Shown: piece by piece, positions 1-64,000 of the stretch | Layout of the letters: each line of letters begins with the position of its first letter | How positions within the stretch are numbered: the stretch's first letter is position 1 | Notes under the pieces: model-generated | Database searches by the model: none | The model's input: only the letters and a program-made list of their open reading frames with translations | What the model was told of the DNA's origin: nothing | Position numbers and translations under genes: made by a program | NCBI GenBank assembly: GCA_018335035.1 | Contig: JAGXKT010000007.1 | Coordinates: forward strand, 10,110 to 74,109 | DNA from: Phycisphaerae bacterium | GTDB lineage: Bacteria > Planctomycetota > Phycisphaerae > SM23-33 | DNA length: 64,000 bases | Direction of reading: 5' to 3'

Positions 1-612
1 GAATTCCTGTTGCCGGAGCACCTGTCTGGCGCCGCGGTGGAAAACGGAGGCCGCCTGCACCGCAGACTGAACCGTCGGGTCGTCGGGATAGTCGGCGCTG
101 ATCGCCCCGATGCGCTTCATATCCCGCTCTATGTGTGTCAAAATCAACTCCGGCGGCGGGTCGAAGCCGGGTTGCTTCCGTTGCGACTGGGCGAAAAGCC
201 CCTCGGCGAACGTCGAGACGTCTGTGTAATAGTCCATCGCGCGTGCACCGTCGCTCTCCGGCGAGCCGGGCAGACGGACGCCCACGATGTGCACCGTTCG
301 CCGGTAGTCCTGGTCGGGAACGCGCAGCAACCCGTACGTCTGAATGTACGGCGTGGCCGCCTCAACCTCCGGAACCTCCTGCTTGAGACGGGCGATGAAC
401 GCCTCGTAGTGTTCGATCCCGCCGTGGCTGGGCGAATAGACAATGATGTCCCCGCGCAACCCCTTGGCCGCTTCCTCGATCTTGTCGAGGAAGCCGTTCA
501 TCACGCTGATGACGATCAGCACCATCGCCACGCACAGCGCCACGCCGAGGATCGCGAAATACGCGATCAACCGGCTGCGGAGGTATCTCAGGCAAAGGAT
601 CAGCTTGTACAT
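1..612 (-). CDS. ABC transporter permease, FtsX/LolCE-MacB family (N-terminal part; 3' end lies off the left edge)
   Basis: Absent from the ORF track because there is no stop in the window. Hand translation from ATG (complement of 610-612) gives MYKLILCLRYLRSRLIAYFAILGVALCVAMVLIVISVMNGFLDKIEEAAKGLRGDIIVY... and stays open to base 1. This is the typical LolC/E N-terminal TM helix followed by a periplasmic domain. Confidence 0.7.
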   Translation of the reverse strand, partial: MYKLILCLRYLRSRLIAYFAILGVALCVAMVLIVISVMNGFLDKIEEAAKGLRGDIIVYSPSHGGIEHYEAFIARLKQEVPEVEAATPYIQTYGLLRVPDQDYRRTVHIVGVRLPGSPESDGARAMDYYTDVSTFAEGLFAQSQRKQPGFDPPPELILTHIERDMKRIGAISADYPDDPTVQSAVQAASVFHRGARQVLRQQEF

Positions 613-622
613 GGCTGTGAAT

Positions 623-715
623 TCGTTGACTCGTTGACTCGTTGACTCGTTGATTCGTTACCGCCGCGGTCGCGGATCGGTCGGGTACCCTTGGCGAATT
701 CAGGAGTTAACGAGT

Positions 716-729
<14 letters not shown>
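623..729. repeat. Inverted arrays of the 8-nt unit TCGTTGAC (4.75 direct copies at 623-660; 3 inverted copies at 706-729); long imperfect hairpin, possible lysS terminator or REP-like element
   Basis: Read directly: tcgttgac tcgttgac tcgttgac tcgttgat tcgtta ... gttaacga gttcacga gtcaacgg. The right arm overlaps the last codons and the TGA (716-718) of lysS. Each arm is preceded by GAATTC (619-624, 696-701). Confidence 0.7.
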
Positions 730-2437
<1,708 letters not shown>

Positions 2438-2623
2438 GGTTCACCTCGATTGGGGGGTCAAGCGTTGCATTGTCGCCAGCGGGAGCGGCAAGTCAAGGCG
2501 ACGCCGCGATCAACACCCGCCGTCTGCGGAAAGGACGGCGTTCGTGCGATGCTCAAGACGCGTTTGGAGGCGAGTTCGGAGACCGGAGGTCGCAGTTCGA
2601 AGAGCAACGGGCCGCGCCGTTCG

Positions 2624-2644
2624 TCGATCTTCGACCTTCGACCT
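2624..2644. repeat. Three tandem 7-nt units (TCGATCT TCGACCT TCGACCT) in the gcvT-lysS spacer
   Basis: Read directly and frame-checked against overlapping track ORF 1583..2731 (..SIFDLRPLH..). Same unit type as the repeats at 34561-34712 and 40826-40853. Confidence 0.6.
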
Positions 2645-2672
2645 CTGCATGCCCCTGTGTCGCTTGTCTTTG

Positions 2673-3767
2673 TCACGCGACGGAGGGCAGATCGGTCAGC
2701 CGGGCGGCGAGGGGCGTCTGGCCGACGGTGATGATCAGCTCCGCGGCGGGCTCCAGCGTGCGGGCGACGTGGGCCAGGGCGATCGGCCGGTCCAGCGCCG
2801 GTGAATACGTCCCGCTGGTGACGGTGCCGACCTCCCGCCCGGTCGCGTCCCGCACGGGCGAGCCGTGGCGGGGGATGGTTTGCGCCGCGTCGGGCTCGCA
2901 CAGGAGCCCGCCCAGGCGGCGGGGCGGCGGCTTGCGGCGATGTTCTTCCAGCGCCGCCCGCCCGATGAAGCCGTCGCGGTCCCAGTCGATGCGATCGTCG
3001 AGCCCGGCGGTCATGGGGTCGATCGTCTCGTTGATTTCGTGCCCGTAGCGGCAGCGCCCGGCCTCGATGCGCAACACGTCCAGCGCCGCCAGGCCGACCG
3101 GCGCCATGGCGTTGTCGCCGGCCTTGGCGGTCACGTACCGCCAGGCGCGTCCGGCCAGCATGCCCGGAACCTGCACGCACGCGCTCCACAGGCCGACGCC
3201 GTCGTCGCGGTCGGCGATGTAGCGGGCGACCATCAGCGAGCCGAACAGCACGTCGCCCGGTGTCAGCCCGCTGACGCGGAACGGCAGGACGGCGTCGAGC
3301 CGGCGGGGCGCGTCCGAGCCGGCGACGCGGACCATCGCCGTCTTGGCGGTCTGGTCGTCCACCTTCGCACCGTGCTCGTCGCACAGCGCCTGCAGGTGGG
3401 CCAGGACCTTCTCGCGGCACAGCGGGCTGGTCAGCAGCACCCAGAACCGCTCCAGGCGGATCAGCCGGGCCGCGTCCAGAATGCCCGCCTGCTCGGTCAG
3501 CAGGAGGGTATCGGCGGCGGTGTTGTCCTCCATGTGCGCCACGTCGTGCGTGCAGACCCGCTCCAGCAACCCCAGCGCCCCGTCGCCGCGGATGCGAATC
3601 CGCCCGACGTGCGAGCAGTCCGCCACGCCGGCCGAGCCGCGCACGCGCGAGGCCTCGCCCACCGCGTCGCCGTAGCTGATCGGCATCAGCCGACCCGCCT
3701 CGTCGGCGAGCTTCGCCTCGGCCGCGACGTGCGCGTCGTGCAACGGGGTGTGTGTCGGTTCGGTCAT
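2673..3767 (-). CDS. gcvT: Aminomethyltransferase, glycine-cleavage T-protein family
   Basis: 364 aa. The N-terminus TPLHDAHVAAEAKLADEAGRLMPISYGD and the C-terminal GTVTSGTYSPALDRPIALAHV barrel are typical of the GcvT/YgfZ folate-binding fold. No gcvH or gcvP lies adjacent. Confidence 0.75.
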   Translation of the reverse strand: MTEPTHTPLHDAHVAAEAKLADEAGRLMPISYGDAVGEASRVRGSAGVADCSHVGRIRIRGDGALGLLERVCTHDVAHMEDNTAADTLLLTEQAGILDAARLIRLERFWVLLTSPLCREKVLAHLQALCDEHGAKVDDQTAKTAMVRVAGSDAPRRLDAVLPFRVSGLTPGDVLFGSLMVARYIADRDDGVGLWSACVQVPGMLAGRAWRYVTAKAGDNAMAPVGLAALDVLRIEAGRCRYGHEINETIDPMTAGLDDRIDWDRDGFIGRAALEEHRRKPPPRRLGGLLCEPDAAQTIPRHGSPVRDATGREVGTVTSGTYSPALDRPIALAHVARTLEPAAELIITVGQTPLAARLTDLPSVA

Positions 3768-3772
3768 GGGCT

Positions 3773-6160
3773 CTACCGGCCTCGTTGCGTGCGTTTGCGC
3801 TTTCGGGAGCCGCCCTTGGCCTTTGACTTTCCTGCGGGTTTGCTCTCTCGCGCGCCCTTCTTCGAACGGCTATTTGCAGGTCTTGGCTTGCCTTTTCGCG
3901 AGCCGCGCTTCGCGCCGCCCTTGGATTGCTCTTTTCTCTTGCCTTTGCGCGAGCTTCTCTTCGAACCGCCTCTTTTTCCTTTGGGCTTTCCCTTGGGCGT
4001 GCCGTTCGGTGTCGTTGGCTTCTTCTTCGCGCCTTTCTGCTCCGGTGCGGGGTTGAGGTCCAGCTCCCGGCGCGAGACGTCGACGTTGGCGATGACCACG
4101 CGCATCGCGTCGCCGATGCGGTGGGTCCTCCCGGTGCGCTCGCCGCGGATGCGCCCGTAGCGGGCGTCGACCTCCCACCAGTCGTCGCCGAGGTGCTCCA
4201 GGCGGATCAGCCCCTCGATGCCGTACGGCTCGACGCGCACGAACACGCCGAAGTTCGTCACGCCCGTCAGCGCCCCGTCGTAGACCTCGCCGACCTTGTC
4301 GGCAAGGTACCGCAGGATCAGCACTTCCTTGACCTCGTTCTCGGCGTGCTCGGCGCGGTTCTCGGCCGCGGTGCAGTCCTCGCCCAGCCGGACCAGGGCG
4401 GGCACGTCCTCCGGCGGGCGCTCGTCCAGCCGCCCGCGGCAGTACGCGCTGAGCATGCGGTGGACGGTCAGGTCCGGGTAGCGGCGGATGGGGCTGGTGA
4501 AGTGGCAGTAGCAGTCGCTGGCCAGGGCGTAATGCCCGATCCGCATGGGGGAGTACTCGGCCTGCTGGAACAGCCGCAGCACGGCGAGGTTGACGGGGAA
4601 GCTCTCGGGCTTTCCCTGGACGGATTCGAGCAGTTGCTGGATGTCCTTTCGGCCCATGTCGCGGGGCAGTTTGTGCCCCGCCGCCCGGACGAACGAGCGG
4701 AGCTGCCCCTCGCCGGACGGGTCCGGCGCCGGGTGCACGCGCCGCAGGATGGGCCGGTCCAGGCGCTCGAACAGCCGGGCGACGGCCTCGTTGGCCTCGA
4801 CCATGAACATCTCGATGATCGTGTGCGTGTAGGCCGTGTCGGCCGGCTCGACGCCCGCGATGCGGTGCTGGTCATCGAGGACCAGCTCGACCTCGGGCAG
4901 GTCGAGGTGGATCATCCCGGCCTGGCGGCGGCGGGCCTCGATCCGCCGGGCCAGGGCGTCCATCCGCTTGACCAGCGCGACGACCGCGTCGTCAAACCCG
5001 CCGGTCTTGCCGTCACAGATGCCCTGGGCCTCGGCGTAGGTGAGGCGCTTGTTCGATTGGATCACGCTTTCGCAGAAGCGGCTTTCGACGGGCTCGGCCT
5101 TATCGTTGTATGTGATGAACACGCTCTTGGCGAAGCGCTTGACGCCTTCCTGGAGCGAGCAGACGCCGTTGGACAGCACCTCCGGAAGCATCGGCAGCAC
5201 GCGCGTGGGGAAGTAGACGCTCGTGCCGCGCTGCTTGGCCTCGTCGTCCAGCGCCCCGCCGGGGCGGACGAAGTGCGCCACGTCGGCGATGTGTACGCCC
5301 AGCGTGACGCGCCCGTCGGGTTCCTGCGTGACGCTGATCGCGTCGTCGAAATCGCGGGCGCTCGGCGGGTCGATCGTCGCGATCGTCAGGTCGGTCAGGT
5401 CCTCGCGCCCCTCGTCCGCGTCCGCGTCGAACGCCTCCACGCTCGCACGGGCTTCCTGCAGCGCGGCTTCGCGGTAGTCCTCGGCCAGGCCGTAGGCGCG
5501 GATCACGCCGCGGGTCTCGACCTCGGCCGGACCGGACGGACCGAGCACCTCGACGACCGCGCCGGCGGGCAGTTGCCCGGGCTCGGGATACTGGGTGATC
5601 TCGACGACGACCTTGCTGCCGGCGCCCGGGGTGGGGCTGGGCAGGTCGCGGACGATGATCGGCGTGGTGAAGCCGCTGCCGTCGGGCAGGACGAACCATT
5701 TGTCCTCGGTCTGCTGCAGTTCGCCGACGAAGCGGCTGCTGCCGCGCTGGAGGACCTTGACGATCTGTCCGGCGCAGCTCGGCCCGCCGGATCGCCCCCG
5801 GCGCCCGCGCTGGCGAACGCGCGCCAGCACGCGGTCGCCCGTCATCGCGCCGCCGGCGGCGTCGGCCGGGATGAACAGGTCCCCGTGGGCGGTGGGGCGC
5901 TCCGGCACGACGAAGCCGAAGCCCTTGGGCTTTCGGCGGAACGTGCCAATGACCCGCTTGCCCATCTCCGGAAGCGTCAGGGCGTTCTTCTCACCGAGGA
6001 CGACGTGCCCGCTGTCGCGCAGCTCCTTGACGGCCTGGCGGAACGTGCCGTAGTCGGCCTCGGCGATGCCGAGGATGCGGGCCAGGCGCTTCGGCTTCAC
6101 CGGCTGGGTGTTCCGGTCGCCCAGGTACTTCAAAATGGCTTCAACATAGCGTTCGGGCAT
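3773..6160 (-). CDS. rnr: Ribonuclease R (RNB family exoribonuclease) with a long Lys/Arg-rich C-terminal tail
   Basis: 795 aa. Contains cold-shock/OB domains, an RNB core (DPPSARDFDDAISV, FTSPIRRYPDL), an S1 domain (GVFVRVEPYGIEGLIRLEHL) and a basic tail of about 90 aa. ATG with a GAGGTG Shine-Dalgarno sequence. Confidence 0.93.
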   Translation of the reverse strand: MPERYVEAILKYLGDRNTQPVKPKRLARILGIAEADYGTFRQAVKELRDSGHVVLGEKNALTLPEMGKRVIGTFRRKPKGFGFVVPERPTAHGDLFIPADAAGGAMTGDRVLARVRQRGRRGRSGGPSCAGQIVKVLQRGSSRFVGELQQTEDKWFVLPDGSGFTTPIIVRDLPSPTPGAGSKVVVEITQYPEPGQLPAGAVVEVLGPSGPAEVETRGVIRAYGLAEDYREAALQEARASVEAFDADADEGREDLTDLTIATIDPPSARDFDDAISVTQEPDGRVTLGVHIADVAHFVRPGGALDDEAKQRGTSVYFPTRVLPMLPEVLSNGVCSLQEGVKRFAKSVFITYNDKAEPVESRFCESVIQSNKRLTYAEAQGICDGKTGGFDDAVVALVKRMDALARRIEARRRQAGMIHLDLPEVELVLDDQHRIAGVEPADTAYTHTIIEMFMVEANEAVARLFERLDRPILRRVHPAPDPSGEGQLRSFVRAAGHKLPRDMGRKDIQQLLESVQGKPESFPVNLAVLRLFQQAEYSPMRIGHYALASDCYCHFTSPIRRYPDLTVHRMLSAYCRGRLDERPPEDVPALVRLGEDCTAAENRAEHAENEVKEVLILRYLADKVGEVYDGALTGVTNFGVFVRVEPYGIEGLIRLEHLGDDWWEVDARYGRIRGERTGRTHRIGDAMRVVIANVDVSRRELDLNPAPEQKGAKKKPTTPNGTPKGKPKGKRGGSKRSSRKGKRKEQSKGGAKRGSRKGKPRPANSRSKKGARESKPAGKSKAKGGSRKRKRTQRGR

Positions 6161-6231
6161 CTCTCACCTCGTCAGAAGGGTAGCACCTTGGGCGGGACAT
6201 GGATACGCCCGGGACGGAATCGGTCGGTGGG

Positions 6232-9200
6232 CTACCGGCCGGCATTGCGGTCGCTGAGGCGCCGGTAGTACTGTTGCAGCGCGTCGCGGTAGGCGGCGGG
6301 CAGCTCGCCGCCGGACGCGTCGGAGATGTCGGCTTGCACGCGCTTGGGCATGCCGCCGGCCGTGTCGACGGTCACGTCCGCCTGCCCCGACAGGGCCGTC
6401 TGCGTCTGCCGAAGCACGCGGATTGTCCTATCGTGCGTTCGCAGCGCATTGCGGTAGCGGCGGTGAGCCAGGTCGTCTCGAACGCGGTTCATGAGCGTGA
6501 TCGCCTCGAGGAACTTGAAGCCGGCGTAGTCCCCGACCTGAAACCTCGCCTGGATGCGCTCGGCACGGTTGACGATGACCGCCTGCTTGCCTGCCAGGCG
6601 TTCGAGTTGCTCGGCCTGCGGCGGCGGGACCGGGCCTTCCAGCCCTTCGGCGCCGGCGCCGGAGAGCTTGCCGCCGCCGGTCGCCCCGCCCGGCGGGTCG
6701 GTAGAGCTATCGTCGACCTGCCCGGCCTGGTACGGATCGCCCGTCAGCCGCGTCGGCGTTCGCCGCCCGCCCTTGCCGACGGCCTCGTCCTGGACGAACT
6801 CGCCGCTGCTTTTGCCCGTGCGGCCCTCGCCGCTCCGTCCGGACAGCTCGCTGGTGTTCGGCAACTGGTTGCCGGTGACGCCCTGGGCGTTCATGTTGCT
6901 GATGGGCCCGTCCAGCGCGTCCCAGCCGATGGCCTCATCGCCGCTGATCATGTACGTGCTTGTGATGTCCTGCATTTCATCGAACAGCGCTTCTTCCTGC
7001 TCAAGCAGATCGCCGACGAGGTCCTCCAGCTCGGTCGGAAGTTCCGGCTGCTCGATGGCCTCTTCGCCGTCCGGCGGGGCTTCCATCACCCATTGCTCGC
7101 GGTCGGGCGTGTCCGGCAGCCACTTTTCGATGTTGGCCGTCAGCGTCTCGGCGTTCTCGATGCCGTTGTTCTCGAAGGCCGTGGCGATCTCGACGGCCTT
7201 CTGCTCCAGCGCGTCGGCCGCCATCGTCACGTCGTGGCGGATGCTCATCAACTCGGCCAGCATCGCCGGGTTGGCAAAGTCCTGCTCGGCGAGCTTGGAC
7301 AGGTCGGCCACCTGCTCATCGAGGAATGTTTCCCATTTGTCCTGGACGGCTTTGAGCGCGTCCAGCAACTCGGCCTGGGCGTCGGTGAAGTCGTCGACCG
7401 GCGTCTTGGCGAGTTTGCGCTGCGCCTCGACGACCTTTCGCTGCTCGTCGATGAAGCGTTCGAGTTCGGCCTTGAGCTCGGCGAGCGTGTCGTGCACGTC
7501 GGCCGGCAGGTCGTCGCCGGGCGTCTCGGGCGCCTTGCGGCCGGCCAGCGAGGGCATGATCGCCAGCATCCGCTCCAGCGCGTCGATTACGTCCTCCTGC
7601 GTCTCGCCCAGAGGCCCGCAGGCCTCGCCGCGACCGGGGAGGGCATCGAGCCCCTCGACGACGCGGGCCTGGGCGATCGCCAGGTGCGCTTCGTCGGCGG
7701 CGAGATCGCCAATCGCCCCGCGCAGGGCGACCATCTCGCTATCGAAGTCGAACGTGTCGGCCAGCTCTGACAGGCCCATTTTGATCCGCTGTTGTCCTCG
7801 GACGATTTGTCCGCCGAACGACCGGACGGCGTCCAGCGCCTCGGCCTGCCGCGCCAGAGCGGTGTTCAGCCGCTGGGCCTGCTGCTGGGCGAGAATCGCC
7901 AGCAGCCGCCGGCGCAGGGCGTCGTAGCGGCGGGCCTTCTCGGCCGCCAGGCGGGTCGCATCCTGCACGCGAATCTCGTAGCGTCGCGACTGCGCGGTTT
8001 GCGGGCCACCGACGCCGGGAAGATGACGGTTGTCGGTGGCCGTGGCGTAATAGACGAACGTATCACCCTCAGCGGCGTCGGCGGGCAGGGCGAACGTGTA
8101 GCTCAACCGCTGTGCTCCGGGCCCCTCCAGCGGGACGCTGTGCACGCGCTGCGGCTCGGCGCCCTTGCGTCCGGTGTAGAATGCCGCCTCCGTGAGTCCG
8201 TGGTCGTCCGAGACGGCGATGCGCGTCTCCAGCGACGCTCCGACGGCGACGGGCACGTCTTGGGCGGGATGCTGGAACGTCACGCGCGGCGGGGCGTCCG
8301 GGACGGCGCGGATCGGATACGCCGATCCGTCGGCCGGTGCCTCCAGGCGGATGTCCCCGTCGGCGTCATGGACCTCCACGCGATATCCGCCATCGGCGCG
8401 GACAACGAACCCGGCGTGCAGCGCGGTGCTGCGCGAGCCGGCACGAAGCACAACGGACTGGCCGTTCAGCCGCAGTACGGCCGCGGGCACCGGCGCCGTC
8501 AGGCGCACCGTCAGCGTTACCTTCGTGCCGATCGGCACGCGAAGCCCGCGGTCGCCTTCGGCGACGTCGTAGAGCGCTTCGTCGGTCCGGCCGAGGTAGT
8601 CCGGGTAGTCCAGCGCCAGGTCGATGCCCTCGAAATCCACCACGCGCAGCATAAAGAAGTCGTCGGCATCGGTCGGCCGCCGTCGGCCGCCGGCCAGGAC
8701 CGCGTACGGCAGGGCATCCTGCGCCGCCGACGTCAAGACGCCGGTCAATTTCAGCGCGCCCTCGCGCAGGCGGGCGTCGCCGAGGGGCAGCGTTCGCCCG
8801 TTCCGCAGAGCGATGCGCGGCTCGAGCCGCGCCACGAGCGCGGCGAGGCGCGTGCTGGCGTCGTCCGGCGATTCGGCGGGCGCCGGCGAGGACAGGGCGG
8901 CCACCTCGGCGCCGCCGACCAACGCGGAAACCTTCACGCGGTCGCCGGGGAACACGACGGCATTCCCGGGCCCGACGCCGAGCAGGTCGATGTCCGCGCC
9001 GGAGCGCGCCGATGCTCCCGGCGCGTCCGCCCCGAGCAGAACGGCTCCGAGGCCGCGCCCGAGCGGGCCCGGCTGAAACGCGGCAAACGCCAGCAGCGCT
9101 GCGACGGCAAGCCCGGCCGCCAGAATCGCCTTGCGGCAGCGGGCGGCGCTGACGCTGGCCGACAGGTCGGTCGCCTCGGCGCGGCGGCTGGCTTCGGACA

Positions 9201-9597
9201 GGGCGCCGCCGACCAGTTCGGGGCTGGGCTGGTCGCGATCGTCGACCAGCAGCACGGCGTTGATCAGGTCGTTGCGCAGCGAGGGGATGCGCTGCTCGAC
9301 GAATCGGGCCGTTTGCGCCGTGTTCTGCCGCCACAGAACGGCTCGCAGCACGAACCACGCCAACGCCGCGCCCACCGCGCCGCCGCCGGCCGCGCGAAGC
9401 CACCACAACAGCGTGCCCGCGTTGCCGACGTAACCAGCGATTGCGCCGGTCGCCAGGAGGCAGGTCAGCACGACGGTGACGGTGACGGCGGCGCCGGTCA
9501 GGACGCGGAACGTCCACCGGCGGGCCTGAACGGCGGCGAGCTTCCGCAGGAGCGTCTCGACGGCAGGAAGACGGCGTTGTGGTTGCAGCGTGGTCAT
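6232..9597 (-). CDS. Large membrane-anchored protein of unknown function (N-terminal TM helices, acidic coiled central and C-terminal region)
   Basis: 1121 aa with coding-like composition. Has 3-4 N-terminal hydrophobic helices, long Glu/Asp/Leu-rich helical stretches and a Gly/Ser-rich linker. The C-terminus ends ..ELPAAYRDALQQYYRRLSD. No catalytic motif was recognised. Confidence 0.75.
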   Translation of the reverse strand: MTTLQPQRRLPAVETLLRKLAAVQARRWTFRVLTGAAVTVTVVLTCLLATGAIAGYVGNAGTLLWWLRAAGGGAVGAALAWFVLRAVLWRQNTAQTARFVEQRIPSLRNDLINAVLLVDDRDQPSPELVGGALSEASRRAEATDLSASVSAARCRKAILAAGLAVAALLAFAAFQPGPLGRGLGAVLLGADAPGASARSGADIDLLGVGPGNAVVFPGDRVKVSALVGGAEVAALSSPAPAESPDDASTRLAALVARLEPRIALRNGRTLPLGDARLREGALKLTGVLTSAAQDALPYAVLAGGRRRPTDADDFFMLRVVDFEGIDLALDYPDYLGRTDEALYDVAEGDRGLRVPIGTKVTLTVRLTAPVPAAVLRLNGQSVVLRAGSRSTALHAGFVVRADGGYRVEVHDADGDIRLEAPADGSAYPIRAVPDAPPRVTFQHPAQDVPVAVGASLETRIAVSDDHGLTEAAFYTGRKGAEPQRVHSVPLEGPGAQRLSYTFALPADAAEGDTFVYYATATDNRHLPGVGGPQTAQSRRYEIRVQDATRLAAEKARRYDALRRRLLAILAQQQAQRLNTALARQAEALDAVRSFGGQIVRGQQRIKMGLSELADTFDFDSEMVALRGAIGDLAADEAHLAIAQARVVEGLDALPGRGEACGPLGETQEDVIDALERMLAIMPSLAGRKAPETPGDDLPADVHDTLAELKAELERFIDEQRKVVEAQRKLAKTPVDDFTDAQAELLDALKAVQDKWETFLDEQVADLSKLAEQDFANPAMLAELMSIRHDVTMAADALEQKAVEIATAFENNGIENAETLTANIEKWLPDTPDREQWVMEAPPDGEEAIEQPELPTELEDLVGDLLEQEEALFDEMQDITSTYMISGDEAIGWDALDGPISNMNAQGVTGNQLPNTSELSGRSGEGRTGKSSGEFVQDEAVGKGGRRTPTRLTGDPYQAGQVDDSSTDPPGGATGGGKLSGAGAEGLEGPVPPPQAEQLERLAGKQAVIVNRAERIQARFQVGDYAGFKFLEAITLMNRVRDDLAHRRYRNALRTHDRTIRVLRQTQTALSGQADVTVDTAGGMPKRVQADISDASGGELPAAYRDALQQYYRRLSDRNAGR

Positions 9598-9697
9598 GCC
9601 CGAATCCTCGGTCCGCGCCTATGATATCGCCGTGTGCTGCGACCTCCTCCATGAAAACCGCCGTGCCCGGCGAGGTGTCGGGTCAATCCGCGCGATA

Positions 9698-9729
9698 CAA
9701 AGCCCACGCAATACAGAGCGCGGGCTTTG
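9698..9729 (-). terminator. Hairpin downstream of the citrate-synthase-like gene (CAAAGCCC..GGGCTTTG)
   Basis: 8-bp perfect outer stem (9698-9705 / 9722-9729) with inner CGC/GCG pairs. It lies 42 nt after the stop at 9771. On the minus strand the stem is followed by UUUGUAU. Confidence 0.4.
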
Positions 9730-9770
9730 ATTGAAGCGCATCGTTTTGAAGTCCGGGCAATCGCGCCGCC

Positions 9771-11093
9771 TCATTGCTCTCCGAACGCCTCTGCGTAGCG
9801 GGCGTGCATTTCCTCGTCGCTGATGGCCGTGGTCCGCCCGCTTTCGTACTCGGCGTCGACCCATTCGCGGATTTTCGCCAGCCGCGGGTCGTCCTTGGCG
9901 ACGTTGCCGCCGTAGTACCGTTCGATCCAGTGCTTGATGCCGGCCGCGCCCGATTTGTCCGTGATCGCCACGCCCATCGGGCGGTTGAGCACCTTCTGCG
10001 TGTTGAACGGGCTGTAGATTTCCTCGCTCTTGAGCAGCCCGTCGGCATGGATGCCGGCGCGCGTGGTGTTGAAGTCCCGTCCGACCAGTGGATAGCCGTG
10101 GGGGATGTTCACGCCGAGTTTGTCGCGGTAGTAGCTGGCGATCTCGGTAATCACAGGGTAGTTGACGCGCTCGTCTTGTCCGCGGAACTGGGCCGCCTCG
10201 ACGACCATCGCGCCGATCGGGCTGTTGCCGGTCCGCTCGCCGAGTCCCAGCAGCGTGCCGTTGCACGCCGCACAGCCGTACAGCCACGCGGTGGCGGGGT
10301 TGATCAGCACCTTGTGGAAGTCGTTGTGTCCGTGCCAGCTCAACAACTCGCCCGGCACGCCGGCGTCGTGGGTCATGGCGTGGACGATCTTCGGCACGGA
10401 GCGCGGTAGCTTGGCGTGGTCCCACGGCACGCCAAAGCCCATCGTGTCGCACAGGCGGATCTTGACGTCCCGACCGTACTCGTCGCGCAGTTTCATCAGC
10501 TCGATCGCGAACGGCACTACGAACCCGTAGATGTCCGCTCGCGTGAGGTCCTCAAAATGGCACCGCGGCACGATGCCGGCGTCCAGCGCCGCCCGGGCGA
10601 TGTCCAGGTACAGCTCCATCGCCTGGCGGCGGGTCTTCTTGAGCTTCAGGAAGATGTGATAATCGCTGCAACTGGTCAAGATGCCCGTCTCGGGCAGGTC
10701 CATCTCCTTGACCAGCTTGAAGTCGTTCTTGACCGCGCGAATCCAGCCGGTGACCCGCGGATACTCGAACCCCAGCGACCGGCAGCGATCCACCGCGTCG
10801 CGGTCCTTCTTGGAATACAGGAAGAACTCGCTCTGACGGATCAGCCCGCTTCCGCCGTCGAGTTTGTGCTCCAGCGTGAACAGGTCCACGATCTCCTCGA
10901 CGGTATACGGCGGTCGCGCCTGCTGACCGTCGCGGAAGGTCGTGTCCGTAATGCAGAGGTCCTTCGCCGGCGCCATCGCGACGCCCGCATCCTCAAACAG
11001 CACCCGCGGAAGCGTCTCGTAGGGAAACTGCTCGCGGAACAGGTTCGGTTCCTCAATATCGGCCAGCTCGTAGCGTGTCTCAGTCTGCGTCAC
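9771..11093 (-). CDS. DRE-TIM aldolase family, homocitrate / 2-isopropylmalate synthase-like; best fit is Re-citrate synthase-like
   Basis: 440 aa. Shows ITDTTFRDGQQ, HFEDLTRAD and HGHNDF metal/substrate motifs. The length and the lack of a LeuA regulatory domain resemble the Clostridium kluyveri-type Re-citrate synthase clade. GTG start. Confidence 0.6.
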   Translation of the reverse strand: MTQTETRYELADIEEPNLFREQFPYETLPRVLFEDAGVAMAPAKDLCITDTTFRDGQQARPPYTVEEIVDLFTLEHKLDGGSGLIRQSEFFLYSKKDRDAVDRCRSLGFEYPRVTGWIRAVKNDFKLVKEMDLPETGILTSCSDYHIFLKLKKTRRQAMELYLDIARAALDAGIVPRCHFEDLTRADIYGFVVPFAIELMKLRDEYGRDVKIRLCDTMGFGVPWDHAKLPRSVPKIVHAMTHDAGVPGELLSWHGHNDFHKVLINPATAWLYGCAACNGTLLGLGERTGNSPIGAMVVEAAQFRGQDERVNYPVITEIASYYRDKLGVNIPHGYPLVGRDFNTTRAGIHADGLLKSEEIYSPFNTQKVLNRPMGVAITDKSGAAGIKHWIERYYGGNVAKDDPRLAKIREWVDAEYESGRTTAISDEEMHARYAEAFGEQ

Positions 11094-11143
11094 GGGGTTG
11101 ATCCCTTTCAGCTCCGGGCAAGACGCCCCGGCACCGGCGATTC

Positions 11144-11170
11144 AAAAAATGGCGCCGCTCGGCCGGCGCC
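11144..11170 (-). terminator. Rho-independent-type terminator after marC
   Basis: Plus strand reads AAAAAAT GGCGCCG ctcggc CGGCGCC. On the minus strand this is a 7-bp GC stem followed by AUUUUUUGAA. It lies between the marC stop (11334) and the next gene's start (11093). Confidence 0.55.
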
Positions 11171-11333
11171 TACCAAAACCCCCGCCGATTCAGCACGATT
11201 CATTGTACTGCCGCCGCAGGGCGTTTTCAAATCGATTCGTTCGGCGCCGGGGGCGCTTGCGGCGCCAGAGTGGGCGTCAAGTGATTGTTTTATGTGGGGA
11301 TACAGCTCGTGTCACGTCACGCTGCCGCAGCCG

Positions 11334-11945
11334 TCACGGCGAGGCCCACAGCGCCTGGATGCCGGTGAAGATCATCTTGACGGCGATCGCGCCGATCAGC
11401 AGCCCGTTGAGCCGCGCCAGCAGGTTCACGTAGCGTCTGAAAACGTGCTCCCGCTTGCGGCGGAGCAGCTCGCGGATCACGTAGAAGGTCGTGACGATGA
11501 CAAAGCAGATCGCCACGGCCGCGAGGATCATCCCCAGCGTCACGAGCCAGTGGTGGTTGCGTCCGATGATGATGGCCTGCGTGATGGTGCCGGCGCCGAT
11601 CATGTAGGGCAACGCGATCGCCGAGGGCAGTTCGTCGAGCGAGCCGCGGAACGCCTCGGCCGCGTGATAGCCGTGCAGGGTGTACTTGTAGGCGATGACC
11701 AGGAAGATCAGCCCGCCGAATGCCCGCAGGGCGGGCATGCTGACGCCGAAGCCGTGACGCAGGATCGGCTCGCCGCCCAGCGCGCAGAGCCAGAACGCCG
11801 CCAGCGACATGACCGACGCGCGGGCCAGGACGCGGAAGAACTGCCGCCGCTCCAAGTCGTCCATCACGCCCAGAAGATACAACGACAGCGCGAAGGGGTT
11901 CAGGATGGCCGTGAAGGCGAGAATCGATTCCAGGTAGCCGTTCAT
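11334..11945 (-). CDS. MarC family (UPF0056) integral membrane protein
   Basis: 203 aa with six hydrophobic segments. The N-terminus ILAFTAILNPFALSLYL.. is characteristic of MarC/NAAT proteins. Confidence 0.8.
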   Translation of the reverse strand: MNGYLESILAFTAILNPFALSLYLLGVMDDLERRQFFRVLARASVMSLAAFWLCALGGEPILRHGFGVSMPALRAFGGLIFLVIAYKYTLHGYHAAEAFRGSLDELPSAIALPYMIGAGTITQAIIIGRNHHWLVTLGMILAAVAICFVIVTTFYVIRELLRRKREHVFRRYVNLLARLNGLLIGAIAVKMIFTGIQALWASP

Positions 11946-11973
11946 CGCGGGCTCCCGGGGCGCTCGGTCGAGC

Positions 11974-12804
11974 TCAGAGCCGCTTGGACCAGACGTTCAT
12001 ACTCTCATATCGGCCGGCGATGTGCGTGTTGTTCACCAATCGTCCGCCGTATTCATAATTCATTCGTGCGAAGGTGACGTTCATTCCGAACGACACCGCC
12101 CGCGCGATTGTATACGCCGTCGCCAGCCCGCGAGCGCGCATTTTGTCCTCCATGAACGATAAAATTTGCGCTGCCAGCCCGCCGCCTCGATCCCCTGGTT
12201 GCGTGGCGAAATCCGTCATTTCCACGTTGCCCGCCTCGGTGTTCATCTCGGCCGAGCCCAGCGCCGCCAGCCGCCTGCCGCGCCAGACGCCGAAATACGC
12301 CACGTGCGACGCCATCGTCTCGGCCAGATAGGCCGGATCGTCGATGGGGAAGGGGTAGCTGTCGAACACGTCGGCATACAGCGCGGCCATGTCGGCGATG
12401 TCGTCGGGCCCGCAGAGGCGGAGCGTGACGCCGGCCGGCAGGACGCCCGCACCGGCGCCGCGCTTGGCGCGGGCGGCGGCAAGGACCGCCTCGTGGCGGT
12501 CGGGGTCGGTCTCGTCGCGGCGGACGAGGTCGACGAAGCGGCTGACGAACAACCCGTCTTCGCGCCCGTTGAAGAGCCCGGCCGCGCGGGCCTCGACTTC
12601 GTACCCGGCGGCCTCGAAGGCCTCGCCTGCCGAGGCGGGCACCTTGGCGAAGATCTTGGAGTAGCCCCGCTCGCCGGCCAGGTCGTCCAACTGCGCGAGG
12701 ATTGCGGGCAGATCGCGCGGATCGAGCTTCATCACGTAGATGCGGTCGTTCTGCGGGCCGTGCTGGATGAGCGACCCGCCCAGTGTGGTGACCACGTCGG
12801 GCAT
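11974..12804 (-). CDS. ablB: Beta-lysine N6-acetyltransferase-like GNAT (AblB/YodP family)
   Basis: 276 aa. Shows LGGSLIQHGPQNDRIYVMKL.., YSKIFAKVP, and the C-terminal GNAT VEMTDFATQPGDRGGGLA..AYTIARAVSFGMNVTFARMNY..NNTHIAGRYESMNVWSK. It sits in the same tight cluster as the lysine 2,3-aminomutase. Confidence 0.75.
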   Translation of the reverse strand: MPDVVTTLGGSLIQHGPQNDRIYVMKLDPRDLPAILAQLDDLAGERGYSKIFAKVPASAGEAFEAAGYEVEARAAGLFNGREDGLFVSRFVDLVRRDETDPDRHEAVLAAARAKRGAGAGVLPAGVTLRLCGPDDIADMAALYADVFDSYPFPIDDPAYLAETMASHVAYFGVWRGRRLAALGSAEMNTEAGNVEMTDFATQPGDRGGGLAAQILSFMEDKMRARGLATAYTIARAVSFGMNVTFARMNYEYGGRLVNNTHIAGRYESMNVWSKRL

Positions 12805-12806
12805 CG

Positions 12807-13514
12807 CTATCCGTCCACCTCGACCAGGCGCCCCGAGCGGACGTGCTGGATGATCGTGTCGATGGTGCCGGTATCGAGCACCTGCCCGTCGGAGAGGTAG
12901 ACGCCCTGGTGGGCGGCCTTGTCGGCGAAGAGCACGTCGTGGGTGACGATGATGAAGTTCGTCTGATCGGACAGCTCGCGCAGCCAGGCGGCGAACTCGT
13001 CTGTCGTGTTGGCGTCCAGGGCGCTGGTCGGCTCGTCGAGCAGCATGTACTCCGGCTGGAGCATCAGCCCGCGGGCGATGGCGGCACGCTGCCCCTGCCC
13101 GCCGGAAATCTGCGACGGGTAGCTGTCGGCGATCTCGCCGATGCCCAGGCGGTCCAGCATCGCCCGGGCGTCGTCTTCCGTGCCGACTTTGTCGGCGCCG
13201 AGGACCTTGACCGGCGCCAGCGTCATGTTCTCCAACACCGTCATGTGCGGAAACAGGTAGAGGTTTTGGAAGACGATCCCCAGCGCCCGGCGATACTCCG
13301 GCTCGGGAATCTCGTAGATGTCGCGGTTGTCGAGGGTGATCCGACCGGCGTCGGGGCGGAGGAACTGCCCCAGCAGCATCAGCAGCGTCGTCTTGCCGGA
13401 GCCGCTCTCGCCCAGCACGGCCGAGATCGTCCCCCGCGGGAACGCCACGCTGACGTCCCGCAGGGCCTCGGTGCCCGTGTGGTAGGCGTATTGGACGTTC
13501 TCGACCTTAATCAT
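12807..13514 (-). CDS. Polar amino-acid ABC transporter ATP-binding protein (GlnQ/HisP-like)
   Basis: 235 aa. Walker A GESGSGKTT, signature SGGQGQRAAIARGL, Walker B LLDEPTSALD. Only a 2-nt gap separates it from the ablB start. Confidence 0.92.
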   Translation of the reverse strand: MIKVENVQYAYHTGTEALRDVSVAFPRGTISAVLGESGSGKTTLLMLLGQFLRPDAGRITLDNRDIYEIPEPEYRRALGIVFQNLYLFPHMTVLENMTLAPVKVLGADKVGTEDDARAMLDRLGIGEIADSYPSQISGGQGQRAAIARGLMLQPEYMLLDEPTSALDANTTDEFAAWLRELSDQTNFIIVTHDVLFADKAAHQGVYLSDGQVLDTGTIDTIIQHVRSGRLVEVDG

Positions 13515-14430
13515 GAGCGTAGCCCTTCTGGCGGATGCGTTCTTCCAGCCGACCGGCCAGCTTCATCAACGGGAAGGTGACCACGAAGAACATCAGCGCC
13601 ACGATGAAGTAGTACTTCATGGGCTCGTAGGTGATGCTGACCAGCGATTTTGCCGTATGGACCACCTCGACAACCGAGATGATCGAGATCAGCGCGGTGT
13701 CCTTGATCAGCGCGACGACGGAATTCATCAACGGCGGGATGGCGATGCGGAACGCCTGCGGCCAGACGATCCGTCGGAACACGTCCCATCGCGACAAACC
13801 CAGCGCTCGCCCGGCGAGCATCTGCCCGCGGTCGACGCTCATCAGCCCGCTGCGGACCACTTCGGCCATGTAGGCCATCGCGTTGATCGACAGCGTCGCA
13901 ATCGCCGAGGTGATCGGCGCGAGGTGCAGCCCGATGACGGGCGACCCGAAGTAAACGAAGTAAAGCTGTACGAGCACCGGTGTACCACGGATGAAGTCCA
14001 CAAAGCTGCGGGTGATGTAGTAGGCGATCCCGCGGTTTCGGTTGAGCACCACCCCGACCGGGACGGACAGAAAAAAGCCGATGGTCAGCGACGCCGCGGC
14101 GACCAGCAGCGTGATGGCGAAGCCCTTGCCGAGTTTACGGGCGACAACGGCCGGCGAAATGCCACCGTCGCCGTTGCCGACCGATTCACGGGCAACGGCC
14201 CCGTCGGCCGGCTGGGTTGCGGCCCCATTCGGTTGCGTTGTGGCACGCGTAGCGGGCCGCGTGGCGCCGGGCGGCGCGCCTTGCGGCGGTCCGCCGTCGG
14301 CGCCGACCGGTTGGGTGGTCAGCACGGCGGCAGCCAGCGCAACGCCCGCTGCGACGGTGGCGAGCCAGCCGCACGTCCGCCACAGCCGGCGTCGCGATGA
14401 GGGCGGCGATGCGTGGTTCTCCGAGGCCAT
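13507..14430 (-). CDS. Polar amino-acid ABC transporter permease (HisM/GlnP-like) with a low-complexity N-terminal extension of about 90 aa
   Basis: Track ORF 13507..14442 starts at TTG; the first ATG is at 14430 (MASENH..). Core motifs FIRGTPVLVQLYFVYFG and the EAA-like loop AGRALGLSRWDVFRRIVWPQA are present. Overlaps the ATPase start by 8 nt. Confidence 0.88.
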   Translation of the reverse strand: MASENHASPPSSRRRLWRTCGWLATVAAGVALAAAVLTTQPVGADGGPPQGAPPGATRPATRATTQPNGAATQPADGAVARESVGNGDGGISPAVVARKLGKGFAITLLVAAASLTIGFFLSVPVGVVLNRNRGIAYYITRSFVDFIRGTPVLVQLYFVYFGSPVIGLHLAPITSAIATLSINAMAYMAEVVRSGLMSVDRGQMLAGRALGLSRWDVFRRIVWPQAFRIAIPPLMNSVVALIKDTALISIISVVEVVHTAKSLVSITYEPMKYYFIVALMFFVVTFPLMKLAGRLEERIRQKGYAHD

Positions 14431-14541
14431 CTCAGGTGGCAAAAAGGGCTCTCCTTGCCGGCGCCTCGCCGGCGATGGGATCGTTCCAGAGCCCTGCCCG
14501 GCGGGGGCGCCACGTCTCGACGGACGAATGGTTCGTCGGCG

Positions 14542-15318
14542 CTAGTCGCTTTCGGTCGGCGGGCGTCCGAACCACTTCTCGTGGATCTCCGCCAGTTCGC
14601 CGCTGTCCTTGACCGCGCGGAGTGCCTCATTGATCTGACGCAACAACTCGCCGCGATCCTTGCGGATGGGGATCGCCATGCGCTCGGTGTACAGCAGCTC
14701 ACCGACGGGGACGAACGGCTCGCCGGCCTGCTCGATCTGGTAACTGCCGACCAGCCGGTCGGTGACGAAGCCCACGATACGCTCGTTGCCGATCTCTTGG
14801 AAGATTTCCGGCGTTCCGCCGTATGTGCGGACGTCGACGTCGGGATGCTTGTCTTCCAGGTGATGATGATACGTCTCGCCGAGAACGACGCCCACCGGCT
14901 TGCCTTCGCAATCCTCGATACCGTCGATCTCGTCGGCGTGGCGCTTGTGGACGAACAACTGCGCCCCGGAGCGGTAGTACGGTTCGGAAAAGTTGACCGC
15001 CTTCTCGCGCTGGGGCGTGATCGCCATCGAGCCGATGATGGCATCGAACTTGCGTGCCTGAAGCCCGGCAAGAATGCCGTCCCACTCGGTGGCAACGAAT
15101 TCAACCTCCCGGCCCATCTGTTTTGCGATGGCGCGGGCCACGTCCACGTCGAAACCGATTAGATTGCCGTCCTCGTCGTACGTGCTGAAGGGCGGATACT
15201 GCCCGGTCAACGCGACGGTCAGCGTCCCGTCGTCGCTGTCCTCGCAGCCGGCCAGAAGTCCTGCCGATAAGAGCGTTGCTAGGGCTGCCGCTATGCAGCA
15301 GATAACATCAAGACGCAT
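14542..15318 (-). CDS. Amino-acid ABC transporter substrate-binding lipoprotein (family 3 SBP)
   Basis: Internal ATG at 15318 gives MRLDVICCIAAALATLLSAGLLAGC (lipobox). Then comes LTVALTGQYPPFSTYDEDGNLIGFDVDVARAIAKQMG.. The track's upstream extension to 15495 overlaps the kamA 3' end and is Arg-rich. Confidence 0.88.
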   Translation of the reverse strand: MRLDVICCIAAALATLLSAGLLAGCEDSDDGTLTVALTGQYPPFSTYDEDGNLIGFDVDVARAIAKQMGREVEFVATEWDGILAGLQARKFDAIIGSMAITPQREKAVNFSEPYYRSGAQLFVHKRHADEIDGIEDCEGKPVGVVLGETYHHHLEDKHPDVDVRTYGGTPEIFQEIGNERIVGFVTDRLVGSYQIEQAGEPFVPVGELLYTERMAIPIRKDRGELLRQINEALRAVKDSGELAEIHEKWFGRPPTESD

Positions 15319-15329
15319 GGGAAGTCCTT

Positions 15330-16649
15330 TCAGTCGCTCTCGCCGTTGCGTCGCCCGAGGCGCTCGGTGCCTTCGGGCACCAGGGCAATGGTCTCGTCGT
15401 AGCTGTCCAGAAGCTTGGTAATGCCGACCGGGTCCTGCTCGGGCGCGTCCTCGGTCTTGAGCGTCAGCGTGCACTCGGCGCAGTTGCGGTCGCAATCAAT
15501 GGCGGGGTAGCTGTCCGGCTCCTGGTAGGCCGTGATGACGCCCTCGTAGTTCCGCAACACCACGCGGTCGGTGGCCCAACTGAGCACGTAGTTGGGCATG
15601 ACGGGGATCTTACCGCCGCCGCCCGGGGCGTCGATGACGTATGTCGGCACGGCGAAACCCGTGGTGTGTCCGATCAGCGACTCGACGATCTCCAGGCCCT
15701 TGCCCACTGGCGTTCGGAAGTGGCTGAGCCCCTCCGACAGGTCGCACTGGTAGAGATAATACGGCCGGACGCGGTTGGCGACGAGCTTGTGGACCAGGCG
15801 CTTCATGATCCGCGGGCAGTCGTTGACCCCGGCCAGCAGGACCGACTGATTGCCCAGCGGAAAACCCGCATCGGCGAGTTTCGCCAGCGCCGCTCGCGAT
15901 GCGGCCGTGATCTCGCGCGGATGGTTGAAGTGCGTGTTGATCCACAAGGGCTGATGCTTTTTGAGCATTGTGACGAGGTCGTCCGTAATGCGATAGGGCA
16001 GCACGACCGGCGTCCGCGTGCCGATGCGGAGGATCTCGACGTGCTCGATGGCGGTCAGTTCGCTGAGAATCCAGTCGAGCTGAGCATCATCCAGCAGGAA
16101 CGGGTCGCCGCCGCTGAGCAGCACGTCCCGCACGGCGGGGGTGTTGCGGATGTACTCGATGCCCGCGGCGATCTGCTCGCGGTCGGGGATCGAGTCCACG
16201 TCGCCGACCTTCCGCTTGCGGGTGCAGTGGCGGCAGTACATCGAGCAGACGTTGGAGACGTGGAACAGCACGCGGTCCGGGTAGCGGTGCGTCAGCCCCG
16301 GCGCCGGCGCGTCGGCGTCTTCATGCAGTGGATCGGCCATGTCCGCTCGCGAGACGTTCAGCTCGGCCGGGGAGGGGAACGCCTGCTTGTAGACCGGGTC
16401 ATTGCGGAAGTCGCTCCGGTCGATCAACGACAGGTAGTACGGCGTGATCGACAGGGGGAACTTCTCGATCGTCTTCTCCAGCGTCTGGCGCTCCTCGTCG
16501 CCGAATTGGATGCCCAAGAGTTTTTCGAACGTGTCGATGTCGCGAATGCGATGCCGGGCCTGCCAGCGCCAGTCCCGCCAGTGCGAGATCAACGTGTCCG
16601 GACTGATCCGTTCAGCGATTTGCTGCTGTATTTCTGTGAATTTTGGCAT
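15330..16649 (-). CDS. kamA: Lysine 2,3-aminomutase (radical SAM, KamA/AblA)
   Basis: 439 aa. Radical-SAM [12 protein letters not shown] and the conserved stretches [28 protein letters not shown] and PYYLYQCD. Confidence 0.93.
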
Positions 16650-16879
16650 TGTTTGTGCCTTTTATTTATTGACGCCTTGCTGACGCTAACGCGTGTTCTC
16701 GAACAGGGCTATGAGGCACAAGGCGAACCCCCGCCAGTGAAACGGCCGCCTCGATCGGCGATCAAACCATACCATACCGGCACCGCTCTTTCAAGTGCCT
16801 ACGGGAGGGGCATTTTCGACAGACCGCTGCCGAAGCGCCACCCCCGCGAGGAATTTTACTCCCCGCCAGCGGGATTTGC

Positions 16880-16907
16880 TTGACGGAACATCCAAAGGAT
16901 GGATAAT
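16880..16907 (+). promoter_or_regulatory. Candidate sigma70-type promoter (TTGACG-N16-GATAAT) for the PEP-CTERM gene
   Basis: TTGACG at 16880-16885 and GATAAT at 16902-16907, both frame-checked against track ORF 16795..17067. The leader of about 150 nt contains a perfect 8-bp hairpin (17012-17019 / 17025-17032) and an AGGAG Shine-Dalgarno sequence before ATG 17064. Confidence 0.35.
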
Positions 16908-17063
16908 GAGCCGCGTTGGAGGAGAGGCCCGTGAGCGGACGGCACTTGTCCGATGTGGGAGGGGCAGATCGCGGGGTTGCATGCTCATGCTCGTTGGAAT
17001 GGAATCTGTATGTGCCGGCACGGGGCCGGCACGGACGCGAAACGCGAGCACGAGGAGCGGGAC

Positions 17064-17780
17064 ATGAAACGGAGCACCTATTGGATGGCAGGGGTAGCGG
17101 TCGTAGGGCTGTTGGCCGGACCGGCGGCGTTCGCTGATACGTACACCGGGATTCAAAACGGAGACTTCAGCAGCACGGACCTGTCGGAATATTGGGATGT
17201 CCAGGTGCAGCCGGGCAAGGGGGAGAACGACAGCGCCTCAGCGACCGTGACGGACGCGGAACTGCACCTTAGCGCCACGACCGTGTTCACATGGAGCGGG
17301 ACGGTTTGGCAGGCTGGCGGCTACAGCGTGGCTGCGGTGGGCCAACCGATCGAGGAGACGCATGTCATGTGCGCCCCGGCCGGAACGGACGCCCTGACAT
17401 TTGTGACCGACACGATCGAGGTCATCAAGACTGATGGCTGGAACGAGTACGCGGCGGTCGGCGTGGCGGTGGACTACACGAAGAACGACGGAAGCGGCGA
17501 GGAGTCGGCTCGCGTGGAGGCGACATGGTCCACGACGGACACGGAACGTACTACGCGGACGCTTGCGATGCCGCATCTGGTTGTGAGCGAGCCGGTCACA
17601 GTCTCTGCCTGGGCGCAGGCGGATGTCGCGACTGACCCCAGCGGCGGCGAGAATATAGGCGATACGCGGACGATCGGCGTGACGGGCGAGTTGGACGATT
17701 TCGCTTTCATTCCCGAGCCGGCGTCGATGACGTTGCTGGCTCTGGGGGGCGTGGGACTTCTGCGACGCCGCCGGCGGTAG
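17064..17780 (+). CDS. Secreted PEP-CTERM sorting-domain protein
   Basis: Internal ATG gives the signal peptide MKRSTYWMAGVAVVGLLAGPAAFA. The C-terminus is FIPEPASMTLLALGGVGLLRRRRR (PEP motif, TM helix and Arg cluster). Confidence 0.85.
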   Translation: MKRSTYWMAGVAVVGLLAGPAAFADTYTGIQNGDFSSTDLSEYWDVQVQPGKGENDSASATVTDAELHLSATTVFTWSGTVWQAGGYSVAAVGQPIEETHVMCAPAGTDALTFVTDTIEVIKTDGWNEYAAVGVAVDYTKNDGSGEESARVEATWSTTDTERTTRTLAMPHLVVSEPVTVSAWAQADVATDPSGGENIGDTRTIGVTGELDDFAFIPEPASMTLLALGGVGLLRRRRR

Positions 17781-17856
17781 GGCGACGCACGCTTTGACAG
17801 CACAGGTCGCACCGCGTGGACAGTGCGACGCACGTTGGGATCAAGCCCTCGGATTT

Positions 17857-18990
17857 CTATCCGGGGGCTTTCTCATGCGCCCGCCGGCGTGCGGCCACGG
17901 CAGTCGCCAGGGCGTCGCGCCCGTTGCGTTCGGTGATGCGGCGTTGGTGCGACGCGTCGCGGATACAGGCGACCTGATCGGCCAGGAGGGCTCGAAGCGA
18001 TTGGGCGTACACGGCGGCCTTGTCGGCGTTCGGCTCGTACGTCAGCCGCAGGCGCTGCGTGACGTGACGCGGCATGCCCCGGCCCCTGTGCACCGCCTGC
18101 CGATCGTAGCGATCGACGGCCTCCTCAGCGGTCCACGGGCAACATGCCCGCAGCCGCTCGGCGCCGGCGTCGTCGACGGCCGCGTCCACCGTCAGGCGCA
18201 ACGGCACCCAACCGGCGACGCGCACGTCGCCCATCTCGCAGACGATGCGATGCTCCGCGCGGTCCATCGGCTCGATCTGGTCGAAGCCGTGGTAGTGGCT
18301 GACGAGCACGGGCGGGGCGTCCGGCGGCGCATGGCGGACGGTGCAGGCGACGCGGTCGACGAGGCCGCCGTCGCGCGCCAGCGTGTGGGCGCCGATGACC
18401 TCGCCCGCACCGAGCCACGTCGCGTACATGTCGAAGAAATGCACGCCGTGCTCCACGAAGATGCCGCCGGAGACCGCCTCGTCCCAGAACCAGTGCCCCG
18501 GCGGCATGTAGGTATCGAAGGCGCAGTTGGTCAGCCGCCCGGCCAGCGGGGCCCCGAGCGGTCCGGCGTCCAGCACGCGTGCGACGGCCTCGGTGACCGG
18601 GTTATGTCGCAGGACGAAGTTGACCGGACAGAGGCGCCCGGCGCGGTCGGCCGCGGCGAGGATTGCGTCGGCGTCGGCGATGGTCACCGCCAGGGGCTTC
18701 TCGCACAGGACGTGCTTGCCGGCCGTCAGCGCGGCGATCGCCAGACCCCGGTGTGCCGCCGGCGGTGCGGCGATGTGGACGATGTCGACATCGTCGCGGG
18801 CCAGCAGGGCCTTGTCGCTCTCGGCCGCGACGACGTCGAACGCCTCACCCAGGGCACGCGCCGCGTCCGGGCGGATGTCCGCGACGGCGGCGATCCGCAC
18901 CTGATCCATCGTTGCAAACGTCTCCAGGCAGAAGCGCCCGAAGGCGCCGCACCCGAGCAGTCCAAGTCCCAGCGGCTCGTTCGAACTCAT
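17857..18990 (-). CDS. Gfo/Idh/MocA family oxidoreductase (paralog 1)
   Basis: Internal ATG gives MSSNEPLGLGLLGCGAFGRFCL (Rossmann GxGxxG). EKP motif (LCEKPLA). Closely similar to the adjacent gene. Confidence 0.85.
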   Translation of the reverse strand: MSSNEPLGLGLLGCGAFGRFCLETFATMDQVRIAAVADIRPDAARALGEAFDVVAAESDKALLARDDVDIVHIAAPPAAHRGLAIAALTAGKHVLCEKPLAVTIADADAILAAADRAGRLCPVNFVLRHNPVTEAVARVLDAGPLGAPLAGRLTNCAFDTYMPPGHWFWDEAVSGGIFVEHGVHFFDMYATWLGAGEVIGAHTLARDGGLVDRVACTVRHAPPDAPPVLVSHYHGFDQIEPMDRAEHRIVCEMGDVRVAGWVPLRLTVDAAVDDAGAERLRACCPWTAEEAVDRYDRQAVHRGRGMPRHVTQRLRLTYEPNADKAAVYAQSLRALLADQVACIRDASHQRRITERNGRDALATAVAARRRAHEKAPG

Positions 18991-19086
18991 GCGGTGGTGT
19001 CCTCTTGCCGAAACGCTCGTCACTCCGCGGCGCCTGCCACGCCGAACAGCAGTATAGGGCACCACGCGGAGCACGCCCACGGCTTG

Positions 19087-20226
19087 CTATGCGCCGGCCG
19101 CCTCCCGTGCGGCGACGGCACACGCCATCGCCGCCGGGCCGTTGTGCTCCGTGACCGTGCGCTCGTGCGAGGAGCCGCGCGCCCAGGCGAGTTGGTCTCG
19201 CAGCAGCGCCCGCAGGGCCTCGGCGTAGAGGGCTTCCTTCGCGTCGGACGGTGCCCAGTGCAGGCGGATGCGTCGCGTCACGTGCCGCATCACGCCGCGG
19301 CCGCGGATGTCGAGCCCGCCGGCGTGCGCTGCAAGCCCAGGCGCGCCGTCAACGGTTTCGATCGTCGCGTCGGGGCATGCGGCCGCCAGTGTCTCGGCAC
19401 CGGCGTCGTCCACGGCCGCGTCGACCGTCACCGCCGCCGGTAGCCAGCCGGCGACGCGCACGTCGCCCATCTCGCAGACGATGCGATGCTCCGTGCGGTC
19501 CATCGGTCCGATCTGGTCGAAGCCGTGATAGTGCTCGACCAGGACGGGCGGGGCCTCGGGCGGCGCGTGGCGGACGGTGCAGGCGACGCGGTCGGCGAGC
19601 TCGCCGTTCCGTGTCAGTTCGTGGGCTTCGACGATCTCGCCCGGTCCCAGCCAGGCGGCGTACAGGTCGAAGAAGTGCACGCCATGCTCGATGAAGATGC
19701 CGCCCGAGGCGTCGGGGTTCCAGAACCAGTGGTCCGCCCCGAGTCCGCTGTCGGAGCCGAGGTTCGTCACGCGCGCCGCCAGGGGCGCGCCGAGCGGTCC
19801 GGCCGCCAGGAGGCGCCGCACGGCTTCCGTCACGGGACTGTATCGCAGCACGAAGTTGACCGCACAGAATCGCTGCGCCTTCGCGGCGGCGTCGACGAGT
19901 TCCTCGGCTTGCTCGATCGTCAGGGCGGGGGGCTTCTCCAGCAGGACGTGCTTTCCGGCGCGCAACGCCGCCAGCGCCAGATCGTGATGACGATCCGGGG
20001 GCGTAGCGACGTGGACGACGTGCACCTCGGCCCGGTCGATGACGGCCTGGTAGTCGTCGTGCACGGCCAGGCCCATCTCGTCGCAGAGTTGTCGGGCCGC
20101 GTCGCTTCGCGCGCGGGCGGCGGCGACAGGGCGGACGCCGTCCAGGCGTGTATATGCCCGCAGGCAGAACCGCCCGAATGCGCCGGCTCCCAGAAGCCCC
20201 AGCCCGAATGGCTTGTCGTCGGTCAT
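19087..20226 (-). CDS. Gfo/Idh/MocA family oxidoreductase (paralog 2)
   Basis: 379 aa. Shows FGLGLLGAGAFGRFCL and LLEKPPA. Long identical runs are shared with paralog 1 (RHAPP.APPVLV.HYHGFDQI.PMDR.EHRIVCEMGDVRVAGW). Confidence 0.85.
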   Translation of the reverse strand: MTDDKPFGLGLLGAGAFGRFCLRAYTRLDGVRPVAAARARSDAARQLCDEMGLAVHDDYQAVIDRAEVHVVHVATPPDRHHDLALAALRAGKHVLLEKPPALTIEQAEELVDAAAKAQRFCAVNFVLRYSPVTEAVRRLLAAGPLGAPLAARVTNLGSDSGLGADHWFWNPDASGGIFIEHGVHFFDLYAAWLGPGEIVEAHELTRNGELADRVACTVRHAPPEAPPVLVEHYHGFDQIGPMDRTEHRIVCEMGDVRVAGWLPAAVTVDAAVDDAGAETLAAACPDATIETVDGAPGLAAHAGGLDIRGRGVMRHVTRRIRLHWAPSDAKEALYAEALRALLRDQLAWARGSSHERTVTEHNGPAAMACAVAAREAAGA

Positions 20227-20326
20227 CGACAGATTCCGTCACCTGGAAGGAAGCGGGCCGCAGATTGCATCCCCATACGGATGCCCGTTCGGGTGTGAAC
20301 CCTGCGGCGCGGCGTATGCGGGGCGG

Positions 20327-23197
20327 TCAATTCTCGTCGCTGCTGCCCAGCAGGTCCATGCGCATCCCGCCGAGGCGTACTTCCGGGATGCCTTCCGGCC
20401 GGAGCGTTACGGTCAGGCCGAATGTGTCTTCCCGCGCCGTCTGGTCGAACTTGAACGCGAAGCGGGCATACCACCGGGGGAACTTGCGCGTGATCGCCAG
20501 GCGCGTGGCGAGGTTGCGTTTCCCGCGGAAATCGAAGTCGTACTGCTGAAACGCCGAGACGCTGTACTTGCGGTTGATCTTGTATCGCGCCCCGACGGTT
20601 CCCACGGCTGATTCGATGTCGGGGATGATCCGCGTGCCGACGTAGTACGCCATGCGCGGGTTGCGGATGACCGAGACGCCGGCGGCGGCGCGGCCGATCT
20701 GCCCGCTGTCGACGTCGTAGTTCATGTCCGCCAGAACGGTCGTGCCGTCGGAGATGTGCCACGTGTAATCGAGGTTGATGTGGTTTCGGCCCTGGCTGTA
20801 CTCCGGTCGGTAGAGGAAGAACCGCCCGTCGGCGGGGGACAGGTCACGCCCGTTGTCGTAGACGCCGGCGACCACGCTGAGGCGCATCCAGTCCACGAGA
20901 CGCCGGTTGCCTGCGGGTCCGCGCTTCGTTTGCAGGCGCGTGTGTACGCCGGCGGACATGCCGTTTTGCCGCCGCAGGTGCTCCTCGATGTCCGGGCTCA
21001 GCGGGAACAGCTCGTTCGGGGAGGTCCCGCCCGTGTCGCCGCCGAAAACCGCCACCTCCGGGGTAATCACGTGCCGCAGCCCATGGAGGTCCCACAGTCG
21101 GCTTTGGACGTTCGGCCAGAGCTTCCAGAACGTCGTGGACGCCCGCACGCCGACCTGCCCGTAAGCGCGAAAGCCCTCGCCGTCGCGATCGTAACCGCGG
21201 GCGATGTCCGGCTCGTCGCCCCAGCACGTCAGACGCCCTACAACGTAGGGCACGACGTGGACGGGACCGAATTGCAGCGGCCAGTTCACCTCCTGCCGCG
21301 TGTCGACGCGCAGGAAGACGTCGCTGCGCTCCATTGTCGAATCGTTCGCCGGGCGATAGCGCACCAGCCCCGCCCGCGATTCGCTGAAGAAACTCAGAAG
21401 ATTCTCCAGCAGGGGCTGGCCGATCAGATGGAATGCGACGTCCGGATAGGCCTCGTTCTGCGCCTCGAAGCGGTTCAGCCGGTACTTGGCCAGGGCGGTA
21501 AACGCCCAATTGTCCACCTGCTTCTTGGTGTACAGAAGCGTTTCCTGGTCCTTGGCGGCGTAAAACTCGTCGCGCCAGTACTGCTCGAGGAAGTTGCGGT
21601 CGCAGATGTAGCTGACCTCGGCCTGAACCTCCCAGTCCTTGGGCAGGAACTCTTTGTGCCGCCACAGAATCCGGCCGCGCTGCTTCGGGGCGTCGATGTC
21701 CTCTCGTTCGTCACCGAAGTCGTCCTCGCCGCGCCCGTCGGTCAGGCCGTAGATGCGCCCGAATCCGCTATAGCGTCGCTGCCCGCTCTGGCGATCGTAG
21801 TGCCACCGCAGGCCGCCGATCAGGCCGTTTTCGTACCAGTCGAGATCCAGGTACGCCCGGACGCCGTCTGGGCGGACCAGCCCCATCAGACGGAACAGGT
21901 GCCACTCAGTCTCGACGCCGGCGCCGAAGCGTCCGTGCATGCCGGCGCTGGCGGTTCGCAGCGCGGTGTGGCCTTCGGTGATTTCGCCCCGCCACCAGGG
22001 CGACCAGGCGACGGGCACGCCGCGGACGTTGAACGTGGTGCTCCACATCCGCGCGAACCAACTGCGCTCGCCGAGACGCTCGCCCTGCTTGCCGTAGGGC
22101 GCACGGTCCATCATGTAGGCGCGGTCGGCGTGGACGGACCAGGTGGGGCTGGCGAAGTCGCTCGTCGTGACCTCGGCATCGCGGAAGTACATCTCGCGCG
22201 ACGACAGCGCACGCATTTCGGCGGCCCGCACGTAAATCGGGATGTCGCGCTGCTCCTGAACGGTCCGAAGCACGGCGTTGGGCACGTAAGCGCGATCGGT
22301 CATCAGGTCGTAATACAACTGCTCGGCGCGGATATACCGTTCGCCGCGACTCATGACGACGTCGCCGTACAGGTAGACCCCCGTGAGGTTCTCGCCGGAA
22401 AAGCCCTCGATCTCGGGCACGTACGGGCTGCGCGTGTGCTCGCTCTTGGTCCGTTTGGCGCTGAAGATGACGGCCGCCTGCCCGCGAAGCTCCAGAAACA
22501 ACTCGCCCTCGGGATGGCCTTGGCTGACGTAGACGTTTCCGCGGGCGATGGTGACGCGCTCGTCGCCCAGCCGCCGGCTGTTGACCGTATCGGCGCGGAA
22601 CTGGACCGGCAGCACAGGTCGCGGCGGCGGCAGGACGGCCGCGTCGGTCTCGGGCGTGGTGTCGGGCTGCGTCGTCGGCGCGCCCTCGGTCTCGTCCGGC
22701 CGGGTGGGCGGCGCGGGGCGCGTCGGGACGGACGCGGCATCGCCGGCCGCCCGCTGCCGCGCCGCGGCCGCACGTTCGTAGAGCGGGAAATCTGACAGCG
22801 GGCGCTGCCGCAACGGGCCGACGGCGCTGAGACGCCCTTCGTGCAGCACGTGCACGATCATGGCGTTGTCGCCGACGGGGACGCCCTCGGGCCCGGCGGC
22901 CTCAGCGGCGCCTTCCACATAGACGGTCATCTCGTGCCGTTCGGCGCCGCGGGCGTGCCGCGTGTTGACCCACAATACGGCGTCGCGCCCCGACAGGCGG
23001 TGCTTGCCCATCCGAAGCTCGAAACCGCCCAGAACGATCGTCACGGCCCGATTGTCACCGCCCGTGAAGGTGTAAATCGCCCGCCCGTGGATTTGCGCGT
23101 CCTCGTAAATGCACTGAGGCGGCTCGGCGGCCGGCGTTGCCGGCACGACCGCGAACACTGCCGCAAGCGCCGCGATGACACGGATTGTCGCCTTCAT
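20327..23197 (-). CDS. Large outer-membrane protein, LptD/OstA-like (tentative)
   Basis: 956 aa. Signal peptide MKATIRVIAALAAVFAVVPATPAA. Two OstA-N-like beta-jellyroll segments are followed by a long stretch rich in alternating aromatic and Gly residues, typical of a large beta-barrel. Good AAGGAG Shine-Dalgarno sequence. Confidence 0.45.
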   Translation of the reverse strand: MKATIRVIAALAAVFAVVPATPAAEPPQCIYEDAQIHGRAIYTFTGGDNRAVTIVLGGFELRMGKHRLSGRDAVLWVNTRHARGAERHEMTVYVEGAAEAAGPEGVPVGDNAMIVHVLHEGRLSAVGPLRQRPLSDFPLYERAAAARQRAAGDAASVPTRPAPPTRPDETEGAPTTQPDTTPETDAAVLPPPRPVLPVQFRADTVNSRRLGDERVTIARGNVYVSQGHPEGELFLELRGQAAVIFSAKRTKSEHTRSPYVPEIEGFSGENLTGVYLYGDVVMSRGERYIRAEQLYYDLMTDRAYVPNAVLRTVQEQRDIPIYVRAAEMRALSSREMYFRDAEVTTSDFASPTWSVHADRAYMMDRAPYGKQGERLGERSWFARMWSTTFNVRGVPVAWSPWWRGEITEGHTALRTASAGMHGRFGAGVETEWHLFRLMGLVRPDGVRAYLDLDWYENGLIGGLRWHYDRQSGQRRYSGFGRIYGLTDGRGEDDFGDEREDIDAPKQRGRILWRHKEFLPKDWEVQAEVSYICDRNFLEQYWRDEFYAAKDQETLLYTKKQVDNWAFTALAKYRLNRFEAQNEAYPDVAFHLIGQPLLENLLSFFSESRAGLVRYRPANDSTMERSDVFLRVDTRQEVNWPLQFGPVHVVPYVVGRLTCWGDEPDIARGYDRDGEGFRAYGQVGVRASTTFWKLWPNVQSRLWDLHGLRHVITPEVAVFGGDTGGTSPNELFPLSPDIEEHLRRQNGMSAGVHTRLQTKRGPAGNRRLVDWMRLSVVAGVYDNGRDLSPADGRFFLYRPEYSQGRNHINLDYTWHISDGTTVLADMNYDVDSGQIGRAAAGVSVIRNPRMAYYVGTRIIPDIESAVGTVGARYKINRKYSVSAFQQYDFDFRGKRNLATRLAITRKFPRWYARFAFKFDQTAREDTFGLTVTLRPEGIPEVRLGGMRMDLLGSSDEN

Positions 23198-23397
23198 GGA
23201 GCTCCTTGGAGACGTGGCCGCGTGCTCAACGCGCGCAACGCCTTTCGGCGGGCGATTATAGATGCCCCCGGGGGCAAGTCAAACGTTCTCTACGACGGTT
23301 GGCGGCAGTCGGTTGTCCGTAGCCGGTGCCCGCTTACGCTACGGGCGGCGGCGTACCGGCTGCTTGACCACAGCCCACCGGCTACGGGCCACTGTCG

Positions 23398-23967
23398 TCA
23401 CCGGTAGAAGCTGGTCCGCACGCCGTCGGTCAGCGTCGGCCCGCGACGGTTGAGCCGGGCACGCTCCACCAGCAACCAGATCAGGAACGTCACCCACAGC
23501 AGTACCGCGATGGCCACCACCACCGGAAGCGAGATGGCGCGGATCTGCTCCCATGTCGTCGGGGCCTGGTCGATGACGTCAGGGGGAACGACATGTGGCT
23601 GATAAGCGGCCCACCCAACCAGCACGGCGCCGAGGGCCGCGACGATGACCTGGCAGACGGCCGAGACCCACGCCCACGAGATGCGGGCCCGCTGGCGGCT
23701 GCTGCGGACAACCAGGAACAGCGACAGCGCCAGCCACGCCAGCCCGACCAGGTCGATCAGAATCCCGCCGTTGACGAAGACGAGTTTGACCCAGCGTGCA
23801 TCGGCCGGCAGAGAGAATCCCTCCTCAATGGCGGCGATCTTGAACAGCTCCTGAACCAGCCGCCGGCTGACACCGGCGACCAGCGCCCAGACAAGATAGG
23901 CGATGCCCGCGAAGGACAGCGCCAAGCCCACGTCGAGCCGTGTTGTGCGTTTGAGCCGTCCGAGCAT
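23398..23967 (-). CDS. Small integral membrane protein, unknown function (4 predicted TM helices)
   Basis: Internal ATG at 23967 (MLGRLKRTTRLDVGLALSFAGIAYLVWALV..). The upstream track extension would overlap the pyrE promoter region and is Arg/Cys-rich. Confidence 0.6.
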   Translation of the reverse strand: MLGRLKRTTRLDVGLALSFAGIAYLVWALVAGVSRRLVQELFKIAAIEEGFSLPADARWVKLVFVNGGILIDLVGLAWLALSLFLVVRSSRQRARISWAWVSAVCQVIVAALGAVLVGWAAYQPHVVPPDVIDQAPTTWEQIRAISLPVVVAIAVLLWVTFLIWLLVERARLNRRGPTLTDGVRTSFYR

Positions 23968-24082
23968 GGCATCATTACACCACTCGCCGCCGGGCGATAC
24001 AAGCCCTTCGCCGGCGCGCGGGCGCTTGCCAAGCCGCCCGCGGCGTGGTAGGCAAGCGGTCCAAGCTACACAGGAGCGCACC

Positions 24083-24604
24083 ATGGAAAAAGATGATCTG
24101 GCCCGACGCATCCGCGAGGCGGCCTACCTGGAGGGCGACTTCGTGCTCCGCAGCGGGCGGCGCAGCAAGTACTACCTGGACAAGTACCTGTTCGCCGCCC
24201 GCCCGGACATCCTCGCCGAACTGGCCCGCCGCTTTGCCGAGCGCCTTGGCGACGCCGAACTGATCGCCGGGGCCGAACTGGGCGCCGTGTCGCTGGCGGC
24301 CGCGACGTCCCTGGCGGCGGGCACGCCGTTTGTGATCGTCCGCAAGGCCGCCAAGGGCTACGGCACGGACAAGCAGATCGAGGGCCCGGACGTCGCCGGG
24401 CGGCGCGTGATGCTTGTCGAGGACATCGGCACCACGGCCGGTGCGGCACTCGAGGCGGCACGGGTACTTGAGGACGCCGGTGCTACGGTTACGCAGATCG
24501 TCTTCGCCGTGGACCGCCGGGAAGGCGCCGGCGAGAACGTCGAGGCGGCCGGCTACGCGTTTGACGCGATGCTGACGCGCGACGACATCGAGCGCGCGGG
24601 CTAA
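24083..24604 (+). CDS. pyrE: Orotate phosphoribosyltransferase
   Basis: Internal ATG gives MEKDDLARRIREAAYLEGDFVLRSGRRSKYYLDKYLF. PRPP-binding loop VMLVEDIGTTAG. Confidence 0.9.
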   Translation: MEKDDLARRIREAAYLEGDFVLRSGRRSKYYLDKYLFAARPDILAELARRFAERLGDAELIAGAELGAVSLAAATSLAAGTPFVIVRKAAKGYGTDKQIEGPDVAGRRVMLVEDIGTTAGAALEAARVLEDAGATVTQIVFAVDRREGAGENVEAAGYAFDAMLTRDDIERAG

Positions 24605-24650
24605 TTGTCGCAACGGCCGCGCCGCCGCGGCGCGCGTCATGGCGATCCGG

Positions 24651-25094
24651 TCAATACCACACCATCACCAGCAGGTTCGGCTCGGGGCGTTTGCCTTCCA
24701 TCGTGCCGATGACATGCCCGACGTGCTTGACCTCGATCTGCTCGTCGTCGAGCCAGTCGTTGATGCTGTCCTGCAGGTGCTCCAGGGGCGTCTCGGCGAT
24801 CTTGCTATGGAAGAGGCGGCAGCGCGTCGCGCCCTGTCCGGTGACGTTGAGGGGGCGCTTGTACTGCTTGCTCTGTTTGGCGTGGCCGCCGGCCGCGGCG
24901 CCAAACGCCCGCACCTGCCCCTCGGACGACCCCGGCTCGCCCCCTTCGACCAGGCGGATGGGCTCGTCGTCATTGGGCGTCTCGTCCGGAGGGGGCGCCT
25001 CGTCGCCGCCTTCGAGTGTAATGGGTTCATCCTGATCGTCGCCGACGGAGGTGTCGGCCCGCCCCCCCTGGCTGAACGGTTCGTCCTTTGCCAT
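24651..25094 (-). CDS. Hypothetical protein: acidic, Pro-rich N-terminal half and a conserved-looking C-terminal domain
   Basis: 147 aa from internal ATG 25094 (MAKDEPFSQGG..). The C-terminus is ..RCRLFHSKIAETPLEHLQDSINDWLDDEQIEVKHVGHVIGTMEGKRPEPNLLVMVWY. The rest of track ORF 24651..26378 is antisense to the hydrolase gene. Confidence 0.55.
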   Translation of the reverse strand: MAKDEPFSQGGRADTSVGDDQDEPITLEGGDEAPPPDETPNDDEPIRLVEGGEPGSSEGQVRAFGAAAGGHAKQSKQYKRPLNVTGQGATRCRLFHSKIAETPLEHLQDSINDWLDDEQIEVKHVGHVIGTMEGKRPEPNLLVMVWY

Positions 25095-25265
25095 GATTGG
25101 ACTCCCGAGTTTGATCTGCAATTTATGTGAGAAACTGAGACGCGGTCGGCTATTATAGGCGGCCCGGCCCGCGTGGGTCAACGAGCACGAACCGTCAACA
25201 GGGCGGGGCGTCGTGAAGCGAAGCATGCCCGACGCCACGGACGACGCCGTGACATCGCAACCTGC

Positions 25266-26453
25266 ATGCCTATGAGTCTTCTCGCTCGACAGAAGGACAA
25301 GCTGCTGATTCTGGGGGCATTCCTCCTCGCCGTCGGCGGCGTGGTCGCCTTGCAGTTGCTCGGTGGCAGCGGCGGCGAACCCGCCGGCACGCAGCGCCCG
25401 CCGGTGATTGCCTCCCAGCCACGGGAGTTTCTGGGGGTGTCGCTTCAGATGCATCACCCCGAGCACACCCACCCGTATGAGAAAATCGTCCGGGAGATCG
25501 CCCGGCGCACCAGAGCCAACACGCTGGCACTGGTCGTGCACGGTCATCAGGAGGACGCCACCGCCACCAGCATCATGATCGACTTGCGCAAGAACCCTTC
25601 GGATCACCGGCTCCGCGAGGTGATCCGCTACGCGCGGTCGGACGATTCCGCCAACGGCAAGCCGCCGATGAAGGTCGTGCTCATGCCCATCGTGTTGCTG
25701 GAGAACCCCAAGCACAACGAGTGGCGCGGCGAAATCGCGCCGTCCGACTGGGACGCGTGGTGGGCGGACTACAATGCGCTGGTTCTCCATTACGCGAAGA
25801 TCGCCCAGCAGACCGGCGTGGAGGTGCTGATGATCGGCTCGGAGTTGATCTCCACGGAGAAGCCGCAGGCCGCACGCTGGCGCAAGCTCGCCGAAAAGGT
25901 TCGCGCCGTCTACAAAGGCCGGCTCGGCTACTCGGCCAACTGGGACCATTACCAGGCGATCGGCTGGTGGGACGCACTGGACGTGATCGGCATGACCACC
26001 TACCACGATCTGACGGGGGGCAAGGAGCCCACCGTCGAACGGATGGTCAAGGCGTGGAAGCCGATCAAGGCCGAAATTCTCCGCTGGCGCGAGAAGCATC
26101 ATCCGCATCACCCGATTCTCTTCACGGAAGTCGGCTGGCCGAACCAGGAGACCTGCGGGCAGTATCCGTGGGACTACTACCGGGCGCAGGACAAGCCGGC
26201 TCCCGAGGCCCAGGCCAATTGCTTCCAGGCCTTCTTTGAGACGTGGAAGGACACGCCGCACGTTGCGGGGTATCTCGTCTGGGAATGGCGCACCGCCCCG
26301 TGGCACGGGACGGACCCCGAGACCGATACCGGGTACGTCCCCATGGACAAGCCCGCCGAGACGGTCATCCGAGAGCATTTCCGCGCGGCGCGCCGCAAGG
26401 CGGCGCGCACCCGGCCGGGCAGTCGCCCCGCGACTCGCCCGGTCGACCGATAG
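25266..26453 (+). CDS. Membrane-anchored TIM-barrel glycoside hydrolase-like protein (GH113 / clan GH-A-like)
   Basis: N-terminal TM helix (LLILGAFLLAVGGVVAL). Pattern ..WRGEI..DWDAWWADYNALVLHYAKIAQQTGVEVLMIGSELIS..YKGRLGYSANW..WWDALDVIGMTTYH..LFTEVGWP.. matches the family often annotated as 1,4-beta-xylanase/GH113. Confidence 0.6.
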   Translation: MPMSLLARQKDKLLILGAFLLAVGGVVALQLLGGSGGEPAGTQRPPVIASQPREFLGVSLQMHHPEHTHPYEKIVREIARRTRANTLALVVHGHQEDATATSIMIDLRKNPSDHRLREVIRYARSDDSANGKPPMKVVLMPIVLLENPKHNEWRGEIAPSDWDAWWADYNALVLHYAKIAQQTGVEVLMIGSELISTEKPQAARWRKLAEKVRAVYKGRLGYSANWDHYQAIGWWDALDVIGMTTYHDLTGGKEPTVERMVKAWKPIKAEILRWREKHHPHHPILFTEVGWPNQETCGQYPWDYYRAQDKPAPEAQANCFQAFFETWKDTPHVAGYLVWEWRTAPWHGTDPETDTGYVPMDKPAETVIREHFRAARRKAARTRPGSRPATRPVDR

Positions 26454-26537
26454 GCCCGCTGCGGGCGTTGGCCCGCGCCCCCCGCGTGCCGTACAATGAG
26501 GGACTGCTCCGCGCCGGCGCGGGGCGGAAAGGCATCC

Positions 26538-28520
<1,983 letters not shown>

Positions 28521-28592
28521 CGCCGTGGGTTGAGGTATGTGACACGGTTGGCCGGCGTCCGGGCGGTTCAGCAACAGTGACGGACAAACCTG

Positions 28593-29471
28593 ATGCCATT
28601 GAAGGCCGACAAGACGGCGTACATTCACGGCATTCGCGACCGCGAGTTCGGCGCGATTTTCGGCCGGTGCGCGGCGGGCACTTTCGCACGGGCGCTGGAG
28701 CTCGGCGCCGGCGACGGGTACGTCAGCACGCTGCTGGCGCCGCTGTGCGGGCGGCTGGTCTGCACGGACATCAACGACCACCGCCTCCGGCGGCGCGACG
28801 TGCCCAACGCCGAGTACCGCGTCTGCGACGCCGAGCAGGTCGGCGAGGCGTTCGATGGTGAGCAATTTGACCTGATCTTCTCGTCCAATCTGCTCGAGCA
28901 TCTGCCGGACCCGGATCGCGCCCTGGACGGCATGCAGCGGCTGCTGTGCGACGACGGCGTGGCCGTCCACGTGTTGCCCAACCGCTGGTGGAAGCTCGTG
29001 ACCGTCGCGCTGCACGCGCCCAACAAGATCGCCAAGACGCTCGACCGTTGGCTGTTCGCGCGATCGACCCGTCGCGATAAGACCCCCAGGCCTTATACGG
29101 GCAACAACCCGAAGAAGCGCGCCCGGCGTCAGTTCTTCCTGGCCAAGCCGTTTGTCCCGCGTGTTCACGGCGCGTCGCGCACGACGGTAGGGGAGTTCGT
29201 CGCGTTCGGTGTGCGCCGTTGGCGGCGCCGGTTCGAAAGGGCGGGGTTGGAGGTGCTGGCCATCCGCCCGGCGTGCTTCAGCAGCGGCTACGGGTTCGAC
29301 CGCCCGGGCCTGCGGCGGGCGATGGAGCGCCTGGGGATTCATACGTGCACGGCCTTCGTGCTGGCCCATCGCGGTCGGCGCCCGCCTGCGGCCGAGATGC
29401 TGTTGCGCCAAGGGCGACGCTACAGGTCCGCCAGCGCGGCGGCGATAAAGTCCTCGAACGTTCGCCGGTAG
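28593..29471 (+). CDS. Class I SAM-dependent methyltransferase
   Basis: 292 aa. SAM motif I ALELGAGDGYV, then CTDIND and IFSSNLLEHLPDP. The 3' end overlaps the convergent pyruvyl-transferase gene by 52 nt. Confidence 0.8.
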   Translation: MPLKADKTAYIHGIRDREFGAIFGRCAAGTFARALELGAGDGYVSTLLAPLCGRLVCTDINDHRLRRRDVPNAEYRVCDAEQVGEAFDGEQFDLIFSSNLLEHLPDPDRALDGMQRLLCDDGVAVHVLPNRWWKLVTVALHAPNKIAKTLDRWLFARSTRRDKTPRPYTGNNPKKRARRQFFLAKPFVPRVHGASRTTVGEFVAFGVRRWRRRFERAGLEVLAIRPACFSSGYGFDRPGLRRAMERLGIHTCTAFVLAHRGRRPPAAEMLLRQGRRYRSASAAAIKSSNVRR

Positions 29472-30481
29472 GCGTCGCGCAGGCGGAAGTACTCGACCAG
29501 CGGTTCGCGGTCGCCGCGATGGCTCTTGGCCATGGCGTCAGCGACATCGGAGCGCACCGTGCGTCCTGTGGCGTCGATCATGACGTCGGCGGCGTTGTAG
29601 GTCTCGGCGAATGCCCAGGCCCGCATGTCGAACGCCAGCGGCACGAACGGCGTGCCCAGCCCAAGGCAGATCACGCACGCGTGCAGGCGAAAGCCCAACA
29701 CCCGGTCCGCCCGCTCGTACAGGTCGTAATAGTCGTCCGCCTTGTCCGAGCAAAACGTCTCGGCGCCGTCGCCGGCCAGTGCCTCGGCCGCGGGTCGGTC
29801 GCGGGCGTCGTGGCAGGCCAGCACGACACGCTCACCCCGTCTGCGACCCTCGACGATCACGTCGCGGATCGTCGACAGAAGGCGCCGTCGCAGCAGGACG
29901 CCTTTCTTGAGCTTGTCGCGCGACGGCATGGCCACGACCGTCAGGCCGTTCGAACGGAACGCCAGCGGCCTGTCGAACAGGAACGTCGCCGGGCAGCCCG
30001 TCAGCACGGCGTCGTCGACGCCGATTTCTTTCAGGAATCGCAGCGACAGGCCGTCCCGCACGGATGACGCACGGGCCTTGGCGTTCAGGCGGCGGATTTC
30101 GTCGGCCGTCCGGTGCGAGGGGGCGTGACGCCGTCGTCGATGGCTCGACCCGGCGCCCAGTCCGATCATCACCACCGGCACGTCGATCCGGTCGATGCTG
30201 TCGCTATCCGTAAACACGCCCCAGCGCCCGCTGCTTCGGCACTCATACAGGTTTGAGCCGCCGACGATCACCAAATCCGCCTCGCGCAGACTGCGCTGGA
30301 GGTTGGCGTCGCACAGGCCGATCGGGTAGGCGGCGTCCTTGGGCCCGTTGACGGCCAGGTCGCAGAACCCAGCGTCGGGCCGCACCTGCCGAACCGCGCG
30401 GCGGATGCCGTCACGCACGAACCAGTCGCCGATGTTGGTGCTCGTCGGGAAGTAGTGGTGTATGTTCACGGTCGCATGCAA
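29420..30481 (-). CDS. Polysaccharide pyruvyl transferase family protein
   Basis: 353 aa. Shows N-terminal ..STNIGDWFV.., then VIVGGSNLY, a pattern typical of the CsaB/WcaK-type PS_pyruv_trans family. The start is uncertain (TTG 30481 or GTG 30469). Confidence 0.7.
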   Translation of the reverse strand: MHATVNIHHYFPTSTNIGDWFVRDGIRRAVRQVRPDAGFCDLAVNGPKDAAYPIGLCDANLQRSLREADLVIVGGSNLYECRSSGRWGVFTDSDSIDRIDVPVVMIGLGAGSSHRRRRHAPSHRTADEIRRLNAKARASSVRDGLSLRFLKEIGVDDAVLTGCPATFLFDRPLAFRSNGLTVVAMPSRDKLKKGVLLRRRLLSTIRDVIVEGRRRGERVVLACHDARDRPAAEALAGDGAETFCSDKADDYYDLYERADRVLGFRLHACVICLGLGTPFVPLAFDMRAWAFAETYNAADVMIDATGRTVRSDVADAMAKSHRGDREPLVEYFRLRDAYRRTFEDFIAAALADL

Positions 30482-30778
30482 GCCCGGACACTCGGCCGCG
30501 CGGGCCTATCTTCTAGTCGGTCACCGGCGACGAATCAACCGCCGGGCGCGCTTGCCGACGAGCTTGACACGGTCGAGTTCGCCTATGCCTTGCGCCAGAG
30601 GCGGTAGTCCCTGCTGCACGGGGCGTCGGAGACGCCCGTGGCACGCAACGTTGGCGTCGTCTCGGGAACCCCGTCGGCTGGGCGCCAGTCGTGCGCCAGA
30701 AGTTGCAGGGCAGGCGTCTCGCCTGTCGGCAACGCGCGCAGTCTCGCCAGTCACTTCACTGTCCGGTACGATGGCGGC

Positions 30779-31663
30779 ATGACCACACGGCGGGCGTGTT
30801 GCTATTGCGGGGCGGAAGGCGAGGCGGCGGAGCATGCGGCCGTGGCGTCTAACGTCCGCCGGTGGGGCGGGCGGCGGTTCGGCGTCTGGCGGTGCGGCGC
30901 GTGCGGGTCGATTCACGCGGCCGAGGAGGCCGACCTCGACGACATCTATTGCGGCTACCCGTTCCAGAATCAGAAGCTCGGCTACGCCCTGCGGCGGTGC
31001 TACGGCGTATTGCTGCGGCGTCTGCGACGCGCGGGGCTGGACCGCGACGACAGCGTGCTGGACTACGGCTGCGGCAGCGGGCACCTGGTAAGACATCTGC
31101 GGCAGAGTGGCTACGCCCGCGCGGCCGGGTACGACGCCTACACGCCCGGCTGGGATGCCCCCGACGCGCTGGCGGGCCGGTACGCTTGGGTGCTCGCCCA
31201 GGACCTCATCGAGCACGCCGAGGCGCCGGTCGACATGCTCCGGACACTCGGCGAACTGGCTCAGCCCGGCGGGCGCGTCGTGATCGGCGCGCCCAACGCC
31301 GCCGGCATCGACCTGCGCCGCCCGGGGCGCGATCGCCACTCGCTCCATCAGCCGTACCACCGGCACATCCCCTCGCGGAGGGCGCTTGTTGCCGCGTCGG
31401 AGCGGCTGGGCTGGCGCCTCGAGCGGTTCTGGCGCACCCCGTATACCAATACGCCGCATCCGTTTCTTAACACGCGCTTCTTACTGCACTACTTCCGCTG
31501 TTTTGATGACACGGTGGACGTGGCCTTCGAGGCCTCGGCCCCGTTGACCGGCCGACTGGCCACGCCGGCGACGCTGATCCTGGGCTTTCTGGGCGCCCTG
31601 GGGTGTCCGCCGACGGAGATGCAGGCGATTTTCCGCACGCCGGAAGCCGGTGAGGCATCATGA
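30779..31663 (+). CDS. SAM-dependent methyltransferase with an N-terminal CxxC..CxxC zinc ribbon
   Basis: Internal ATG gives MTTRRACCYCG...WRCGACGSIHA. SAM motif VLDYGCGSGHLV, then VLAQDLIEHAEAP. Confidence 0.8.
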   Translation: MTTRRACCYCGAEGEAAEHAAVASNVRRWGGRRFGVWRCGACGSIHAAEEADLDDIYCGYPFQNQKLGYALRRCYGVLLRRLRRAGLDRDDSVLDYGCGSGHLVRHLRQSGYARAAGYDAYTPGWDAPDALAGRYAWVLAQDLIEHAEAPVDMLRTLGELAQPGGRVVIGAPNAAGIDLRRPGRDRHSLHQPYHRHIPSRRALVAASERLGWRLERFWRTPYTNTPHPFLNTRFLLHYFRCFDDTVDVAFEASAPLTGRLATPATLILGFLGALGCPPTEMQAIFRTPEAGEAS

Positions 31664-31914
31664 ACGACTTGGGCGACACCGATGCACCGGGCCCGGACGA
31701 GATCGACGCCGACCTGCTCGATAACGAGGCAGCGAGCGAGACGCTGCGCTGCCCGTCCTGTGGCGCCGAGATCTACGCCGACAGCGAACGCTGTCCGTAT
31801 TGCGGCTGCTACCTGACCGTCGACGCCCGCACACGCTCGGGCGCGACGGGCTGGCTGTGGGCGCTTTTTGCCGTCGCCGCCATGGTGGCGCTGATCCTGC
31901 TGGCGACGCGTTGA
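31660..31914 (+). CDS. Small zinc-ribbon membrane protein
   Basis: 84 aa. ATGA overlap with the upstream gene. Acidic N-terminus, CPSCG..CPYCG zinc ribbon and a C-terminal TM helix WLWALFAVAAMVALILLA. Confidence 0.6.
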   Translation: MNDLGDTDAPGPDEIDADLLDNEAASETLRCPSCGAEIYADSERCPYCGCYLTVDARTRSGATGWLWALFAVAAMVALILLATR

Positions 31915-31994
31915 CAGACGCCGCGATGTCCGTAATGCGTTGATTCCATGGACTTACCCCGCGCGGGACGTAGAATGGACTTTTCGCGGGGGTA

Positions 31995-33569
31995 TTGCCG
32001 AAAAGGATCGTAGTGGCCAAGCTGACCGACTATCTGACCGCCGAGACGCTCGGCGAGCTGCAGGAGGCCTTCACGCGCGTTGCCGCCATGCCGGTTCAGG
32101 TCTGCGATGCGACGGGCCGACCGTTGGCAGCCGACTGCTCGCAGCGGGCCGACGAGTCTGCGTGCATCCAGGCCCCCATCCGCGTCGACGGCGAGGACGT
32201 CGGCCGCGTCATCGCCTGTCCGCCGGCGGACGGCGGCGACGGCGTCAAGCAGTCCAGCGAACAGTTGCTGGCGTTGATGGCGGACGTGATCGGTCGGCTA
32301 TGCGACCGGGAGGGCCAGCTCCGCACGCGCGTCGACCAGTTGGCGACGCTGTATCACGTTACGGCCGAGTTCGCCGGCGCGGGTGACCTTCAGGGCGTTT
32401 TGGACCGCGTGACGGCGTCGGTTGTGGAAGTCCTCGGCGCCAAGTCCTGCGCGATCCGCCTGCTGAACGAGGACCGTACGGAGCTGGTGGTCAAGTCCGT
32501 CGCGAACCTTTCGCCGGAGTATCTGGACAAGGGGCCGATTCTCCTGTCCGAGAGCCGCATCGATCAGGAGGTGCTGACGACGGGCACGCCGGTTTGCATC
32601 GCCGACGAGCGGACGGATCCGCGCGTGCTCTATCCGGCCGAGGCACGTCGCGAGGGCATCGTCAGCGCGTTGTGCGTTCCGCTGACCTACAAGGACGACA
32701 CGCTCGGCGTGATTCGCGTCTACACGGGCACCCCGCACGAGTTCGACTGGTTCGAGGTGTCGTTGCTGGAGGCGATCGCGGCGCAGGCGGCGGCGGCGAT
32801 CGTCAACGCGCGCCTGCACAGCGAGGCGGTCAGCGGTGCGCAGGTGCGCCGGCAATTGCGCATCGCCGGCGAAGTTCAGCGGCGGATGATCCCGGCCGAG
32901 CCGCCGCAGCCGCCGGGGTTCGAGATCGGCGCGGTGTACGTACCGTGCTACGAACTGGGCGGGGACTTCTACGACTTCATCGACCTGCCGCCGGACAACG
33001 TCGGCGTCGCCGTCTGCGACGTCGTGGGCAAGGGCGTGCGCGCCTCGTTGCTGATGGCGTCGCTGCGCGCCTCCCTACGCGCACACGCAAGCAACGTCTA
33101 CTCGATGAGCGAGGTGCTCGGTTGGGTCAATCGCGATCTCTGCGACGACACACTGACCAGCGACTTCGCCACGTTGTTCTACGGCGTGCTGGATTCGAAG
33201 ACGAAACGCTTCACCTACGCCAACGCCGGGCACCTCCCGCCGCTGCTGTATCGCGATGGGCAGTTCTGCCATCTGTCCACCGGCGGCGGCGTGCTGGGTA
33301 TCGACCCGGACGCGCACTGGGGGTACGAGTCGTTCGTACTCCGTAGCGGCGACGTGGTCGTGGCGTACACCGACGGCCTGGTCGAAGCGATGAACTTTCA
33401 GAGCGAATCCTTCGGGCGCGTCCGCGCTGAAGTCGCCGCCCAGGCGGCGATCGAGTCCGGACGCAGCGCCGACGGAATCGTCAAGCACATCTTGTGGGAG
33501 ATGCGCCGCTTCGCCGGGCTGACGGCACGCGGCGACGACCTGACGATCGTCGCATTCCGCGTGTTGTAG
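31995..33569 (+). CDS. Sensor phosphatase: PocR-like N-terminal segment, GAF domain and PP2C/SpoIIE (RsbU-like) domain
   Basis: 524 aa. GAF region (..VLGAKSCAIRLLNEDRTELV..). PP2C motifs GGDFYDF, AVCDVVGKGVRASL, TDGLVEA and DDLTIVAFRV. Start is TTG 31995 or GTG 32013 (AAGGA Shine-Dalgarno sequence). Confidence 0.85.
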   Translation: MPKRIVVAKLTDYLTAETLGELQEAFTRVAAMPVQVCDATGRPLAADCSQRADESACIQAPIRVDGEDVGRVIACPPADGGDGVKQSSEQLLALMADVIGRLCDREGQLRTRVDQLATLYHVTAEFAGAGDLQGVLDRVTASVVEVLGAKSCAIRLLNEDRTELVVKSVANLSPEYLDKGPILLSESRIDQEVLTTGTPVCIADERTDPRVLYPAEARREGIVSALCVPLTYKDDTLGVIRVYTGTPHEFDWFEVSLLEAIAAQAAAAIVNARLHSEAVSGAQVRRQLRIAGEVQRRMIPAEPPQPPGFEIGAVYVPCYELGGDFYDFIDLPPDNVGVAVCDVVGKGVRASLLMASLRASLRAHASNVYSMSEVLGWVNRDLCDDTLTSDFATLFYGVLDSKTKRFTYANAGHLPPLLYRDGQFCHLSTGGGVLGIDPDAHWGYESFVLRSGDVVVAYTDGLVEAMNFQSESFGRVRAEVAAQAAIESGRSADGIVKHILWEMRRFAGLTARGDDLTIVAFRVL

Positions 33570-33604
33570 GACCGGGGGATGCGTCGGTGCGTGATCTCGT
33601 CAGC

Positions 33605-33672
33605 GCGTTGATGCGCCGCGTCGATTGACCGATCGACCCCATCAGCGAGTCAACGAGTTGGCGGATCAACGC
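33605..33672. terminator. Long imperfect inverted repeat between convergent genes, built from GTCAACGA-type units
   Basis: Left arm is gcgttgatgcgccgcgtcgattgac (33605-33629). Right arm is gagtcaacgag..gcggatcaacgc (33647-33672). GCGTTGAT.CGC pairs with GCG.ATCAACGC at 11 of 12 positions. It abuts the lipA stop (33674-33676). Confidence 0.45.
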
Positions 33673-33673
33673 G

Positions 33674-34549
33674 TCAGCGACTCGCGGAGCGATAGACGCT
33701 CTCGGCGTTGTAGCTGCTGCGGACGAAAGGCCCGGCCGCGACGGCGGCAAAGCCCATCGCCTCGGCGCGGGCCTTCAGGGCGTCGAACTCCGCCGGGGGT
33801 ACGTACCGCGCCACCGGCACGTGGGCGTCCGATGGGGCGAGGTACTGCCCGACGGTCAAAATGCCGCAGCCGGCCGCTCGCAGATCGCCCAGCACGGCGT
33901 CCACTTCGGTCATCGTCTCGCCGAGCCCCGCCATCAGCCCGCTCTTGACGGTCGCCCCGGCGCGGGCGGCGACGGCGAGCACGTCGATACTCCGCGCGTA
34001 CTCGGCCTGGGGGCGGACCTGCGGGTAGAGCCGCGGGACGGTCTCGACGTTGTGGTTGAACACGTCCGGCTCGGCGGCCAGCACCGTCGCGATCGCGTCG
34101 CGGTCGCCCTGGAAGTCCGGCACGAGCACTTCCACGGCCGCGTCCGGCAGGCGCTCGCGAACGGCCGCGACGGTTCGGGCGAAGTGAGCGGCGCCGCCGT
34201 CGGGCAGATCGTCGCGCGTCACGGAGGTGATCACCACGTGCCTCAGCCCCATGCGTGCCGCGGCGGTGGCGACGGCGTCCGGCTCGTCGTCCCGCAGGGG
34301 CTCAGGGGCTCCGTCCGAGACGGCGCAGAAGCGACAGCGCCGCGTGCACGAGCGCCCGAGGATCATGAACGTCGCCGTGCCGCGACAGAAGCACTCGTGG
34401 CGGTTGGGGCAGCGGGCCTCGTCACAGACCGTCGCCAGGTTCAAATCGCGCAGCAACGCCGCGACGTCGTCGGCGCGCCGCCCGGCCGTGATCCGCCGCG
34501 TCAACCATGGCGGCAACCGGCGACGTTTCTGTTTGGAAGGCGTGTTCAT
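33674..34549 (-). CDS. lipA: Lipoyl synthase
   Basis: Internal ATG at 34549 gives MNTPSKQKRRRLPPWL. Cluster motifs CDEARCPNRHEC and the radical-SAM CTRRCRFCAV. The track's upstream extension runs through the repeat-rich spacer. Confidence 0.93.
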   Translation of the reverse strand: MNTPSKQKRRRLPPWLTRRITAGRRADDVAALLRDLNLATVCDEARCPNRHECFCRGTATFMILGRSCTRRCRFCAVSDGAPEPLRDDEPDAVATAAARMGLRHVVITSVTRDDLPDGGAAHFARTVAAVRERLPDAAVEVLVPDFQGDRDAIATVLAAEPDVFNHNVETVPRLYPQVRPQAEYARSIDVLAVAARAGATVKSGLMAGLGETMTEVDAVLGDLRAAGCGILTVGQYLAPSDAHVPVARYVPPAEFDALKARAEAMGFAAVAAGPFVRSSYNAESVYRSASR

Positions 34550-34560
34550 GCTCCGTCCCA

Positions 34561-34712
34561 TGTCAACAGCGTTCGACGTGCGACGTTCCATGCTCGACGT
34601 TCGATGTACGACGCGTTGCGCTGACCGTCGAATTCCGACCATCGAACGCTGAGCCGCGACCGTCGAACTCCGAACGTCGACCGTGTTGTTCGCGTGTCGT
34701 ACGCCGTAGGCC
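34561..34712. repeat. Repeat-rich lipB-lipA spacer (CGACGTTC / TCGAAC units, an 18-nt direct repeat and inverted copies)
   Basis: GACCGTCGAATTCCGACC (34623-34640) and GACCGTCGAACTCCGAAC (34658-34675) form a direct repeat. CGACGTTC occurs twice (34581-88, 34595-602), and its complement GAACGTCG occurs at 34672-79. Positions were frame-checked against track ORF 34507..34833. Confidence 0.6.
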
Positions 34713-35366
34713 TCAACTTTGCTCGACCTGCTCGAAGCCGAACACGGCGCACGTGCAGTCTATCACGTCGGGCTTGAGCTGCCCGACACTGACGTCGCGC
34801 CCGCACAGCCGCGAGACGCTCGTCACGTTGTAATCGCGGATGCCGCAGGGGACGATCTGCTCGAAGCCCGACAGATCGCGCGCCGCGTTCAGCGCGAAGC
34901 CGTGATACGTCACCCAGCGTCGCAGCGCGACACCCACGGCCGCGACTTTCTCCTCGCCGACCCACGCGCCGGTCATGCCGTCACGTCGTCGCCCTCTCAG
35001 CCCGTAGCGCCCCAGGACGTCGATGACGACCTGCTCGAGGTCGCGCAGGTAGCGCCGCACGTCGCCGCCGTGGTCCTTGAGGCGCAGGATCAGGTAGCCG
35101 ACGAGTTGCCCCGGCCCGTGCCAGGTCACGTCGCCGCCGCGGGAGGATTCGTGAACCTCCACGCCGCGTCGGGCCAGCTCGTCCGGGCCTGCCAGCAGGT
35201 GTTCGCCCTTCGCCGAGCGTCCCAGCGTGATCGCCGGCGGATCGTGCTCGACTAACAGCAGGTGTGCGCCGCCGTCGGCGCGGACCTGCTCGACAAGCCG
35301 CTCCTGCCGCGTTAACGCTTCGGCGTACCCCATCCGCCCAAGATCATGTAACGTCAGCGTGGGCAT
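34713..35366 (-). CDS. lipB: Lipoyl(octanoyl) transferase
   Basis: MPTLTLHDLGRMGYAEALTRQE.. from ATG 35366 (track start 35429 is also possible). Shows HPPAITLGR, RGGDVTWHGPGQLVGY and the active-site region PCGI. Confidence 0.9.
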   Translation of the reverse strand: MPTLTLHDLGRMGYAEALTRQERLVEQVRADGGAHLLLVEHDPPAITLGRSAKGEHLLAGPDELARRGVEVHESSRGGDVTWHGPGQLVGYLILRLKDHGGDVRRYLRDLEQVVIDVLGRYGLRGRRRDGMTGAWVGEEKVAAVGVALRRWVTYHGFALNAARDLSGFEQIVPCGIRDYNVTSVSRLCGRDVSVGQLKPDVIDCTCAVFGFEQVEQS

Positions 35367-35497
35367 CGGGACGGCATGCAACGCAGGCGCGGCTGAGGCC
35401 GCGGAGATGTTTGCTTTCGAGGGCACCATTGTGGATCAGCCGCGGAGCAGCTCTTTGTGATCAACTCCATTCTCTGCGCTCTTTGCGTTGGAAACAA

Positions 35498-37183
35498 TCA
35501 CGTCGCCGCGCGGAGCAGTTCGTCCTCGGCCGCGCGGGTCCATCGCCCGTCGTCGAGCTTTGCCGCGACGGACGGCAGCGCCGCGCCCAGCGCGCTGAGC
35601 GGCGTGAGGGGCAGGTCGCTCAAGGCGGGGTAGACGATGATCTTGCCCGCCAGCGTACGATTCTCGACGGCGTGGATGCCGTCGATTGCCCCGGCCATGC
35701 CGCTGACAGCATCCACCGACGCGTTTGTGTCCAGCCGCCCGGCGTTGAGCTTGTCCAGCACGATGTGCATGTCGCGAACGACCGACCCGCTCGTGCCGAA
35801 CAGGTACACGCCGCGGGCGACGATCGCGTCGAAGTCCAACTCGTTCGGCTCGGTCGGCGGGATGCCGGCGAAGACGTTGATCCGCGCCCCGTCGGCGGCG
35901 CGGCGGACGGCGTCGGCGACCAGCGCCGGGACCGGCGCCATGATCGCGTAATAGCTGTGCCGCGTCTCATCCGGTGTCGATTGCGGATTGAGCAGTTTCA
36001 ACTCCGCCCCGGCCGCGCGGGCCAGCGGCTCGGCCTTAGCCCCGAGTGACGCCAGGCGGGCGTCGTCCAGGTCCGATGCCGTCACCGACAGGTTCGCCTT
36101 GCCGCTGCACAGGTTGCGCAGCACGTGCATCTGGCCCATGGGCCCGCCGGCACCGACGACGCAGATGCTGTCGTCATCGCGAATCTCGCCGGTCTCGGGG
36201 ATCATCGCGTATGCGGCGGCCGCGTCCTCACCCGTCGTGCCGATCCAGCGTGTCGCGCCGTAGTGCGCCCGCCCGACGTTCAGCGCGACCGGCTCGCCGA
36301 CCGCCCGGCCGCCCGTGACGACATTCAGAAGGCCGCCGTCTGCGAGGCGGGCGTCCAGGCGTTCGATCGTCGCCTTGTCGGCGCCGAAGTAGATGATGTC
36401 GTCAAACGTCGCGTCGCCGAGCGCATCGATGCTGTCAGCGCGTGTCACGCCGACGTCAAGCGCCGTGACCGGATCGAGCTGCGCCGCGTCCGCGACGACG
36501 GCGGTGACCGACGCCTGCCGACCGTCGCATGCCGCCGCGGCAAGCCCGCGCACCTCGCGACCGGCGGCGGCGACGACCAGCAGTGTGCCGCCGGGGGCAA
36601 GCGCTTGCCGTTCGGCCGTGACGTATGAATCCTCCACGCACGCCCACGGCTCAATGAGGCAGATCGCCGAGGCGCTGTGCGCGTCGTCGACGGGAATCAG
36701 CAACGGCTCGCCGCTGTCCGGGTCCACGATCACCCGTTCGTCCATCAGCACGTACTGCTGCAACGCCCCCTCGAAGTTGTACCCGAACGCCGCGTTCGAC
36801 CCGTGCGTACGGAGCCAGCGGTAGTCCGTCTGGATCAGGTACCGCCCGCCGACGGCCGCGCACGTGACGCCCTCGCCGACGGCGACGACGCGGCAGACGG
36901 CCTCGTGCCCGGACACGGTCGGTTGCTCGTCCGGCACGTAGCTGGGAATCGCCGACAGCACGTCGGCGTCCAGCCCGGAGGCCACCGCCCCCTTGCGCCC
37001 GTGGGCCGAGAACTGCTTGAGCAGCTTCAGGTCGGAGAAGCACAACCCCACCGCCTCGATTCGCGCCAGTACCTGTCGCGGGCCCGGGCGACGGACCGGC
37101 TTGTCCGGGGTGAGCGTCAGCTCGCCCGGACCGACCAGTTGCACGGCATGTTGCGATTGGGGGATCGTGGGTTGTTCGGGCAT
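35498..37183 (-). CDS. Atypical 561-aa medium-chain dehydrogenase/reductase (Zn-ADH-like catalytic domain plus two nucleotide-binding-like modules)
   Basis: N-terminal GroES-like domain with GLCFSDLK and GHEAVCRVVAVGEGV. A first, degenerate NAD-like segment (GGTLLVVAAAGREV) is followed by a second clean Rossmann motif, ICVVGAGGPMGQMHV. Confidence 0.6.
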   Translation of the reverse strand: MPEQPTIPQSQHAVQLVGPGELTLTPDKPVRRPGPRQVLARIEAVGLCFSDLKLLKQFSAHGRKGAVASGLDADVLSAIPSYVPDEQPTVSGHEAVCRVVAVGEGVTCAAVGGRYLIQTDYRWLRTHGSNAAFGYNFEGALQQYVLMDERVIVDPDSGEPLLIPVDDAHSASAICLIEPWACVEDSYVTAERQALAPGGTLLVVAAAGREVRGLAAAACDGRQASVTAVVADAAQLDPVTALDVGVTRADSIDALGDATFDDIIYFGADKATIERLDARLADGGLLNVVTGGRAVGEPVALNVGRAHYGATRWIGTTGEDAAAAYAMIPETGEIRDDDSICVVGAGGPMGQMHVLRNLCSGKANLSVTASDLDDARLASLGAKAEPLARAAGAELKLLNPQSTPDETRHSYYAIMAPVPALVADAVRRAADGARINVFAGIPPTEPNELDFDAIVARGVYLFGTSGSVVRDMHIVLDKLNAGRLDTNASVDAVSGMAGAIDGIHAVENRTLAGKIIVYPALSDLPLTPLSALGAALPSVAAKLDDGRWTRAAEDELLRAAT

Positions 37184-37210
37184 GTCGATGTCCTGTAGGG
37201 CGGCATCCGG

Positions 37211-38506
37211 TCAGCCGGGATGGGCCTGAAAATAGCGCTTCGCGATCGCGCGCCCCAGCGAGGCGAATGCGGCGATACGCTGCTGGTCGTTTTCGTAGTC
37301 GGCGTTGAGCCGGCCCGCGTCGTCCACATAGCCCGGCTCGCCGTGAGCGCGGCAGAACTGATGCGCCGCGACGACGCAGGCGCCCTCGTAGAATATCTCG
37401 GCGATCTCCTCGGGCACCGGTGCGCCGCCGGCGCACGTCGGGACCAGCGGCAGCAGCGTCTGCGTGTTGTGCTCGGTGCCGGCCACGACGATCAAGCCCG
37501 CCTCGCGGAACGCGCGGACGTAGCGCGTGAGCACCTCCGGCGCGTTGCGGACGGGGATCAGCTCGGCCGCGTGAATACGCCGCTCGCGCAGGTGCGCAAT
37601 CAGCTCCTGCGGCGTCCGCTCGAAGGGGCACGCCTCGCCCGCCCCGTCGGCGAGCGTGGGATAGCACGGAATGCCGCCGAGGGCGCAGATCAGCTCGTAG
37701 GCCTGCGGGGTTTCCAGGAACGTCTCGGGCGCGAAGGCGGGCTTGCCGGCCTTGAGAAGCTGCGCGCGAAGCTGTCCCTGCACGGTGACCGGATCGTCCG
37801 CATCGCCGGCGGGCAGGCCGGCCGGCAGCAGGGCGCTCAGTGCGGCCGGTCGGTCGCTGGCGGGCACCCGGGCCCACAACGCCTCCTGGAAGGCCTGGGC
37901 CACGTGCCGTTCCTGGAGGACGACGGCGTCGCGCGGGCTCCCGTGCCGCGCCACGATGGTGCCGATGACGGCCTCGGCGTCCAGGCCGGTGACGTAACCG
38001 GCGTCGGCGAAGTGGGCTTCCAGTTTGGCGGTCATCTCGGCCAGGCGCGCCGCGTCGTTGCGGCGGATGATGCCGACCAGTTCGGCGGCCCGGCCGGTCA
38101 GCTCCGGCGCGAAGCCCGTGATGCCCTTGCCGCAGATGTACATCCGTCCCGGGTTGTTCGGGTCGTTGACGCGGATGCCGTCGCCCGCGAGCCGCGGATC
38201 GGTCGAGATGATCTCCAGCGCGAACAGCGGCAGCACGCCGTGGCGCCGGGCGGCGTCGGCGAAGTCCGCATACACGCGGTAGTCGTAGTAGTTGCTGGCC
38301 GCGAGAATCCGCACGCCTTGCTCGGCGGCCAGCTCGACGGCCTGCGTGACGCTGGCAAACGCCGAGAAGTTCGGCGGCAGGTGAATGTGCAGGTTCACGC
38401 CGGGTTGGCGGTCCGGCGCGGCGCCGTCGGCGGCGTCGGCGCGCAGATCGTCCGGCGAGCCGAGTTCGGCGAGCGTGTCGACGGCCTGTTGCAGTGAGGC
38501 GCTCAT
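37211..38506 (-). CDS. PHP-domain-like metal-dependent hydrolase (tentative), unknown substrate
   Basis: 431 aa. VNLHIHLPPNFSAF (HxH) lies near the N-terminus and AGTEHN near the C-terminus. ATGA start/stop overlap with the upstream DUF190 gene. Confidence 0.45.
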   Translation of the reverse strand: MSASLQQAVDTLAELGSPDDLRADAADGAAPDRQPGVNLHIHLPPNFSAFASVTQAVELAAEQGVRILAASNYYDYRVYADFADAARRHGVLPLFALEIISTDPRLAGDGIRVNDPNNPGRMYICGKGITGFAPELTGRAAELVGIIRRNDAARLAEMTAKLEAHFADAGYVTGLDAEAVIGTIVARHGSPRDAVVLQERHVAQAFQEALWARVPASDRPAALSALLPAGLPAGDADDPVTVQGQLRAQLLKAGKPAFAPETFLETPQAYELICALGGIPCYPTLADGAGEACPFERTPQELIAHLRERRIHAAELIPVRNAPEVLTRYVRAFREAGLIVVAGTEHNTQTLLPLVPTCAGGAPVPEEIAEIFYEGACVVAAHQFCRAHGEPGYVDDAGRLNADYENDQQRIAAFASLGRAIAKRYFQAHPG

Positions 38507-38859
38507 GCGCCGGCGTCCTTCCCGGAGACGTTGTGACGGTAGGTGATAATGTCGACGTCTTCCAGTGTGACCAAGCCCTCGACGATCATCTCGTCGAGCC
38601 GGGGCAGGAAGGCCTGGATCCGCTCGGGTTTGTCGACGATCTCCACGACGACGGGCAAGTCTTCCGACAGACGCAGGATTTTGGCGGTGTGGATGCGGCT
38701 GGCGGCGCCGTAGCCCTCCAACCCGTGCAGAACGGTTGCTCCAGCCAGGCCCGCATCGCGCGCCGCGGTGACGATCGCGTGATGCAGCGGCTTGCCGTCG
38801 CGCGTGTCGCTGTCTCCGATGAAGACGCGCAGTAGCTTTCCCTTGCCTTCAATTCGCAT
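38503..38859 (-). CDS. DUF190 (UPF0166) PII-like protein, usual partner of CrcB
   Basis: Internal ATG gives MRIEGKGKLLRVFIGDSDTRDGKPLHHAIV..ATVLHGLEGYG..LPVVVEIVD. Confidence 0.8.
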   Translation of the reverse strand: MRIEGKGKLLRVFIGDSDTRDGKPLHHAIVTAARDAGLAGATVLHGLEGYGAASRIHTAKILRLSEDLPVVVEIVDKPERIQAFLPRLDEMIVEGLVTLEDVDIITYRHNVSGKDAGA

Positions 38860-38866
38860 TGTCGCC

Positions 38867-39247
38867 TTACCCGAGAATTGCTCGCGTCGCGGTCCGACCG
38901 ACGGCAACGGCTGTCAGCCCCAGCACCACGTTCAGAAGCACGTTCGCCAATGCCAAATAGCGGTTGCCCGACCGCAGGAGCTCCAGGGTCTCGTAGCCGA
39001 ACGTCGAAAACGTCGTCATCGCGCCGAGAAAGCCGACGGTCCAGAATACCCGGGCGCGCGGTCCCAGAATTTCGCCCTGCTCGATCAGCACCATCGCCAC
39101 GCCGATCAGAAGGCAGCCCGCGACGTTGATGACCAGCGTCCCCGCCGGAAACGCCTCGCTCCAACGTCGCTGAAGCCAGCCGCCGGCGAGGTACCGCGCC
39201 GTGGCGCCCAAGAAGCCGCCGAACCCGACCATGAGCACTTTCATCAT
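38867..39247 (-). CDS. crcB: Fluoride ion channel CrcB/FluC
   Basis: 126 aa with four TM helices. Shows GGFLGATARY and GAMTTFSTF. Confidence 0.9.
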   Translation of the reverse strand: MMKVLMVGFGGFLGATARYLAGGWLQRRWSEAFPAGTLVINVAGCLLIGVAMVLIEQGEILGPRARVFWTVGFLGAMTTFSTFGYETLELLRSGNRYLALANVLLNVVLGLTAVAVGRTATRAILG

Positions 39248-39250
39248 CGC

Positions 39251-40672
39251 TCAGTCCTCACCGCCGACGGTCGCCGTGAGCGTTTCGCGCGGCGGCGAAT
39301 GCAGCGCGCGGCTGAAGGAGTCCTCCGCCGCTTCCTTCAGGCACTCGCTGATCGTCGGGTGGGCGATGGTCATGTTCGCCAGGTCCTCGGCCGAGGCGCG
39401 GGTGCCGATCAGCGCCGCGGCCGCGTGAATGACCTCCGTCGCGTTGTGCCCGAGCACGTGGACACCGACGAGCCGTCCGTCGTCGCGGGCGCGGAGGACC
39501 TTGCAGAAGCCCTCGTCGTGTGCGACGGCTTTGGCCTTGCCCAGGTTCCGCAGCGGAAACGTGCCGACGGAAATCGCCAGCCCCTGCTGCCGCGCCTCCG
39601 TGGTCGTCAGCCCGACCGAGGCGATTTCGGGGAACGTATATTCCCCCGTAGGGACGGGCTTGTCGTCTAGGCGGTCGCCGCCCAGGGCGTTCTCCGCCGC
39701 GACGATCCCCTGCGCGCTGGCCGCGTGGGCGAGCTGCCACCGCCCGTTCGCGTCGCCGATGCAGTAGACGCCGTCGGCCGAGGTCTCCATGCGGTCGTTG
39801 ACCGGAATCACGCCGCGGTCCGTCTCGATACCGACGGTTTCGAGGCCCAGGTCGGCGGTGTTGGGCTTGCGCCCGACCGCGACAAGGCATTTGTCGGCCT
39901 CGACGGTCTGCCCGTTGGACAGGTCGGCCGCGATGCCGCCGTCGCGGGCGGTCATCCGCTCGACCTTCGTTCCGGTCAGGCAGGTGATGTCGCGCTTGGC
40001 GAAGATGTCGCCCATCGCGTCGCCGAGTTGGTCCTCCAGCACGGGCATCAACCGCGGGAGCATCTCGACGACGGTGACCGCCACGCCGTAGGCGTTCATC
40101 ATGCAGGCGAACTCGCAGCCGATGACTCCGCCGCCGACGATCAGCAGCCGCTGCGGCGGGGCGTCCCAGAACAGCGCCTCCTGGCTGGTGCAGACGAGGT
40201 TCGGATCATCCGGCCAGCCGGGGATGCGGACCGGCACCGAGCCGGTGGCGAGGATGATCTTCCCGGCGGTGATTTCCTGCGTGCCGTCCTCGGTTTCGAC
40301 GGCGACGGTCCCGCCGCCCGCAAGCCGGCCGCGACCTTCGTACAGCGTCACGCCGCGGCTTTTGAAGAGCATGCCCACGCCGCCCCGGAGCGTACGGACG
40401 GTCTTGGTCAGGTGCTTCTGAATCTTCTTCCAGTCGAACCGCGGCTCGCCGTCGACGGTCACGCCGAGTGCGCCGCCGGTGCGAATGGCGTGCAGCAACT
40501 GCGCCGGCGCCAGCAGCGCCTTGGACGGAATGCACCCGACGTTGAGGCACGTGCCGCCGAGGTGGCCCATCTCGACGACGGCGACGTTCGCGCCCTTCTG
40601 CGCCGCGTGCAGCGCGGCGATGTACCCGCCGGGTCCGGAACCGATTACAACGATGTCGTGTTTCTTGCTCAT
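39251..40672 (-). CDS. lpdA: Dihydrolipoyl dehydrogenase (E3)
   Basis: 473 aa. FAD motif VVIGSGPGGY, redox-active GGTCLNVGCIPSK, NAD motif IVGGGVIGCEF and the C-terminal HAHPT-like AHPTISE. Confidence 0.95.
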   Translation of the reverse strand: MSKKHDIVVIGSGPGGYIAALHAAQKGANVAVVEMGHLGGTCLNVGCIPSKALLAPAQLLHAIRTGGALGVTVDGEPRFDWKKIQKHLTKTVRTLRGGVGMLFKSRGVTLYEGRGRLAGGGTVAVETEDGTQEITAGKIILATGSVPVRIPGWPDDPNLVCTSQEALFWDAPPQRLLIVGGGVIGCEFACMMNAYGVAVTVVEMLPRLMPVLEDQLGDAMGDIFAKRDITCLTGTKVERMTARDGGIAADLSNGQTVEADKCLVAVGRKPNTADLGLETVGIETDRGVIPVNDRMETSADGVYCIGDANGRWQLAHAASAQGIVAAENALGGDRLDDKPVPTGEYTFPEIASVGLTTTEARQQGLAISVGTFPLRNLGKAKAVAHDEGFCKVLRARDDGRLVGVHVLGHNATEVIHAAAALIGTRASAEDLANMTIAHPTISECLKEAAEDSFSRALHSPPRETLTATVGGED

Positions 40673-40825
40673 CTAGGCGGCCTCATTTCAACCAAAGAGA
40701 ACACGCAAGGCACCATGATCGGAAGGACAGGGCCTTGGGTCTTCGCAACGTCGTGTTCCTCGTGGTTCGCTATGCTAGTCTCCGCGTGTGCGCCAGCGCA
40801 TCATTCCGAAATCCGCATTCGGCTC

Positions 40826-40853
40826 TCCGAACTTCGAACTTCGAACTCCGACC
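40826..40853. repeat. Four tandem 7-nt units T(T/C)CGA(A/C)C immediately 3' of the E2 stop
   Basis: tccgaac ttcgaac ttcgaac tccgacc. Coordinates are anchored on the E2 stop codon (complement of 40853-40855) and are accurate to about 1 nt. Confidence 0.6.
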
Positions 40854-42850
40854 TAGTCTGTCAGTTCATCCGGCGCTTCGAGCAATTCCTTGATCCGCGC
40901 GAGGGTCTGTGCGGCCGCGACGCCGTCGACGATGCGATGATCGCAACTGAGCGTCAGGCCCATGACGCGCCCCGGGCGGATCGTCCCGTCGCGGACGACC
41001 GCGTCCTCGCGCAGCGCTCCGACGGCCAGGATCGCCGACTCCGGCGGGTTGATGATCGCGCCGAAGGTCTCGACGCCGAACATGCCGAGGTTGGTGACCG
41101 TCATCAGCCCATCGCCGACGCCTTCGAGCTTGCCGCCGCGTGCCGCCTCGACGACGCGTCGCGTCTCGCCGGCCAGTTGCTCTAAGCTCATCGTATCGGC
41201 CGAGCGGACCACCGGCACCAAAAGCCCCTCGTCCGTGCCGACGGCAATGCCGATATTCGCCGACGGATACTCGACCAGGGCGTCGCCCTCAAGTCGGCTG
41301 CGCAACTGGGGAAACTCCTGCATACATCGCACGGCCGCGCGGACGACGAAGTCATTGATCGTGCATTTGAACGCGCCGTCCGCCTTGATTTGCATATACG
41401 CCGCATACAGCGCGTCGGCGTCTACCGTGATCGTGGCGTAGAAGTGGGGGATCGTCTGCTTGCTCTTGAGCAGGGCGCCGCCGATTGCCTTGCGCATCTT
41501 GGTCAACTCGTGGCGGACGGGTTCGCCGCCCGCGACGGTCGTGCCGCTCGCGGCGGCCGCGGCGACGTCGTCGGTGACGATCCGCCCGCCGGGCCCGCTT
41601 CCGGTCCCCACGGACGCGAGGTCCACGCCGCGCTCGCGCGCCAGATTCCGCGCCGCCGGTGACGCCTTGACGCGTCCCCCGGCCGTCGTCTGCGCCGGTT
41701 GACCGCGCCTCGCGGTGGGCTTCGGCGCCGCGTGCGGCTGCGTCGCCGGGGCGGCAGGGGGCGCCTCGGGCTTGTGGGCTTCGAGATACGCCGCCACGGC
41801 CGCGTCGTCATCGGCGAGATAGGCCACGGGCTGCTTGACGGGAATCACGTCCCCTTCGGCCGCGACGATCTTCGCCAGGCGTCCGGCGTCGGTGGCTTCG
41901 ACCTCGACGGTCGCCTTGTCCGTCTCGACGTCAAAGATGATCTGCCCGGTGGTGATTGTGTCGCCCTCGGCGACGCGCCAAGCAACGATCGTGCCTTCCT
42001 CCATCGTGTTGCCCACTTGTGGCATCAGCACGGGCGTGACGTCGCCCGCGTCCGGCTCGCTCGCCCCCCCGGCGTCCGTCTGCGGCCCGGCGGGCGCGTC
42101 CTGCGCAGGTTCGGCGCCTTGCGCCTGCAGATACGCCGCCACGTCCGCATCGTCGTCGGCGAGATAGGCCACGGGCTGCTTGACGGGGATCAGGTCGCCC
42201 TCGGCCGCGACGATCTTCGCGAGGCGTCCGGCATCGGTCGCTTCGACCTCGACGGTCGCCTTGTCCGTCTCGACGTCAAAGATGATCTGCCCGGCGGCTA
42301 CCGTGTCGCCCTCGGCGACGCGCCAGGCGACGATCGTGCCTTCTTCCATCGTGTTGCCCACCTGGGGCATCAGCACGGGCGTGACGTTGGCGGCGTTGCC
42401 GCCCGACGCGTCGGCAGGCGAACCGCCGGAGGGGGGCGTTGCGTCGCTCGCCGGCTGCGAGGTCTGCTTCGGCGGATCGGCCTTGTCTTCGACGTTGGCC
42501 GCCTGCGGCTCTGCTGCCTCCGCGCCGGCGGGCGTGTCCGTCTTCGGCGCCGCCGGCGGGGTATTGCCGGCCAGTTCGTCGCGCAGCGCGGCGACGGCGT
42601 CGTCGATGTCGTCCTTTGCGCCGGCCACCACGGCCAGCGGTGCGCCGACCGGCAGGGCGGTGCCCTCAGGCGCGAGGATCGCGCGGAGCACACCCTTGCA
42701 GCCGGCCTGGAGGGTCACCTCGGCGTCGGCGGCGCGGAGCTCGGCGATCTGTTGGCTCTTCTCGAGCTTGTCGCCTTCCGCGACGTGCCACGTTTCGACG
42801 GTGACCTCGGTCATCGTCTTGTTGGCCTGGGGGACTCGCAGCGTATTCAT
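40853..42850 (-). CDS. Dihydrolipoamide acyltransferase (E2) with one degenerate and two canonical lipoyl domains
   Basis: Internal ATG 42850 (MNTLRVPQANKTMTEVTVETWHV..). Two lipoyl domains carry ETDKATVEVEA. Also has an E3-binding domain (ASPAARNLARERGVDL) and a catalytic domain with DHRIVDG. Confidence 0.92.
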   Translation of the reverse strand: MNTLRVPQANKTMTEVTVETWHVAEGDKLEKSQQIAELRAADAEVTLQAGCKGVLRAILAPEGTALPVGAPLAVVAGAKDDIDDAVAALRDELAGNTPPAAPKTDTPAGAEAAEPQAANVEDKADPPKQTSQPASDATPPSGGSPADASGGNAANVTPVLMPQVGNTMEEGTIVAWRVAEGDTVAAGQIIFDVETDKATVEVEATDAGRLAKIVAAEGDLIPVKQPVAYLADDDADVAAYLQAQGAEPAQDAPAGPQTDAGGASEPDAGDVTPVLMPQVGNTMEEGTIVAWRVAEGDTITTGQIIFDVETDKATVEVEATDAGRLAKIVAAEGDVIPVKQPVAYLADDDAAVAAYLEAHKPEAPPAAPATQPHAAPKPTARRGQPAQTTAGGRVKASPAARNLARERGVDLASVGTGSGPGGRIVTDDVAAAAASGTTVAGGEPVRHELTKMRKAIGGALLKSKQTIPHFYATITVDADALYAAYMQIKADGAFKCTINDFVVRAAVRCMQEFPQLRSRLEGDALVEYPSANIGIAVGTDEGLLVPVVRSADTMSLEQLAGETRRVVEAARGGKLEGVGDGLMTVTNLGMFGVETFGAIINPPESAILAVGALREDAVVRDGTIRPGRVMGLTLSCDHRIVDGVAAAQTLARIKELLEAPDELTD
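41777..42385. repeat. Intragenic near-identical direct repeat (two copies of about 264 nt, period 345 nt) encoding lipoyl domains 2 and 3
   Basis: Both copies start VTPVLMPQVGNTMEEGTIVAWRVAEGDT.. (codons ending at 42385 and 42040). Protein-level differences are limited to a few residues (TVAAG/TITTG, DLIP/DVIP). Confidence 0.85.
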
Positions 42851-42955
42851 GGGCTCATGGACCTCCGGGGCTGGTTCGTTCCGGGGTGTATGTACCGCAT
42901 GCCGACGGCGGGGGCAAGACGCCGAGCGCGGCGGACCGGGGCGGCGTCCGGGCAA

Positions 42956-43171
42956 GGCACGACGGGATCGGTGCCGGGGGCACGAGCCCCATTATTGCAC
43001 AAAAAGAGTATAAAACAATCAAAAAATGAACAACCAGACACCCGATTGTGTTTATAATCATCATAATAGTACGCAGAGCAACGCTGTTGGCGCCTTTTTG
43101 ATGAAAAAGCGACAATTTTCTTGAACTGGAGTACCGACCGTGTTCTACTGCAACCTGGCAGGATAGGCGAG
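42956..43171. promoter_or_regulatory. AT-rich divergent control region between E2 (minus) and deoR (plus)
   Basis: This is the most AT-rich stretch in the window (..aaaaagagtataaaacaatcaaaaaatgaac..tttataatcatcataatag..). It holds an inverted repeat CGCCTTTTT-gatg-AAAAAGCG (43091-43111) just upstream of TTGAAC (43121-43126)-N17-TCTACT. Confidence 0.4.
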
Positions 43172-43987
43172 ATGACCCCCCAAGCCCGACAGCGACGTGA
43201 GGCGATCCTTGCGCACGTACAGGAACGTGGGCATGCGACCGTTCGCGCCCTCGCCGAGGAATGCGGGGTCTCGGCGGCGACAATTCGCCGCGATTTGCGC
43301 GCCCTGGCCGAGGAGGGCTTGCTGGAGGTCACCCACGGCGGCGCGCGAATCCGCCGGTCGACGGATTACTCGTTCTACTCGAAGAATCTGCGCAACCCGG
43401 AGGCGAAGGAGACCATCGCGCGTCTGGCGGCCGGGTGCGTCGCCGATGGCGACCAGGTATTCCTGGGCTCGGGCACCACGAGCTATCGTCTCGGCGCGCG
43501 GCTCAAGGGGCGGCGTGACGTGTCGGTGATCGTCAACTCGGTGCGCGTTGCCGGCGAGTTGGACGCCCCGGGCGTGTCGGTGCTGATGCTCGGCGGGCAG
43601 TATCGTTGTGGGCGGATGGACATGGTCGGACCGCTGGCGCTGACGGCGATGGAGCAGTTTCGCGGCTACATCGCGTTCGTCGGCACCGACGGGCTGGGGC
43701 GCGACTTCGGCGTCACGGCCAGCGACGTGGAAAGCGCGCACCTGTATCGTCAGGCGGTCAAGAACGCGCGTGAGTCCATCGTCATCGCCGACAGCAGCAA
43801 GTTTGCCGCGCCGTCGCTGTATCGCATTGTCGAGTGGGACGCGATCAGCCGGGTCGTCACCGATCAGGAGCCCGACGCGCAGTGGCGGGAGATCTTCCAG
43901 CGGCATGACATCGAGGTCATTTGTCCGGAAACGGTATCAGGCGAGGGAGCCAGCGGGCGGCAGGAGGAGGCAGGCGTATCAACATGA
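43172..43987 (+). CDS. DeoR family transcriptional regulator
   Basis: Internal ATG gives MTPQARQRREAILAHVQERGHATVRALAEECGVSAATIRRDLRALAEEGLL (wHTH). It has a C-terminal DeoR-C sugar-phosphate-binding-like domain. Confidence 0.9.
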   Translation: MTPQARQRREAILAHVQERGHATVRALAEECGVSAATIRRDLRALAEEGLLEVTHGGARIRRSTDYSFYSKNLRNPEAKETIARLAAGCVADGDQVFLGSGTTSYRLGARLKGRRDVSVIVNSVRVAGELDAPGVSVLMLGGQYRCGRMDMVGPLALTAMEQFRGYIAFVGTDGLGRDFGVTASDVESAHLYRQAVKNARESIVIADSSKFAAPSLYRIVEWDAISRVVTDQEPDAQWREIFQRHDIEVICPETVSGEGASGRQEEAGVST

Positions 43988-44031
43988 CCTGACGGGAGGC
44001 GGCGGACGGCGCCTCCAACAGAGCGACAACG

Positions 44032-44445
44032 ATGAGCTTTCGAGAACTGCGACGGGCCGTAAGGGACAGCGTGGAGCGAATCCTCCGCGTGATTGACGGC
44101 ACCGGTTGCCGGTTCACCTCGAACGCTCGGCGCGAAATTGGACGCCAGATCCGGAGGTACGTCATGGGCGCGATCCGCGAGAGTCAGAAGCAAGGCCGCG
44201 ACGGGGTCGTGACCGTCGACGACGTGCAGTACGCCCTGATGGGCATGCAGCGCGGAACAAGACGCCGCCGCAGCTTGCTGTGGACGCTGGTCGGCCAGGT
44301 CGGCAGCGCGCTGCTGGCCGTGGCGGTGACGTGTACCGTGACGATGTTGACAACGAGCTATTTTAGAGCTGCGCACGCGGCGCTGTCCGTGGCGATGGGC
44401 GTTGTGGGCGTGGCGATGATTGCCATCAGTTGGAGCAGGAGCTAA
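44032..44445 (+). CDS. Hypothetical membrane protein with an N-terminal histone-fold-like domain, a basic linker and two C-terminal TM helices
   Basis: 137 aa. RFTSNARREIGRQIRRYVMGAIRESQKQGRDGVVTVDDVQYALMGM aligns by eye with archaeal HMf-type histones (RVSDDAR..alpha2..GRKTIKAEDIELA). RRRR is followed by LLWTLVGQVGSALLAVAVTCTV and LSVAMGVVGVAMIAISW. The stop lies 3 nt before the E1 start. Confidence 0.45.
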   Translation: MSFRELRRAVRDSVERILRVIDGTGCRFTSNARREIGRQIRRYVMGAIRESQKQGRDGVVTVDDVQYALMGMQRGTRRRRSLLWTLVGQVGSALLAVAVTCTVTMLTTSYFRAAHAALSVAMGVVGVAMIAISWSRS

Positions 44446-44448
44446 CCG

Positions 44449-46920
44449 ATGCCGAAGTCGCAGACGATCGTTCCGGAAGAGGTTCGCAAGCCGAGCGAGA
44501 TCACGTTCAAGCCGATTCCGGTCAACCAGTACGACCGCCCGCTGTCCGACGAGCTCGAGCGCCACGGCGCTGAGGCCCTCGTCCGCATGCAGCGGGACAT
44601 GCTGGTCATCCGCACGTTCGAGACCATGCTCAACGAGATCAAGCTCCGCGGGGCCTACGCGGGCATCGAGTACGTCCACAAGGGCCCGGCTCACCTGTCG
44701 ATCGGGCAGGAGGCCGCCGCCGTCGGGCAGGCCTTTCACCTCGGCGTCGAGGATCACATCTTCGGCAGCCACCGCAGCCACGGCGAAATCCTCGCCAAGG
44801 GGCTCTCGGCCATCGAGAAGCTCGACGAGGAGGCGCTGCGCGGCCTCATGGAAAGCTACTTCGAGGGGGCGACGCTGCGGATCGTCGAGCCGGACGCCGA
44901 CGGGTCGATCAAGGACCTGGCGATGGACTTCCTGCTGTACGGTGCCCTGGCGGAAATCTTCGGCCGGGAGCCGGGTTTCAACAAGGGCCTCGGCGGGTCG
45001 ATGCACGCGTTCTTCCCGCCGTTCGGCGTTTTTCCAAATAACGCCATCGTCGGCGGCTCGGGTGACATCTCCGTCGGCGCGGCGCTATTCAAGCAGGTCA
45101 ATCACAAGCCCGGCATCGTCATCGGCAACATCGGCGACGCCTCCAGCTCCTGCGGGCCGGTGTGGGAGGGCATCTGCCTGGCCGCGATGGACCAGTATAA
45201 GAAGCTCTGGGACGATGAGCACGGCGGCGGGCTGCCGCTGATTCTCAATTTCGTCAACAACTTCTACGGCATGGGCGGACAGCCCTGCGGCGAGACGATG
45301 GGTTTCGGCGTCCTCGCCCGCCTCGGCGCCGGCATCAACCCGGAGCAGATGCACGCCGAGCGCGTCGACGGGTACAACCCGCTGGCCGTCGCCGACGCCA
45401 TCGAACGCAAGAAGCAGACCATCGCCGAAGGCGGCGGGCCGATCCTGCTGGACACGATCACCTACCGTTACAGCGGTCATTCGCCGTCGGACGCCTCGGC
45501 CTACCGCGAGAAGGACGAGATCGACGCCTGGCAGCAACACGACCCGACCCGCGCGTTCGCCGACGCGCTGGTCGAGGCCGGGGCGTGCTCGGCCGGCGAC
45601 ATCGAGCAGATGACCGCCGAGGCCGAGGCACTGGTCGCCAAGGCGCTGAAAAAGGCGGCCGATGCGTCTGTCTCGCCGCGCGCGGCGTTGAAGTCCGCCG
45701 GCTGTCTGATCGAGCAGGTGATGTATTCCGACGAGCAGGTCGAGTCGTTCGATCCGCAGCGCGAGCCCGAGGTGCTGATGCCGAAGGAAGACAACCCGCG
45801 CCTCAAGATGCTGGCCAAGCGCAGCCGGGGCGGCTATGACGCTGACGGGCAACCGTTGAAGAAAACCCAGTGCATCGGAATCCGCGACGCGCTGTTCGAA
45901 GCGATCCTCGACCGCTTCTACGAGGATTCCACGCTGGTGGCCTACGGCGAGGAGAACCGCGACTGGGGCGGGGCGTTTGCCGTCTATCGCGGGCTGACCG
46001 AGGCGCTGCCGTATCATCGGCTGTTCAACGCGCCGATCGCCGAGGGCGCGATCGCCGGATCGGCGGTCGGATACGCCCTGGAGGGCGGCCGGGCGCTGGT
46101 CGAGCTGATGTACTGCGACTTCCTCGGCCGGGCGGGCGACGAAGTGTTCAACCAGATGAGCAAGTGGCAGTCGATGTCCGGCGGGCTGTTGAAGATGCCC
46201 GTAACGCTGCGTGTGTCCGTCGGCAACAAGTACGGCGCCCAGCACAGCCAGGATTGGACGTCACTGTGCGCCCACGTTCCGGGGCTGAAGGTGGCCTTCC
46301 CCGCCACGCCCTACGACGCCAAGGGGCTGATGTACGCCTCGCTTCTGGGGACCGACCCGGTGGTGTTCTTCGAGAGCCAGCGGATTTACGACCAGCCGGA
46401 GCTGTTTGTCGACGGCGGCGTGCCCGAAGGCCGCTATACCGTGGACTTCGGGGAGCCGGCGCGGCGCACCGAAGGGGCGGACCTGACCATCCTGACCGTC
46501 GGCGCGACACTGTACCGCGCGCTGGATGCCGCGCAGCAGTTGCAGGAGATGTACGGCGTTTCCTGCGAGATATGGGACGCCCGCAGCATCGTCCCGTTCA
46601 ACTACGAACCGATTCTCGAGTCCGTCGCCAAGACGCACAAGATTCTGCTGGCTTCGGACGCCTGCGCGCGGGGCAGCTTCCTCCAGACGGCCGCGGCGAC
46701 GATCACGCAACTCGGCTTCGACGAGCTGGACGCCCCGCCCGTCGTGCTCGGCGCCCGCAACTGGATCACGCCCGCCGACGAGGTCGAAGACGCATTCTTC
46801 CCCTACCCCGGCGACTTCCTGGACACCGTCCACGAGCACCTCGTGCCGCTGGACGGCTACTCCGTGCAGCGCCCGTGCTCGCGCGACGAGCTGCTGCGGC
46901 GAAACCGACTGGGGATATAG
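44449..46920 (+). CDS. 2-oxoacid dehydrogenase E1 component, fused alpha-beta subunits (ThDP-dependent)
   Basis: 823 aa. The N-terminal half is E1-alpha-like ([15 protein letters not shown], ThDP motif [27 protein letters not shown]). The C-terminal half is E1-beta/transketolase-like ([29 protein letters not shown]). Confidence 0.9.
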
Positions 46921-47022
46921 TCGCCGGTGGTTGCCTGCGTTGTGGCACGGGCGTCTCGCCCATGGCGCCCGGCGGAGCGGGCCTGCAGACGGATGATGCT
47001 CGTAGCGGGACCTTCGAATGTC

Positions 47023-47613
47023 CTACGACAGGATGCCGTGGTCGAGGCCGTGGACGAGGGCGGTCTTGACGCCGATCGCGATCAGGACGAGGCCGCCGAG
47101 GACCTCTGCCGTCCGTCCGAAGCGTCTGCCCAGGCGGCTGCCGAACTTGGTGCCCACGAAGCTCATGCCCCCGGCGACCAGCCCGATGATGAACGCCGGC
47201 AGCCAGATGGATACGCCCATGATGGCCATGCTCAGCCCGGCGGCCAGCGCATCGATGCTCGTAGCCAGGGCGAGGGTGAGCAACACCAGGCCGCGCGTGG
47301 GGTCGCACTGGTCCTCGGCCAGTTCGTTTTCCCTGCTTGTTGGGCGCAGGGCCTCGTAGACCATCTTCCCGCCGATGTAGCCCAGCAGGCCCAGCACGAG
47401 CCAGTGGTCGAATGCGGCGATGGCTCCGGCGACGGCCAGCCCGGCCAACCAGCCCACGATTGGCATGAGACACTGGAAGAGCCCGAAGTGCCACGCGATG
47501 CGGAAGACGTGCCGGCCGGTCACGTGCTCAACGGCTAGACCCGTCGCGATGGCGACGGCGAAGGCGTCCATCGCCAGGCCGAACGCGACCCCAACGATCT
47601 CGGCGAAGTTCAT
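47023..47613 (-). CDS. mntP: Manganese efflux pump MntP
   Basis: Internal ATG gives MNFAEIVGVAFGLAMDAFAVAIATG. A second DUF204 repeat shows ALATSIDALAAG. Six TM segments. Confidence 0.88.
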   Translation of the reverse strand: MNFAEIVGVAFGLAMDAFAVAIATGLAVEHVTGRHVFRIAWHFGLFQCLMPIVGWLAGLAVAGAIAAFDHWLVLGLLGYIGGKMVYEALRPTSRENELAEDQCDPTRGLVLLTLALATSIDALAAGLSMAIMGVSIWLPAFIIGLVAGGMSFVGTKFGSRLGRRFGRTAEVLGGLVLIAIGVKTALVHGLDHGILS

Positions 47614-47767
47614 AGTTTGCGAAGGCGGCTGCTGACGTGCGGCGCAGAGGCAACTCCCCGCGTTGCTCCTGCGTCGCTCGTGGGCGCACAACGCCTTATG
47701 CAACGGCTTCGTCGGACAATGTCAAGCGAAAGCCGCTTCCGTCGTCTGGGCGAATGCGGCGGCGCGC

Positions 47768-48616
47768 TTACGCCCCGAGTGTGGCGATTCGGCGCGACGC
47801 GGCGACGGCACCGGCCGCGTCGAGCGGCTCGGTCGTGGCGAATTCCACGATCCGGCCGTTGGGATGCTCGCTCGTCAGCGTCACGCCGCGCTCGCCGATC
47901 GGCTCGATGCCGGAGGTCACGTGCAGGTGCCCGAAGAGGATGAGCTTGGCGCCGAGGGCGTCGGCGAGGGCTTCGATGCTTTCGGGTGTCTGCCCGCGGC
48001 CCCAGGTCCAGTTGTAGACTGCGCCGCCGCGTGCGAAGTCGACCGGGCGGTAAGGGCGTTGCAGCACGTCGGTGTCGGGTTCCTCGCCGGTTGAGATCTT
48101 CGGCAGCGAGTGGGTGATCCAGACGTCGTTGTCGCACCGGACGGCTAGGGGCAGCGAGCGAAGCAGCAGATGGACCGCGTCGAGCACGTCGCCGGCGTCG
48201 TCACCGAAGGCATGCCGCACCCCGGCTTCAAAGGCCGCGCACAGCCGCCCGCCGAACTTGACCAGCTCGTTGCCGGTGACCTGCGCGACATCGTGGTTGC
48301 CGAGGAGGCAGACGACCTGTTCCGGACGGGTGGCCAGGAGGCGCGCGGCGCGCAGCAGCGCGTCGATGCTGTTCTCCCGGCCGGTTCGGGGGTCGACTTT
48401 GCCGTGGAGGACTTCCTGCAGGATCAGGCGCCGGTCGGGTCGTGCGGCGAGATCGGCGTGGGCGAGGATCGCCGCGAGGTGCCGCAGGTTGCCGTGGATG
48501 TCGCCGGCGACGACGACGTTCAGTTTGCCGGTCAGGTGTACGACATTGCCCTCGCGCCGTGGGTCGTCGCGGCAGGCGCGGGCGGCGGCGCGGAATGTCT
48601 CGGCCGCGGCGTTCAC
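47768..48616 (-). CDS. PPP-family metallophosphoesterase (Ser/Thr phosphatase-like)
   Basis: Shows VVVAGDIHGN, LGNHD and ITHSLP. The proposed GTG start at 48616 overlaps the kinase TGA (GTGA). The track ORF start (48730) would overlap the kinase by 118 nt. Confidence 0.75.
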   Translation of the reverse strand: MNAAAETFRAAARACRDDPRREGNVVHLTGKLNVVVAGDIHGNLRHLAAILAHADLAARPDRRLILQEVLHGKVDPRTGRENSIDALLRAARLLATRPEQVVCLLGNHDVAQVTGNELVKFGGRLCAAFEAGVRHAFGDDAGDVLDAVHLLLRSLPLAVRCDNDVWITHSLPKISTGEEPDTDVLQRPYRPVDFARGGAVYNWTWGRGQTPESIEALADALGAKLILFGHLHVTSGIEPIGERGVTLTSEHPNGRIVEFATTEPLDAAGAVAASRRIATLGA

Positions 48617-49458
48617 GTGGCGGCGGCGCCGTTGCGGGCGTCGCGGCGGAGCTTGTGGCCGATCAGTCCGAGGCGCGAGGCGACGTCCTTCATGGAAGCG
48701 ATCCTCTGGGCCGGCTCGAAGGCGATGCAATCGTCGACAAGCTTGCTCAGCGCGTGCGGCACGTCGGGGTTGAGCTGGTCGGCCGGCGTGGCGGCGAGGT
48801 CGTCCTTGAACTGCAGGGCGCCGTCTTTGGGCAGCGTGGTGGGGATGGGCCTGCCGGTGAGCGTCCAGTACAGTGCGGCGCCGAAGTTGAACACGTCGGT
48901 GCGTCCGTCGAGCGGGCGGCGGGCGACCTGCTCAGGGGCGATGTAGTCGGGCGTGCCTTGGACGCGCTGCTTGACCGTGCCCAGCGAACAGCTCTGCCCG
49001 AAGTCGATGATCTTGGCCGTGCCGTCGGGCGCAACGAGGATGTTGTTGGGCTTGGTGTCCGCGTGAACGAAGCCGGCGGCGTTCATGTGCGCCAGCCCGG
49101 CGGCGACCTGCTCGAAGATCGCCACGACCGCCTCCACGCGCTCGGGGCGGTTGTCCTGAACGGTCAGCCCCGGGCAGAATTCCATAATCATGTGGACTTC
49201 GCGCAGGCGTAGCGAGCGGCGTATGCGACGCAGTTCATGGACGGCGCGCAAGTGGGGGTGCCCCAACCGACCGGCGATTTCGTACTCGTTCAGCGCCTGC
49301 GTGATGAACCGGTCATCGGCGTTGTGACGCTTGACGACGCGCTTGAGGGCGCGCAACTCGCCCGAATCGCGCTGACGAATCTTCCAGATGGTGCTGCGGG
49401 CGCCGCTACCGAGATACTCCAGTATCTCGTAACCACGCACTGCGAGCCGCTTTCCCAT
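48613..49458 (-). CDS. Hanks-type Ser/Thr protein kinase, catalytic domain only (non-RD)
   Basis: Internal ATG gives MGKRLAVRGYEILEYLGSGARSTIWK. Shows the ALK lysine, HADTKPNNILV (Ala replaces the RD arginine), DFG and TPDYIAPE. No TM or sensor domain. Confidence 0.88.
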   Translation of the reverse strand: MGKRLAVRGYEILEYLGSGARSTIWKIRQRDSGELRALKRVVKRHNADDRFITQALNEYEIAGRLGHPHLRAVHELRRIRRSLRLREVHMIMEFCPGLTVQDNRPERVEAVVAIFEQVAAGLAHMNAAGFVHADTKPNNILVAPDGTAKIIDFGQSCSLGTVKQRVQGTPDYIAPEQVARRPLDGRTDVFNFGAALYWTLTGRPIPTTLPKDGALQFKDDLAATPADQLNPDVPHALSKLVDDCIAFEPAQRIASMKDVASRLGLIGHKLRRDARNGAAAT

Positions 49459-49716
49459 GGTACCTCTCCGCCCGTTTGCGCCCGACACGGACCACAGCAT
49501 GGCGATTTCGCCGCATTTGGCAAGAACTAAGAGACTCTCAAGGTCTCGCATGGTCCGTCCATGCGAGCGATCGACGGCGCATCGCGTCACGAGTCGATCT
49601 CAGGCCGCCGTGATTAACGGTCGCGTCGGCCGCTATGCCGGTCTCCTCGTAATCTGTATCGGTCGGCGGGCGGCGGGGCTTCGGCTTGCCGGGGACGGCG
49701 CCCCCGTTACCCCGTC

Positions 49717-50664
49717 ATGATCAGCGTTGACAAGCCCGCCATCGGGCGATACCATGGGCGCGCCGGTGCAAGGGGCAGGAGCGCGACCGTGACCAGGAAA
49801 AAAGACTCGGTCTCCCTGTTTGAGGTCATCGCCAAGGGCCGTTCGAACCGCCCACAGGCCGGAATGGACGTCCCGGCGTGGATGGACCAGCAGGACACCG
49901 CGCCCCCTGCGGGGGGCGAACCGGCGGGCGAGGACAGCTTCGCGGACGTCCCGGACGAACGCGAAACGCCGCCTCCGCCGTCGGCGCAATATGCGTCTGA
50001 TGGCGGCGCGCCCGCGCGGGCGTCCGGCAGTGTTTCGCCGTATGCTCCGGTGTGGAACGAGCCGACCATCGCCCGCGACGGCAACCGCATCCGCGTGGCC
50101 GTGACGGACGCGACGGCCGTGCTGGTCGCTCTGGGCCTGGTGGGCGTTATTGTGCTGGCGTTTCTGGTCGGCCGCTGGACCAAGGGCTCGCACGACGGGC
50201 CCGCCGAGGCGGGCATGACAGTCACAACGGGCGATGAGCAAACGTCGGACAAGCGGCAAGGTGCCGGCGGCGGTACGCGGGGCGCGCACCGCATTGTCGG
50301 CAAGTACTACTTGGTAGTGCAGGACTTGCGCGAGTACCGTCCCGACAGTGCCAATGCACGCGAGCAAAGCGAGGCCGAGGAGAAGCTGGATGCAGCGAGT
50401 GACATTCAGGACTGGCTTGCAGAACGTGGGATCCGCACGACGCTGAATACGACCGGGCCGGACGGGCAGAAGCGCTTGGTCGTCTGGTCGACGCAGGCGT
50501 TCGATTCGCCCCGTAGCGAGGCCGCAAAACGCTTCGCCCGGACCATCGAGGACTTGGGCAGACGGTATATGGCTTCCAATCCGGAGCGGCGGTACGATTT
50601 CCGTCAGCGGCGCGACGGACAGTTCGACCCGATGTTCATCAAGAAGACCGGTGGGTCTCGCTGA
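49717..50664 (+). CDS. Hypothetical single-pass membrane protein (Pro/acid-rich N-terminus, one TM helix, C-terminal alpha/beta domain)
   Basis: 315 aa. TM helix AVLVALGLVGVIVLAFLVG. The C-terminal segment KYYLVVQDL...RLVVWSTQAFDS is faintly SPOR-like. An alternative GTG start at 49789 is preceded by GGAG. Confidence 0.6.
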   Translation: MISVDKPAIGRYHGRAGARGRSATVTRKKDSVSLFEVIAKGRSNRPQAGMDVPAWMDQQDTAPPAGGEPAGEDSFADVPDERETPPPPSAQYASDGGAPARASGSVSPYAPVWNEPTIARDGNRIRVAVTDATAVLVALGLVGVIVLAFLVGRWTKGSHDGPAEAGMTVTTGDEQTSDKRQGAGGGTRGAHRIVGKYYLVVQDLREYRPDSANAREQSEAEEKLDAASDIQDWLAERGIRTTLNTTGPDGQKRLVVWSTQAFDSPRSEAAKRFARTIEDLGRRYMASNPERRYDFRQRRDGQFDPMFIKKTGGSR

Positions 50665-50687
50665 CGGAAGCCAACGGAGATGATGCG

Positions 50688-50957
50688 ATGACGATGGATA
50701 GAACGTTGAAGATTCACGGCGGTCTGGGCGGACGGCGCAGCGTGATGACCCGCGCCGAGCGGATCGCGCACCTGACCGAAGAAGGCAAGTTCGACCCCGA
50801 GTCCGACAGCCCGCTGGGGTTGCCCAAGACGCGGATTCGCCAGTCGCGCGCCGGCAAGAAGGCCAAGAAGGCCGAAGAGCCCGAAGCCGCCGAGACGCTC
50901 GAAGGCGCCGAAGCGACCGAGGGTGCCGCCGAGACGCAGACGACGGAAGGCGACTAG
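50688..50957 (+). CDS. Small basic protein (PVC-type 'small basic protein' family) with an acidic tail
   Basis: 89 aa. ..LKIHGGLGGRRSVMTRAERIAHLTEEGKFDPESDSPLGLPKTR.. matches my recollection of the Chlamydiae/Verrucomicrobia/Planctomycetes small basic protein family. Confidence 0.6.
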   Translation: MTMDRTLKIHGGLGGRRSVMTRAERIAHLTEEGKFDPESDSPLGLPKTRIRQSRAGKKAKKAEEPEAAETLEGAEATEGAAETQTTEGD

Positions 50958-51034
50958 ACGAGCCCTGTTGATGGGTGAACAGGCCGCGGTGTGGTCAACG
51001 CGCCGCGGCCTGCGTGTTCAGATGGAGCGGTCCT

Positions 51035-52144
51035 ATGCGCCCCAGCCACGCCATCGCCGAACGGATGCGCCACATCGACGCGTCGGGGATTCGCAAGGTC
51101 TTCGACCTGGCGGCCCGGATGGACGACCCGATCAACCTGTCCATCGGTCAACCGGATTTCGAGGTGCCCGAGCCGGTCAAGGACGAAGCGGTCGCCGCGA
51201 TCGCCCGCGGGGAAAACAAATACACGCAGACGCAAGGCACGGCCGCGCTGCGCCGCAAGCTGGCTGCGGCGTGTCGCGACGAGTTCGGCTGGGCCGACGA
51301 GCCGCCCGTGCTCGTGACCTCCGGGACCAGCGGGGCGCTGGTCCTGGCGATGCTGACGCTGGTCAACCCCGGTGATGAGGTCGTCTTTTTCGACCCGTAC
51401 TTCGTGATGTACCGCCACCTGGTGCACCTGGCCGGCGGGGTGCCGGTCTGTGTCGAGACGTACCCGGACTTCCGCCCGGACCTCGATGCGTTTGCCGAGG
51501 CGATCACGGAGCGCACCCGCCTGCTGATCCTCAACTCGCCGGCGAATCCCACCGGGGCGGTCTACACGGCCGACGAGCTTCGCGCCATTGCCGAGATTGC
51601 CGCCGAGCGAGGCCTGCTGGTGATCTCCGACGAGATCTATAATGCGTTTTGCTACGATGCGCCGTTCGCCTCAATGGCCGCGGTTTACGACAACACGCTG
51701 CTGCTGCGGGGGTTTTCCAAGTCGCACGCGATGACGGGCTGGCGCGTCGGCTGGTGCACCGGCCCGACGGGCATCCTGGAGAAGATGACGATGCTTCAGC
51801 AGTACAGCTTCGTCTGCTCGCCCAGCATGGCTCAGGCGGGAGCAGTTGCGGCGCTGGACGCGGACATCTCGGCCCACGTTGCCGCCTACCGCCGCAAGCG
51901 CGATAAGGTCCACGCCGCGCTGGGCGAGACGTTCGGGCTGGTTCGGCCGGGCGGGGCGTTCTACGCCTTCGTACCGGCTCCCGGCGGCGACGCTACGGGA
52001 TTCGTGACCCGCGCGATCGAGCACAACGTCCTGGTCATCCCCGGCAGTGTCTTCTCCCAGCGCGACACGCACTTCCGCATCTCCTACGCCACGAGCGACG
52101 ACCAACTCGATCGCGGGCTGGACATCCTCCGGTCGCTGGCTTGA
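51035..52144 (+). CDS. Pyridoxal-phosphate-dependent aminotransferase, class I/II
   Basis: Internal ATG gives MRPSHAIAERMRHIDASGIRKVFDLA. Shows NSPANPTG and the PLP lysine in FSKSHAMTGWRVGW. Confidence 0.9.
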   Translation: MRPSHAIAERMRHIDASGIRKVFDLAARMDDPINLSIGQPDFEVPEPVKDEAVAAIARGENKYTQTQGTAALRRKLAAACRDEFGWADEPPVLVTSGTSGALVLAMLTLVNPGDEVVFFDPYFVMYRHLVHLAGGVPVCVETYPDFRPDLDAFAEAITERTRLLILNSPANPTGAVYTADELRAIAEIAAERGLLVISDEIYNAFCYDAPFASMAAVYDNTLLLRGFSKSHAMTGWRVGWCTGPTGILEKMTMLQQYSFVCSPSMAQAGAVAALDADISAHVAAYRRKRDKVHAALGETFGLVRPGGAFYAFVPAPGGDATGFVTRAIEHNVLVIPGSVFSQRDTHFRISYATSDDQLDRGLDILRSLA

Positions 52145-52236
52145 TATGCCGTTTGGTGCATGAAGCATTTGTCCGACTTCATTCCGGTAAGCTGTTTGTT
52201 AGGAGGAATATCGTCGCCAAATGGCGCGTCGCGCCG

Positions 52237-52242
52237 TATAAT
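52237..52242 (+). promoter_or_regulatory. Perfect TATAAT box 27 nt upstream of the Panacea gene
   Basis: cgccgTATAATgccg, frame-checked against track ORF 52141..52362. No convincing -35 element (TCGCCA at the 17-nt spacing). Confidence 0.3.
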
Positions 52243-52268
52243 GCCGATGTAGAGGGGAAGCGAGTCCA

Positions 52269-52817
52269 ATGTTTTCGTTCAACCTATACAAGACGATTCA
52301 AGCGACAACGTATCTCCTACGCCAGCCGGGCACGGATCACTGCGCTTATCTCAAGGTGCTGAAGTTGCTGTATGTGGCCGAGCGGGAGAGTCTGGCTGAG
52401 ACGGGCCATCCGATAACGGGTGACCAGACGTATGCGATGCCGCACGGCCCGGCGTTGAGTGCCACGCTGAATCTGATGAATGGCACCGAGACCCATGACC
52501 TGTGGGTGCGGCATATTCAGGATGCGGGCAACTACGAGTTGAAGGTCAGCGAGGATCCCGGCACAGACCTGCTCTGCCCCTACGAGTTGGAGAAGCTGCG
52601 AGATGTTGCGCGGCGGTACGCGGACCAGACTCGGTGGCAGGTGCGGGACGCGACGCACGAGTTACCGGAATGGAAATCCAACGACCCGGGGCAGCAGTCG
52701 TCTAAGCCCATTCCTGTCCGCGATATCCTAGTGGCCCAGCGTTGCGAGTCTCGGCTGGGCGCCATTGAGAGGGATTCCGAGGCACAAGAGGCACTGAGCA
52801 GCGCGTTGGGGGACTGA
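52269..52817 (+). CDS. Panacea (DUF4065, SocA/GepA-like) domain protein; putative antitoxin PanA
   Basis: 182 aa. YLKVLKLLYVAERESLAETGHPITGDQTYAMPHGPALSATLNLM matches the DUF4065 core (KLxKLLYyad..g.pitg..y.a...GPv). GC content and codon usage are lower and different from the flanking genes. Confidence 0.8.
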   Translation: MFSFNLYKTIQATTYLLRQPGTDHCAYLKVLKLLYVAERESLAETGHPITGDQTYAMPHGPALSATLNLMNGTETHDLWVRHIQDAGNYELKVSEDPGTDLLCPYELEKLRDVARRYADQTRWQVRDATHELPEWKSNDPGQQSSKPIPVRDILVAQRCESRLGAIERDSEAQEALSSALGD

Positions 52818-52821
52818 CTCG

Positions 52822-53202
52822 ATGGGGTTGACGTTGGGGGCCGTGTTTTGGGCACGCCTGGGTGGCAGCCCCGTTGAGCATATGTATGTGGTGATCTCGC
52901 GCCCGGAGGAGGATCAGATTGCCGTTGTGCCGCTGACCACATGGGAAGAGTGGAAGGACGATAGCTGCTACATTGAAGCGGGGGAGTATGAGGAACTGCA
53001 TCACGACTCCTGTGTGGACTATCGCCATGCGCCCATCGTCCAAGTTGTCAAGATTGAGATGGCGATAACCAAGGGGGTTCTTCGTCAGTCCGAGCCGGTT
53101 TCAAAGTCGTTGCTTATGAGAATCTGGGAGGGTGCGGCAGATACCCGCTTCCTTCCACGTCAGTGCGAGGACATCCTTTCTCGCCAAGGACTGATCGCAT
53201 AG
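52822..53202 (+). CDS. Unassigned 126-aa partner of the Panacea gene; candidate toxin with a faint MazF/PemK-like pattern
   Basis: Starts 4 nt after the PanA stop. GAVFWARLGGSPVEHMYVVISRPEEDQIAVVPLTT ... HHDSCVDYRHAPIVQVVKIEMAI..GVLRQSEPVSKSLLMRIWEGA parallels the MazF layout (GDI..VDL...RPvlVis....v.vaPlTs ... DSvvl.dQirtidk.rl...G.l). Confidence 0.55.
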   Translation: MGLTLGAVFWARLGGSPVEHMYVVISRPEEDQIAVVPLTTWEEWKDDSCYIEAGEYEELHHDSCVDYRHAPIVQVVKIEMAITKGVLRQSEPVSKSLLMRIWEGAADTRFLPRQCEDILSRQGLIA

Positions 53203-53280
53203 TGACGCCTCGCTGCTGGGGGTAAAGTGCGGTTGTAGCTCTATTTATTGCGTTTTTCGGAGTACCTGAACGGCAAGTTG

Positions 53281-53317
53281 TGAATACATATTCATAAAAT
53301 GAATAATCGATTTGACA
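53281..53317 (+). promoter_or_regulatory. Candidate TetR operator palindrome TGAATA-CA-TATTCA plus a TTGACA box upstream of the efflux operon
   Basis: Palindrome at 53281-53294, a third TGAATA half-site at 53300-53305 and TTGACA at 53312-53317, followed by an A/T-rich aatatatag. All lie in the low-GC spacer before tetR (ATG 53377). Confidence 0.4.
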
Positions 53318-53376
53318 AGTGAGCAAAGAATATATAGCGTAAAAACAGGCTCGAACAGTCACGAAAGGCGTTTCGC

Positions 53377-54051
53377 ATGCCTTCCCAGACGCGCAAACAA
53401 CGCGAGCGCGAGGCGCACCGGCGGGAGATTCTCGCCGCGGCCGAGCGCGTGTTCGTCCGCAAGGGCTACTACGCCGCGACGGTCGAGGAGATCGCCGCCG
53501 AGGCGGAGTTCGCCGTCGGGACGCTATACAACTTCTTCGACGGCAAGAAGGCGTTGTATCATGCGGCCGTGAGTGAGATTATCGGACAGCTCTACGCCGA
53601 CGCGCGCCGCCGGGCGCTGGGTTTGGATGATCCGGAGCAGGCCGTCGGGGCGCTGATCGAGCTGGAACTGGAGTATGCCGAGCGCCATCGCGGTTTCCTG
53701 CGTGTGACGTTGGAGATGGCGCCCGGCGGCGAGCTTGATCCGGCCGAGGGGCTTCCCGACGAGGCGCAGCGCGTCATTGACCAGTATCGCCAAGACGTGA
53801 TCGAGGTCTTCCGCCGCGGGGTCGAGCGCGGCGTGTTTGACGCGCTGGATCCGTTCTACCTCGCCCTGTGTCTGGAGGGGATCGTCAAGGCGTTCATCAC
53901 GTACTGGTCCCGTCATGAGCCGGACGAACCGCTGGCGGTGCGATGCGAGAAGCTCAAGCAGACCTTCATCGGGCGGATCAAGCTGCGCCAGACGGGACCG
54001 GCCGCCGAGGCCGAGCCCCGCGTGGACCGTGGACAGGGGGGGCAATCATGA
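53377..54051 (+). CDS. TetR/AcrR family transcriptional regulator
   Basis: 224 aa. The N-terminal HTH is REILAAAERVFVRKGYYAATVEEIAAEAEFAVGTLYNFF. Confidence 0.92.
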   Translation: MPSQTRKQREREAHRREILAAAERVFVRKGYYAATVEEIAAEAEFAVGTLYNFFDGKKALYHAAVSEIIGQLYADARRRALGLDDPEQAVGALIELELEYAERHRGFLRVTLEMAPGGELDPAEGLPDEAQRVIDQYRQDVIEVFRRGVERGVFDALDPFYLALCLEGIVKAFITYWSRHEPDEPLAVRCEKLKQTFIGRIKLRQTGPAAEAEPRVDRGQGGQS

Positions 54052-55622
54052 CCCGCCTGTCCGCGTTGTGCCCGCTGTTTTTGGTGGCGGTTTGCTTGGC
54101 GGGCGTATGCGGCTGCGTGCGGCGCGCGGCGCTGTACGACGAGATCGCCGCCAGCCGGCGCGTGGCCTACGAGCGATGGGCCGGCGGTCAGCAGCGTGAC
54201 GCCGTCGAGATTGCCGGTGCGTTGAGCTTGCCGGACGCGGTGAAGCTGGCGTTGCAGTACAACAAGCCGCTTCAGGCGGCTTTGCACGATCGCGAGATCG
54301 CACGCGGGCAGTTGCTGGCCTCGTATTCCGAGGCGCTGCCGACCGTCGATGCTACCGTCAGCTACACGCGCCTGGACGAGCTGGCCGGCTTCGACGTCGG
54401 CGGCACGACCGTCACGACGGGGGAGCTGGACAATTACTCGGCCGACGTGACCGTGCGCCAGCCGCTGTTTCGCGGCGGGGCGGTGCGCGCGGCGATCCGC
54501 GCCGCGAAGCTGTATGTCGTGCTGACCGACGAGCAGCTCCGCGTGCGGGCGCAGGAGACGATTTACGCCGTTGGACGCGGGTACTTCGAGACGCTGCTGG
54601 CGCGGCGGCTGGAGGAGGTCAACCGTCAGGCGGTCGTCTCGGCCGAGGCGCATCTTGAGGACGTCCGTGCCAAGTTCGAGCGGGGCGCCGCCAGCCGCTA
54701 CGACGTGCTGCGGGCTCAGGTGGACCTGTCGAACTTCCGTGCCCAGCGGATCGAGCAGAGCCATCGCGTCCACCTGGCGCGGACGGAGTTGCTCAAGACC
54801 CTCGGCGTCTCGCAGGATTCGGACGTGCGGCTGTCGGACGAGCTGACCTATCGTCCGGCACGTCCCGTGCTGGACCGCGCCGTGGAGATCGCCTATCAGA
54901 ACCGTCCGGACCTGCACGCCGCGGAGCTGGGCATCCGCACGCAGCGCGAAGCGGTCCGAATGGCGTACAGCCGGTACTGGCCCGAGGTGTATGCCACGTT
55001 CACGCAGGCTTGGACGCGTCCCGATCCGCACACGGACGATCAGAGCTGGGGCAGGCGGTGGACGGGCGGGGTGGAGCTGATCTGGCCGATCTTTGACGGG
55101 CTTCAGCGGGAGGGTGATGTCATCGAGCAGCGCGCCCGCCTGCGGAAGCGGACCCTCGAGCTGGCCGATGCCGAGGAGCAGACCGTCCTCGACGTCCGCC
55201 AGGCCGTGCTGTCGCTGGCCGACGCCGAGGAGTTCGTCGCATCGCAGCGGATGAACCTTGATCGCGCGGCCGAGGGGCTGCGCCTGGCGCAGGTGGGGTA
55301 TCGCGAGGGCGTCAATACCGAGGTGGAAGTCGTCGACGCCCGCGCCGCGGTGACCAAGGCGCGCGGGCTGTACTACCGTGCCGTCTATAACCACACCGTC
55401 GCGCGGCTGGACCTTCAGCGTGCGATGGGGATTCTGGGGCCCCCGCCGGCGTCTCGGGACGTGACGTCTCGCCCGCGATCCGTGCCGGGCAAACTGGAGA
55501 TCTTCCAGCCCGAAGGCGACGCCGCGACCCGGCCGGCCGGCGGATCGACCGGCGAGGATGCTTCGCCTGCGGAGGCGGGTCGTCGCCGGTCCGCCGCCCG
55601 TGAAGGAGCCGACAGCGAATGA
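54048..55622 (+). CDS. TolC-like outer-membrane efflux protein
   Basis: ATGA overlap with tetR. Lipoprotein-like signal MTRLSALCPLFLVAVCLAGVCGC. Two OEP repeats (LSLPDAVKLALQYNKPLQAA..). Confidence 0.88.
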   Translation: MTRLSALCPLFLVAVCLAGVCGCVRRAALYDEIAASRRVAYERWAGGQQRDAVEIAGALSLPDAVKLALQYNKPLQAALHDREIARGQLLASYSEALPTVDATVSYTRLDELAGFDVGGTTVTTGELDNYSADVTVRQPLFRGGAVRAAIRAAKLYVVLTDEQLRVRAQETIYAVGRGYFETLLARRLEEVNRQAVVSAEAHLEDVRAKFERGAASRYDVLRAQVDLSNFRAQRIEQSHRVHLARTELLKTLGVSQDSDVRLSDELTYRPARPVLDRAVEIAYQNRPDLHAAELGIRTQREAVRMAYSRYWPEVYATFTQAWTRPDPHTDDQSWGRRWTGGVELIWPIFDGLQREGDVIEQRARLRKRTLELADAEEQTVLDVRQAVLSLADAEEFVASQRMNLDRAAEGLRLAQVGYREGVNTEVEVVDARAAVTKARGLYYRAVYNHTVARLDLQRAMGILGPPPASRDVTSRPRSVPGKLEIFQPEGDAATRPAGGSTGEDASPAEAGRRRSAAREGADSE

Positions 55623-56962
55623 AACGCGCATTGAAGATACTCGTGGGGGTCCTCGTCGCGGCGGGCATCATGGCCGGGGCGTTCTACGGCTTCCGGTCCA
55701 TGCAGCGCGCGGAGGAACCGCCCGCCCAGCCCGAGGCGACGGGTCCGGTCACGGTGGAGGTCGCGACGGTGGCAACCGGCGACGTGGCGGACGTTGTCTG
55801 GGTGACGGGGACCGTGGAGGCGCTGGCCGCCGTGGACGTGACGCCGGAGATCAGCGGGCGGCTGGAGCGTCTGGCGCTGCCGGGCCCGGACGGGTCCGCT
55901 CGGGACGGCGCGCCGCTCGAGGCCGGCGTGGAAATCGCCGCCGACGCCGACGGGAAGCTGCCCGTGGTCGTCGTGATCGAGCACGCGAAGCTCGATGCCG
56001 CGGTGGCAGCGGCCGAGGCCGCCGTCGGCGTCGCCGCTGCGGCCGTCGAATCCGCGAAGGCGGGCGTGGGACACGCCGAAAGCCGCGTTGAGGTCGCCCG
56101 GGGCGGGCGAGACCTCGCCGAGGTGGACCTGGCCGACGCGCGGCGCGAGCACGAGCGGTTCCGCGAGCTTTACGAGCAAGGCGCCGCCACCGAGAGACAG
56201 TTCGACCAACGGCAGACCGCCCTTGATCGTGCCCTGGTCGCCGTCGCCCGCGCCGAGGCGCAGGAGGCCGAGGCCCGCGCCGCCCTCGTCCAGGCGCGAC
56301 AGCAGGTCAGCCGCGCCCAGGCCGACCTCACCCAGGCCCGCGCCCGAGCCCACGAGGCCCGCTTGCGCCGCGACGATGCGACGGTGCGCGCGCCGTTCGC
56401 CGGCGTGGTCGCCCGGCGGTTCGTCGACGAAGGCGCGCTCGTTGGCAACACGACGCCGCTTTTCCGCCTGCTCGACATCCGCCGGGTGGAGATCACCGGG
56501 GACGTATCCGGGCGCCACTACGCCCGGCTCCGGGTCGGTAAGACCGCCGCGACCATCGAGGTGGACGCCTATCCCGGCGCGACGTTTTCCGGCGTGATCT
56601 CGCGTCTCAGCCCGGAGCTGAATCGCGCCAGCCGGACCGTCGCGACCACGATCACTGTGCCCAACGGCGACGGACGGCTCAAGCCCGGCATGTACGCCCG
56701 CGTGCAGGTGGTCCTCCGGCGCCACGCGGACGTGCCGGTCGTGGACGACCGGGCGCTGGTCGTCACGGAGGACGCCACGCGCGTTTACGTCGTCCGCGAC
56801 GGCAGGATCGACGTCCGCGAGGTGAAGATCGGTCTGGAGCAGGAGACCGTCAACGAGGTGATCGAAGGTCTCGAAGCGGGCGAGAAGGTCGTCGTCCGGG
56901 GGCATCGGCTGTTGAGCGACGGCATGGCCGTGGAGGTCGTCGGGGAGGACGCGTCTCCATGA
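55619..56962 (+). CDS. RND efflux periplasmic adaptor (MFP/HlyD family)
   Basis: 447 aa. N-terminal TM anchor, a lipoyl-like hairpin (VDVTPEISGRLERL), a long Ala-rich coiled coil and a beta-barrel domain. ATGA overlap on both sides. Confidence 0.9.
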   Translation: MKRALKILVGVLVAAGIMAGAFYGFRSMQRAEEPPAQPEATGPVTVEVATVATGDVADVVWVTGTVEALAAVDVTPEISGRLERLALPGPDGSARDGAPLEAGVEIAADADGKLPVVVVIEHAKLDAAVAAAEAAVGVAAAAVESAKAGVGHAESRVEVARGGRDLAEVDLADARREHERFRELYEQGAATERQFDQRQTALDRALVAVARAEAQEAEARAALVQARQQVSRAQADLTQARARAHEARLRRDDATVRAPFAGVVARRFVDEGALVGNTTPLFRLLDIRRVEITGDVSGRHYARLRVGKTAATIEVDAYPGATFSGVISRLSPELNRASRTVATTITVPNGDGRLKPGMYARVQVVLRRHADVPVVDDRALVVTEDATRVYVVRDGRIDVREVKIGLEQETVNEVIEGLEAGEKVVVRGHRLLSDGMAVEVVGEDASP

Positions 56963-59900
56963 ACCTTTCCGGCGTATCCGTTCGTCGGCCGGTCATGACG
57001 CTGATGGTGTTTCTCGGCGTCATCCTGGTGGGCGTGTTCTGCTTGGTGCAGATGCCCATCGACCTATTTCCCGAGATGGACATCCCCTCGATCACCGTGC
57101 TGACGCCGTACGAGGGCGCCGGGCCGGAGGAGATCGAGGAAAAGATCACCCAGCCGCTGGAGGAGCGTCTGGCGACGGTCGAGGACATCAAGCACATCAT
57201 GTCCACGTCGCGGGAGGGGCTCTCAACGATTCGCCTTCAGTTCGACTGGGAGACGGACCTGGACACCCGGGCCAACGACGTGCGCGACGCGATCGACCTG
57301 GCCCGACAGGACGTGCCGGACGAGGCCGACGACTCGCGCGTCTACAAGCTCGACGTCAGCCAGTTTCCCATCCTGGTCTACGGCGTGATGGCGCAGGAGT
57401 CGTACGAGAATCTCGAGGACATTCTCGACGACGAGGTCGCCAATCCGCTGGAGAGCATCCCGGGCGTCGGGGCGGTGCAGGTCATCACGCCGTTGAAGCG
57501 GCAGGTCAACGTGAACCTGGACCGCGAGCGCCTCGCCTCCTGCGACCTGACGCCCGACGACATCGTCCGCGCCATCGCCGCCGAGAACCGCGAGACGTCG
57601 GCCGGCAGCATAAAAATGGGCGAGACCGACTATCTCCCGCGCGTGCCCATGGAGTTCGACGCCGTCGAGCCCATGAATGACATCGTGGTCCGCGCCGACG
57701 AAAACGGGACCGTCCGCATCCGCGACCTCGGACGGGCCCGCGACGGCTTCAAGGACGTGGAACTGAGCGTCCGTATCGACAACGACCCCGGCGCCATTCT
57801 GCTCGTCCAGAAGCAGTCCGAGGCCAACACCGTCGAGGTGGCCCGCGCCGTGGAGGAACGGCTGGCGGAAATCACCGCCGGTCGCCGCCTGCCGCCGGAC
57901 GTGCGCATCGTCAACGTGATGGACTCGTCCGAGGACATCGAGATGATGGTCGCCGACCTGGTGCAGACGCTGATCATCGGCGGCGCGCTGGCGATGCTGG
58001 CGGTGTTCGTCTTCCTGCGCCAGTCGACGGGCACGCTGGTGATCGGGCTGACGATCCCCTTCGCCCTGATCGCCTCGGGCACGGTCATGTACGTGCTCGA
58101 TTACTCGATCAACATGATGACGCTGTTCGCCCTGATCGTCTCGCTGGGCATGGTGGTCGACAACGCCATCGTGGTGCTGGAGAACATCGCGCGCCACCGC
58201 GAGGTCGGAGAAACCGCCGCCGAGGGCGCCACGTTCGGGGCCTCCGAGGTGGGCCTGGCGATCATCGCTTCGACGCTGACGACGCTGTGCATCTTCTTTC
58301 CGCTGTTGTTCGTCAAGGGCGTCAGCAAGATCCTCTTCAGGCCGTTCGCGATCGTCGCGGCCGTCGTGCTCCTGGCCTCCCTGTTTACCGCGTTGACGAT
58401 GACGCCGATGTTGGCGTCGCGGTTGCTGAAGCGCGGCTACGGGCAGCAACGCCGGCGCGGGCGGTTCTTCCGCGTCACCGAGGCGGGGTTCAACCGGCTG
58501 GCCGACGCCTACTCGCGCCTGCTTGGCTGGTGTTTGGGGCATCGGGCGGTGGTGATTCTGATCGTGGTGGGCCTGTTCGCCGGCAGTCTCGCTCTGGTAC
58601 CGGCCATCGGCTTCGAGTTCATGCCCAAGGAGGACCGCGCGCTGGTTCGCGGCACGGTCGAGCTTCCGGTGGGCACGCGCGTCGAACGCACGAGCGAAGC
58701 GCTGGAGGTGATCTACAACGAGATCCGCCAAGAGATCCCCGACGATCAGATCCGCGCGGTCTTCACGCGTTGCGGCGTCAGCGAGTCCGGTTTTCAGAGC
58801 AACGAGGGAACCCACATCGGGACCTTCGGCGTGAAGCTCGTTCCGAAAGGACAGCGCGACAGGCACGTCGTCGCGATCGCCGACGCCCTGCGACGGCGCC
58901 TCGAGCGCCTCGCCGCCCGCGAGTCCCTCGTCAAGTACAGCTTGGACCTGAACGACCCCATGGGCGACATGATCATGGGCGGCGAGCAGCCTTTGAGCGT
59001 GAACATCCTCGGCGACAATCTGGAGGTCACCGACGCCTACGCGGCGCGGCTCAAGGAAAAGATCGAGAATGCCCCCGGAACGGTGGACATCAGCGTCTCG
59101 CGCGAAAAAGGCGCACCGGAACTCTGGGTGAACGTCGATCGCGCCAAGGCCTCGTCGCTGGGACTGAACGCCTCGGACGTGACCAAGACCGTCCGCACCA
59201 GCGTCTACGGAACGGTCGCCGGCAAATATCGCGTCGCCGGCGACGAGTACGATATCCGCGTACGCCTGCGCGAGGCGGATCGGGCGCGGCTGGAGGATCT
59301 CGGCCATCTGCCGCTGCGCCTGCCGACCGGCGCGTTGACACGGGTGGACAATGTGGGCGAGTGCGCGCGCCGGCGTGGTCCGGTCGAGATCGAGCGCAAG
59401 GACCAGCGGCGCATCGTGCGCGTGGGTGGCGACGTGCACGGCCGATCGCTCGGCGACGTTATGACGGACGTTCAGGAGGTCATCGACGACAGCGACATTC
59501 CGCCCGGGGTGGACGTGGTCCTCGGCGGTCAGAGCGAGGACATTCGGGAGTCCTACTTCTGGCTAACGCTGGCGCTGGGGGTGGGCGCGGTCCTGGTCTA
59601 CATGGTAATGGCCTCGCAGTTCGAGTCGCTTGTCGACCCGTTCGTGGTGGCGTTCGCGGTTCCGTTCGCCTTCATGGGCGCCATCTGGGGGCTGTACCTG
59701 GGCGGGTATACGCTGAACATCATCGTCTTTTTGGGCTTGCTGTTGCTGATCGGCGTCGTGGTCAATAACGCCATCGTCCTGGTGGACTACATCAATATCC
59801 TCCGTGCCCGCGGGCAGGGGATGATGGAGGCCGTTCAGGAAGCCGGCCGCACGCGCCTCCGCCCGGTGCTGATGACCGCCATGACGACCCTCGTGGCGCT

Positions 59901-60063
59901 GACGCCGATGGCGTTCAAGCAAGGTCAGGGCTCGGAGATCTGGAACCCGCTGGGCGTGACGATCCTGGGCGGGCTGCTGGTCTCGACGGCCGTGACCCTG
60001 GTGCTGGTGCCGACGATCTACAGCATCTTCGAAGGCCGAGTTCGGGGACGTGCCAAACGTTAG
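56959..60063 (+). CDS. RND efflux permease (AcrB/HAE family)
   Basis: 1034 aa. MNLSGVSVRRPVMTLMVFLGVILVG...FPEMDIPSITV, 12 TM segments and two large periplasmic loops. Confidence 0.95.
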   Translation: MNLSGVSVRRPVMTLMVFLGVILVGVFCLVQMPIDLFPEMDIPSITVLTPYEGAGPEEIEEKITQPLEERLATVEDIKHIMSTSREGLSTIRLQFDWETDLDTRANDVRDAIDLARQDVPDEADDSRVYKLDVSQFPILVYGVMAQESYENLEDILDDEVANPLESIPGVGAVQVITPLKRQVNVNLDRERLASCDLTPDDIVRAIAAENRETSAGSIKMGETDYLPRVPMEFDAVEPMNDIVVRADENGTVRIRDLGRARDGFKDVELSVRIDNDPGAILLVQKQSEANTVEVARAVEERLAEITAGRRLPPDVRIVNVMDSSEDIEMMVADLVQTLIIGGALAMLAVFVFLRQSTGTLVIGLTIPFALIASGTVMYVLDYSINMMTLFALIVSLGMVVDNAIVVLENIARHREVGETAAEGATFGASEVGLAIIASTLTTLCIFFPLLFVKGVSKILFRPFAIVAAVVLLASLFTALTMTPMLASRLLKRGYGQQRRRGRFFRVTEAGFNRLADAYSRLLGWCLGHRAVVILIVVGLFAGSLALVPAIGFEFMPKEDRALVRGTVELPVGTRVERTSEALEVIYNEIRQEIPDDQIRAVFTRCGVSESGFQSNEGTHIGTFGVKLVPKGQRDRHVVAIADALRRRLERLAARESLVKYSLDLNDPMGDMIMGGEQPLSVNILGDNLEVTDAYAARLKEKIENAPGTVDISVSREKGAPELWVNVDRAKASSLGLNASDVTKTVRTSVYGTVAGKYRVAGDEYDIRVRLREADRARLEDLGHLPLRLPTGALTRVDNVGECARRRGPVEIERKDQRRIVRVGGDVHGRSLGDVMTDVQEVIDDSDIPPGVDVVLGGQSEDIRESYFWLTLALGVGAVLVYMVMASQFESLVDPFVVAFAVPFAFMGAIWGLYLGGYTLNIIVFLGLLLLIGVVVNNAIVLVDYINILRARGQGMMEAVQEAGRTRLRPVLMTAMTTLVALTPMAFKQGQGSEIWNPLGVTILGGLLVSTAVTLVLVPTIYSIFEGRVRGRAKR

Positions 60064-60072
60064 GAGCGATGG

Positions 60073-60363
60073 ATGAAGCTCGTCTGGATCGCATACAACG
60101 AGGCCGTCGACGAGGAAGTCGCCGAGAAGCTCACGTCCCTGGGCATCGCAAGCTACACCAAATGGACCGGCGTGCTCGGCGCCGGGCGCACCAGCGGGCC
60201 CCACCTGCTTAGCCACGTCTGGCCGAAGGGCAACTACGTGCTCGCGGCTGTCGTCAGCGACGAGGTTGCCGCTACGCTGATGGATGCCCTTCGGGATTTG
60301 CGAAAAAAATCCGGGCACGAAGGTGTCAAAGCATTTTTGATGAAGGTGGAGGATCAGACCTAA
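60073..60363 (+). CDS. PII-like transporter-associated protein (PG0541 family-like)
   Basis: 96 aa. MKLVWIAYNEAVDEEV..YTKWTGVLGAGRTSGPHLLSHVWPKGNYVLAAVV..GVKAFLMKVE. Lies immediately downstream of the RND pump. Confidence 0.65.
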   Translation: MKLVWIAYNEAVDEEVAEKLTSLGIASYTKWTGVLGAGRTSGPHLLSHVWPKGNYVLAAVVSDEVAATLMDALRDLRKKSGHEGVKAFLMKVEDQT

Positions 60364-60573
60364 CCGTCGCCGTCCGGGCAGGGCTCCGGAGAAAAGAGAG
60401 TCCGTAACCTATTGTTAATAGTGCGCTTATGGGCTCTTGGAGGGCGCCGGAATCGTGGTGGCGGGGCGGTGCGGTATCGGGCGGGTCCCTGTGGGCGGAT
60501 GAGCGCCGGAAACCGGCGCGAAAATTGGAATTCTCGGGCAGAACCCAGCTTCAGAGGGGGCACCGGCGTGCCG

Positions 60574-61857
60574 ATGGTACTGTTGGAAGAAGCTGAGGAT
60601 ATGGCACATCGACACTCTCCACAACCTGACGCCGGCGCCTACTCGCGTGGCATCGCCCTGTACAAGCAAGGCGATTACGCCGGCGCTCTCGACGCCTTGG
60701 ATCAGGCCGGTGATGGCGAGTTGATCGGGCAGATGTCACGCTACTATCGCGGGATGTGCCATCGCGCCATGGGTGTGGACGCCCTGCAGGCCGGCGAACT
60801 GGACGCCGCCGAGACCCACCTGCGAGACGCGGCCGGTGCTTTGGGACGCAGTGCCGATCTGGCCTCCTATCTGGCGGCCGTGTATGCTCGTTGCGGACAA
60901 GCCGGCCGTTGTGCCGGGGCCGCCGAGCAGGCCGCGGAACTCAACCCCGACGACCCCGACGCCTGGCGCCGGTTGGCGCAAAGCCAGTGGCAGGACGGGC
61001 GGCGTGCCGAGGCCATGATGACGCTCACGTCGGCCCAACGGCGCCTTGGCGAGTGTGCATCGCTGTTGCTTCAGGAGGGGCTGTTCGCCGCTGCGACCGA
61101 GCGGTTTGACGCGGCGGAGGAGTTGCTATCGCGTGCGGCCAAGTTGGCGCCCGACTGGACCGAGACCCATTACTATGGCGGCTTGGTTGCCGCGGCCGCG
61201 GGTGATCCGGTCCACGCAGCGGGATATTTCCAGCGGGCGTTGGCATTGCGTCCCGGGGACATGGTCCTGGCCCATCATCTGACGGTCGCGGCGTCGGCGG
61301 CGCGTCAACAGGGGCGGGAGATTCAGATTCGTCTTCCGGACTCGTCGCCAAGCCAAAACCGTTGCGAGGCGCAGCAGTTGGCTCAGTACGTGACGAAGGT
61401 GCCGGAGTTCCTCGATGCGTGCCTGGCGATGCCGCCGTCGGAGGCCGATGCGGAGCTTCTCGGGATGCTTTCGGCCGTGATGCGCGTGGCGCTGGGCGAG
61501 CATCCGGGCTTTGCCGACCTGCACCATCGCTTCTCTCGGATTCTGGCGCGTCAGGGACAGTTGGGCGAGGCCATCGAGCATGCCGAGCATGCCGTGGGCA
61601 TCAACGGCAGTTACGTGGCGGGTCTACTGCATCTGGGTGAGTTGTACGAGCGGACCGGCCGGGCGTCTGAGGCCGTCGAGATGCTGGAACGGGCGATCGC
61701 ATGCGGAGGCGACTGGGCAGACGTGCACTGCCGCGCGGGCGAGCTTCACGTGCGTTGCGGTCGCGGCGAGGCCGCCAGCGAGCATTTTCACCGTGCGTTG
61801 GCGCTGAAAAAGGATTATCGGCGGGCCGTCGAGAATCTCGACGCGCTGGCTGCATGA
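60574..61857 (+). CDS. TPR-repeat protein
   Basis: Repeated 34-aa Ala/Leu/Tyr/Gly patterns (YSRGIALYKQGDYAGALDALDQA.., ..ALALKKDYRRAVENL). Start is uncertain (ATG 60574 or 60601; the track start 60412 is Arg/Gly-rich). Confidence 0.75.
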   Translation: MVLLEEAEDMAHRHSPQPDAGAYSRGIALYKQGDYAGALDALDQAGDGELIGQMSRYYRGMCHRAMGVDALQAGELDAAETHLRDAAGALGRSADLASYLAAVYARCGQAGRCAGAAEQAAELNPDDPDAWRRLAQSQWQDGRRAEAMMTLTSAQRRLGECASLLLQEGLFAAATERFDAAEELLSRAAKLAPDWTETHYYGGLVAAAAGDPVHAAGYFQRALALRPGDMVLAHHLTVAASAARQQGREIQIRLPDSSPSQNRCEAQQLAQYVTKVPEFLDACLAMPPSEADAELLGMLSAVMRVALGEHPGFADLHHRFSRILARQGQLGEAIEHAEHAVGINGSYVAGLLHLGELYERTGRASEAVEMLERAIACGGDWADVHCRAGELHVRCGRGEAASEHFHRALALKKDYRRAVENLDALAA

Positions 61858-61870
61858 GTGGAGGGTCGTC

Positions 61871-63517
61871 GTGAGTTACCTGCTGGAAGTTCTCGGACGC
61901 GGTCTGAACTACGAGATCGGCGAGGTGCTGGATCGCTACTACTGGTCCCCGCCGACGCAGTCGCAGGAGCAGTTGGAAAAGACCGCCGCCGAGCACCCCG
62001 ACTGGCCGGACGCTCAGCTTCAACTGGCGCTGCTGCATCTGCGATCCGCACGAACGGACGAGGCACTGAGGCACCTCAAGCAGGCCTGCCATCACAAGCC
62101 GGACTACTTGCCCGCACGCGTGGCGCTGGCGGCGGCATATGCGGACACCGACCAGGCCGACAAGGCACTGGAGCAGTTGCGCATGGCGGCTCAGGTTCAC
62201 GCGCCCGAGGCGCCGCTGCTGTTGGCGATGGGGTTCTGCTGTGAGCGTCTGCAGCGAGGCGAAGACGCCGCGTCGTATTACCGCGATGCGGTCGAGCGCG
62301 ATGGCGGGCTGGTAACGGCACGCGAGCGGCTGGCAGCCATGTGCGTCCACCTGGACCGCGTGGAGGAGGCCATCGCGCACTATCAGCAGCTTCGCCACTT
62401 AAAGCCGGAAGATGCCACGGTCCGCTCGGCGTTGGCGCATCTGTACCACCGCGCGGGCCGCTATGACGACGCTATCTCGGAGTTCGAGTGCGCCATCGCA
62501 ATGGAGCCGGAGAACTGGGCGCTGGTGGACGACGAGGTGGAGTCCCTGGTGGCCGAGGGGCACATTCGCGAGGCGATCGAGCGGCTGCATATGTTGATCG
62601 AGAACCAGGGTCCATTCGCCGACTTGCACGTGCGCCTGGCGGACCTGTACGGGCAACTGGGCGACGACGAGGCGGCGATGGCTCACTATCGCCAGGCGCT
62701 GGAGCTTCAGCCCAGGTACCTTGAAGCGACGGTCAAGATGGGCACGCAGCATCTGGTCAGCGGCCGGTGGGACGAAGCGGCCGAGGCGTTCGGAAACGCC
62801 TGCGAACTGAACGATCGCGTCTTGAGCCATTATGTCGGGCGCGGCGTGGCGCTGCTGGCGTCCGGCCGCCGCGCCGAGGCGATGGAGAGCTTCGATCTGG
62901 CCAACGCCGTCGAGCCGAACAGCACGCTTCTTCTGGCCGAGATGGCGCGACTGCAGCTCAAGGCCGCCCTGTCCGACGAGTACAGCCGGGCCTTCGTCAG
63001 TGGCGACGAGGTTCCCATCGCCGACGTGGAGTTGGACAACGACGACCTTCTGGCCCGTCAGATCGACGCACATGCCGAGCAGGTCGCCCTGCACAGCGAC
63101 TACGCGGACGTCCGGTATCGCTACGGCGTGCTGCTCCGGGCGCAGGGACGGCTCGTCGAGGCCGAGCAGCAGTTTGCCGCGGCCGTTGAGATCAATCCCA
63201 CGTACGTTCAGGCGCAGATCAAGTTGGCTTTGACGCGCCAGGATCTCGGGCGCGTGGAGGAGGCCATCGCCGACTTCGAGCGAGCGGTGGAGTTGCGCCC
63301 GGACTATGTGGACCTGCACTATCGCCTGGGAGTGCTTTACAGCGAGGGCGGCGACCTGGCCGAAGCGCTGTCTCACGCCGAGCGCGCCGTTGCTGGCGCG
63401 CCGAACAACGAGCGTATGCGCGCCTTTCTGGCCGTGTGCCTGCAGAATCTTGGGCTTCAAGACCGTGCCGCCGCGACATGGCGGAGCTTGTGGAAGATCC
63501 ACCGCACGTGCGCCTGA
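61871..63517 (+). CDS. TPR-repeat protein
   Basis: 548 aa with at least 10 TPR-like units (..AMAHYRQALELQPRYLEA.., ..AEQQFAAAVEINPTYVQA.., ..DFERAVELRPDYVDL..). GTG start. Confidence 0.8.
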   Translation: MSYLLEVLGRGLNYEIGEVLDRYYWSPPTQSQEQLEKTAAEHPDWPDAQLQLALLHLRSARTDEALRHLKQACHHKPDYLPARVALAAAYADTDQADKALEQLRMAAQVHAPEAPLLLAMGFCCERLQRGEDAASYYRDAVERDGGLVTARERLAAMCVHLDRVEEAIAHYQQLRHLKPEDATVRSALAHLYHRAGRYDDAISEFECAIAMEPENWALVDDEVESLVAEGHIREAIERLHMLIENQGPFADLHVRLADLYGQLGDDEAAMAHYRQALELQPRYLEATVKMGTQHLVSGRWDEAAEAFGNACELNDRVLSHYVGRGVALLASGRRAEAMESFDLANAVEPNSTLLLAEMARLQLKAALSDEYSRAFVSGDEVPIADVELDNDDLLARQIDAHAEQVALHSDYADVRYRYGVLLRAQGRLVEAEQQFAAAVEINPTYVQAQIKLALTRQDLGRVEEAIADFERAVELRPDYVDLHYRLGVLYSEGGDLAEALSHAERAVAGAPNNERMRAFLAVCLQNLGLQDRAAATWRSLWKIHRTCA

Positions 63518-63550
63518 CGGGCCGGACCGGGCCGCGGCGCGATTTGCCTG

Positions 63551-64000
63551 TCACCTCAGCAGCTTCTCCAGCCGGTCCAGGCCCTTGTCGATGTTCTCGG
63601 TGCTCGTGGCGAAGTTCAGCCGCACGTGGGCGTCGGCCCCGAAAGCCACGCCGGGTACCAGCGCGACCTGCACGGCCTCCAGGGCGGCCCGCGTGAACGA
63701 CAGCGAGTCCGTCACCTCGATGCCGCCCAGCGTTCGCCCATAGTGAGCGCTGACGTCGGGGAAGCAGTAGAAGGCGCCGGTCGGCGCGAGGCATCGGACG
63801 CCGTCGATCGCATTGAGCCGCTCGGCCATGTGCCGCCCACGGCGCTCGAATTCCTGTCGCATCTGCTCGCACGTCTCAGCGCCGCGCGGGTCGGTGTAGG
63901 CGGCCAGCGCCGCGGCCTGCGCGAAACTGACCGGGTTGGTCGTGGACTGGCTCATCAGTTTGCGAACGGCGGCGGCAACGGGCTCGGGTCCGGCCAGCCA
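63551..64000 (-). CDS. Aspartate/aromatic aminotransferase class I, C-terminal part (5' end off the right edge)
   Basis: The frame stays open from 63955 up to base 64000 (..WLAGPEPVAAAVRKLMSQSTTNPVSFAQAAALAAY..). KLxSQSTsNP is the classic AspAT motif. The C-terminus reads VRLNFATSTENIDKGLDRL. Confidence 0.85.
   Translation of the reverse strand, partial: WLAGPEPVAAAVRKLMSQSTTNPVSFAQAAALAAYTDPRGAETCEQMRQEFERRGRHMAERLNAIDGVRCLAPTGAFYCFPDVSAHYGRTLGGIEVTDSLSFTRAALEAVQVALVPGVAFGADAHVRLNFATSTENIDKGLDRLEKLLR

Follow-up and report, generated by a model that had tools for sequence, protein, structure and literature searches.

We describe a six-gene cluster, all on the minus strand of the window (the whole 64,000-nucleotide stretch of DNA analysed), which consists of ablA, a gene for a binding lipoprotein, one permease gene, an ATPase gene, ablB and a MarC gene, so ordered that a complete ABC transporter lies between the two biosynthetic genes. 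We propose that the six genes would act as one osmostress operon and that the ABC system most likely takes up acetyl-beta-lysine or beta-lysine from outside, a reading that we hold with slightly better than even confidence. The three junction genes would form a binding-protein-dependent PAAT importer made up of a lipoprotein receptor, a permease that presumably works as a homodimer, and an ATPase, and the imported solute might be either leaked product that is recaptured or solute released by neighbours that is scavenged. More tentatively, the abl-linked ABC system and a Na+:solute symporter found at the same junction in other genomes may be among the first dedicated transporters for N-epsilon-acetyl-beta-lysine; together with MscS and MarC, they may constitute an exchangeable module for uptake and release at the ablA|ablB junction. 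The evidence consists of the identities of the genes, their conserved layout, the co-occurrence of the importer with AblB, substitutions in its ligand pocket and a history of gene fission.

Enzymes, transporter and operon layout

The first gene, ablA (15330..16649, minus strand), encodes a lysine 2,3-aminomutase of 439 aa with matches to TIGR03820, PF04055 and PF12544. Its score of 765.1 bits against TIGR03820 lies well above the cut-off of 525.4, and it stays below the cut-offs of the sister models for glutamate 2,3-aminomutase (458.8 vs 650), arginine 2,3-aminomutase (365.4 vs 600) and EpmB (235.7 vs 369.3), which bears out the assignment made in a first-pass annotation of this DNA. The radical-SAM CxxxCxxC cluster begins at C135 (residues 135-142), and the QCD Asp motif (residues 297-303) and the IDAPGGGGK Asp/Lys motif (residues 338-347) are also present; all three are common to the AblA proteins of Methanococcoides and Prosthecochloris. 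Following what we take to be the residue roles in the Clostridium enzyme, GGGGK would carry the PLP lysine and the two Asp residues would engage the lysine epsilon-amine. The second enzyme, AblB (11974..12804, minus strand; 276 aa), is a beta-lysine N6-acetyltransferase that passes the curated equivalog cut-off of TIGR03827 (329.2 bits, cut-off 205.1) and contains a GNAT domain (PF00583, 24.8 bits), again as had been suggested. The pair are the two known genes for N-epsilon-acetyl-beta-lysine, the presumed product.

The intervening genes had been described as a complete polar amino-acid ABC system, and the profile matches agree with a PAAT-family set. The substrate-binding lipoprotein (14542..15318, minus strand; 258 aa) matches PF00497 with 151 bits and has an LAGC lipobox; its start is the ATG at 15318 rather than the TTG at 15495. 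The permease, a single gene (13507-14442, minus strand) with a TTG start, has a PAAT-type core (13507..14139) that matches PF00528 (77 bits) and the HEQRo 3-TM N-terminal domain model TIGR01726 (81.6 bits, cut-off 42.2, residues 103-198), and the ATPase (12807..13514, minus strand; 235 aa) matches PF00005 with 121 bits. None of the three components scores above the cut-off of a characterised PAAT equivalog (Tcy, Gln, Art, LAO/His or Ehu), as illustrated by the cystine binding protein (193 vs 312), EhuB (76.5 vs 190.9), EhuC (131.8 vs 197) and GlnQ (177 vs 379): the binding protein passed no NCBIfam equivalog, the permease is under the cut-offs of the cystine, ectoine and glutamine permease models, and the best matches of the ATPase are GlnQ/ArtP-like and under their cut-offs. 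The last gene encodes a MarC/NAAT-family membrane protein of 203 aa (11334..11945, minus strand), with 70.4 bits against PF01914 (cut-off 23.9) and 65 bits against the NAAT subfamily model TIGR00427 (cut-off 99.2). In 8 of 90 loci, which represent at least four lineages, ablB is followed by a MarC gene in the same orientation, so that the association of MarC with abl is a modest one; the protein would probably add a further membrane route for a neutral amino acid.

The profile models thus confirm all six genes in the order first proposed. The transporter insert comprises three genes and 2.5 kb, and the spacings are 11 nt between ablA and the binding-protein gene, 99 nt between the latter and the permease gene, an 8-nt overlap of the permease and ATPase genes, 2 nt between the ATPase gene and ablB, and 28 nt between ablB and marC. 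The earlier statement of gaps of 2-12 nt with one gap of about 100 nt therefore stands for all junctions except ablB-marC, which is slightly wider. We infer salt induction of this operon. A promoter-like site, TTGAAA-17-TATGGT with a TG element (16766..16794, minus strand), lies about 117 nt upstream of ablA; it is a consensus scan match only, and both of its hexamer regions are conserved in a genome of the same genus. By the same kind of scan, a terminator-like GC hairpin with a T run behind it (11151..11170, minus strand) was found 164 nt past marC, and the next gene carries a promoter-like site of its own (11230-11202). Na+ and c-di-AMP riboswitches are known for ablA in Firmicutes; both are absent from positions 11000-17200 of the window in an Rfam search at E<=1, which returned only two chance snoRNA matches in place of a riboswitch or leader RNA. 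Composition gives no sign of recent horizontal transfer, the GC content of the cassette (0.654) not being anomalous against the window mean (0.674, sd 0.024). The distribution of the locus is patchy (4 of 40 relatives), which suggests an older transfer or loss.

Replacement of the transporter at the ablA-ablB junction

Sixteen further genomes, belonging to Planctomycetota and Sumerlaeota, have ABC genes at the same place between ablA and ablB. This layout was found in 14 of the best 80 AblB loci (from at least 559 overall) and in two Sumerlaeota loci that are cut at ablA, and the order ablA, binding protein, permease, ATPase, ablB is kept in all four AblB-positive genomes among the 40 relatives searched. 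At the same junction, 16 loci carry instead a Na+:solute symporter (PF00474), a layout that extends over seven or more further phyla, among them green sulfur bacteria, Kiritimatiellota and Calditrichota. The ABC and symporter layouts are interleaved in the AblA tree, and the occurrence of one or the other at a single junction is non-homologous displacement. The gene-order comparison that the first-pass annotation had proposed shows the arrangement again in genomes both related and unrelated. No transporter lies between ablA and ablB in 41 of the 84 surveyed loci, about half, and the importer is therefore an accessory of the pathway, not a requirement. One locus (L010) has a stretch of 780 nt between the ATPase gene and ablB that gives no Pfam match.

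The company kept by these genes bears on whether the pathway has to do with an osmolyte at all. In clostridia, KamA also initiates the fermentation of lysine, and the kamA-yodP operon of Bacillus has further genes of catabolic type, so that imported lysine or beta-lysine could conceivably serve as a source of nitrogen or carbon or enter a beta-lysine-containing secondary product. We consider such a use highly improbable: the operon is without further pathway genes, the genome comes from a salt-lake metagenome, and in other phyla the cluster also includes MscS channels, which are present in 2 of the 16 symporter loci and in a further sampled genome (G322). D-lysine 5,6-aminomutase was also not found in the host genome, a weak observation given that the control search matched nowhere.

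Co-occurrence of the importer with AblB

The link between transport and synthesis was examined in a phyletic profile of 401 sampled Planctomycetota genomes, 19 with and 382 without AblB. The binding protein (E<=1e-40) is present in 10 of the 19 AblB-positive and in none of the 382 AblB-negative genomes, counts that come from interrelated genomes. The symporter subfamily (E<=1e-50) behaves likewise (3 of 19 and 0 of 382), all three of its members being abl-linked, and the co-occurrence also holds where the ABC genes are unlinked from ablAB (in two genomes, G173 and G226). Every ABC-type abl locus has an orthologue of the binding protein, at 52-78% identity, and the protein is the sole family-3 (SBP_bac_3) match in its host genome. 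As in osmolyte clusters with an importer of their own ('guilty by association'), the transporter genes lie with the biosynthetic ones and are tied to them in phyletic distribution; the coupling of transport to synthesis suggested earlier is backed as a functional link by this strict co-occurrence and by the symporter replacement at the same junction. Part of the most likely reading is that the importer would be a PAAT subfamily dedicated to the abl pathway.

These data also speak to the idea that the system is a general importer of osmoprotectants or amino acids (ectoine, proline, betaines) that is merely co-regulated with the pathway. A strict tie of two unrelated transporter families to AblB is not what such an importer would lead one to expect, and its pocket combines an Arg with an Asp, as binders of primary amino acids typically do, rather than forming an aromatic cage. 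We therefore regard a general importer as distinctly unlikely, although EctI of ect clusters takes up several solutes (PMC13342039) and the abl-linked permease, ATPase and binding protein have sub-threshold matches to EhuC/D/A/B. It is also relevant that the host genome, which is 96.8% complete, yielded no further importer of osmoprotectants in a search that covered BCCT and OpuAC. Ectoine synthase was not found there either, a weak result in that the control genomes gave no match.

Ligand pocket and substrate of the importer

Among NCBIfam subfamilies, the binding protein scores best with the Lys/Arg/Orn binding-protein group, at 170 bits and below the cut-off, and its nearest solved structure is AncQR (4zv1, E 3e-49). 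We mapped the pocket positions through the alignment with AncQR, taking residue roles from the literature (PMC5431781), so that the following reading rests on sequence alignment. In the characterised proteins, an acid contacts the ligand side chain (D11 in LAOBP, E17 in AncQR, D10 in GlnBP) and the hydroxyl of a Ser or Thr contacts the alpha-carboxylate (S72, T78 and T70, respectively; PMC5431781). The abl-linked protein is like these three in its fold family and in retaining the Arg carboxylate clamp (R104), the Asp amine clamp (D187) and the aromatic sandwich (Y41 and W79), all invariant or nearly so. It differs from them in that the side-chain acid is replaced by T38, the hydroxyl residue by A99, and a new Glu has appeared: among abl-linked binding domains the first position is Thr in 20 of 21 and the second Ala in 21 of 21, and the Glu, one position before a conserved Thr, is invariant. 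Should acetyl-beta-lysine be the ligand, the pocket of Thr38, Ala99 and Glu148 would define how a family-3 binding protein recognises a beta-amino acid whose acetylated tail bears no charge.

The same residues can be weighed for precursor supply, in which the ABC system would import L-lysine and allow molar amounts of acetyl-beta-lysine to be made without draining the cell's own lysine synthesis. The closest subfamily, the solved relatives, which bind Arg, Lys or Gln, and the retention of both main-chain clamps and of a sandwich suited to an aliphatic chain are all compatible with lysine, and the new invariant Glu could pair with its epsilon-amine in another geometry. Yet in nearly all abl-linked domains Thr has taken the place of the acid by which LAOBP, AncQR and GlnBP hold the cationic side chain, and an importer for lysine as such would benefit genomes of every kind, whereas this subfamily was found only in AblB-positive ones; the host, moreover, has LysA. 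Lysine supply thus appears rather unlikely. The earlier proposal had left lysine supply and solute recapture side by side; because of the pocket residues and the phyletic restriction, we favour the second, and infer that the substrate is acetyl-beta-lysine or beta-lysine, whether taken up or recaptured.

Splitting of an ancestral fused gene

In 16 relatives the binding domain and the permease are encoded in one open frame, with 0-51 nt of open frame at the junction, and in six, the window included, they are split. The six split transporters form one clade (SH-aLRT 98) that is nested among the fused ones, and the lipobox Cys and the permease extension are confined to them. In the window, the binding-protein and permease genes are separated by the 99-nt spacer (14443..14541, minus strand), with AAGGAG 8 nt before the TTG start; the spacer was considered as a structured element, and its fold is no better than those of shuffled sequences (z -0.85). 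The permease extension (14140..14442, minus strand) is composed of an Arg-rich n-region, a hydrophobic signal/anchor helix with a Kyte-Doolittle peak at residues 23-41, and a Pro/Ala/Thr/Gln linker. Such an extension had been noted as low-complexity sequence of about 90 aa; it does exist, but it is about 100 aa long, since the TIGR01726 core begins at residue 103, and it is not only of low complexity. The spacer and the extension are by-products of the splitting of an ancestral fused binding-domain-permease gene. The N-terminus of the permease has to be periplasmic, and the split-off permease therefore gained its own signal/anchor helix and linker, while the freed binding domain gained a lipid anchor. 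Nature here provides a tidy case of what the two halves of a binding-domain-permease fusion each need in order to function separately.

The known counterpart is GlnPQ of Lactococcus lactis (6h30), of the same PAAT family, in which, as in the 16 fused abl-linked relatives, binding domains are fused N-terminally to a single permease. GlnPQ has two binding domains and the abl-linked fusion one, and whereas GlnPQ is fused, the version in the window is a secondary split into a lipoprotein receptor and a signal-bearing permease.

Comparison with known systems

Acetyl-beta-lysine is treated as a solute of methanogens. No system for its uptake is known to us, and our full-text literature searches found neither one nor a description of transporters in abl clusters. 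An ablA-ablB operon is on record for methanogens, among them Methanosarcina mazei (Pflueger et al. 2003, as cited in PMC3543383 and PMC9337991). The window has the same two enzymes by the same curated models, again with ablA preceding ablB, and the presumed product is the same. The two genes are adjacent, however, in methanogens, ANME and Desulfuromonadales (the arrangement of the 41 of 84 loci), whereas here three transporter genes lie between them and a MarC gene follows. In Bacillus subtilis, the AblA and AblB homologues of the kamA-yodP (yodO-yodP) operon pass the same models; this operon contains extra enzyme genes and is not known to include an ABC importer.

If the abl-linked transporters do carry acetyl-beta-lysine, the solute would be exchangeable among community members in saline sediments, like ectoine and betaines; two transporter families would acquire a new substrate class, and their genes would be ready metagenome markers for the trait. 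A close parallel, by analogy, is provided by the ectoine clusters. In Planctomycetota, importers of the Ehu ABC, TRAP or SSS type, as well as MscS, are encoded together with these clusters, and acetyl-beta-lysine is not among the solutes of this phylum listed in the same 2026 paper (PMC13342039); the importers co-localised with ect clusters are EhuABCD, TeaABC/UehABC and EctI, along with MscS channels (PMC13342039, and Czech et al. 2022 as cited there). The logic would be the same in both cases, solute synthesis being combined with an ABC importer or a Na+:solute symporter and sometimes with MscS as a safety valve, and Ehu is a PAAT-type ABC system like the abl-linked one. The solute and the enzymes differ, however, and the abl-linked proteins score below the cut-offs of the Ehu equivalogs; and whereas the importers of ect clusters stand beside the biosynthetic genes, the abl transporter stands between them.

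Organization of the abl operon

Positions 11334-16649 are taken up by six genes, all encoded on the minus strand, and gene calls and profile scores bear out the module described in the first-pass annotation, with a transporter between ablA and ablB and a MarC gene after them. AblA (15330-16649) scored 765.1 bits against TIGR03820 (cut-off 525.4) and has a CxxxCxxC cluster together with the lysine motif GGGGK and the two Asp of the lysine site; the glutamate and arginine aminomutase models, a subfamily placement that the annotation had considered, fell below cut-off, as did EpmB. AblB (11974-12804) reached 329.2 bits against TIGR03827 (cut-off 205.1). AblA and AblB are ordinary members of their families, and it is highly likely that this operon makes N-epsilon-acetyl-beta-lysine. 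Between them lie genes for a family-3 binding protein (a lipoprotein of 258 aa that starts with the ATG at 15318 and whose lipobox reads LAGC), a single permease (13507-14442) and an ATPase (12807-13514), and the MarC-family gene (11334-11945) follows ablB. The intergenic distances, counted from ablA, are 11, 99, -8, 2 and 28 nt; the tight spacing first proposed (2-12 nt, with one gap of about 100 nt) holds for the first four and is slightly exceeded at ablB-marC. All six genes lie between a promoter-like site at 16794-16766, which the sister species shares, and a hairpin resembling a terminator at 11170-11151, both consensus matches only, and no Rfam family matched at the operon.

Downstream, an HMGL-like gene of the isopropylmalate/homocitrate-synthase family (9771-11093, minus strand), which passes no NCBIfam equivalog, seems to have its own promoter (promoter-like site 11230-11202). 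Divergent from ablA is a PEP-CTERM protein gene (16953-17780, plus strand), and ablA of the sister species has a PEP-CTERM neighbour likewise (L007:3191-3766, 32% identity).

Distribution of abl-linked transporters

AblB was found in four of 40 relatives, all four with the order ablA, binding protein, permease, ATPase, ablB, so that the arrangement originally noted recurs beyond the window. A scan with one genome per species gave at least 559 AblB loci, of which the best 80 were surveyed; with the relatives added, the survey covered 84 loci. The two enzyme genes are adjacent in 41, including all surveyed archaeal and Desulfuromonadales loci, and in another two in reverse order; an ABC system separates them in 14, in Planctomycetota and Sumerlaeota, with two further Sumerlaeota loci cut at ablA; and a 1.5-kb gene separates them in 16. 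In 16/16 loci this gene matches a Prosthecochloris symporter, and nine of the ten junction ORFs scanned belong to PF00474, the Na+:solute symporters, with PutP and PanF nearest but both below cut-off. Examples are L087:6541-7995 (Prosthecochloris ethylica), L027:4919-6352, L012:5143-6639 and L044:6400-7971. The junction symporter occurs in at least eight phyla (Chlorobiota, with Prosthecochloris, Kiritimatiellota, Lentisphaerota, Hydrogenedentota, Calditrichota, Acidobacteriota, Fibrobacterota and Planctomycetota), and an MscS channel gene precedes it in two of the 16 loci and in the sampled genome G322 (L047:5603-7983, L071:5559-7888, L112:5570-7841).

In an AblA tree (quick search, modest support), ABC and symporter layouts are intermixed inside one bacterial part, and purely adjacent layouts form separate archaeal and Desulfuromonadales groups. 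The state of either transporter can differ inside one genus: the symporter is inserted or absent, and the ABC importer is inserted in one species (L103, genome G243), in two (L102 and L104, genomes G173 and G226) it is some 2 Mb distant from ablA and ablB, themselves adjacent, and in a fourth (G209) no importer of the abl type was found. In a Syntrophales MAG (L064:586-4926) a fused binding-domain-permease and an ATPase follow ablA-ablB, the ABC system thus standing after ablB. As further variants, one Planctomycetaceae cassette (L030:6262-7911) has a gene for a PtsI-like PEP-utilising enzyme between its ATPase gene and ablB, and in a Malonomonas MAG (L068:3713-6423) ablA-ablB is followed by two more KamA-family paralogues (39% and 36% identity to AblA). 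Eight of 90 loci have a MarC gene in the orientation of ablB and starting within 500 nt behind it; at least four lineages are represented, and the layouts include ABC, symporter and adjacent ones. In NCBIfam the family goes by the name of NAAT transporters, and MarC might plausibly move the neutral zwitterion.

Among 401 evenly sampled Planctomycetota genomes, 19 carry an AblB-like gene, and homologues of the binding protein (E<=1e-40) occur in ten, all within these 19 and in 0/382 AblB-negative genomes; the genomes are a sample and mutually related, so that the counts serve as description and not as a statistical test. Since two of the ten, G173 and G226, hold the transporter far from ablAB, physical linkage alone does not account for this tie. 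The symporter subfamily (E<=1e-50) is present in exactly three genomes of the sample, in each within the abl cluster. That the binding-protein subfamily is confined to abl-positive genomes speaks for a substrate specific to the pathway, not a universal amino acid.

Five of the ten binding-protein-positive genomes carry a second, divergent cassette of marR, a KamA-family aminomutase, an AblB-like GNAT, a fused binding-domain-permease and an ATPase. Cassettes of this kind lie at L105:2049-7331, in L106-L109 and at L118:6298-9737, and in L118 a symporter replaces the ABC part. The aminomutase of the cassette passes no equivalog model and retains both lysine-site Asp residues, and its GNAT scores 212 bits, just above cut-off. 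This cassette shows that aminomutase, acetyltransferase and importer diverged together.

Binding pocket and likely substrate

Over the pocket region the alignment of the binding protein with the solved AncQR has no gap, and residue roles were taken from work on AncQR and LAOBP (PMC5431781). Across 21 abl-linked domains the carboxylate clamp (AncQR R83, LAOBP R77; window R104) and the amine clamp (D167, D161; D187) are invariant, and the aromatic sandwich (F20 and F58, Y14 and F52; Y41 and W79) is kept. The side-chain acid (E17, D11; T38) is Thr in 20 and Ser in one, the hydroxyl on the carboxylate (T78, S72; A99) is Ala in all 21, and the position before a conserved Thr (S126; E148) is an invariant Glu. 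Judged by these aligned residues, the ligand would have a carboxylate and an amine as well as an aliphatic chain, but no cationic tail. An amine at a displaced position would be accommodated too, and such a pocket would suit acetyl-beta-lysine better than lysine.

The new Glu could alternatively partner the epsilon-amine of lysine or beta-lysine, which in the case of lysine would accommodate one of the two main rival readings, that the ABC system supplies lysine to the pathway; given the substituted side-chain acid, the restriction to abl-positive genomes and the presence of LysA in the host genome, we consider it unlikely. General osmoprotectant import, the other main rival, would be at home in a host in which a BCCT carrier and an OpuAC protein were searched for and not found; set against the same restricted distribution, it appears more improbable again. 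The coupling of synthesis to lysine supply or solute recapture suggested at first is supported, and we prefer its recapture side: the transporter is, on balance, probably a dedicated importer of the pathway product or of beta-lysine.

Fission of the binding-domain-permease gene

Binding domain and permease are encoded in a single open reading frame in 16 relatives, joined by a short, non-hydrophobic linker only, which places the permease N-terminus on the periplasmic side. The gene is split in six loci (that of the window, that of the sister species and those of another four MAGs of Planctomycetota), and these alone have the lipobox Cys in the binding protein, a spacer of about 100-250 nt between the two genes and the permease extension, in which an Arg-rich stretch is followed by a hydrophobic helix and a Pro/Ala/Thr/Gln linker. 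A tree built from binding domain, permease and ATPase joins the split forms in a single clade (SH-aLRT 98) that lies within the fused ones, which points to one derived fission event, with compensating gains on both halves.

Host genome and comparison with known systems

The host genome is a MAG of class Phycisphaerae (2.74 Mb, 82 contigs, 96.8% complete), and a salt-lake metagenome run contains 0.97 of the sampled words of the locus, nearly the whole of it. The abl-linked protein is the sole SBP_bac_3 match in this genome, two MscS genes lie away from the abl locus, and a search for ectoine synthase found none, the EctC control giving no match either. A full-text literature search found no paper on transporters inside abl clusters and no transporter for acetyl-beta-lysine, a solute that is not on the Planctomycetota list of PMC13342039; a mechanosensitive channel adjoining ablAB has been noted in one syntrophic propionate oxidiser (PMC11201294). 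A close analogue of this combination of enzymes and importer is the ectoine cluster: in Planctomycetota it co-localises with importers of the Ehu ABC, TRAP or SSS type, and MscS channels are found with it more widely (PMC13342039).

Follow-up and report, generated by a model that had tools for sequence, protein, structure and literature searches.

A probable orphan gene for a small membrane protein with histone-like helix spacing between deoR and a fused E1 dehydrogenase gene

Overview

Our analysis of a 64,000-nucleotide stretch of DNA from a Phycisphaerae bacterium (the window, with positions counted from its first letter) points to a small open reading frame (ORF) that we take, with moderate confidence, to be a real, lineage-specific orphan gene coding for a small inner-membrane protein, which was inserted in the short deoR–E1 spacer of a 2-oxoacid dehydrogenase cluster. 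Its product would consist of a basic, proline-free, amphipathic three-helix domain of 75–80 residues, followed by an RRRR motif and then a two-helix hydrophobic hairpin. The initial annotation had read the N-terminal part of this protein as a histone-like fold tethered to the membrane; the description that suits it best is that of a generic, basic module of three helices, the helix-loop-helix spacing of which resembles that of histones.

Gene neighborhood and layout of the ORF

The ORF is found in the following configuration:

39251–40672, minus strand: gene for an E3 dihydrolipoamide dehydrogenase (Pfam Pyr_redox_2/Pyr_redox_dim), divergent to deoR–E1
40853–42850, minus strand: gene for an E2 acyltransferase, start uncertain (Pfam 2-oxoacid_dh, three Biotin_lipoyl domains, E3_binding), likewise divergent
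43172–43987, plus strand: deoR-family repressor gene, 271 aa (Pfam HTH_DeoR 2.7e-16, DeoRC 1.7e-40)
43988–44031, plus strand: deoR–ORF spacer of 44 nt, with an in-frame TGA at 43990 (read from the sequence)
44032–44445, plus strand: the ORF, 137 aa plus stop (ATG 44032, TAA 44443–44445)
44032–44256, plus strand: predicted N-terminal cytoplasmic domain, residues 1–75 (AlphaFold2 helices 3–23, 30–53 and 62–74)
44153–44166, plus strand: candidate alternative internal start (GGAGG 44153–44157, 6-nt spacer, ATG 44164 = M45; Shine–Dalgarno scan and public gene calls)
44260–44271, plus strand: RRRR, residues 77–80 (translation), a positive-inside signal directly before the first transmembrane helix
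44275–44343, plus strand: predicted transmembrane helix 1, residues 82–104 (Kyte–Doolittle peak 1.78; AlphaFold helix 81–104)
44368–44430, plus strand: predicted transmembrane helix 2, residues 113–133 (Kyte–Doolittle peak 1.94; AlphaFold helix 108–134)
44437–44441, plus strand: Shine–Dalgarno sequence AGGAG of the E1 gene (7 nt from ATG 44449), contained in the final codons of the ORF
44449–46920, plus strand: gene for a fused E1 alpha/beta 2-oxoacid (acetoin/pyruvate-type) dehydrogenase, 823 aa (Pfam E1_dh, Transket_pyr, Transketolase_C)

The two neighbors named in the initial annotation, a DeoR regulator and a fused E1, are confirmed by their Pfam domains, and the distances it gave are exact: the deoR stop at 43987 lies 44 nt ahead of the ATG of the ORF, the stop of which in turn lies 3 nt ahead of the E1 ATG at 44449. 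While the longest deoR ORF opens at a TTG at 43121, the 271-aa version runs from ATG 43172, which has an AGGA 8 nt upstream in the Shine–Dalgarno scan and is the start adopted in the public gene call (L001 908–1723, equivalent to 43172–43987 of the window). The start of E1 is well supported because homologs align over residues 1 to 823. The tight packing is further strengthened by the lack of promoter- or terminator-like sites between deoR, the ORF and E1, and the position of the E1 AGGAG inside the 3′ end of the ORF fits co-transcription along with translational coupling. Judging from this arrangement, the ORF is probably co-transcribed with deoR and E1, and its translation is probably coupled to that of E1.

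The coordinates, length and stop of the ORF, as well as the RRRR and the two hydrophobic helices that follow it, are as initially annotated when read from the sequence and its translation and compared with the AlphaFold helices. In a Kyte–Doolittle scan with a 19-residue window both hydrophobic segments peak above 1.6, and only a short loop, SYFRAAH, separates the two predicted transmembrane helices. Residues 1–80 are arginine-rich, with a pI of 11.7 and 20 basic versus 9 acidic residues (net +11); arginine makes up 24% of the N-terminal domain, as against 19% of off-frame translations and 8.5% of real proteins in the window. The predictions thus support the earlier description of a small protein in which a helical domain is anchored by two transmembrane helices.

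Phyletic distribution and the deoR–E1 spacer in relatives

A word-indexed search of 5.8e9 proteins recovered the ORF product itself only, and an exhaustive phmmer search of 1.84e9 (1.84 billion) cluster representatives of public proteins found no relative of the soluble domain at E <= 1e-3, the transmembrane histones discussed below not being among its matches; the non-self matches were two repeat proteins, matched in the hydrophobic region only, through composition. The only copies found were identical ones, on three contigs that stem from a single set of sequencing runs. To these searches we added a synteny sample of E1 loci, half of them (80) genomic and half (80) metagenomic (best E1 identity 75–78%), in which the nearest E1 sources are mainly Planctomycetota (Planctomycetaceae, Pirellulales and Phycisphaerae), with some Sumerlaeota MAGs. 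Going by these nearest E1 sources, the high-GC bacterium that carries the ORF probably belongs to the Planctomycetota itself. A tblastn search of the ORF against the 160 E1-bearing loci of other organisms yielded nothing significant, the best non-self match having E = 0.86. The initial annotation had held that absence of conservation outside this genome would suggest a spurious or orphan ORF; no such conservation was found among the 1.84e9 representatives or the 160 E1 loci, and the ORF is an orphan.

In 64 loci of other organisms deoR precedes E1 in the same orientation, and in 49 of these the two genes lie no more than 63 nt apart, which implies an ancestral state with deoR abutting E1 and an insertion of 461 nt in this genome. 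Since most relatives lack a gene at this position, the ORF product would be an accessory of the pathway, rather than a core component. Several other, unrelated inserts occupy the same slot: small ORFs combining a zinc-ribbon with hydrophobic helices in the Sumerlaeota loci L014 and L019; an 83-aa protein with hydrophobic helices and a basic tail in the Sumerlaeota locus L013; a kinase-like gene (L006); a TrpRS-like gene (L107/L108); and low-GC (0.41–0.47) non-coding inserts (L030/L104 and L101/L102). The Sumerlaeota ORFs are comparable to the one reported here in their slot, their size range (83–137 aa), their combination of a cytoplasmic module with a hydrophobic hairpin and their lack of an annotated function, but they display no sequence similarity to it and their cytoplasmic modules are unlike its own. 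The small ORFs in these spacers appear, from their sequences, to be independent insertions and not one family; provided that the ORF reported here is a real gene, they show that small genes have entered the deoR–E1 spacer more than once.

Coding potential and choice of start codon

We scored all six frames with a codon model, for which 17 long genes from the window served as training set, and the frame of the ORF is the best of the six over both 44032–44163 and 44164–44445. The former segment scores less well, ranking at the 7th percentile among true coding windows, yet it outscores every one of 2000 off-frame windows. GC content by codon position (0.60/0.52/0.80) follows the same pattern as in deoR and E1, with a GC3 of 0.73 in the N-terminal 44 codons versus 0.84 in the remaining ORF. 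There is not one proline in the 137 codons (P = 5e-5 by composition-preserving DNA shuffles, with a mean of 9.9 prolines); in this window, 137-aa segments free of proline number 0 of 1004 in real proteins and 2 of 5322 in shadow frames. Helix 1 (residues 3–23) is amphipathic, with a hydrophobic moment reached by none of 2000 shuffles (p < 0.0005), as is helix 2 (residues 30–53), the moment of which is reached by 0.55% of shuffles (p = 0.0055). The ORF fills the deoR–E1 gap exactly, and the GC content of the insert (0.62–0.67) is typical of the genome. Based on these sequence statistics, the ORF is probably a genuine gene and more than a chance open frame. As DNA is 100% identical on the three other contigs, a polymorphism-based test of selection is uninformative here.

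Several other origins for the insert were considered and rejected. A structured RNA or riboswitch in place of a gene finds no counterpart in Rfam, where a search at E <= 1 returned only a meaningless miRNA match. The ORF has no paralogs within the window, and no repeat or duplication that would account for the insert as non-coding was found there. Derivation of the ORF by duplication of part of deoR, suggested by a 30-nt seed and by a protein alignment of 45 residues that pairs GRDGVVTVDDV with GRDFGVTASDV, was set aside: the protein alignment has a shuffle p of 0.07, and the DNA local alignment, with a score of 23, does no better than its null, the mean of which is 24. A phage or defense origin is likewise discounted: PHROGs gave nothing below E 0.07, PADLOC gave nothing and a Foldseek search of the viral structure library BFVD gave nothing significant.

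That the ORF is nonetheless spurious, having arisen by chance within non-coding DNA that this lineage gained between deoR and E1, strikes us as improbable. Its orphan status would suit such an origin, as would the ease with which long chance ORFs arise in high-GC genomes (there are many within the window), the resemblance of its arginine-rich composition to shadow frames and the presence of non-coding inserts of 276–566 nt at the same site in some relatives (the above-mentioned L030/L104 and L101/L102). Against it stand the coding-frame statistics, the absence of proline, the amphipathic periodicity, the two well-formed hydrophobic helices behind a positive cluster and the stop codon placed 3 nt ahead of the E1 ATG; moreover, the GC content of the insert contrasts with the 0.41–0.47 of the relatives' non-coding inserts, which, however, belong to different genomes.

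A rival of more substance, albeit in our judgment still an unlikely one, accepts the gene and questions its start: the true product would be a 93-aa protein initiated at M45, comprising a short basic tail and the membrane hairpin, with the 132 nt upstream of it serving as an untranslated leader. With such a start, most of the proposed histone-like fold would not exist as protein. This is the form given in the public gene calls, which have the same 93-aa product (residues 45–137) on each of three short contigs; these stem from related sequencing runs, and their DNA is 100% identical to the window. ATG 44164 is preceded at 6 nt by GGAGG, whereas no Shine–Dalgarno-like motif lies 3–11 nt before ATG 44032 (about half of the genes of the window have one at their likely start), and both the codon score and GC3 are lower in 44032–44163 than in 44164–44445. 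Yet over that same upstream segment the ORF frame outscores the five others and surpasses 2000 of 2000 off-frame control windows, the hydrophobic moment of helix 1 is exceeded by none of 2000 shuffles, and single-sequence AlphaFold2 assigns a pLDDT of 83–91 across residues 1–50. Furthermore, the GGAGG is just the arginine–arginine codon pair CGG AGG within an arginine-rich helix, and initiation at M45 implies an untranslated gap of 176 nt, which is unusual next to the deoR–E1 gaps of 10–60 nt in relatives. On these sequence and model-based grounds we favor the 137-aa product over the 93-aa form, while the short form is still a live rival.

Sequence comparison with histones

The histone fold combines an alpha1 of about 11 residues, a central alpha2 of about 27–29 and an alpha3 of about 10, and it forms an obligate handshake dimer through antiparallel alpha2–alpha2 packing with L1–L2 pairing; its conserved loop residues comprise an arginine in L1, the RKT motif in L2 and an Arg–Asp pair to alpha3. 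The initial annotation had aligned the N-terminus of the ORF product by eye to HMf-type archaeal histones. That alignment is reproducible in that both HMMER and hhalign choose the same register: in the L1/alpha2 region RVIDGTGC-RFTSNAR is set against RIIKNAGAERVSDDAR, and in the L2/alpha3 region GRDG-VVTVDDVQYA against GRK-TVKAEDIELA, at the cost of four residues deleted in alpha2 and one inserted in L2. In this register R19, R27, A32-R33, G55-R56 and D63/D64 match R10, R19, A24-R25, G51-R52 and D59 of HMfB, and K53 and T54 of HMfB (the RKT motif) are replaced by D57 and G58.

The scores, however, do not rise above the background. We gathered 120 histones with HMfB as query, 30 of which were used with hhalign. 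Against the 120-sequence profile the N-terminal 80 residues score 3.2 bits with hmmsearch --max, a value reached by 20 of 2000 shuffles; hhalign against the 30 HMf-type histones gives a probability of 0.19% and P = 0.31; BLASTP against HMfB gives E = 1.8; and the Smith–Waterman score against HMfB is 33 (shuffle p = 0.07). As a negative control, the same part of the ORF product aligns with the C-terminal domain of DeoR, an unrelated alpha/beta fold, at the level of the HMfB alignment (Smith–Waterman score 42, shuffle p = 0.07), with GRDGVVTVDDVQYA paired with GRDFGVTASDVESA. Nor did profile searches retrieve a significant match to any histone-fold family, an outcome that the initial annotation had named as grounds for refuting its reading. 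Pfam at E <= 10, queried with the whole protein, residues 1–80 and residues 28–75, lists no histone family, DUF1931 (the bacterial pseudodimeric histone-like proteins) included, its matches being ATPase_2 (E 0.035 to 0.19, far under the cut-off) and DUF4337; at the same limit, NCBIfam has no histone match and phmmer against PDB finds no histone chain. The alignment of the ORF product to HMf-type histones is thus no better than chance.

Predicted structure of the N-terminal domain

AlphaFold2 run without an alignment gave a poor model of the full-length protein (pLDDT 53.7) and a better one of residues 1–78 (pLDDT 78.6, pTM 0.58), in which three predicted helices of 21, 24 and 13 aa are joined by loops of 6 and 8 residues. 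With both models, Foldseek against PDB ranks histone-fold chains first (NF-YB, H3, MHF1/CENP-S and TAF), with the bacterial and Asgard histones HBb, HLp and HHoB also among the matches; such chains account for about 40 of the 50 best matches of the residues 1–78 model and 24 of 25 for the full-length model. The best of them has E = 0.72, with probabilities of at most 0.25, query-normalized TM values of 0.33–0.41 and rmsd of 5–7 Å, and the highest target-normalized TM is 0.50, for HBb (52 columns, rmsd 3.6 Å). Since the histone matches all represent a single fold, they are worth no more than one match at the level of folds, with a score of the order that chance alone yields about once per search. 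No superposition on a solved histone fold at E < 1e-3 or TM > 0.5 was obtained from PDB. In the Foldseek check proposed in the initial annotation, the model does have three helices and histone folds do take most of the top ranks, but at E >= 0.7 and TM <= 0.5. Helix 2 carries a single hydrophobic stripe, with 8 of 24 residues hydrophobic as against 13 of 29 in HMfB, and by its sequence would be as compatible with a three-helix bundle or a helical hairpin as with a handshake dimer. At the same time, the consistency with which Foldseek ranks histone folds first means that the label "generic" may undersell a real remote relationship. A histone fold at the N-terminus of the ORF product is accordingly undemonstrated, being at chance level by sequence and suggestive only by predicted structure.

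What this implies for the alternative that the protein is a true membrane-tethered histone fold, of the type described by Schwab et al., with a handshake dimer on the cytoplasmic face, a four-helix membrane bundle and possibly DNA- or RNA-binding, is that it retains a minor share of our expectation. The predicted helix-loop-helix-loop-helix layout agrees with it, the loops of 6 and 8 residues being close to the 6 and 7 of HMfB, as do the independent choice of the same register by two programs, the prevalence of histone folds, HBb and HLp included, among the best structural matches and the very existence of a transmembrane histone category. Weighing against it are the empty Pfam and PDB phmmer searches, the hhalign P-value, the poor Foldseek statistics behind what is effectively a single fold-level match, the equally good alignment of the DeoR control, the loss of the K53 and T54 equivalents and the helix lengths: helix 1 has 21 residues versus about 11, and helix 2, with its single stripe, 24 versus 28–29. 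The fullest version of the proposal, in which the whole 137-aa product is a nucleic-acid-binding handshake-dimer histone at the membrane that arose or diverged too fast to have detectable relatives, we consider very improbable.

Predicted topology and possible function

Returning to the orphan membrane protein that we prefer, the RRRR before the first transmembrane helix, a loop of very few residues between the helices and a short C-terminal tail together predict an N-in/C-in hairpin under the positive-inside rule, and this topology would place the basic domain on the cytoplasmic face of the membrane. There, the domain could act as a membrane-anchored adaptor, probably self-associating, with an acidic binding partner, for which nucleic acid, the acidic head groups of lipids, DeoR or a dehydrogenase component would be candidates; as a function for the basic domain this is the most plausible, and we offer it as pure inference.

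If the gene is real, it would constitute another lineage-specific small membrane protein at a conserved regulator–enzyme junction. The ORF is also of use as a correction to existing annotation, because the public calls give the 93-aa product, with no function. Were the protein indeed a membrane-tethered histone, it might hold DeoR, or the deoR/E1 locus or its transcript, at the membrane; and a confirmed histone fold would make of it a basic tethered dimer that extends the uncharacterized transmembrane histone category to a form able to bind nucleic acid. The evidence presented here falls short of a nucleic-acid-binding transmembrane histone.

Comparison with known systems

The initial annotation regarded a histone fold tethered to the membrane as unusual. 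That view is weakened in that a category of "transmembrane histones" has already been defined in prokaryotes (Schwab et al. 2024, Nat Commun 15:7950, PMC11390915), with A0A1F9E2M1, A0A0Q0VIG5, A0A7X7ZL04 and A0A7Y5J1Q7 as examples, and membrane-anchored histone-fold proteins are no longer unprecedented (PMC11390915). Compared by their published description, these proteins parallel the ORF product in being small, in having an N-terminal helix-loop-helix-loop-helix unit followed by transmembrane helices and in the low AlphaFold confidence over the membrane part. They were, however, recruited as histone-fold proteins with multiple sequence alignments of 150–170 sequences and confident models (PMC11390915), whereas the ORF product is devoid of detectable relatives and of a significant histone match. 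They are also said to lack the usual DNA-binding residues (PMC11390915), while the N-terminal domain of the ORF product is extremely basic, as noted above for residues 1–80. The transmembrane hairpin is present in the ORF product by both Kyte–Doolittle and AlphaFold criteria, but the domain preceding it is histone-like only by predicted layout; as the histone fold is unestablished and sequence relatives are lacking, the protein is not assignable to the transmembrane histones.

The HMf-type histones and HBb/HLp (CBFD_NFYB_HMF, PF00808) share with the ORF product the three-helix layout with loops of similar length (6/8 versus 6/7 in HMfB), an R-[VF]-[ST]-x-x-A-R motif spanning L1 and the beginning of alpha2, and a G-R...D-[VI]-x-x-A motif at L2/alpha3. 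HBb, HLp and other histone folds are also the best-ranked structural neighbors of its N-terminal domain in PDB. Set against these likenesses, helix 1 of the ORF product exceeds its counterpart in HMf-type histones by about 10 residues, helix 2 falls short of its own by 4–5, the equivalents of K53 and T54 are missing, a membrane anchor is present, and the protein is an orphan and not a member of a family.

An evolutionary link between the histone fold and the C-terminal lid of AAA+ ATPases, through a helix-strand-helix motif, was reportedly proposed by Alva et al. in 2007. With this lid the ORF product has in common an A-R-x-x-hydrophobic helix followed by G-R-x-x-V-T-x-x-D-V-x-x-A-L, and the likeness extends to the weak Pfam match to ATPase_2 and to the presence of RuvB among the Foldseek matches (ranks 23 and 43). 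The 137-aa product is, however, without an ATPase core, and RuvB, with a Foldseek E of 4.9 and a TM of 0.28, is a weaker match than the histones, all of these scores being insignificant. Of the known systems compared here, the ORF product belongs most naturally with the orphan small membrane proteins, as one in which the spacing of the helices resembles that of histones.

Insertions in the spacer between deoR and E1

Among 64 loci from other organisms in which a deoR gene (coding for a DeoR-family repressor) precedes the gene for the fused E1 alpha/beta dehydrogenase, the gap between the two is at most 63 nt in 49. The occupants of this spacer, which is a hot spot for insertions among the relatives, are as follows:

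L014 3574-3963, zinc-ribbon ORF (Sumerlaeota MAG)
L019 3573-3935, zinc-ribbon ORF (Sumerlaeota MAG)
L013 190-441, 83-aa protein, hydrophobic and with a basic tail (Sumerlaeota MAG)
L006 2933-3985, kinase-like gene (another lineage)
L107/L108, about 1433-2437, TrpRS-like gene (another lineage)
L030/L104 and L101/L102, low-GC non-coding DNA (other lineages)

The small membrane ORFs in the Sumerlaeota spacers are unrelated to the small ORF of the window; those of L014 and L019 (120-129 aa), which combine a CxxC...CxxC zinc-ribbon with hydrophobic helices, resemble each other. In the Phycisphaerae bacterium, the last 18 or so residues of the DeoR protein, ETVSGEGASGRQEEAGVST (43928-43987), form an extra tail when judged against the complete C-terminus of one relative, L017 (ending ...IIYPQ). 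Hence, the old deoR 3′ end may already contain the beginning of the insertion that created the 137-aa membrane ORF (44032-44445, +).

Similarity to DeoR and an antisense frame

An in-frame local similarity links deoR (43697-43783) and this ORF (44194-44280), with the DeoR C-terminal domain GRDFGVTASDVESAHLY resembling ORF residues 55-71, GRDGVVTVDDVQYALMG. The protein alignment reaches 45 residues at 33% identity; given a shuffle p of 0.07, and as a search of the DNA for a duplication signal between deoR and the ORF found none, we treated this similarity as chance and used the alignment as a negative control for the proposed match of the ORF to HMf-type histones.

An antisense frame also extends across the end of deoR, all of the small ORF and the beginning of E1:

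43864-45006, -, ORF of 380 aa

Since its product is Arg/Pro-rich and it overlaps well-supported genes, we interpret this frame as one of the shadow ORFs typical of high-GC DNA rather than a gene.

Flanking genes

Downstream of E1, the following genes lie on the opposite strand:

47023-47595, -, MntP manganese efflux pump
47768-48730, -, calcineurin-like metallophosphoesterase
48613-49590, -, Ser/Thr-kinase-like ORF

As listed, the latter two overlap by about 118 nt; thus, the true phosphoesterase start is probably further in. On the other side, the divergent E2 acyltransferase gene (40853-42850, -) codes for three lipoyl domains, two of which are near-identical DNA repeats (41920-42042 and 42265-42387; 91.9% over 123 nt), an identity that suggests recent internal duplication or gene conversion.

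Follow-up and report, generated by a model that had tools for sequence, protein, structure and literature searches.

We have identified a two-gene cassette, panA–panT, that is probably a horizontally acquired type II PanAT toxin–antitoxin (TA) system, with an aminotransferase gene on one side and a tetR-RND efflux operon on the other. The stretch of DNA analysed (the window) is 64,000 nt long and comes from a Phycisphaerae bacterium; the features of the locus are collected in Table 1.

Table 1. Features of the panAT locus (positions in the window)
Feature	Position	Strand	Description
panA (gene 1), 182 aa	52269..52817	+	PF13274 match; GAGGGG Shine-Dalgarno-like motif before start
panT (gene 2), 126 aa	52822..53202	+	Predicted MazF/PemK-fold toxin gene; GGGGGA Shine-Dalgarno-like motif before start
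Candidate sigma-70-like promoter	52214..52242	+	TCGCCA-17 nt-TATAAT; 27 nt before the start of panA
Perfect palindrome	52223..52235	.	GGCGCG-T-CGCGCC; within the promoter spacer, read from sequence
Inserted cassette (promoter, panA and panT), approximate	52207..53240	+	From the length difference versus L132 and weak similarity

Layout, base composition and insertion site

Both ORFs are exactly as the earlier note on this DNA gave them, in coordinates, lengths and strand, with a 4-nt spacer between the panA stop and the panT start; they are intact and full-length and have plausible ribosome-binding sites. The candidate promoter of the two genes was found by a consensus scan and has 10 of 12 consensus matches (two sigma-70-like sites were detected in the region, versus 0.8 expected from shuffled sequences). 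The palindrome in its spacer is a possible operator. No match to Rfam was observed in positions 51900–53600.

The islet of 1232 nt has a GC content of 0.557, the lowest among all intervals of the same size in the 64 kb (mean 0.675, SD 0.028; 0.04% of the intervals are as low). The GC content is 0.601 in gene 1 and 0.564 in gene 2 versus 0.67 in the flanking genes, and among 43 putative genes these two have the lowest GC3, 0.749 and 0.669, respectively (mean 0.858, SD 0.052). The lower-GC islet described in the earlier note is thus borne out by the sliding-window GC and GC3 profiles. Its remark on codon bias holds for A/T-ending codons overall (28.4% in the islet versus 11.6% in the flanks, Fisher p = 4e-13) and for TAT and ATT (2.3 versus 0.4–0.6 per 100 codons), but not for TTT and AAT (0.6 versus 0.5–0.6 per 100 codons). 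As to the AT-rich spacers said to bound the islet, the right one (53203–53376) is indeed AT-rich, with a GC content of 0.425; a promoter-like site and half-site repeats of the TetR type are present in it ahead of tetR, and it is most likely part of the tetR operon rather than of the islet. The panAT unit, with the lowest GC and GC3 of the window, is compositionally foreign and was probably acquired horizontally.

The same gene order without the pair exists in a relative (L132), where the aminotransferase gene is followed by a spacer of 249 nt, tetR and the RND genes; in the window the distance between the aminotransferase gene and tetR is 1232 nt. This observation supports insertion of the cassette between the aminotransferase and tetR-RND genes. 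The empty site rests on one genome, and a deletion in the L132 lineage may be the alternative. The edges of the cassette given in Table 1 are good only to a few tens of nucleotides, because divergence between the intergenic sequences prevents a significant alignment: alignments of the L132 spacer with the window spacers produced local scores of 17–24, while shuffled sequences produced a mean of 20.3 and a maximum of 29. The absence of mobility features reported in the earlier note was checked on all three counts: no tRNA gene and no convincing flanking direct repeat were found at the islet, and no integrase was found among the called neighbour genes.

Families of the two proteins and conservation of the pair

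Gene 1 had been recognized as a Panacea/DUF4065 gene from the sequence, and the HMM search agrees. The match to PF13274 (SocA_Panacea) has an E-value of 8.8e-19 and a score of 68.9 bits (cutoff 25.7), extends over residues 31–136 and covers positions 2–113 of the 113 positions of the profile; a match to phrog_1281 was observed as well (E = 4.9e-19). PF13274 is the sole Pfam family found in the 182 residues, which makes the architecture standalone (‘noNTD’); no HTH, ZBD, PAD1 or Phd-C domain and no DNA-binding domain of any kind was detected in the Pfam scan. The C-terminal tail of 46 aa has no domain assignment and may provide room for a small unrecognised neutralising element. The protein can be aligned with 109 partner proteins of other loci, all of which belong to PF13274.

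Gene 2 has no match in Pfam, NCBIfam or PADLOC, and its family members are labelled ‘hypothetical protein’ everywhere. A word-indexed protein search with gene 2 as a single query returned only the window's own protein, and an exhaustive HMMER search revealed a family of 939 homologous clusters at 50% identity; a match to phrog_19071 (E = 4e-12) was also found. The earlier note had tentatively compared gene 2 with MazF/PemK toxins. Profile searches of the toxin families give no PemK/MazF Pfam match: PF02452 (PemK_toxin) does not match gene 2 and produces sub-threshold matches in 4 of 114 relatives (best E = 1.2e-3), while an hhalign comparison of the gene 2 profile with the MazF profile yields a probability of 4%. 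Searches of PDB sequences with the single sequence and with the family profile returned nothing meaningful.

The resemblance was upheld by structure prediction and fold search. The alignment-based AlphaFold2 model of gene 2 has a pLDDT of 96 and a pTM of 0.89 (the model made from the single sequence has a pLDDT of 35). In a Foldseek search of this model against PDB the top 49 matches are all MazF/PemK structures with probability 1.00 and full-length alignment (TM 0.5–0.69, rmsd 3–4 Å), and CcdB appears first at rank 50 (TM 0.38–0.46, rmsd 10 Å). The model also matches PemK/MazF toxins in a viral structure library. At the level of the predicted structure, the MazF/CcdB SH3-like barrel fold of gene 2 is confirmed.

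The near-invariant residues kept in the window copy are G6, H20, S26, P28, T39, C49, H61, Y67, L119 and Q122. At position 56 it has Tyr, which is present in 7% of the relatives, while His is present in 86%. The identical protein exists in three independent assemblies. Decay of family members does occur in planctomycetes, since the copy in Singulisphaera acidiphila is truncated at 60 aa. We considered and discarded a Zn site with C49, H56, H61 and C64 as its four ligands: Y, V or F frequently stands in place of C64, and no covariation of the positions is observed.

In a low-confidence hhalign register, which agrees with the positions of strands in the model, Thr39 falls at the catalytic T52 and the near-invariant His20 at the catalytic Arg, R29, of E. 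coli MazF; the β1–β2 ‘GSEQxG’ loop of MazF is absent. The chemistry of gene 2 is most probably RNA cleavage, with His20 and Thr39 putatively standing where MazF has its catalytic Arg and Thr, although the replacement of Arg by His and the absent loop mean that MazF-type chemistry is not assured.

To assess conservation of the pair we collected homologous loci in genomes and viral contigs with hand-made degenerate DNA patterns. In genomes, 118 of 120 pattern matches were true members of the gene 2 family, and a Panacea-like ORF lies immediately upstream, in the same orientation, of 116 of the 129 family ORFs, the most frequent gap being −4 nt (a 4-nt overlap). Most of the family ORFs lacking such a neighbour are locus-edge or ORF-start artefacts, and PF13274 was found in 110 of 110 upstream partners tested. 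Among the IMG/VR viral contigs, 63 of 64 matches were true members, 60 of them with PanA upstream, and a Helicobacter prophage carries the pair beside its small terminase gene. Altogether the pair exists at ∼180 independent loci of genomes and viruses; the arrangement is documented across many phyla, in at least 110 loci of genomes, and on 60 viral contigs. Gene 2, which the earlier note had proposed as the partner of gene 1, thus proves to be a conserved one. No third gene recurs with the pair; even the most common family of neighbouring genes accompanies it in no more than 13 of 187 modules. In the work of Kurata et al. (2022, PMC8832971), PanAT loci were defined by a spacer of at most 100 nt and no conserved operon of more than three genes, and on both counts (a spacer of 4 nt and 13 of 187 modules) the window pair falls within this definition.

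The pairing of Panacea with a cryptic MazF-like toxin was catalogued as clusters T5, T6 and T8 (Kurata et al. 2022, PMC8832971), and the T6 list there includes gene 2 family members from Photorhabdus namnaonensis PB45.5 and Chimaeribacter 2016-Iso4. The family HMM detects the Chimaeribacter T6 locus with E = 2e-25 and the P. namnaonensis locus with E = 3e-23 (T6 members overall, 1e-21 to 1e-25), and both loci show the gene gap of −1 recorded for them. Assignment to cluster T5 (Photorhabdus is listed there, with gap 3) was rejected, as WP_065389115.1 maps to T6. In pairwise comparisons gene 2 and T6 members score 17–25 bits, with 31% identity over 59 residues, and the homology holds at the profile level only. 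Pasteurellaceae members of T6 are annotated as ‘terminase’.

The PanA–PanT pair of P. moraviensis (T6) is a validated TA pair: the toxin inhibits growth, acting as a specific inhibitor of protein synthesis, the cognate PanA rescues, and toxin and antitoxin form a complex in pull-down experiments (PMC8832971). Within T6 toxicity and rescue were shown for this pair only, while in T5 the C. bovis toxin is toxic in E. coli, but its PanA is toxic too (PMC8832971). Judged by profile homology, the window pair is a divergent new member of the known PanAT type II TA family and not a new pairing. The earlier note's ‘candidate new’ TA pair therefore stands as a conserved unit of Panacea and partner, but not as new, the family being already present in T6.

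Proposed mechanism and alternative readings

In the proposed mechanism, panA and panT would be co-transcribed from their own promoter. The standalone Panacea protein PanA would bind PanT directly and keep the toxin inactive; upon loss or inactivation of PanA, the toxin would be freed, and free PanT, a predicted MazF/PemK-fold protein, would block translation, most probably by cleaving RNA, and arrest growth. Toxicity, neutralisation, complex formation and inhibition of protein synthesis are expected by analogy with the P. moraviensis pair. The direct mode of neutralisation would likewise follow what is known of standalone Panacea domains, which neutralise toxins directly (PMC10440598).

Arguments for chance adjacency of panA and panT, with no functional unit, do not go beyond general caution about neighbouring genes; across the ∼180 loci, in many phyla and phages and with unrelated flanks, the two genes keep the same order and strand with next to no spacing, and these co-occurrence data effectively refute it. 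Another question is the biological role. The cassette could be mainly an anti-phage abortive infection system in which Panacea senses a phage cue and releases or activates the toxin, so that translation stops; such a role would be compatible with the TA mechanism. The frequent presence of the family on phages and in prophages (63 contigs of IMG/VR, the Helicobacter prophage and the ‘terminase’-annotated Pasteurellaceae T6 members) points to it, as does the proposal of Ernits et al. [quoted passage not shown] Still, the PADLOC defence models match neither protein, the pair is alone in the window with no surrounding defence island, and our literature search found no phage test of a PanAT system with a MazF-like toxin. 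We consider this role possible rather than likely.

It is unlikely that the toxin has only weak activity or none in its host, the cassette being a remnant, decaying or domesticated, that at present does not arrest growth. Such inactivity has precedents, as 8 of 25 PanT candidates were non-toxic in E. coli, among them the MazF-like toxin of F. xanthum from T8 (PMC8832971), and both Tyr at position 56 and the truncated copy in S. acidiphila are in line with it. Yet the two ORFs of the window are intact, with plausible ribosome-binding sites, all other near-invariant residues of gene 2 are kept, Tyr at position 56 recurs as a natural variant in the family, and the same protein was recovered in three independent assemblies. 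We find it quite improbable that gene 2, while having the MazF/CcdB fold, is not an RNase and acts on some other target, as CcdB acts on DNA gyrase, or by binding alone. The fold is indeed common to RNases (MazF, Kid) and to the gyrase poison CcdB, which the fold search also returns; the catalytic Arg appears not to be conserved, the β1–β2 loop is absent, and our literature search found no RNase assay for members of T5, T6 or T8. However, MazF structures far outrank CcdB by TM score, the P. moraviensis T6 toxin specifically inhibits protein synthesis, as MazF does, and gene 2 has a Thr at the presumed place of the catalytic Thr of MazF; the near-invariant His presumed to stand in for Arg could act as general acid or base.

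A more speculative and rather unlikely extension is that T6-type toxins, the planctomycete branch among them, are a distinct His-based variant of MazF lacking the β1–β2 loop, with an RNA substrate or chemistry other than that of the classical ACA-type mRNA interferases, and that the whole is a mobile abortive-infection module with Panacea as the phage sensor. Cys49, His56 and Tyr67, which are near His20 in the sequence, are the residues named alongside it in this connection. The near-invariant His at the presumed position of the MazF catalytic Arg is the one unexplored detail of the family, and it offers a concrete hypothesis on how this MazF branch works. Aside from it, the locus, read as a TA system, is an ordinary accessory cassette of a type very often borne by phages; it adds a planctomycete example with a fairly clean insertion site. 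For annotation, the large family is missed by Pfam, NCBIfam and PADLOC, and a profile made from the family alignment would name thousands of PanAT toxins.

Comparison with known systems

CcdA–CcdB and the model of gene 2 fall within one broad superfamily of folds, with the much weaker match at rank 50; the target of CcdB is DNA gyrase, whereas in the validated T6 relative it is translation that is blocked. With SocA–SocB of Caulobacter crescentus, the founding DUF4065 system, the window pair has in common the Panacea/DUF4065 antitoxin domain. The SocB toxin has no relation to MazF and acts by blocking the replication clamp; its antitoxin SocA is a ClpXP proteolytic adaptor, not a direct inhibitor. 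In the catalogue SocB makes a separate cluster, T10 (Kurata et al. 2022, PMC8832971).

The toxins of MazE–MazF, Kis–Kid and PemI–PemK appear in the structural model to have the fold of gene 2 over its full length, and gene 2 keeps the N-terminal G-D motif and has a Thr at the end of strand 3, the putative position of the MazF catalytic Thr. The antitoxin-first gene order and the expected target, translation, are common to these systems and the window pair as well. The differences are in the antitoxin, an AbrB-type protein in the case of MazE and an unrelated Panacea domain here, and in the toxin, where PF02452 misses gene 2, His appears to stand for Arg and the ‘GSEQxG’ loop is missing.

Cluster T6 and the window pair belong to one homologous family at the profile level, through the P. 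namnaonensis and Chimaeribacter members; gene 2 appears to be a remote, planctomycete-type branch relative to the enterobacterial T6 members, which do not have its C-terminal L..QGLI motif. The likeness extends to P. moraviensis PanAT: in both loci a standalone Panacea gene comes first and is followed by the gene of a toxin of ∼125–135 aa, the two genes overlapping or nearly touching, and both toxins are ‘hypothetical proteins’ with no CDD/Pfam match and a predicted MazF/PemK fold.

Layout and origin of the islet

The two genes lie on the same strand between a class I/II aminotransferase gene and a tetR gene; downstream of tetR come genes encoding an outer-membrane factor, a membrane-fusion protein and an RND pump. 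Both ORFs and the short gap between them were found exactly where the earlier note, a reading of the sequence alone that proposed a new toxin-antitoxin pair, had placed them.

Features of the panAT locus and its flanks (coordinates within the window)
Feature	Position	Strand or orientation	Details
Class I/II aminotransferase gene	50975-52144		left neighbour of the pair
Candidate sigma-70-like promoter of panAT	52214-52242	+	TCGCCA-17-TATAAT, consensus match
Palindrome	52223-52235		GGCGCG-T-CGCGCC, perfect, GC-rich; occupies the spacer of the candidate promoter
panA (gene 1)	52269-52817	+	ORF, 182 aa
panT (gene 2)	52822-53202	+	ORF, 126 aa, 4 nt after gene 1
Promoter-like site	53278-53307		right spacer, ~75-95 nt upstream of tetR; promoter scan
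TetR-type half-sites	53281-86, 53289-94, 53300-05		TGAATA, TATTCA, TGAATA; overlap the promoter-like site; read from sequence
tetR	53377-54051	same as cassette	right neighbour of the pair

The 1232-nt interval holding the pair (52145-53376) has a GC content of 0.557, the minimum for that length in the whole window (0.675 ± 0.028), and the GC3 values of gene 2 and gene 1 (0.669 and 0.749) are the two lowest among 43 putative genes (0.858 ± 0.052). The islet is indeed AT-richer than its surroundings. Codons ending in A or T account for 28.4% of those in the islet and 11.6% of those in the genes on either side (p = 4e-13); TAT and ATT, named earlier as typical of the islet, are enriched together with GAT and CAT, while TTT and AAT, named with them, are not. 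Searches of the pair locus found no tRNA gene, integrase, convincing flanking repeat or known RNA family, and the first three had not been visible to the earlier reading either.

The aminotransferase of the window has 79-82% identity to its counterparts in the best reference genomes, which places the host in a Planctomycetota lineage, probably a Phycisphaerae-like one. In one of these (locus L132) the gene order is aminotransferase, tetR, outer-membrane factor, membrane-fusion protein, with neither panA nor panT, and the aminotransferase-tetR spacer is 249 nt versus 1232 nt in the window. The L132 gene order, taken with the low GC and GC3 of the islet and the lower GC of phage-borne PanAT copies (median 0.50), supports horizontal acquisition of a ~1 kb cassette inserted upstream of the tetR-RND operon; the comparator being a single genome, a deletion in the L132 lineage is a less likely alternative. 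This putative insertion can be bounded roughly, at about 52207 on the left and 53240 on the right, since the spacers of L132 and the window are too diverged for a significant alignment.

Of the AT-rich spacers described as bounding the islet, the right one is very AT-rich, but probably because it is the promoter/operator region of tetR, and so lies outside the islet. A box ATTCATAA[A/G]ATGA in this spacer is common to L132, whose copy upstream of tetR (ATTCATAAGATGA, 7213-7225) is similar to that of the window. Together with the half-sites and the promoter-like site, this box fits a TetR operator, likely that of the tetR-RND efflux operon. No intrinsic terminator is predicted on the + strand from the panT stop to tetR (53203-53376) and the operon has the same orientation, so that cassette transcription could read through into it.

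A Panacea protein and its cryptic partner

The Panacea (DUF4065) core recognised earlier in gene 1 was recovered by profile search: the protein matches Pfam PF13274 (SocA_Panacea) with 68.9 bits (E = 8.8e-19) over the entire profile. Because the Pfam search found no second domain, gene 1 is classified by its sequence as a standalone Panacea antitoxin-type protein, for which Kurata et al. 2022 (PMC8832971) use the label 'noNTD'.

Gene 2, for which no family could be named at first, has no match in Pfam, NCBIfam or PADLOC; the unnamed phrog_19071 (E = 4e-12) is its one PHROG profile match. A word-indexed protein search recovered no protein other than the window's own; when 1.84 billion cluster representatives were scanned exhaustively with HMMER, 939 clusters reached E ≤ 1e-3, of which 127 reached E ≤ 1e-10. 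The homologs are, nearly without exception, single-domain proteins of 105-140 aa, and each one that bears a name in public databases is a 'hypothetical protein' there. An alignment of 114 of them has the consensus GDTF...HLwVVISDP...VVxVNxTT...KDxSCxL..GDHPF..H.SCV.Y....G......P.S..LL.RI..GA..S...P......L..QGLI; the window copy carries every near-invariant residue (G6, H20, S26, C49, Y67, L119 and Q122) and has Tyr at position 56, as do 7% of relatives (His in 86%). Since this family is very large and unnamed, its annotation is the practical value of the pair.

AlphaFold2 modelled gene 2 with pLDDT 35 without an alignment, and with pLDDT 96 and pTM 0.89 with an alignment of 70 sequences. In a Foldseek search of the PDB with this confident model, ranks 1-49 were all MazF/PemK/EndoA endoribonuclease chains (probability 1.00, TM 0.5-0.69, rmsd 3-4 Å, essentially full-length alignment), with CcdB at rank 50 fitting much more poorly; PemK/MazF toxins were also returned from a viral structure library. 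The cautious hint of a MazF/PemK-like layout in the earlier note was therefore right. Sub-threshold PemK_toxin matches were found in 4 of the 114 relatives, a profile search of PDB sequences with the family gave no match, and hhalign against a small MazF/Kid/ChpBK alignment gave a probability of just 4% (the reference sequences used there match PDB entries with E = 1e-41 to 1e-49). As modelled, gene 2 encodes a cryptic MazF-fold protein whose relationship is barely visible to sequence methods.

The pair in other genomes and viruses

Conservation of the pairing is borne out by its gene neighbourhoods. In a Helicobacter pametensis prophage a PF13274 gene is followed 10 nt later by a gene 2 homolog, with a small terminase gene adjoining, and on long metagenomic contigs four of four distant homologs have a Panacea gene directly upstream, one of these Panacea genes being uncalled and probably frameshifted. 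The conserved block D/E..C.[LIVMF]..G[DE]HP...H...[VI].Y, written as a degenerate DNA pattern and run over 185,579 reference genomes, gave at least 120 matches; by HMM, 118 of the 120 listed are true family members. Across all loci gathered, a Panacea-like ORF lies directly upstream on the same strand of 116 of 129 family ORFs, most frequently with a 4-nt overlap, and PF13274 was found in each of the 110 upstream partners searched against Pfam. The 13 exceptions comprise four ORF-start artefacts with the Panacea ORF present, five ORFs at locus edges, one toxin fragment, two cases with a divergent Panacea gene (L017 and L063) and one locus without any Panacea gene (L049). The same pattern matched 64 viral contigs in IMG/VR; 63 carry true members, 60 of them with PanA upstream and the remaining three at locus edges.

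Among the loci gathered, the pair was seen in Planctomycetota, Proteobacteria, Nitrospirota, Chloroflexota, Spirochaetota, Chlorobiota, Verrucomicrobiota, Elusimicrobiota, Firmicutes and others. The most frequent neighbouring gene family occurs in only 13 of 187 modules, those from related prophages, which indicates that panA and panT are a self-contained, highly mobile two-gene cassette.

Several loci deserve separate mention. In prophages, such as that of H. pametensis (L001, BK070131.1, 3232-4836), the pair directly precedes the small terminase gene. The toxin and Panacea genes of L017 (Pirellulales MAG, 3112-4313) and L063 (Dehalococcoidia MAG, 169-1405) are divergent and 250-340 nt apart; such rearrangements of the cassette are rare. 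In the complete planctomycete genome of Singulisphaera acidiphila DSM 18658 (L112, NC_019892.1, 2578-2760, minus strand) an intact PanA is followed by a toxin ORF that ends at 60 aa, and the conserved block persists downstream in another frame, an apparent frameshift (pseudogenisation) with the antitoxin retained. At L005 the Panacea gene upstream of the homolog P0160 (3451-4014) was uncalled in the source assembly, and its C-terminal half is low-complexity junk, suggesting a frameshift by assembly error or decay. Just upstream (2426-3140) are nucleotidyltransferase (PF01909/PF18765) and HepT-like (PF01934) genes, a second toxin-antitoxin-like pair; the locus looks like a small cluster of such modules.

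Proposed mechanism and relation to described PanAT pairs

In their survey of gene neighbourhoods around DUF4065, Kurata et al. 2022 (PMC8832971) gave the domain the name Panacea and sorted its partner toxins into 88 clusters; toxins of clusters T5, T6 and T8 are 'hypothetical proteins' there, linked to EndoA/PemK/MazF via HHpred alone (~99.5% probability). A Photorhabdus member of the gene 2 family shares a 90%-identity cluster with WP_065389115.1, which their Dataset S1 gives as a T6 toxin for P. namnaonensis PB45.5 (antitoxin first, gap -1). Our second scan recovered this strain (L289), and also Chimaeribacter coloradensis 2016-Iso4 (L295), which appears among the T6 entries under the name 'Yersiniaceae bacterium 2016Iso4' (PMC8832971); in both, the gene directly after PanA matches the family HMM (E = 3e-23 and 2e-25) and the recorded 1-nt overlap was seen. 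The pairing is thus not new, contrary to the earlier proposal. Several Pasteurellaceae T6 toxins (Dataset S1) carry the RefSeq label 'terminase', probably a name carried over from a neighbouring gene.

T6 includes the PanA-PanT pair of P. moraviensis. The toxin of this pair shows toxicity in E. coli that its own PanA neutralises, is pulled down in complex with that PanA and acts as a specific inhibitor of protein synthesis; for T5, both the toxin and the PanA of C. bovis proved toxic, and the T8 toxin of F. xanthum did not (PMC8832971). For standalone Panacea domains, Ernits et al. 2023 (PMC10440598) demonstrated direct toxin neutralisation by mutagenesis; in their view Panacea is probably not the transcriptional autoregulator and may be a sensor. 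Judging by its predicted MazF fold and by how the T6 relative behaves, the window's PanT would most likely block translation, probably by RNA cleavage, and be kept inactive through direct binding by PanA. Shine-Dalgarno-like motifs precede panA and panT alike. The palindrome within the predicted promoter is a possible operator, although PanA shows no recognisable DNA-binding domain and published work speaks against Panacea as the autoregulator.

In the low-confidence hhalign register, which is the sole source of the family-MazF alignment and agrees with where the model places the strands, the N-terminal G-D motifs of the family and MazF coincide and the MazF beta1-beta2 'GSEQxG' loop is deleted in the family. 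The same register tentatively places Thr39 at T52 of E. coli MazF and the near-invariant His20 at R29, the catalytic Thr and Arg of that enzyme. PanT might then have a His-for-Arg active-site variant, the single mechanistic loose end of experimental interest. A Cys/His metal-binding site in PanT was considered and ruled out.

The toxin-antitoxin interpretation is supported by the Panacea and predicted MazF-fold identities, the conserved pairing and the homology to T6. Compared with enterobacterial T6 members, the window PanT is remote (17-25 bits pairwise, 31% identity over 59 residues), and the L..QGLI motif at its C-terminus is absent from them. The most fitting description is that of a divergent, planctomycete-type protein within a T6-related family, its candidate clusters being T6, T5 and T8, and the evidence supports reading the pair as a new, divergent PanAT type II toxin-antitoxin cassette of a known kind, with a cryptic MazF-like toxin.
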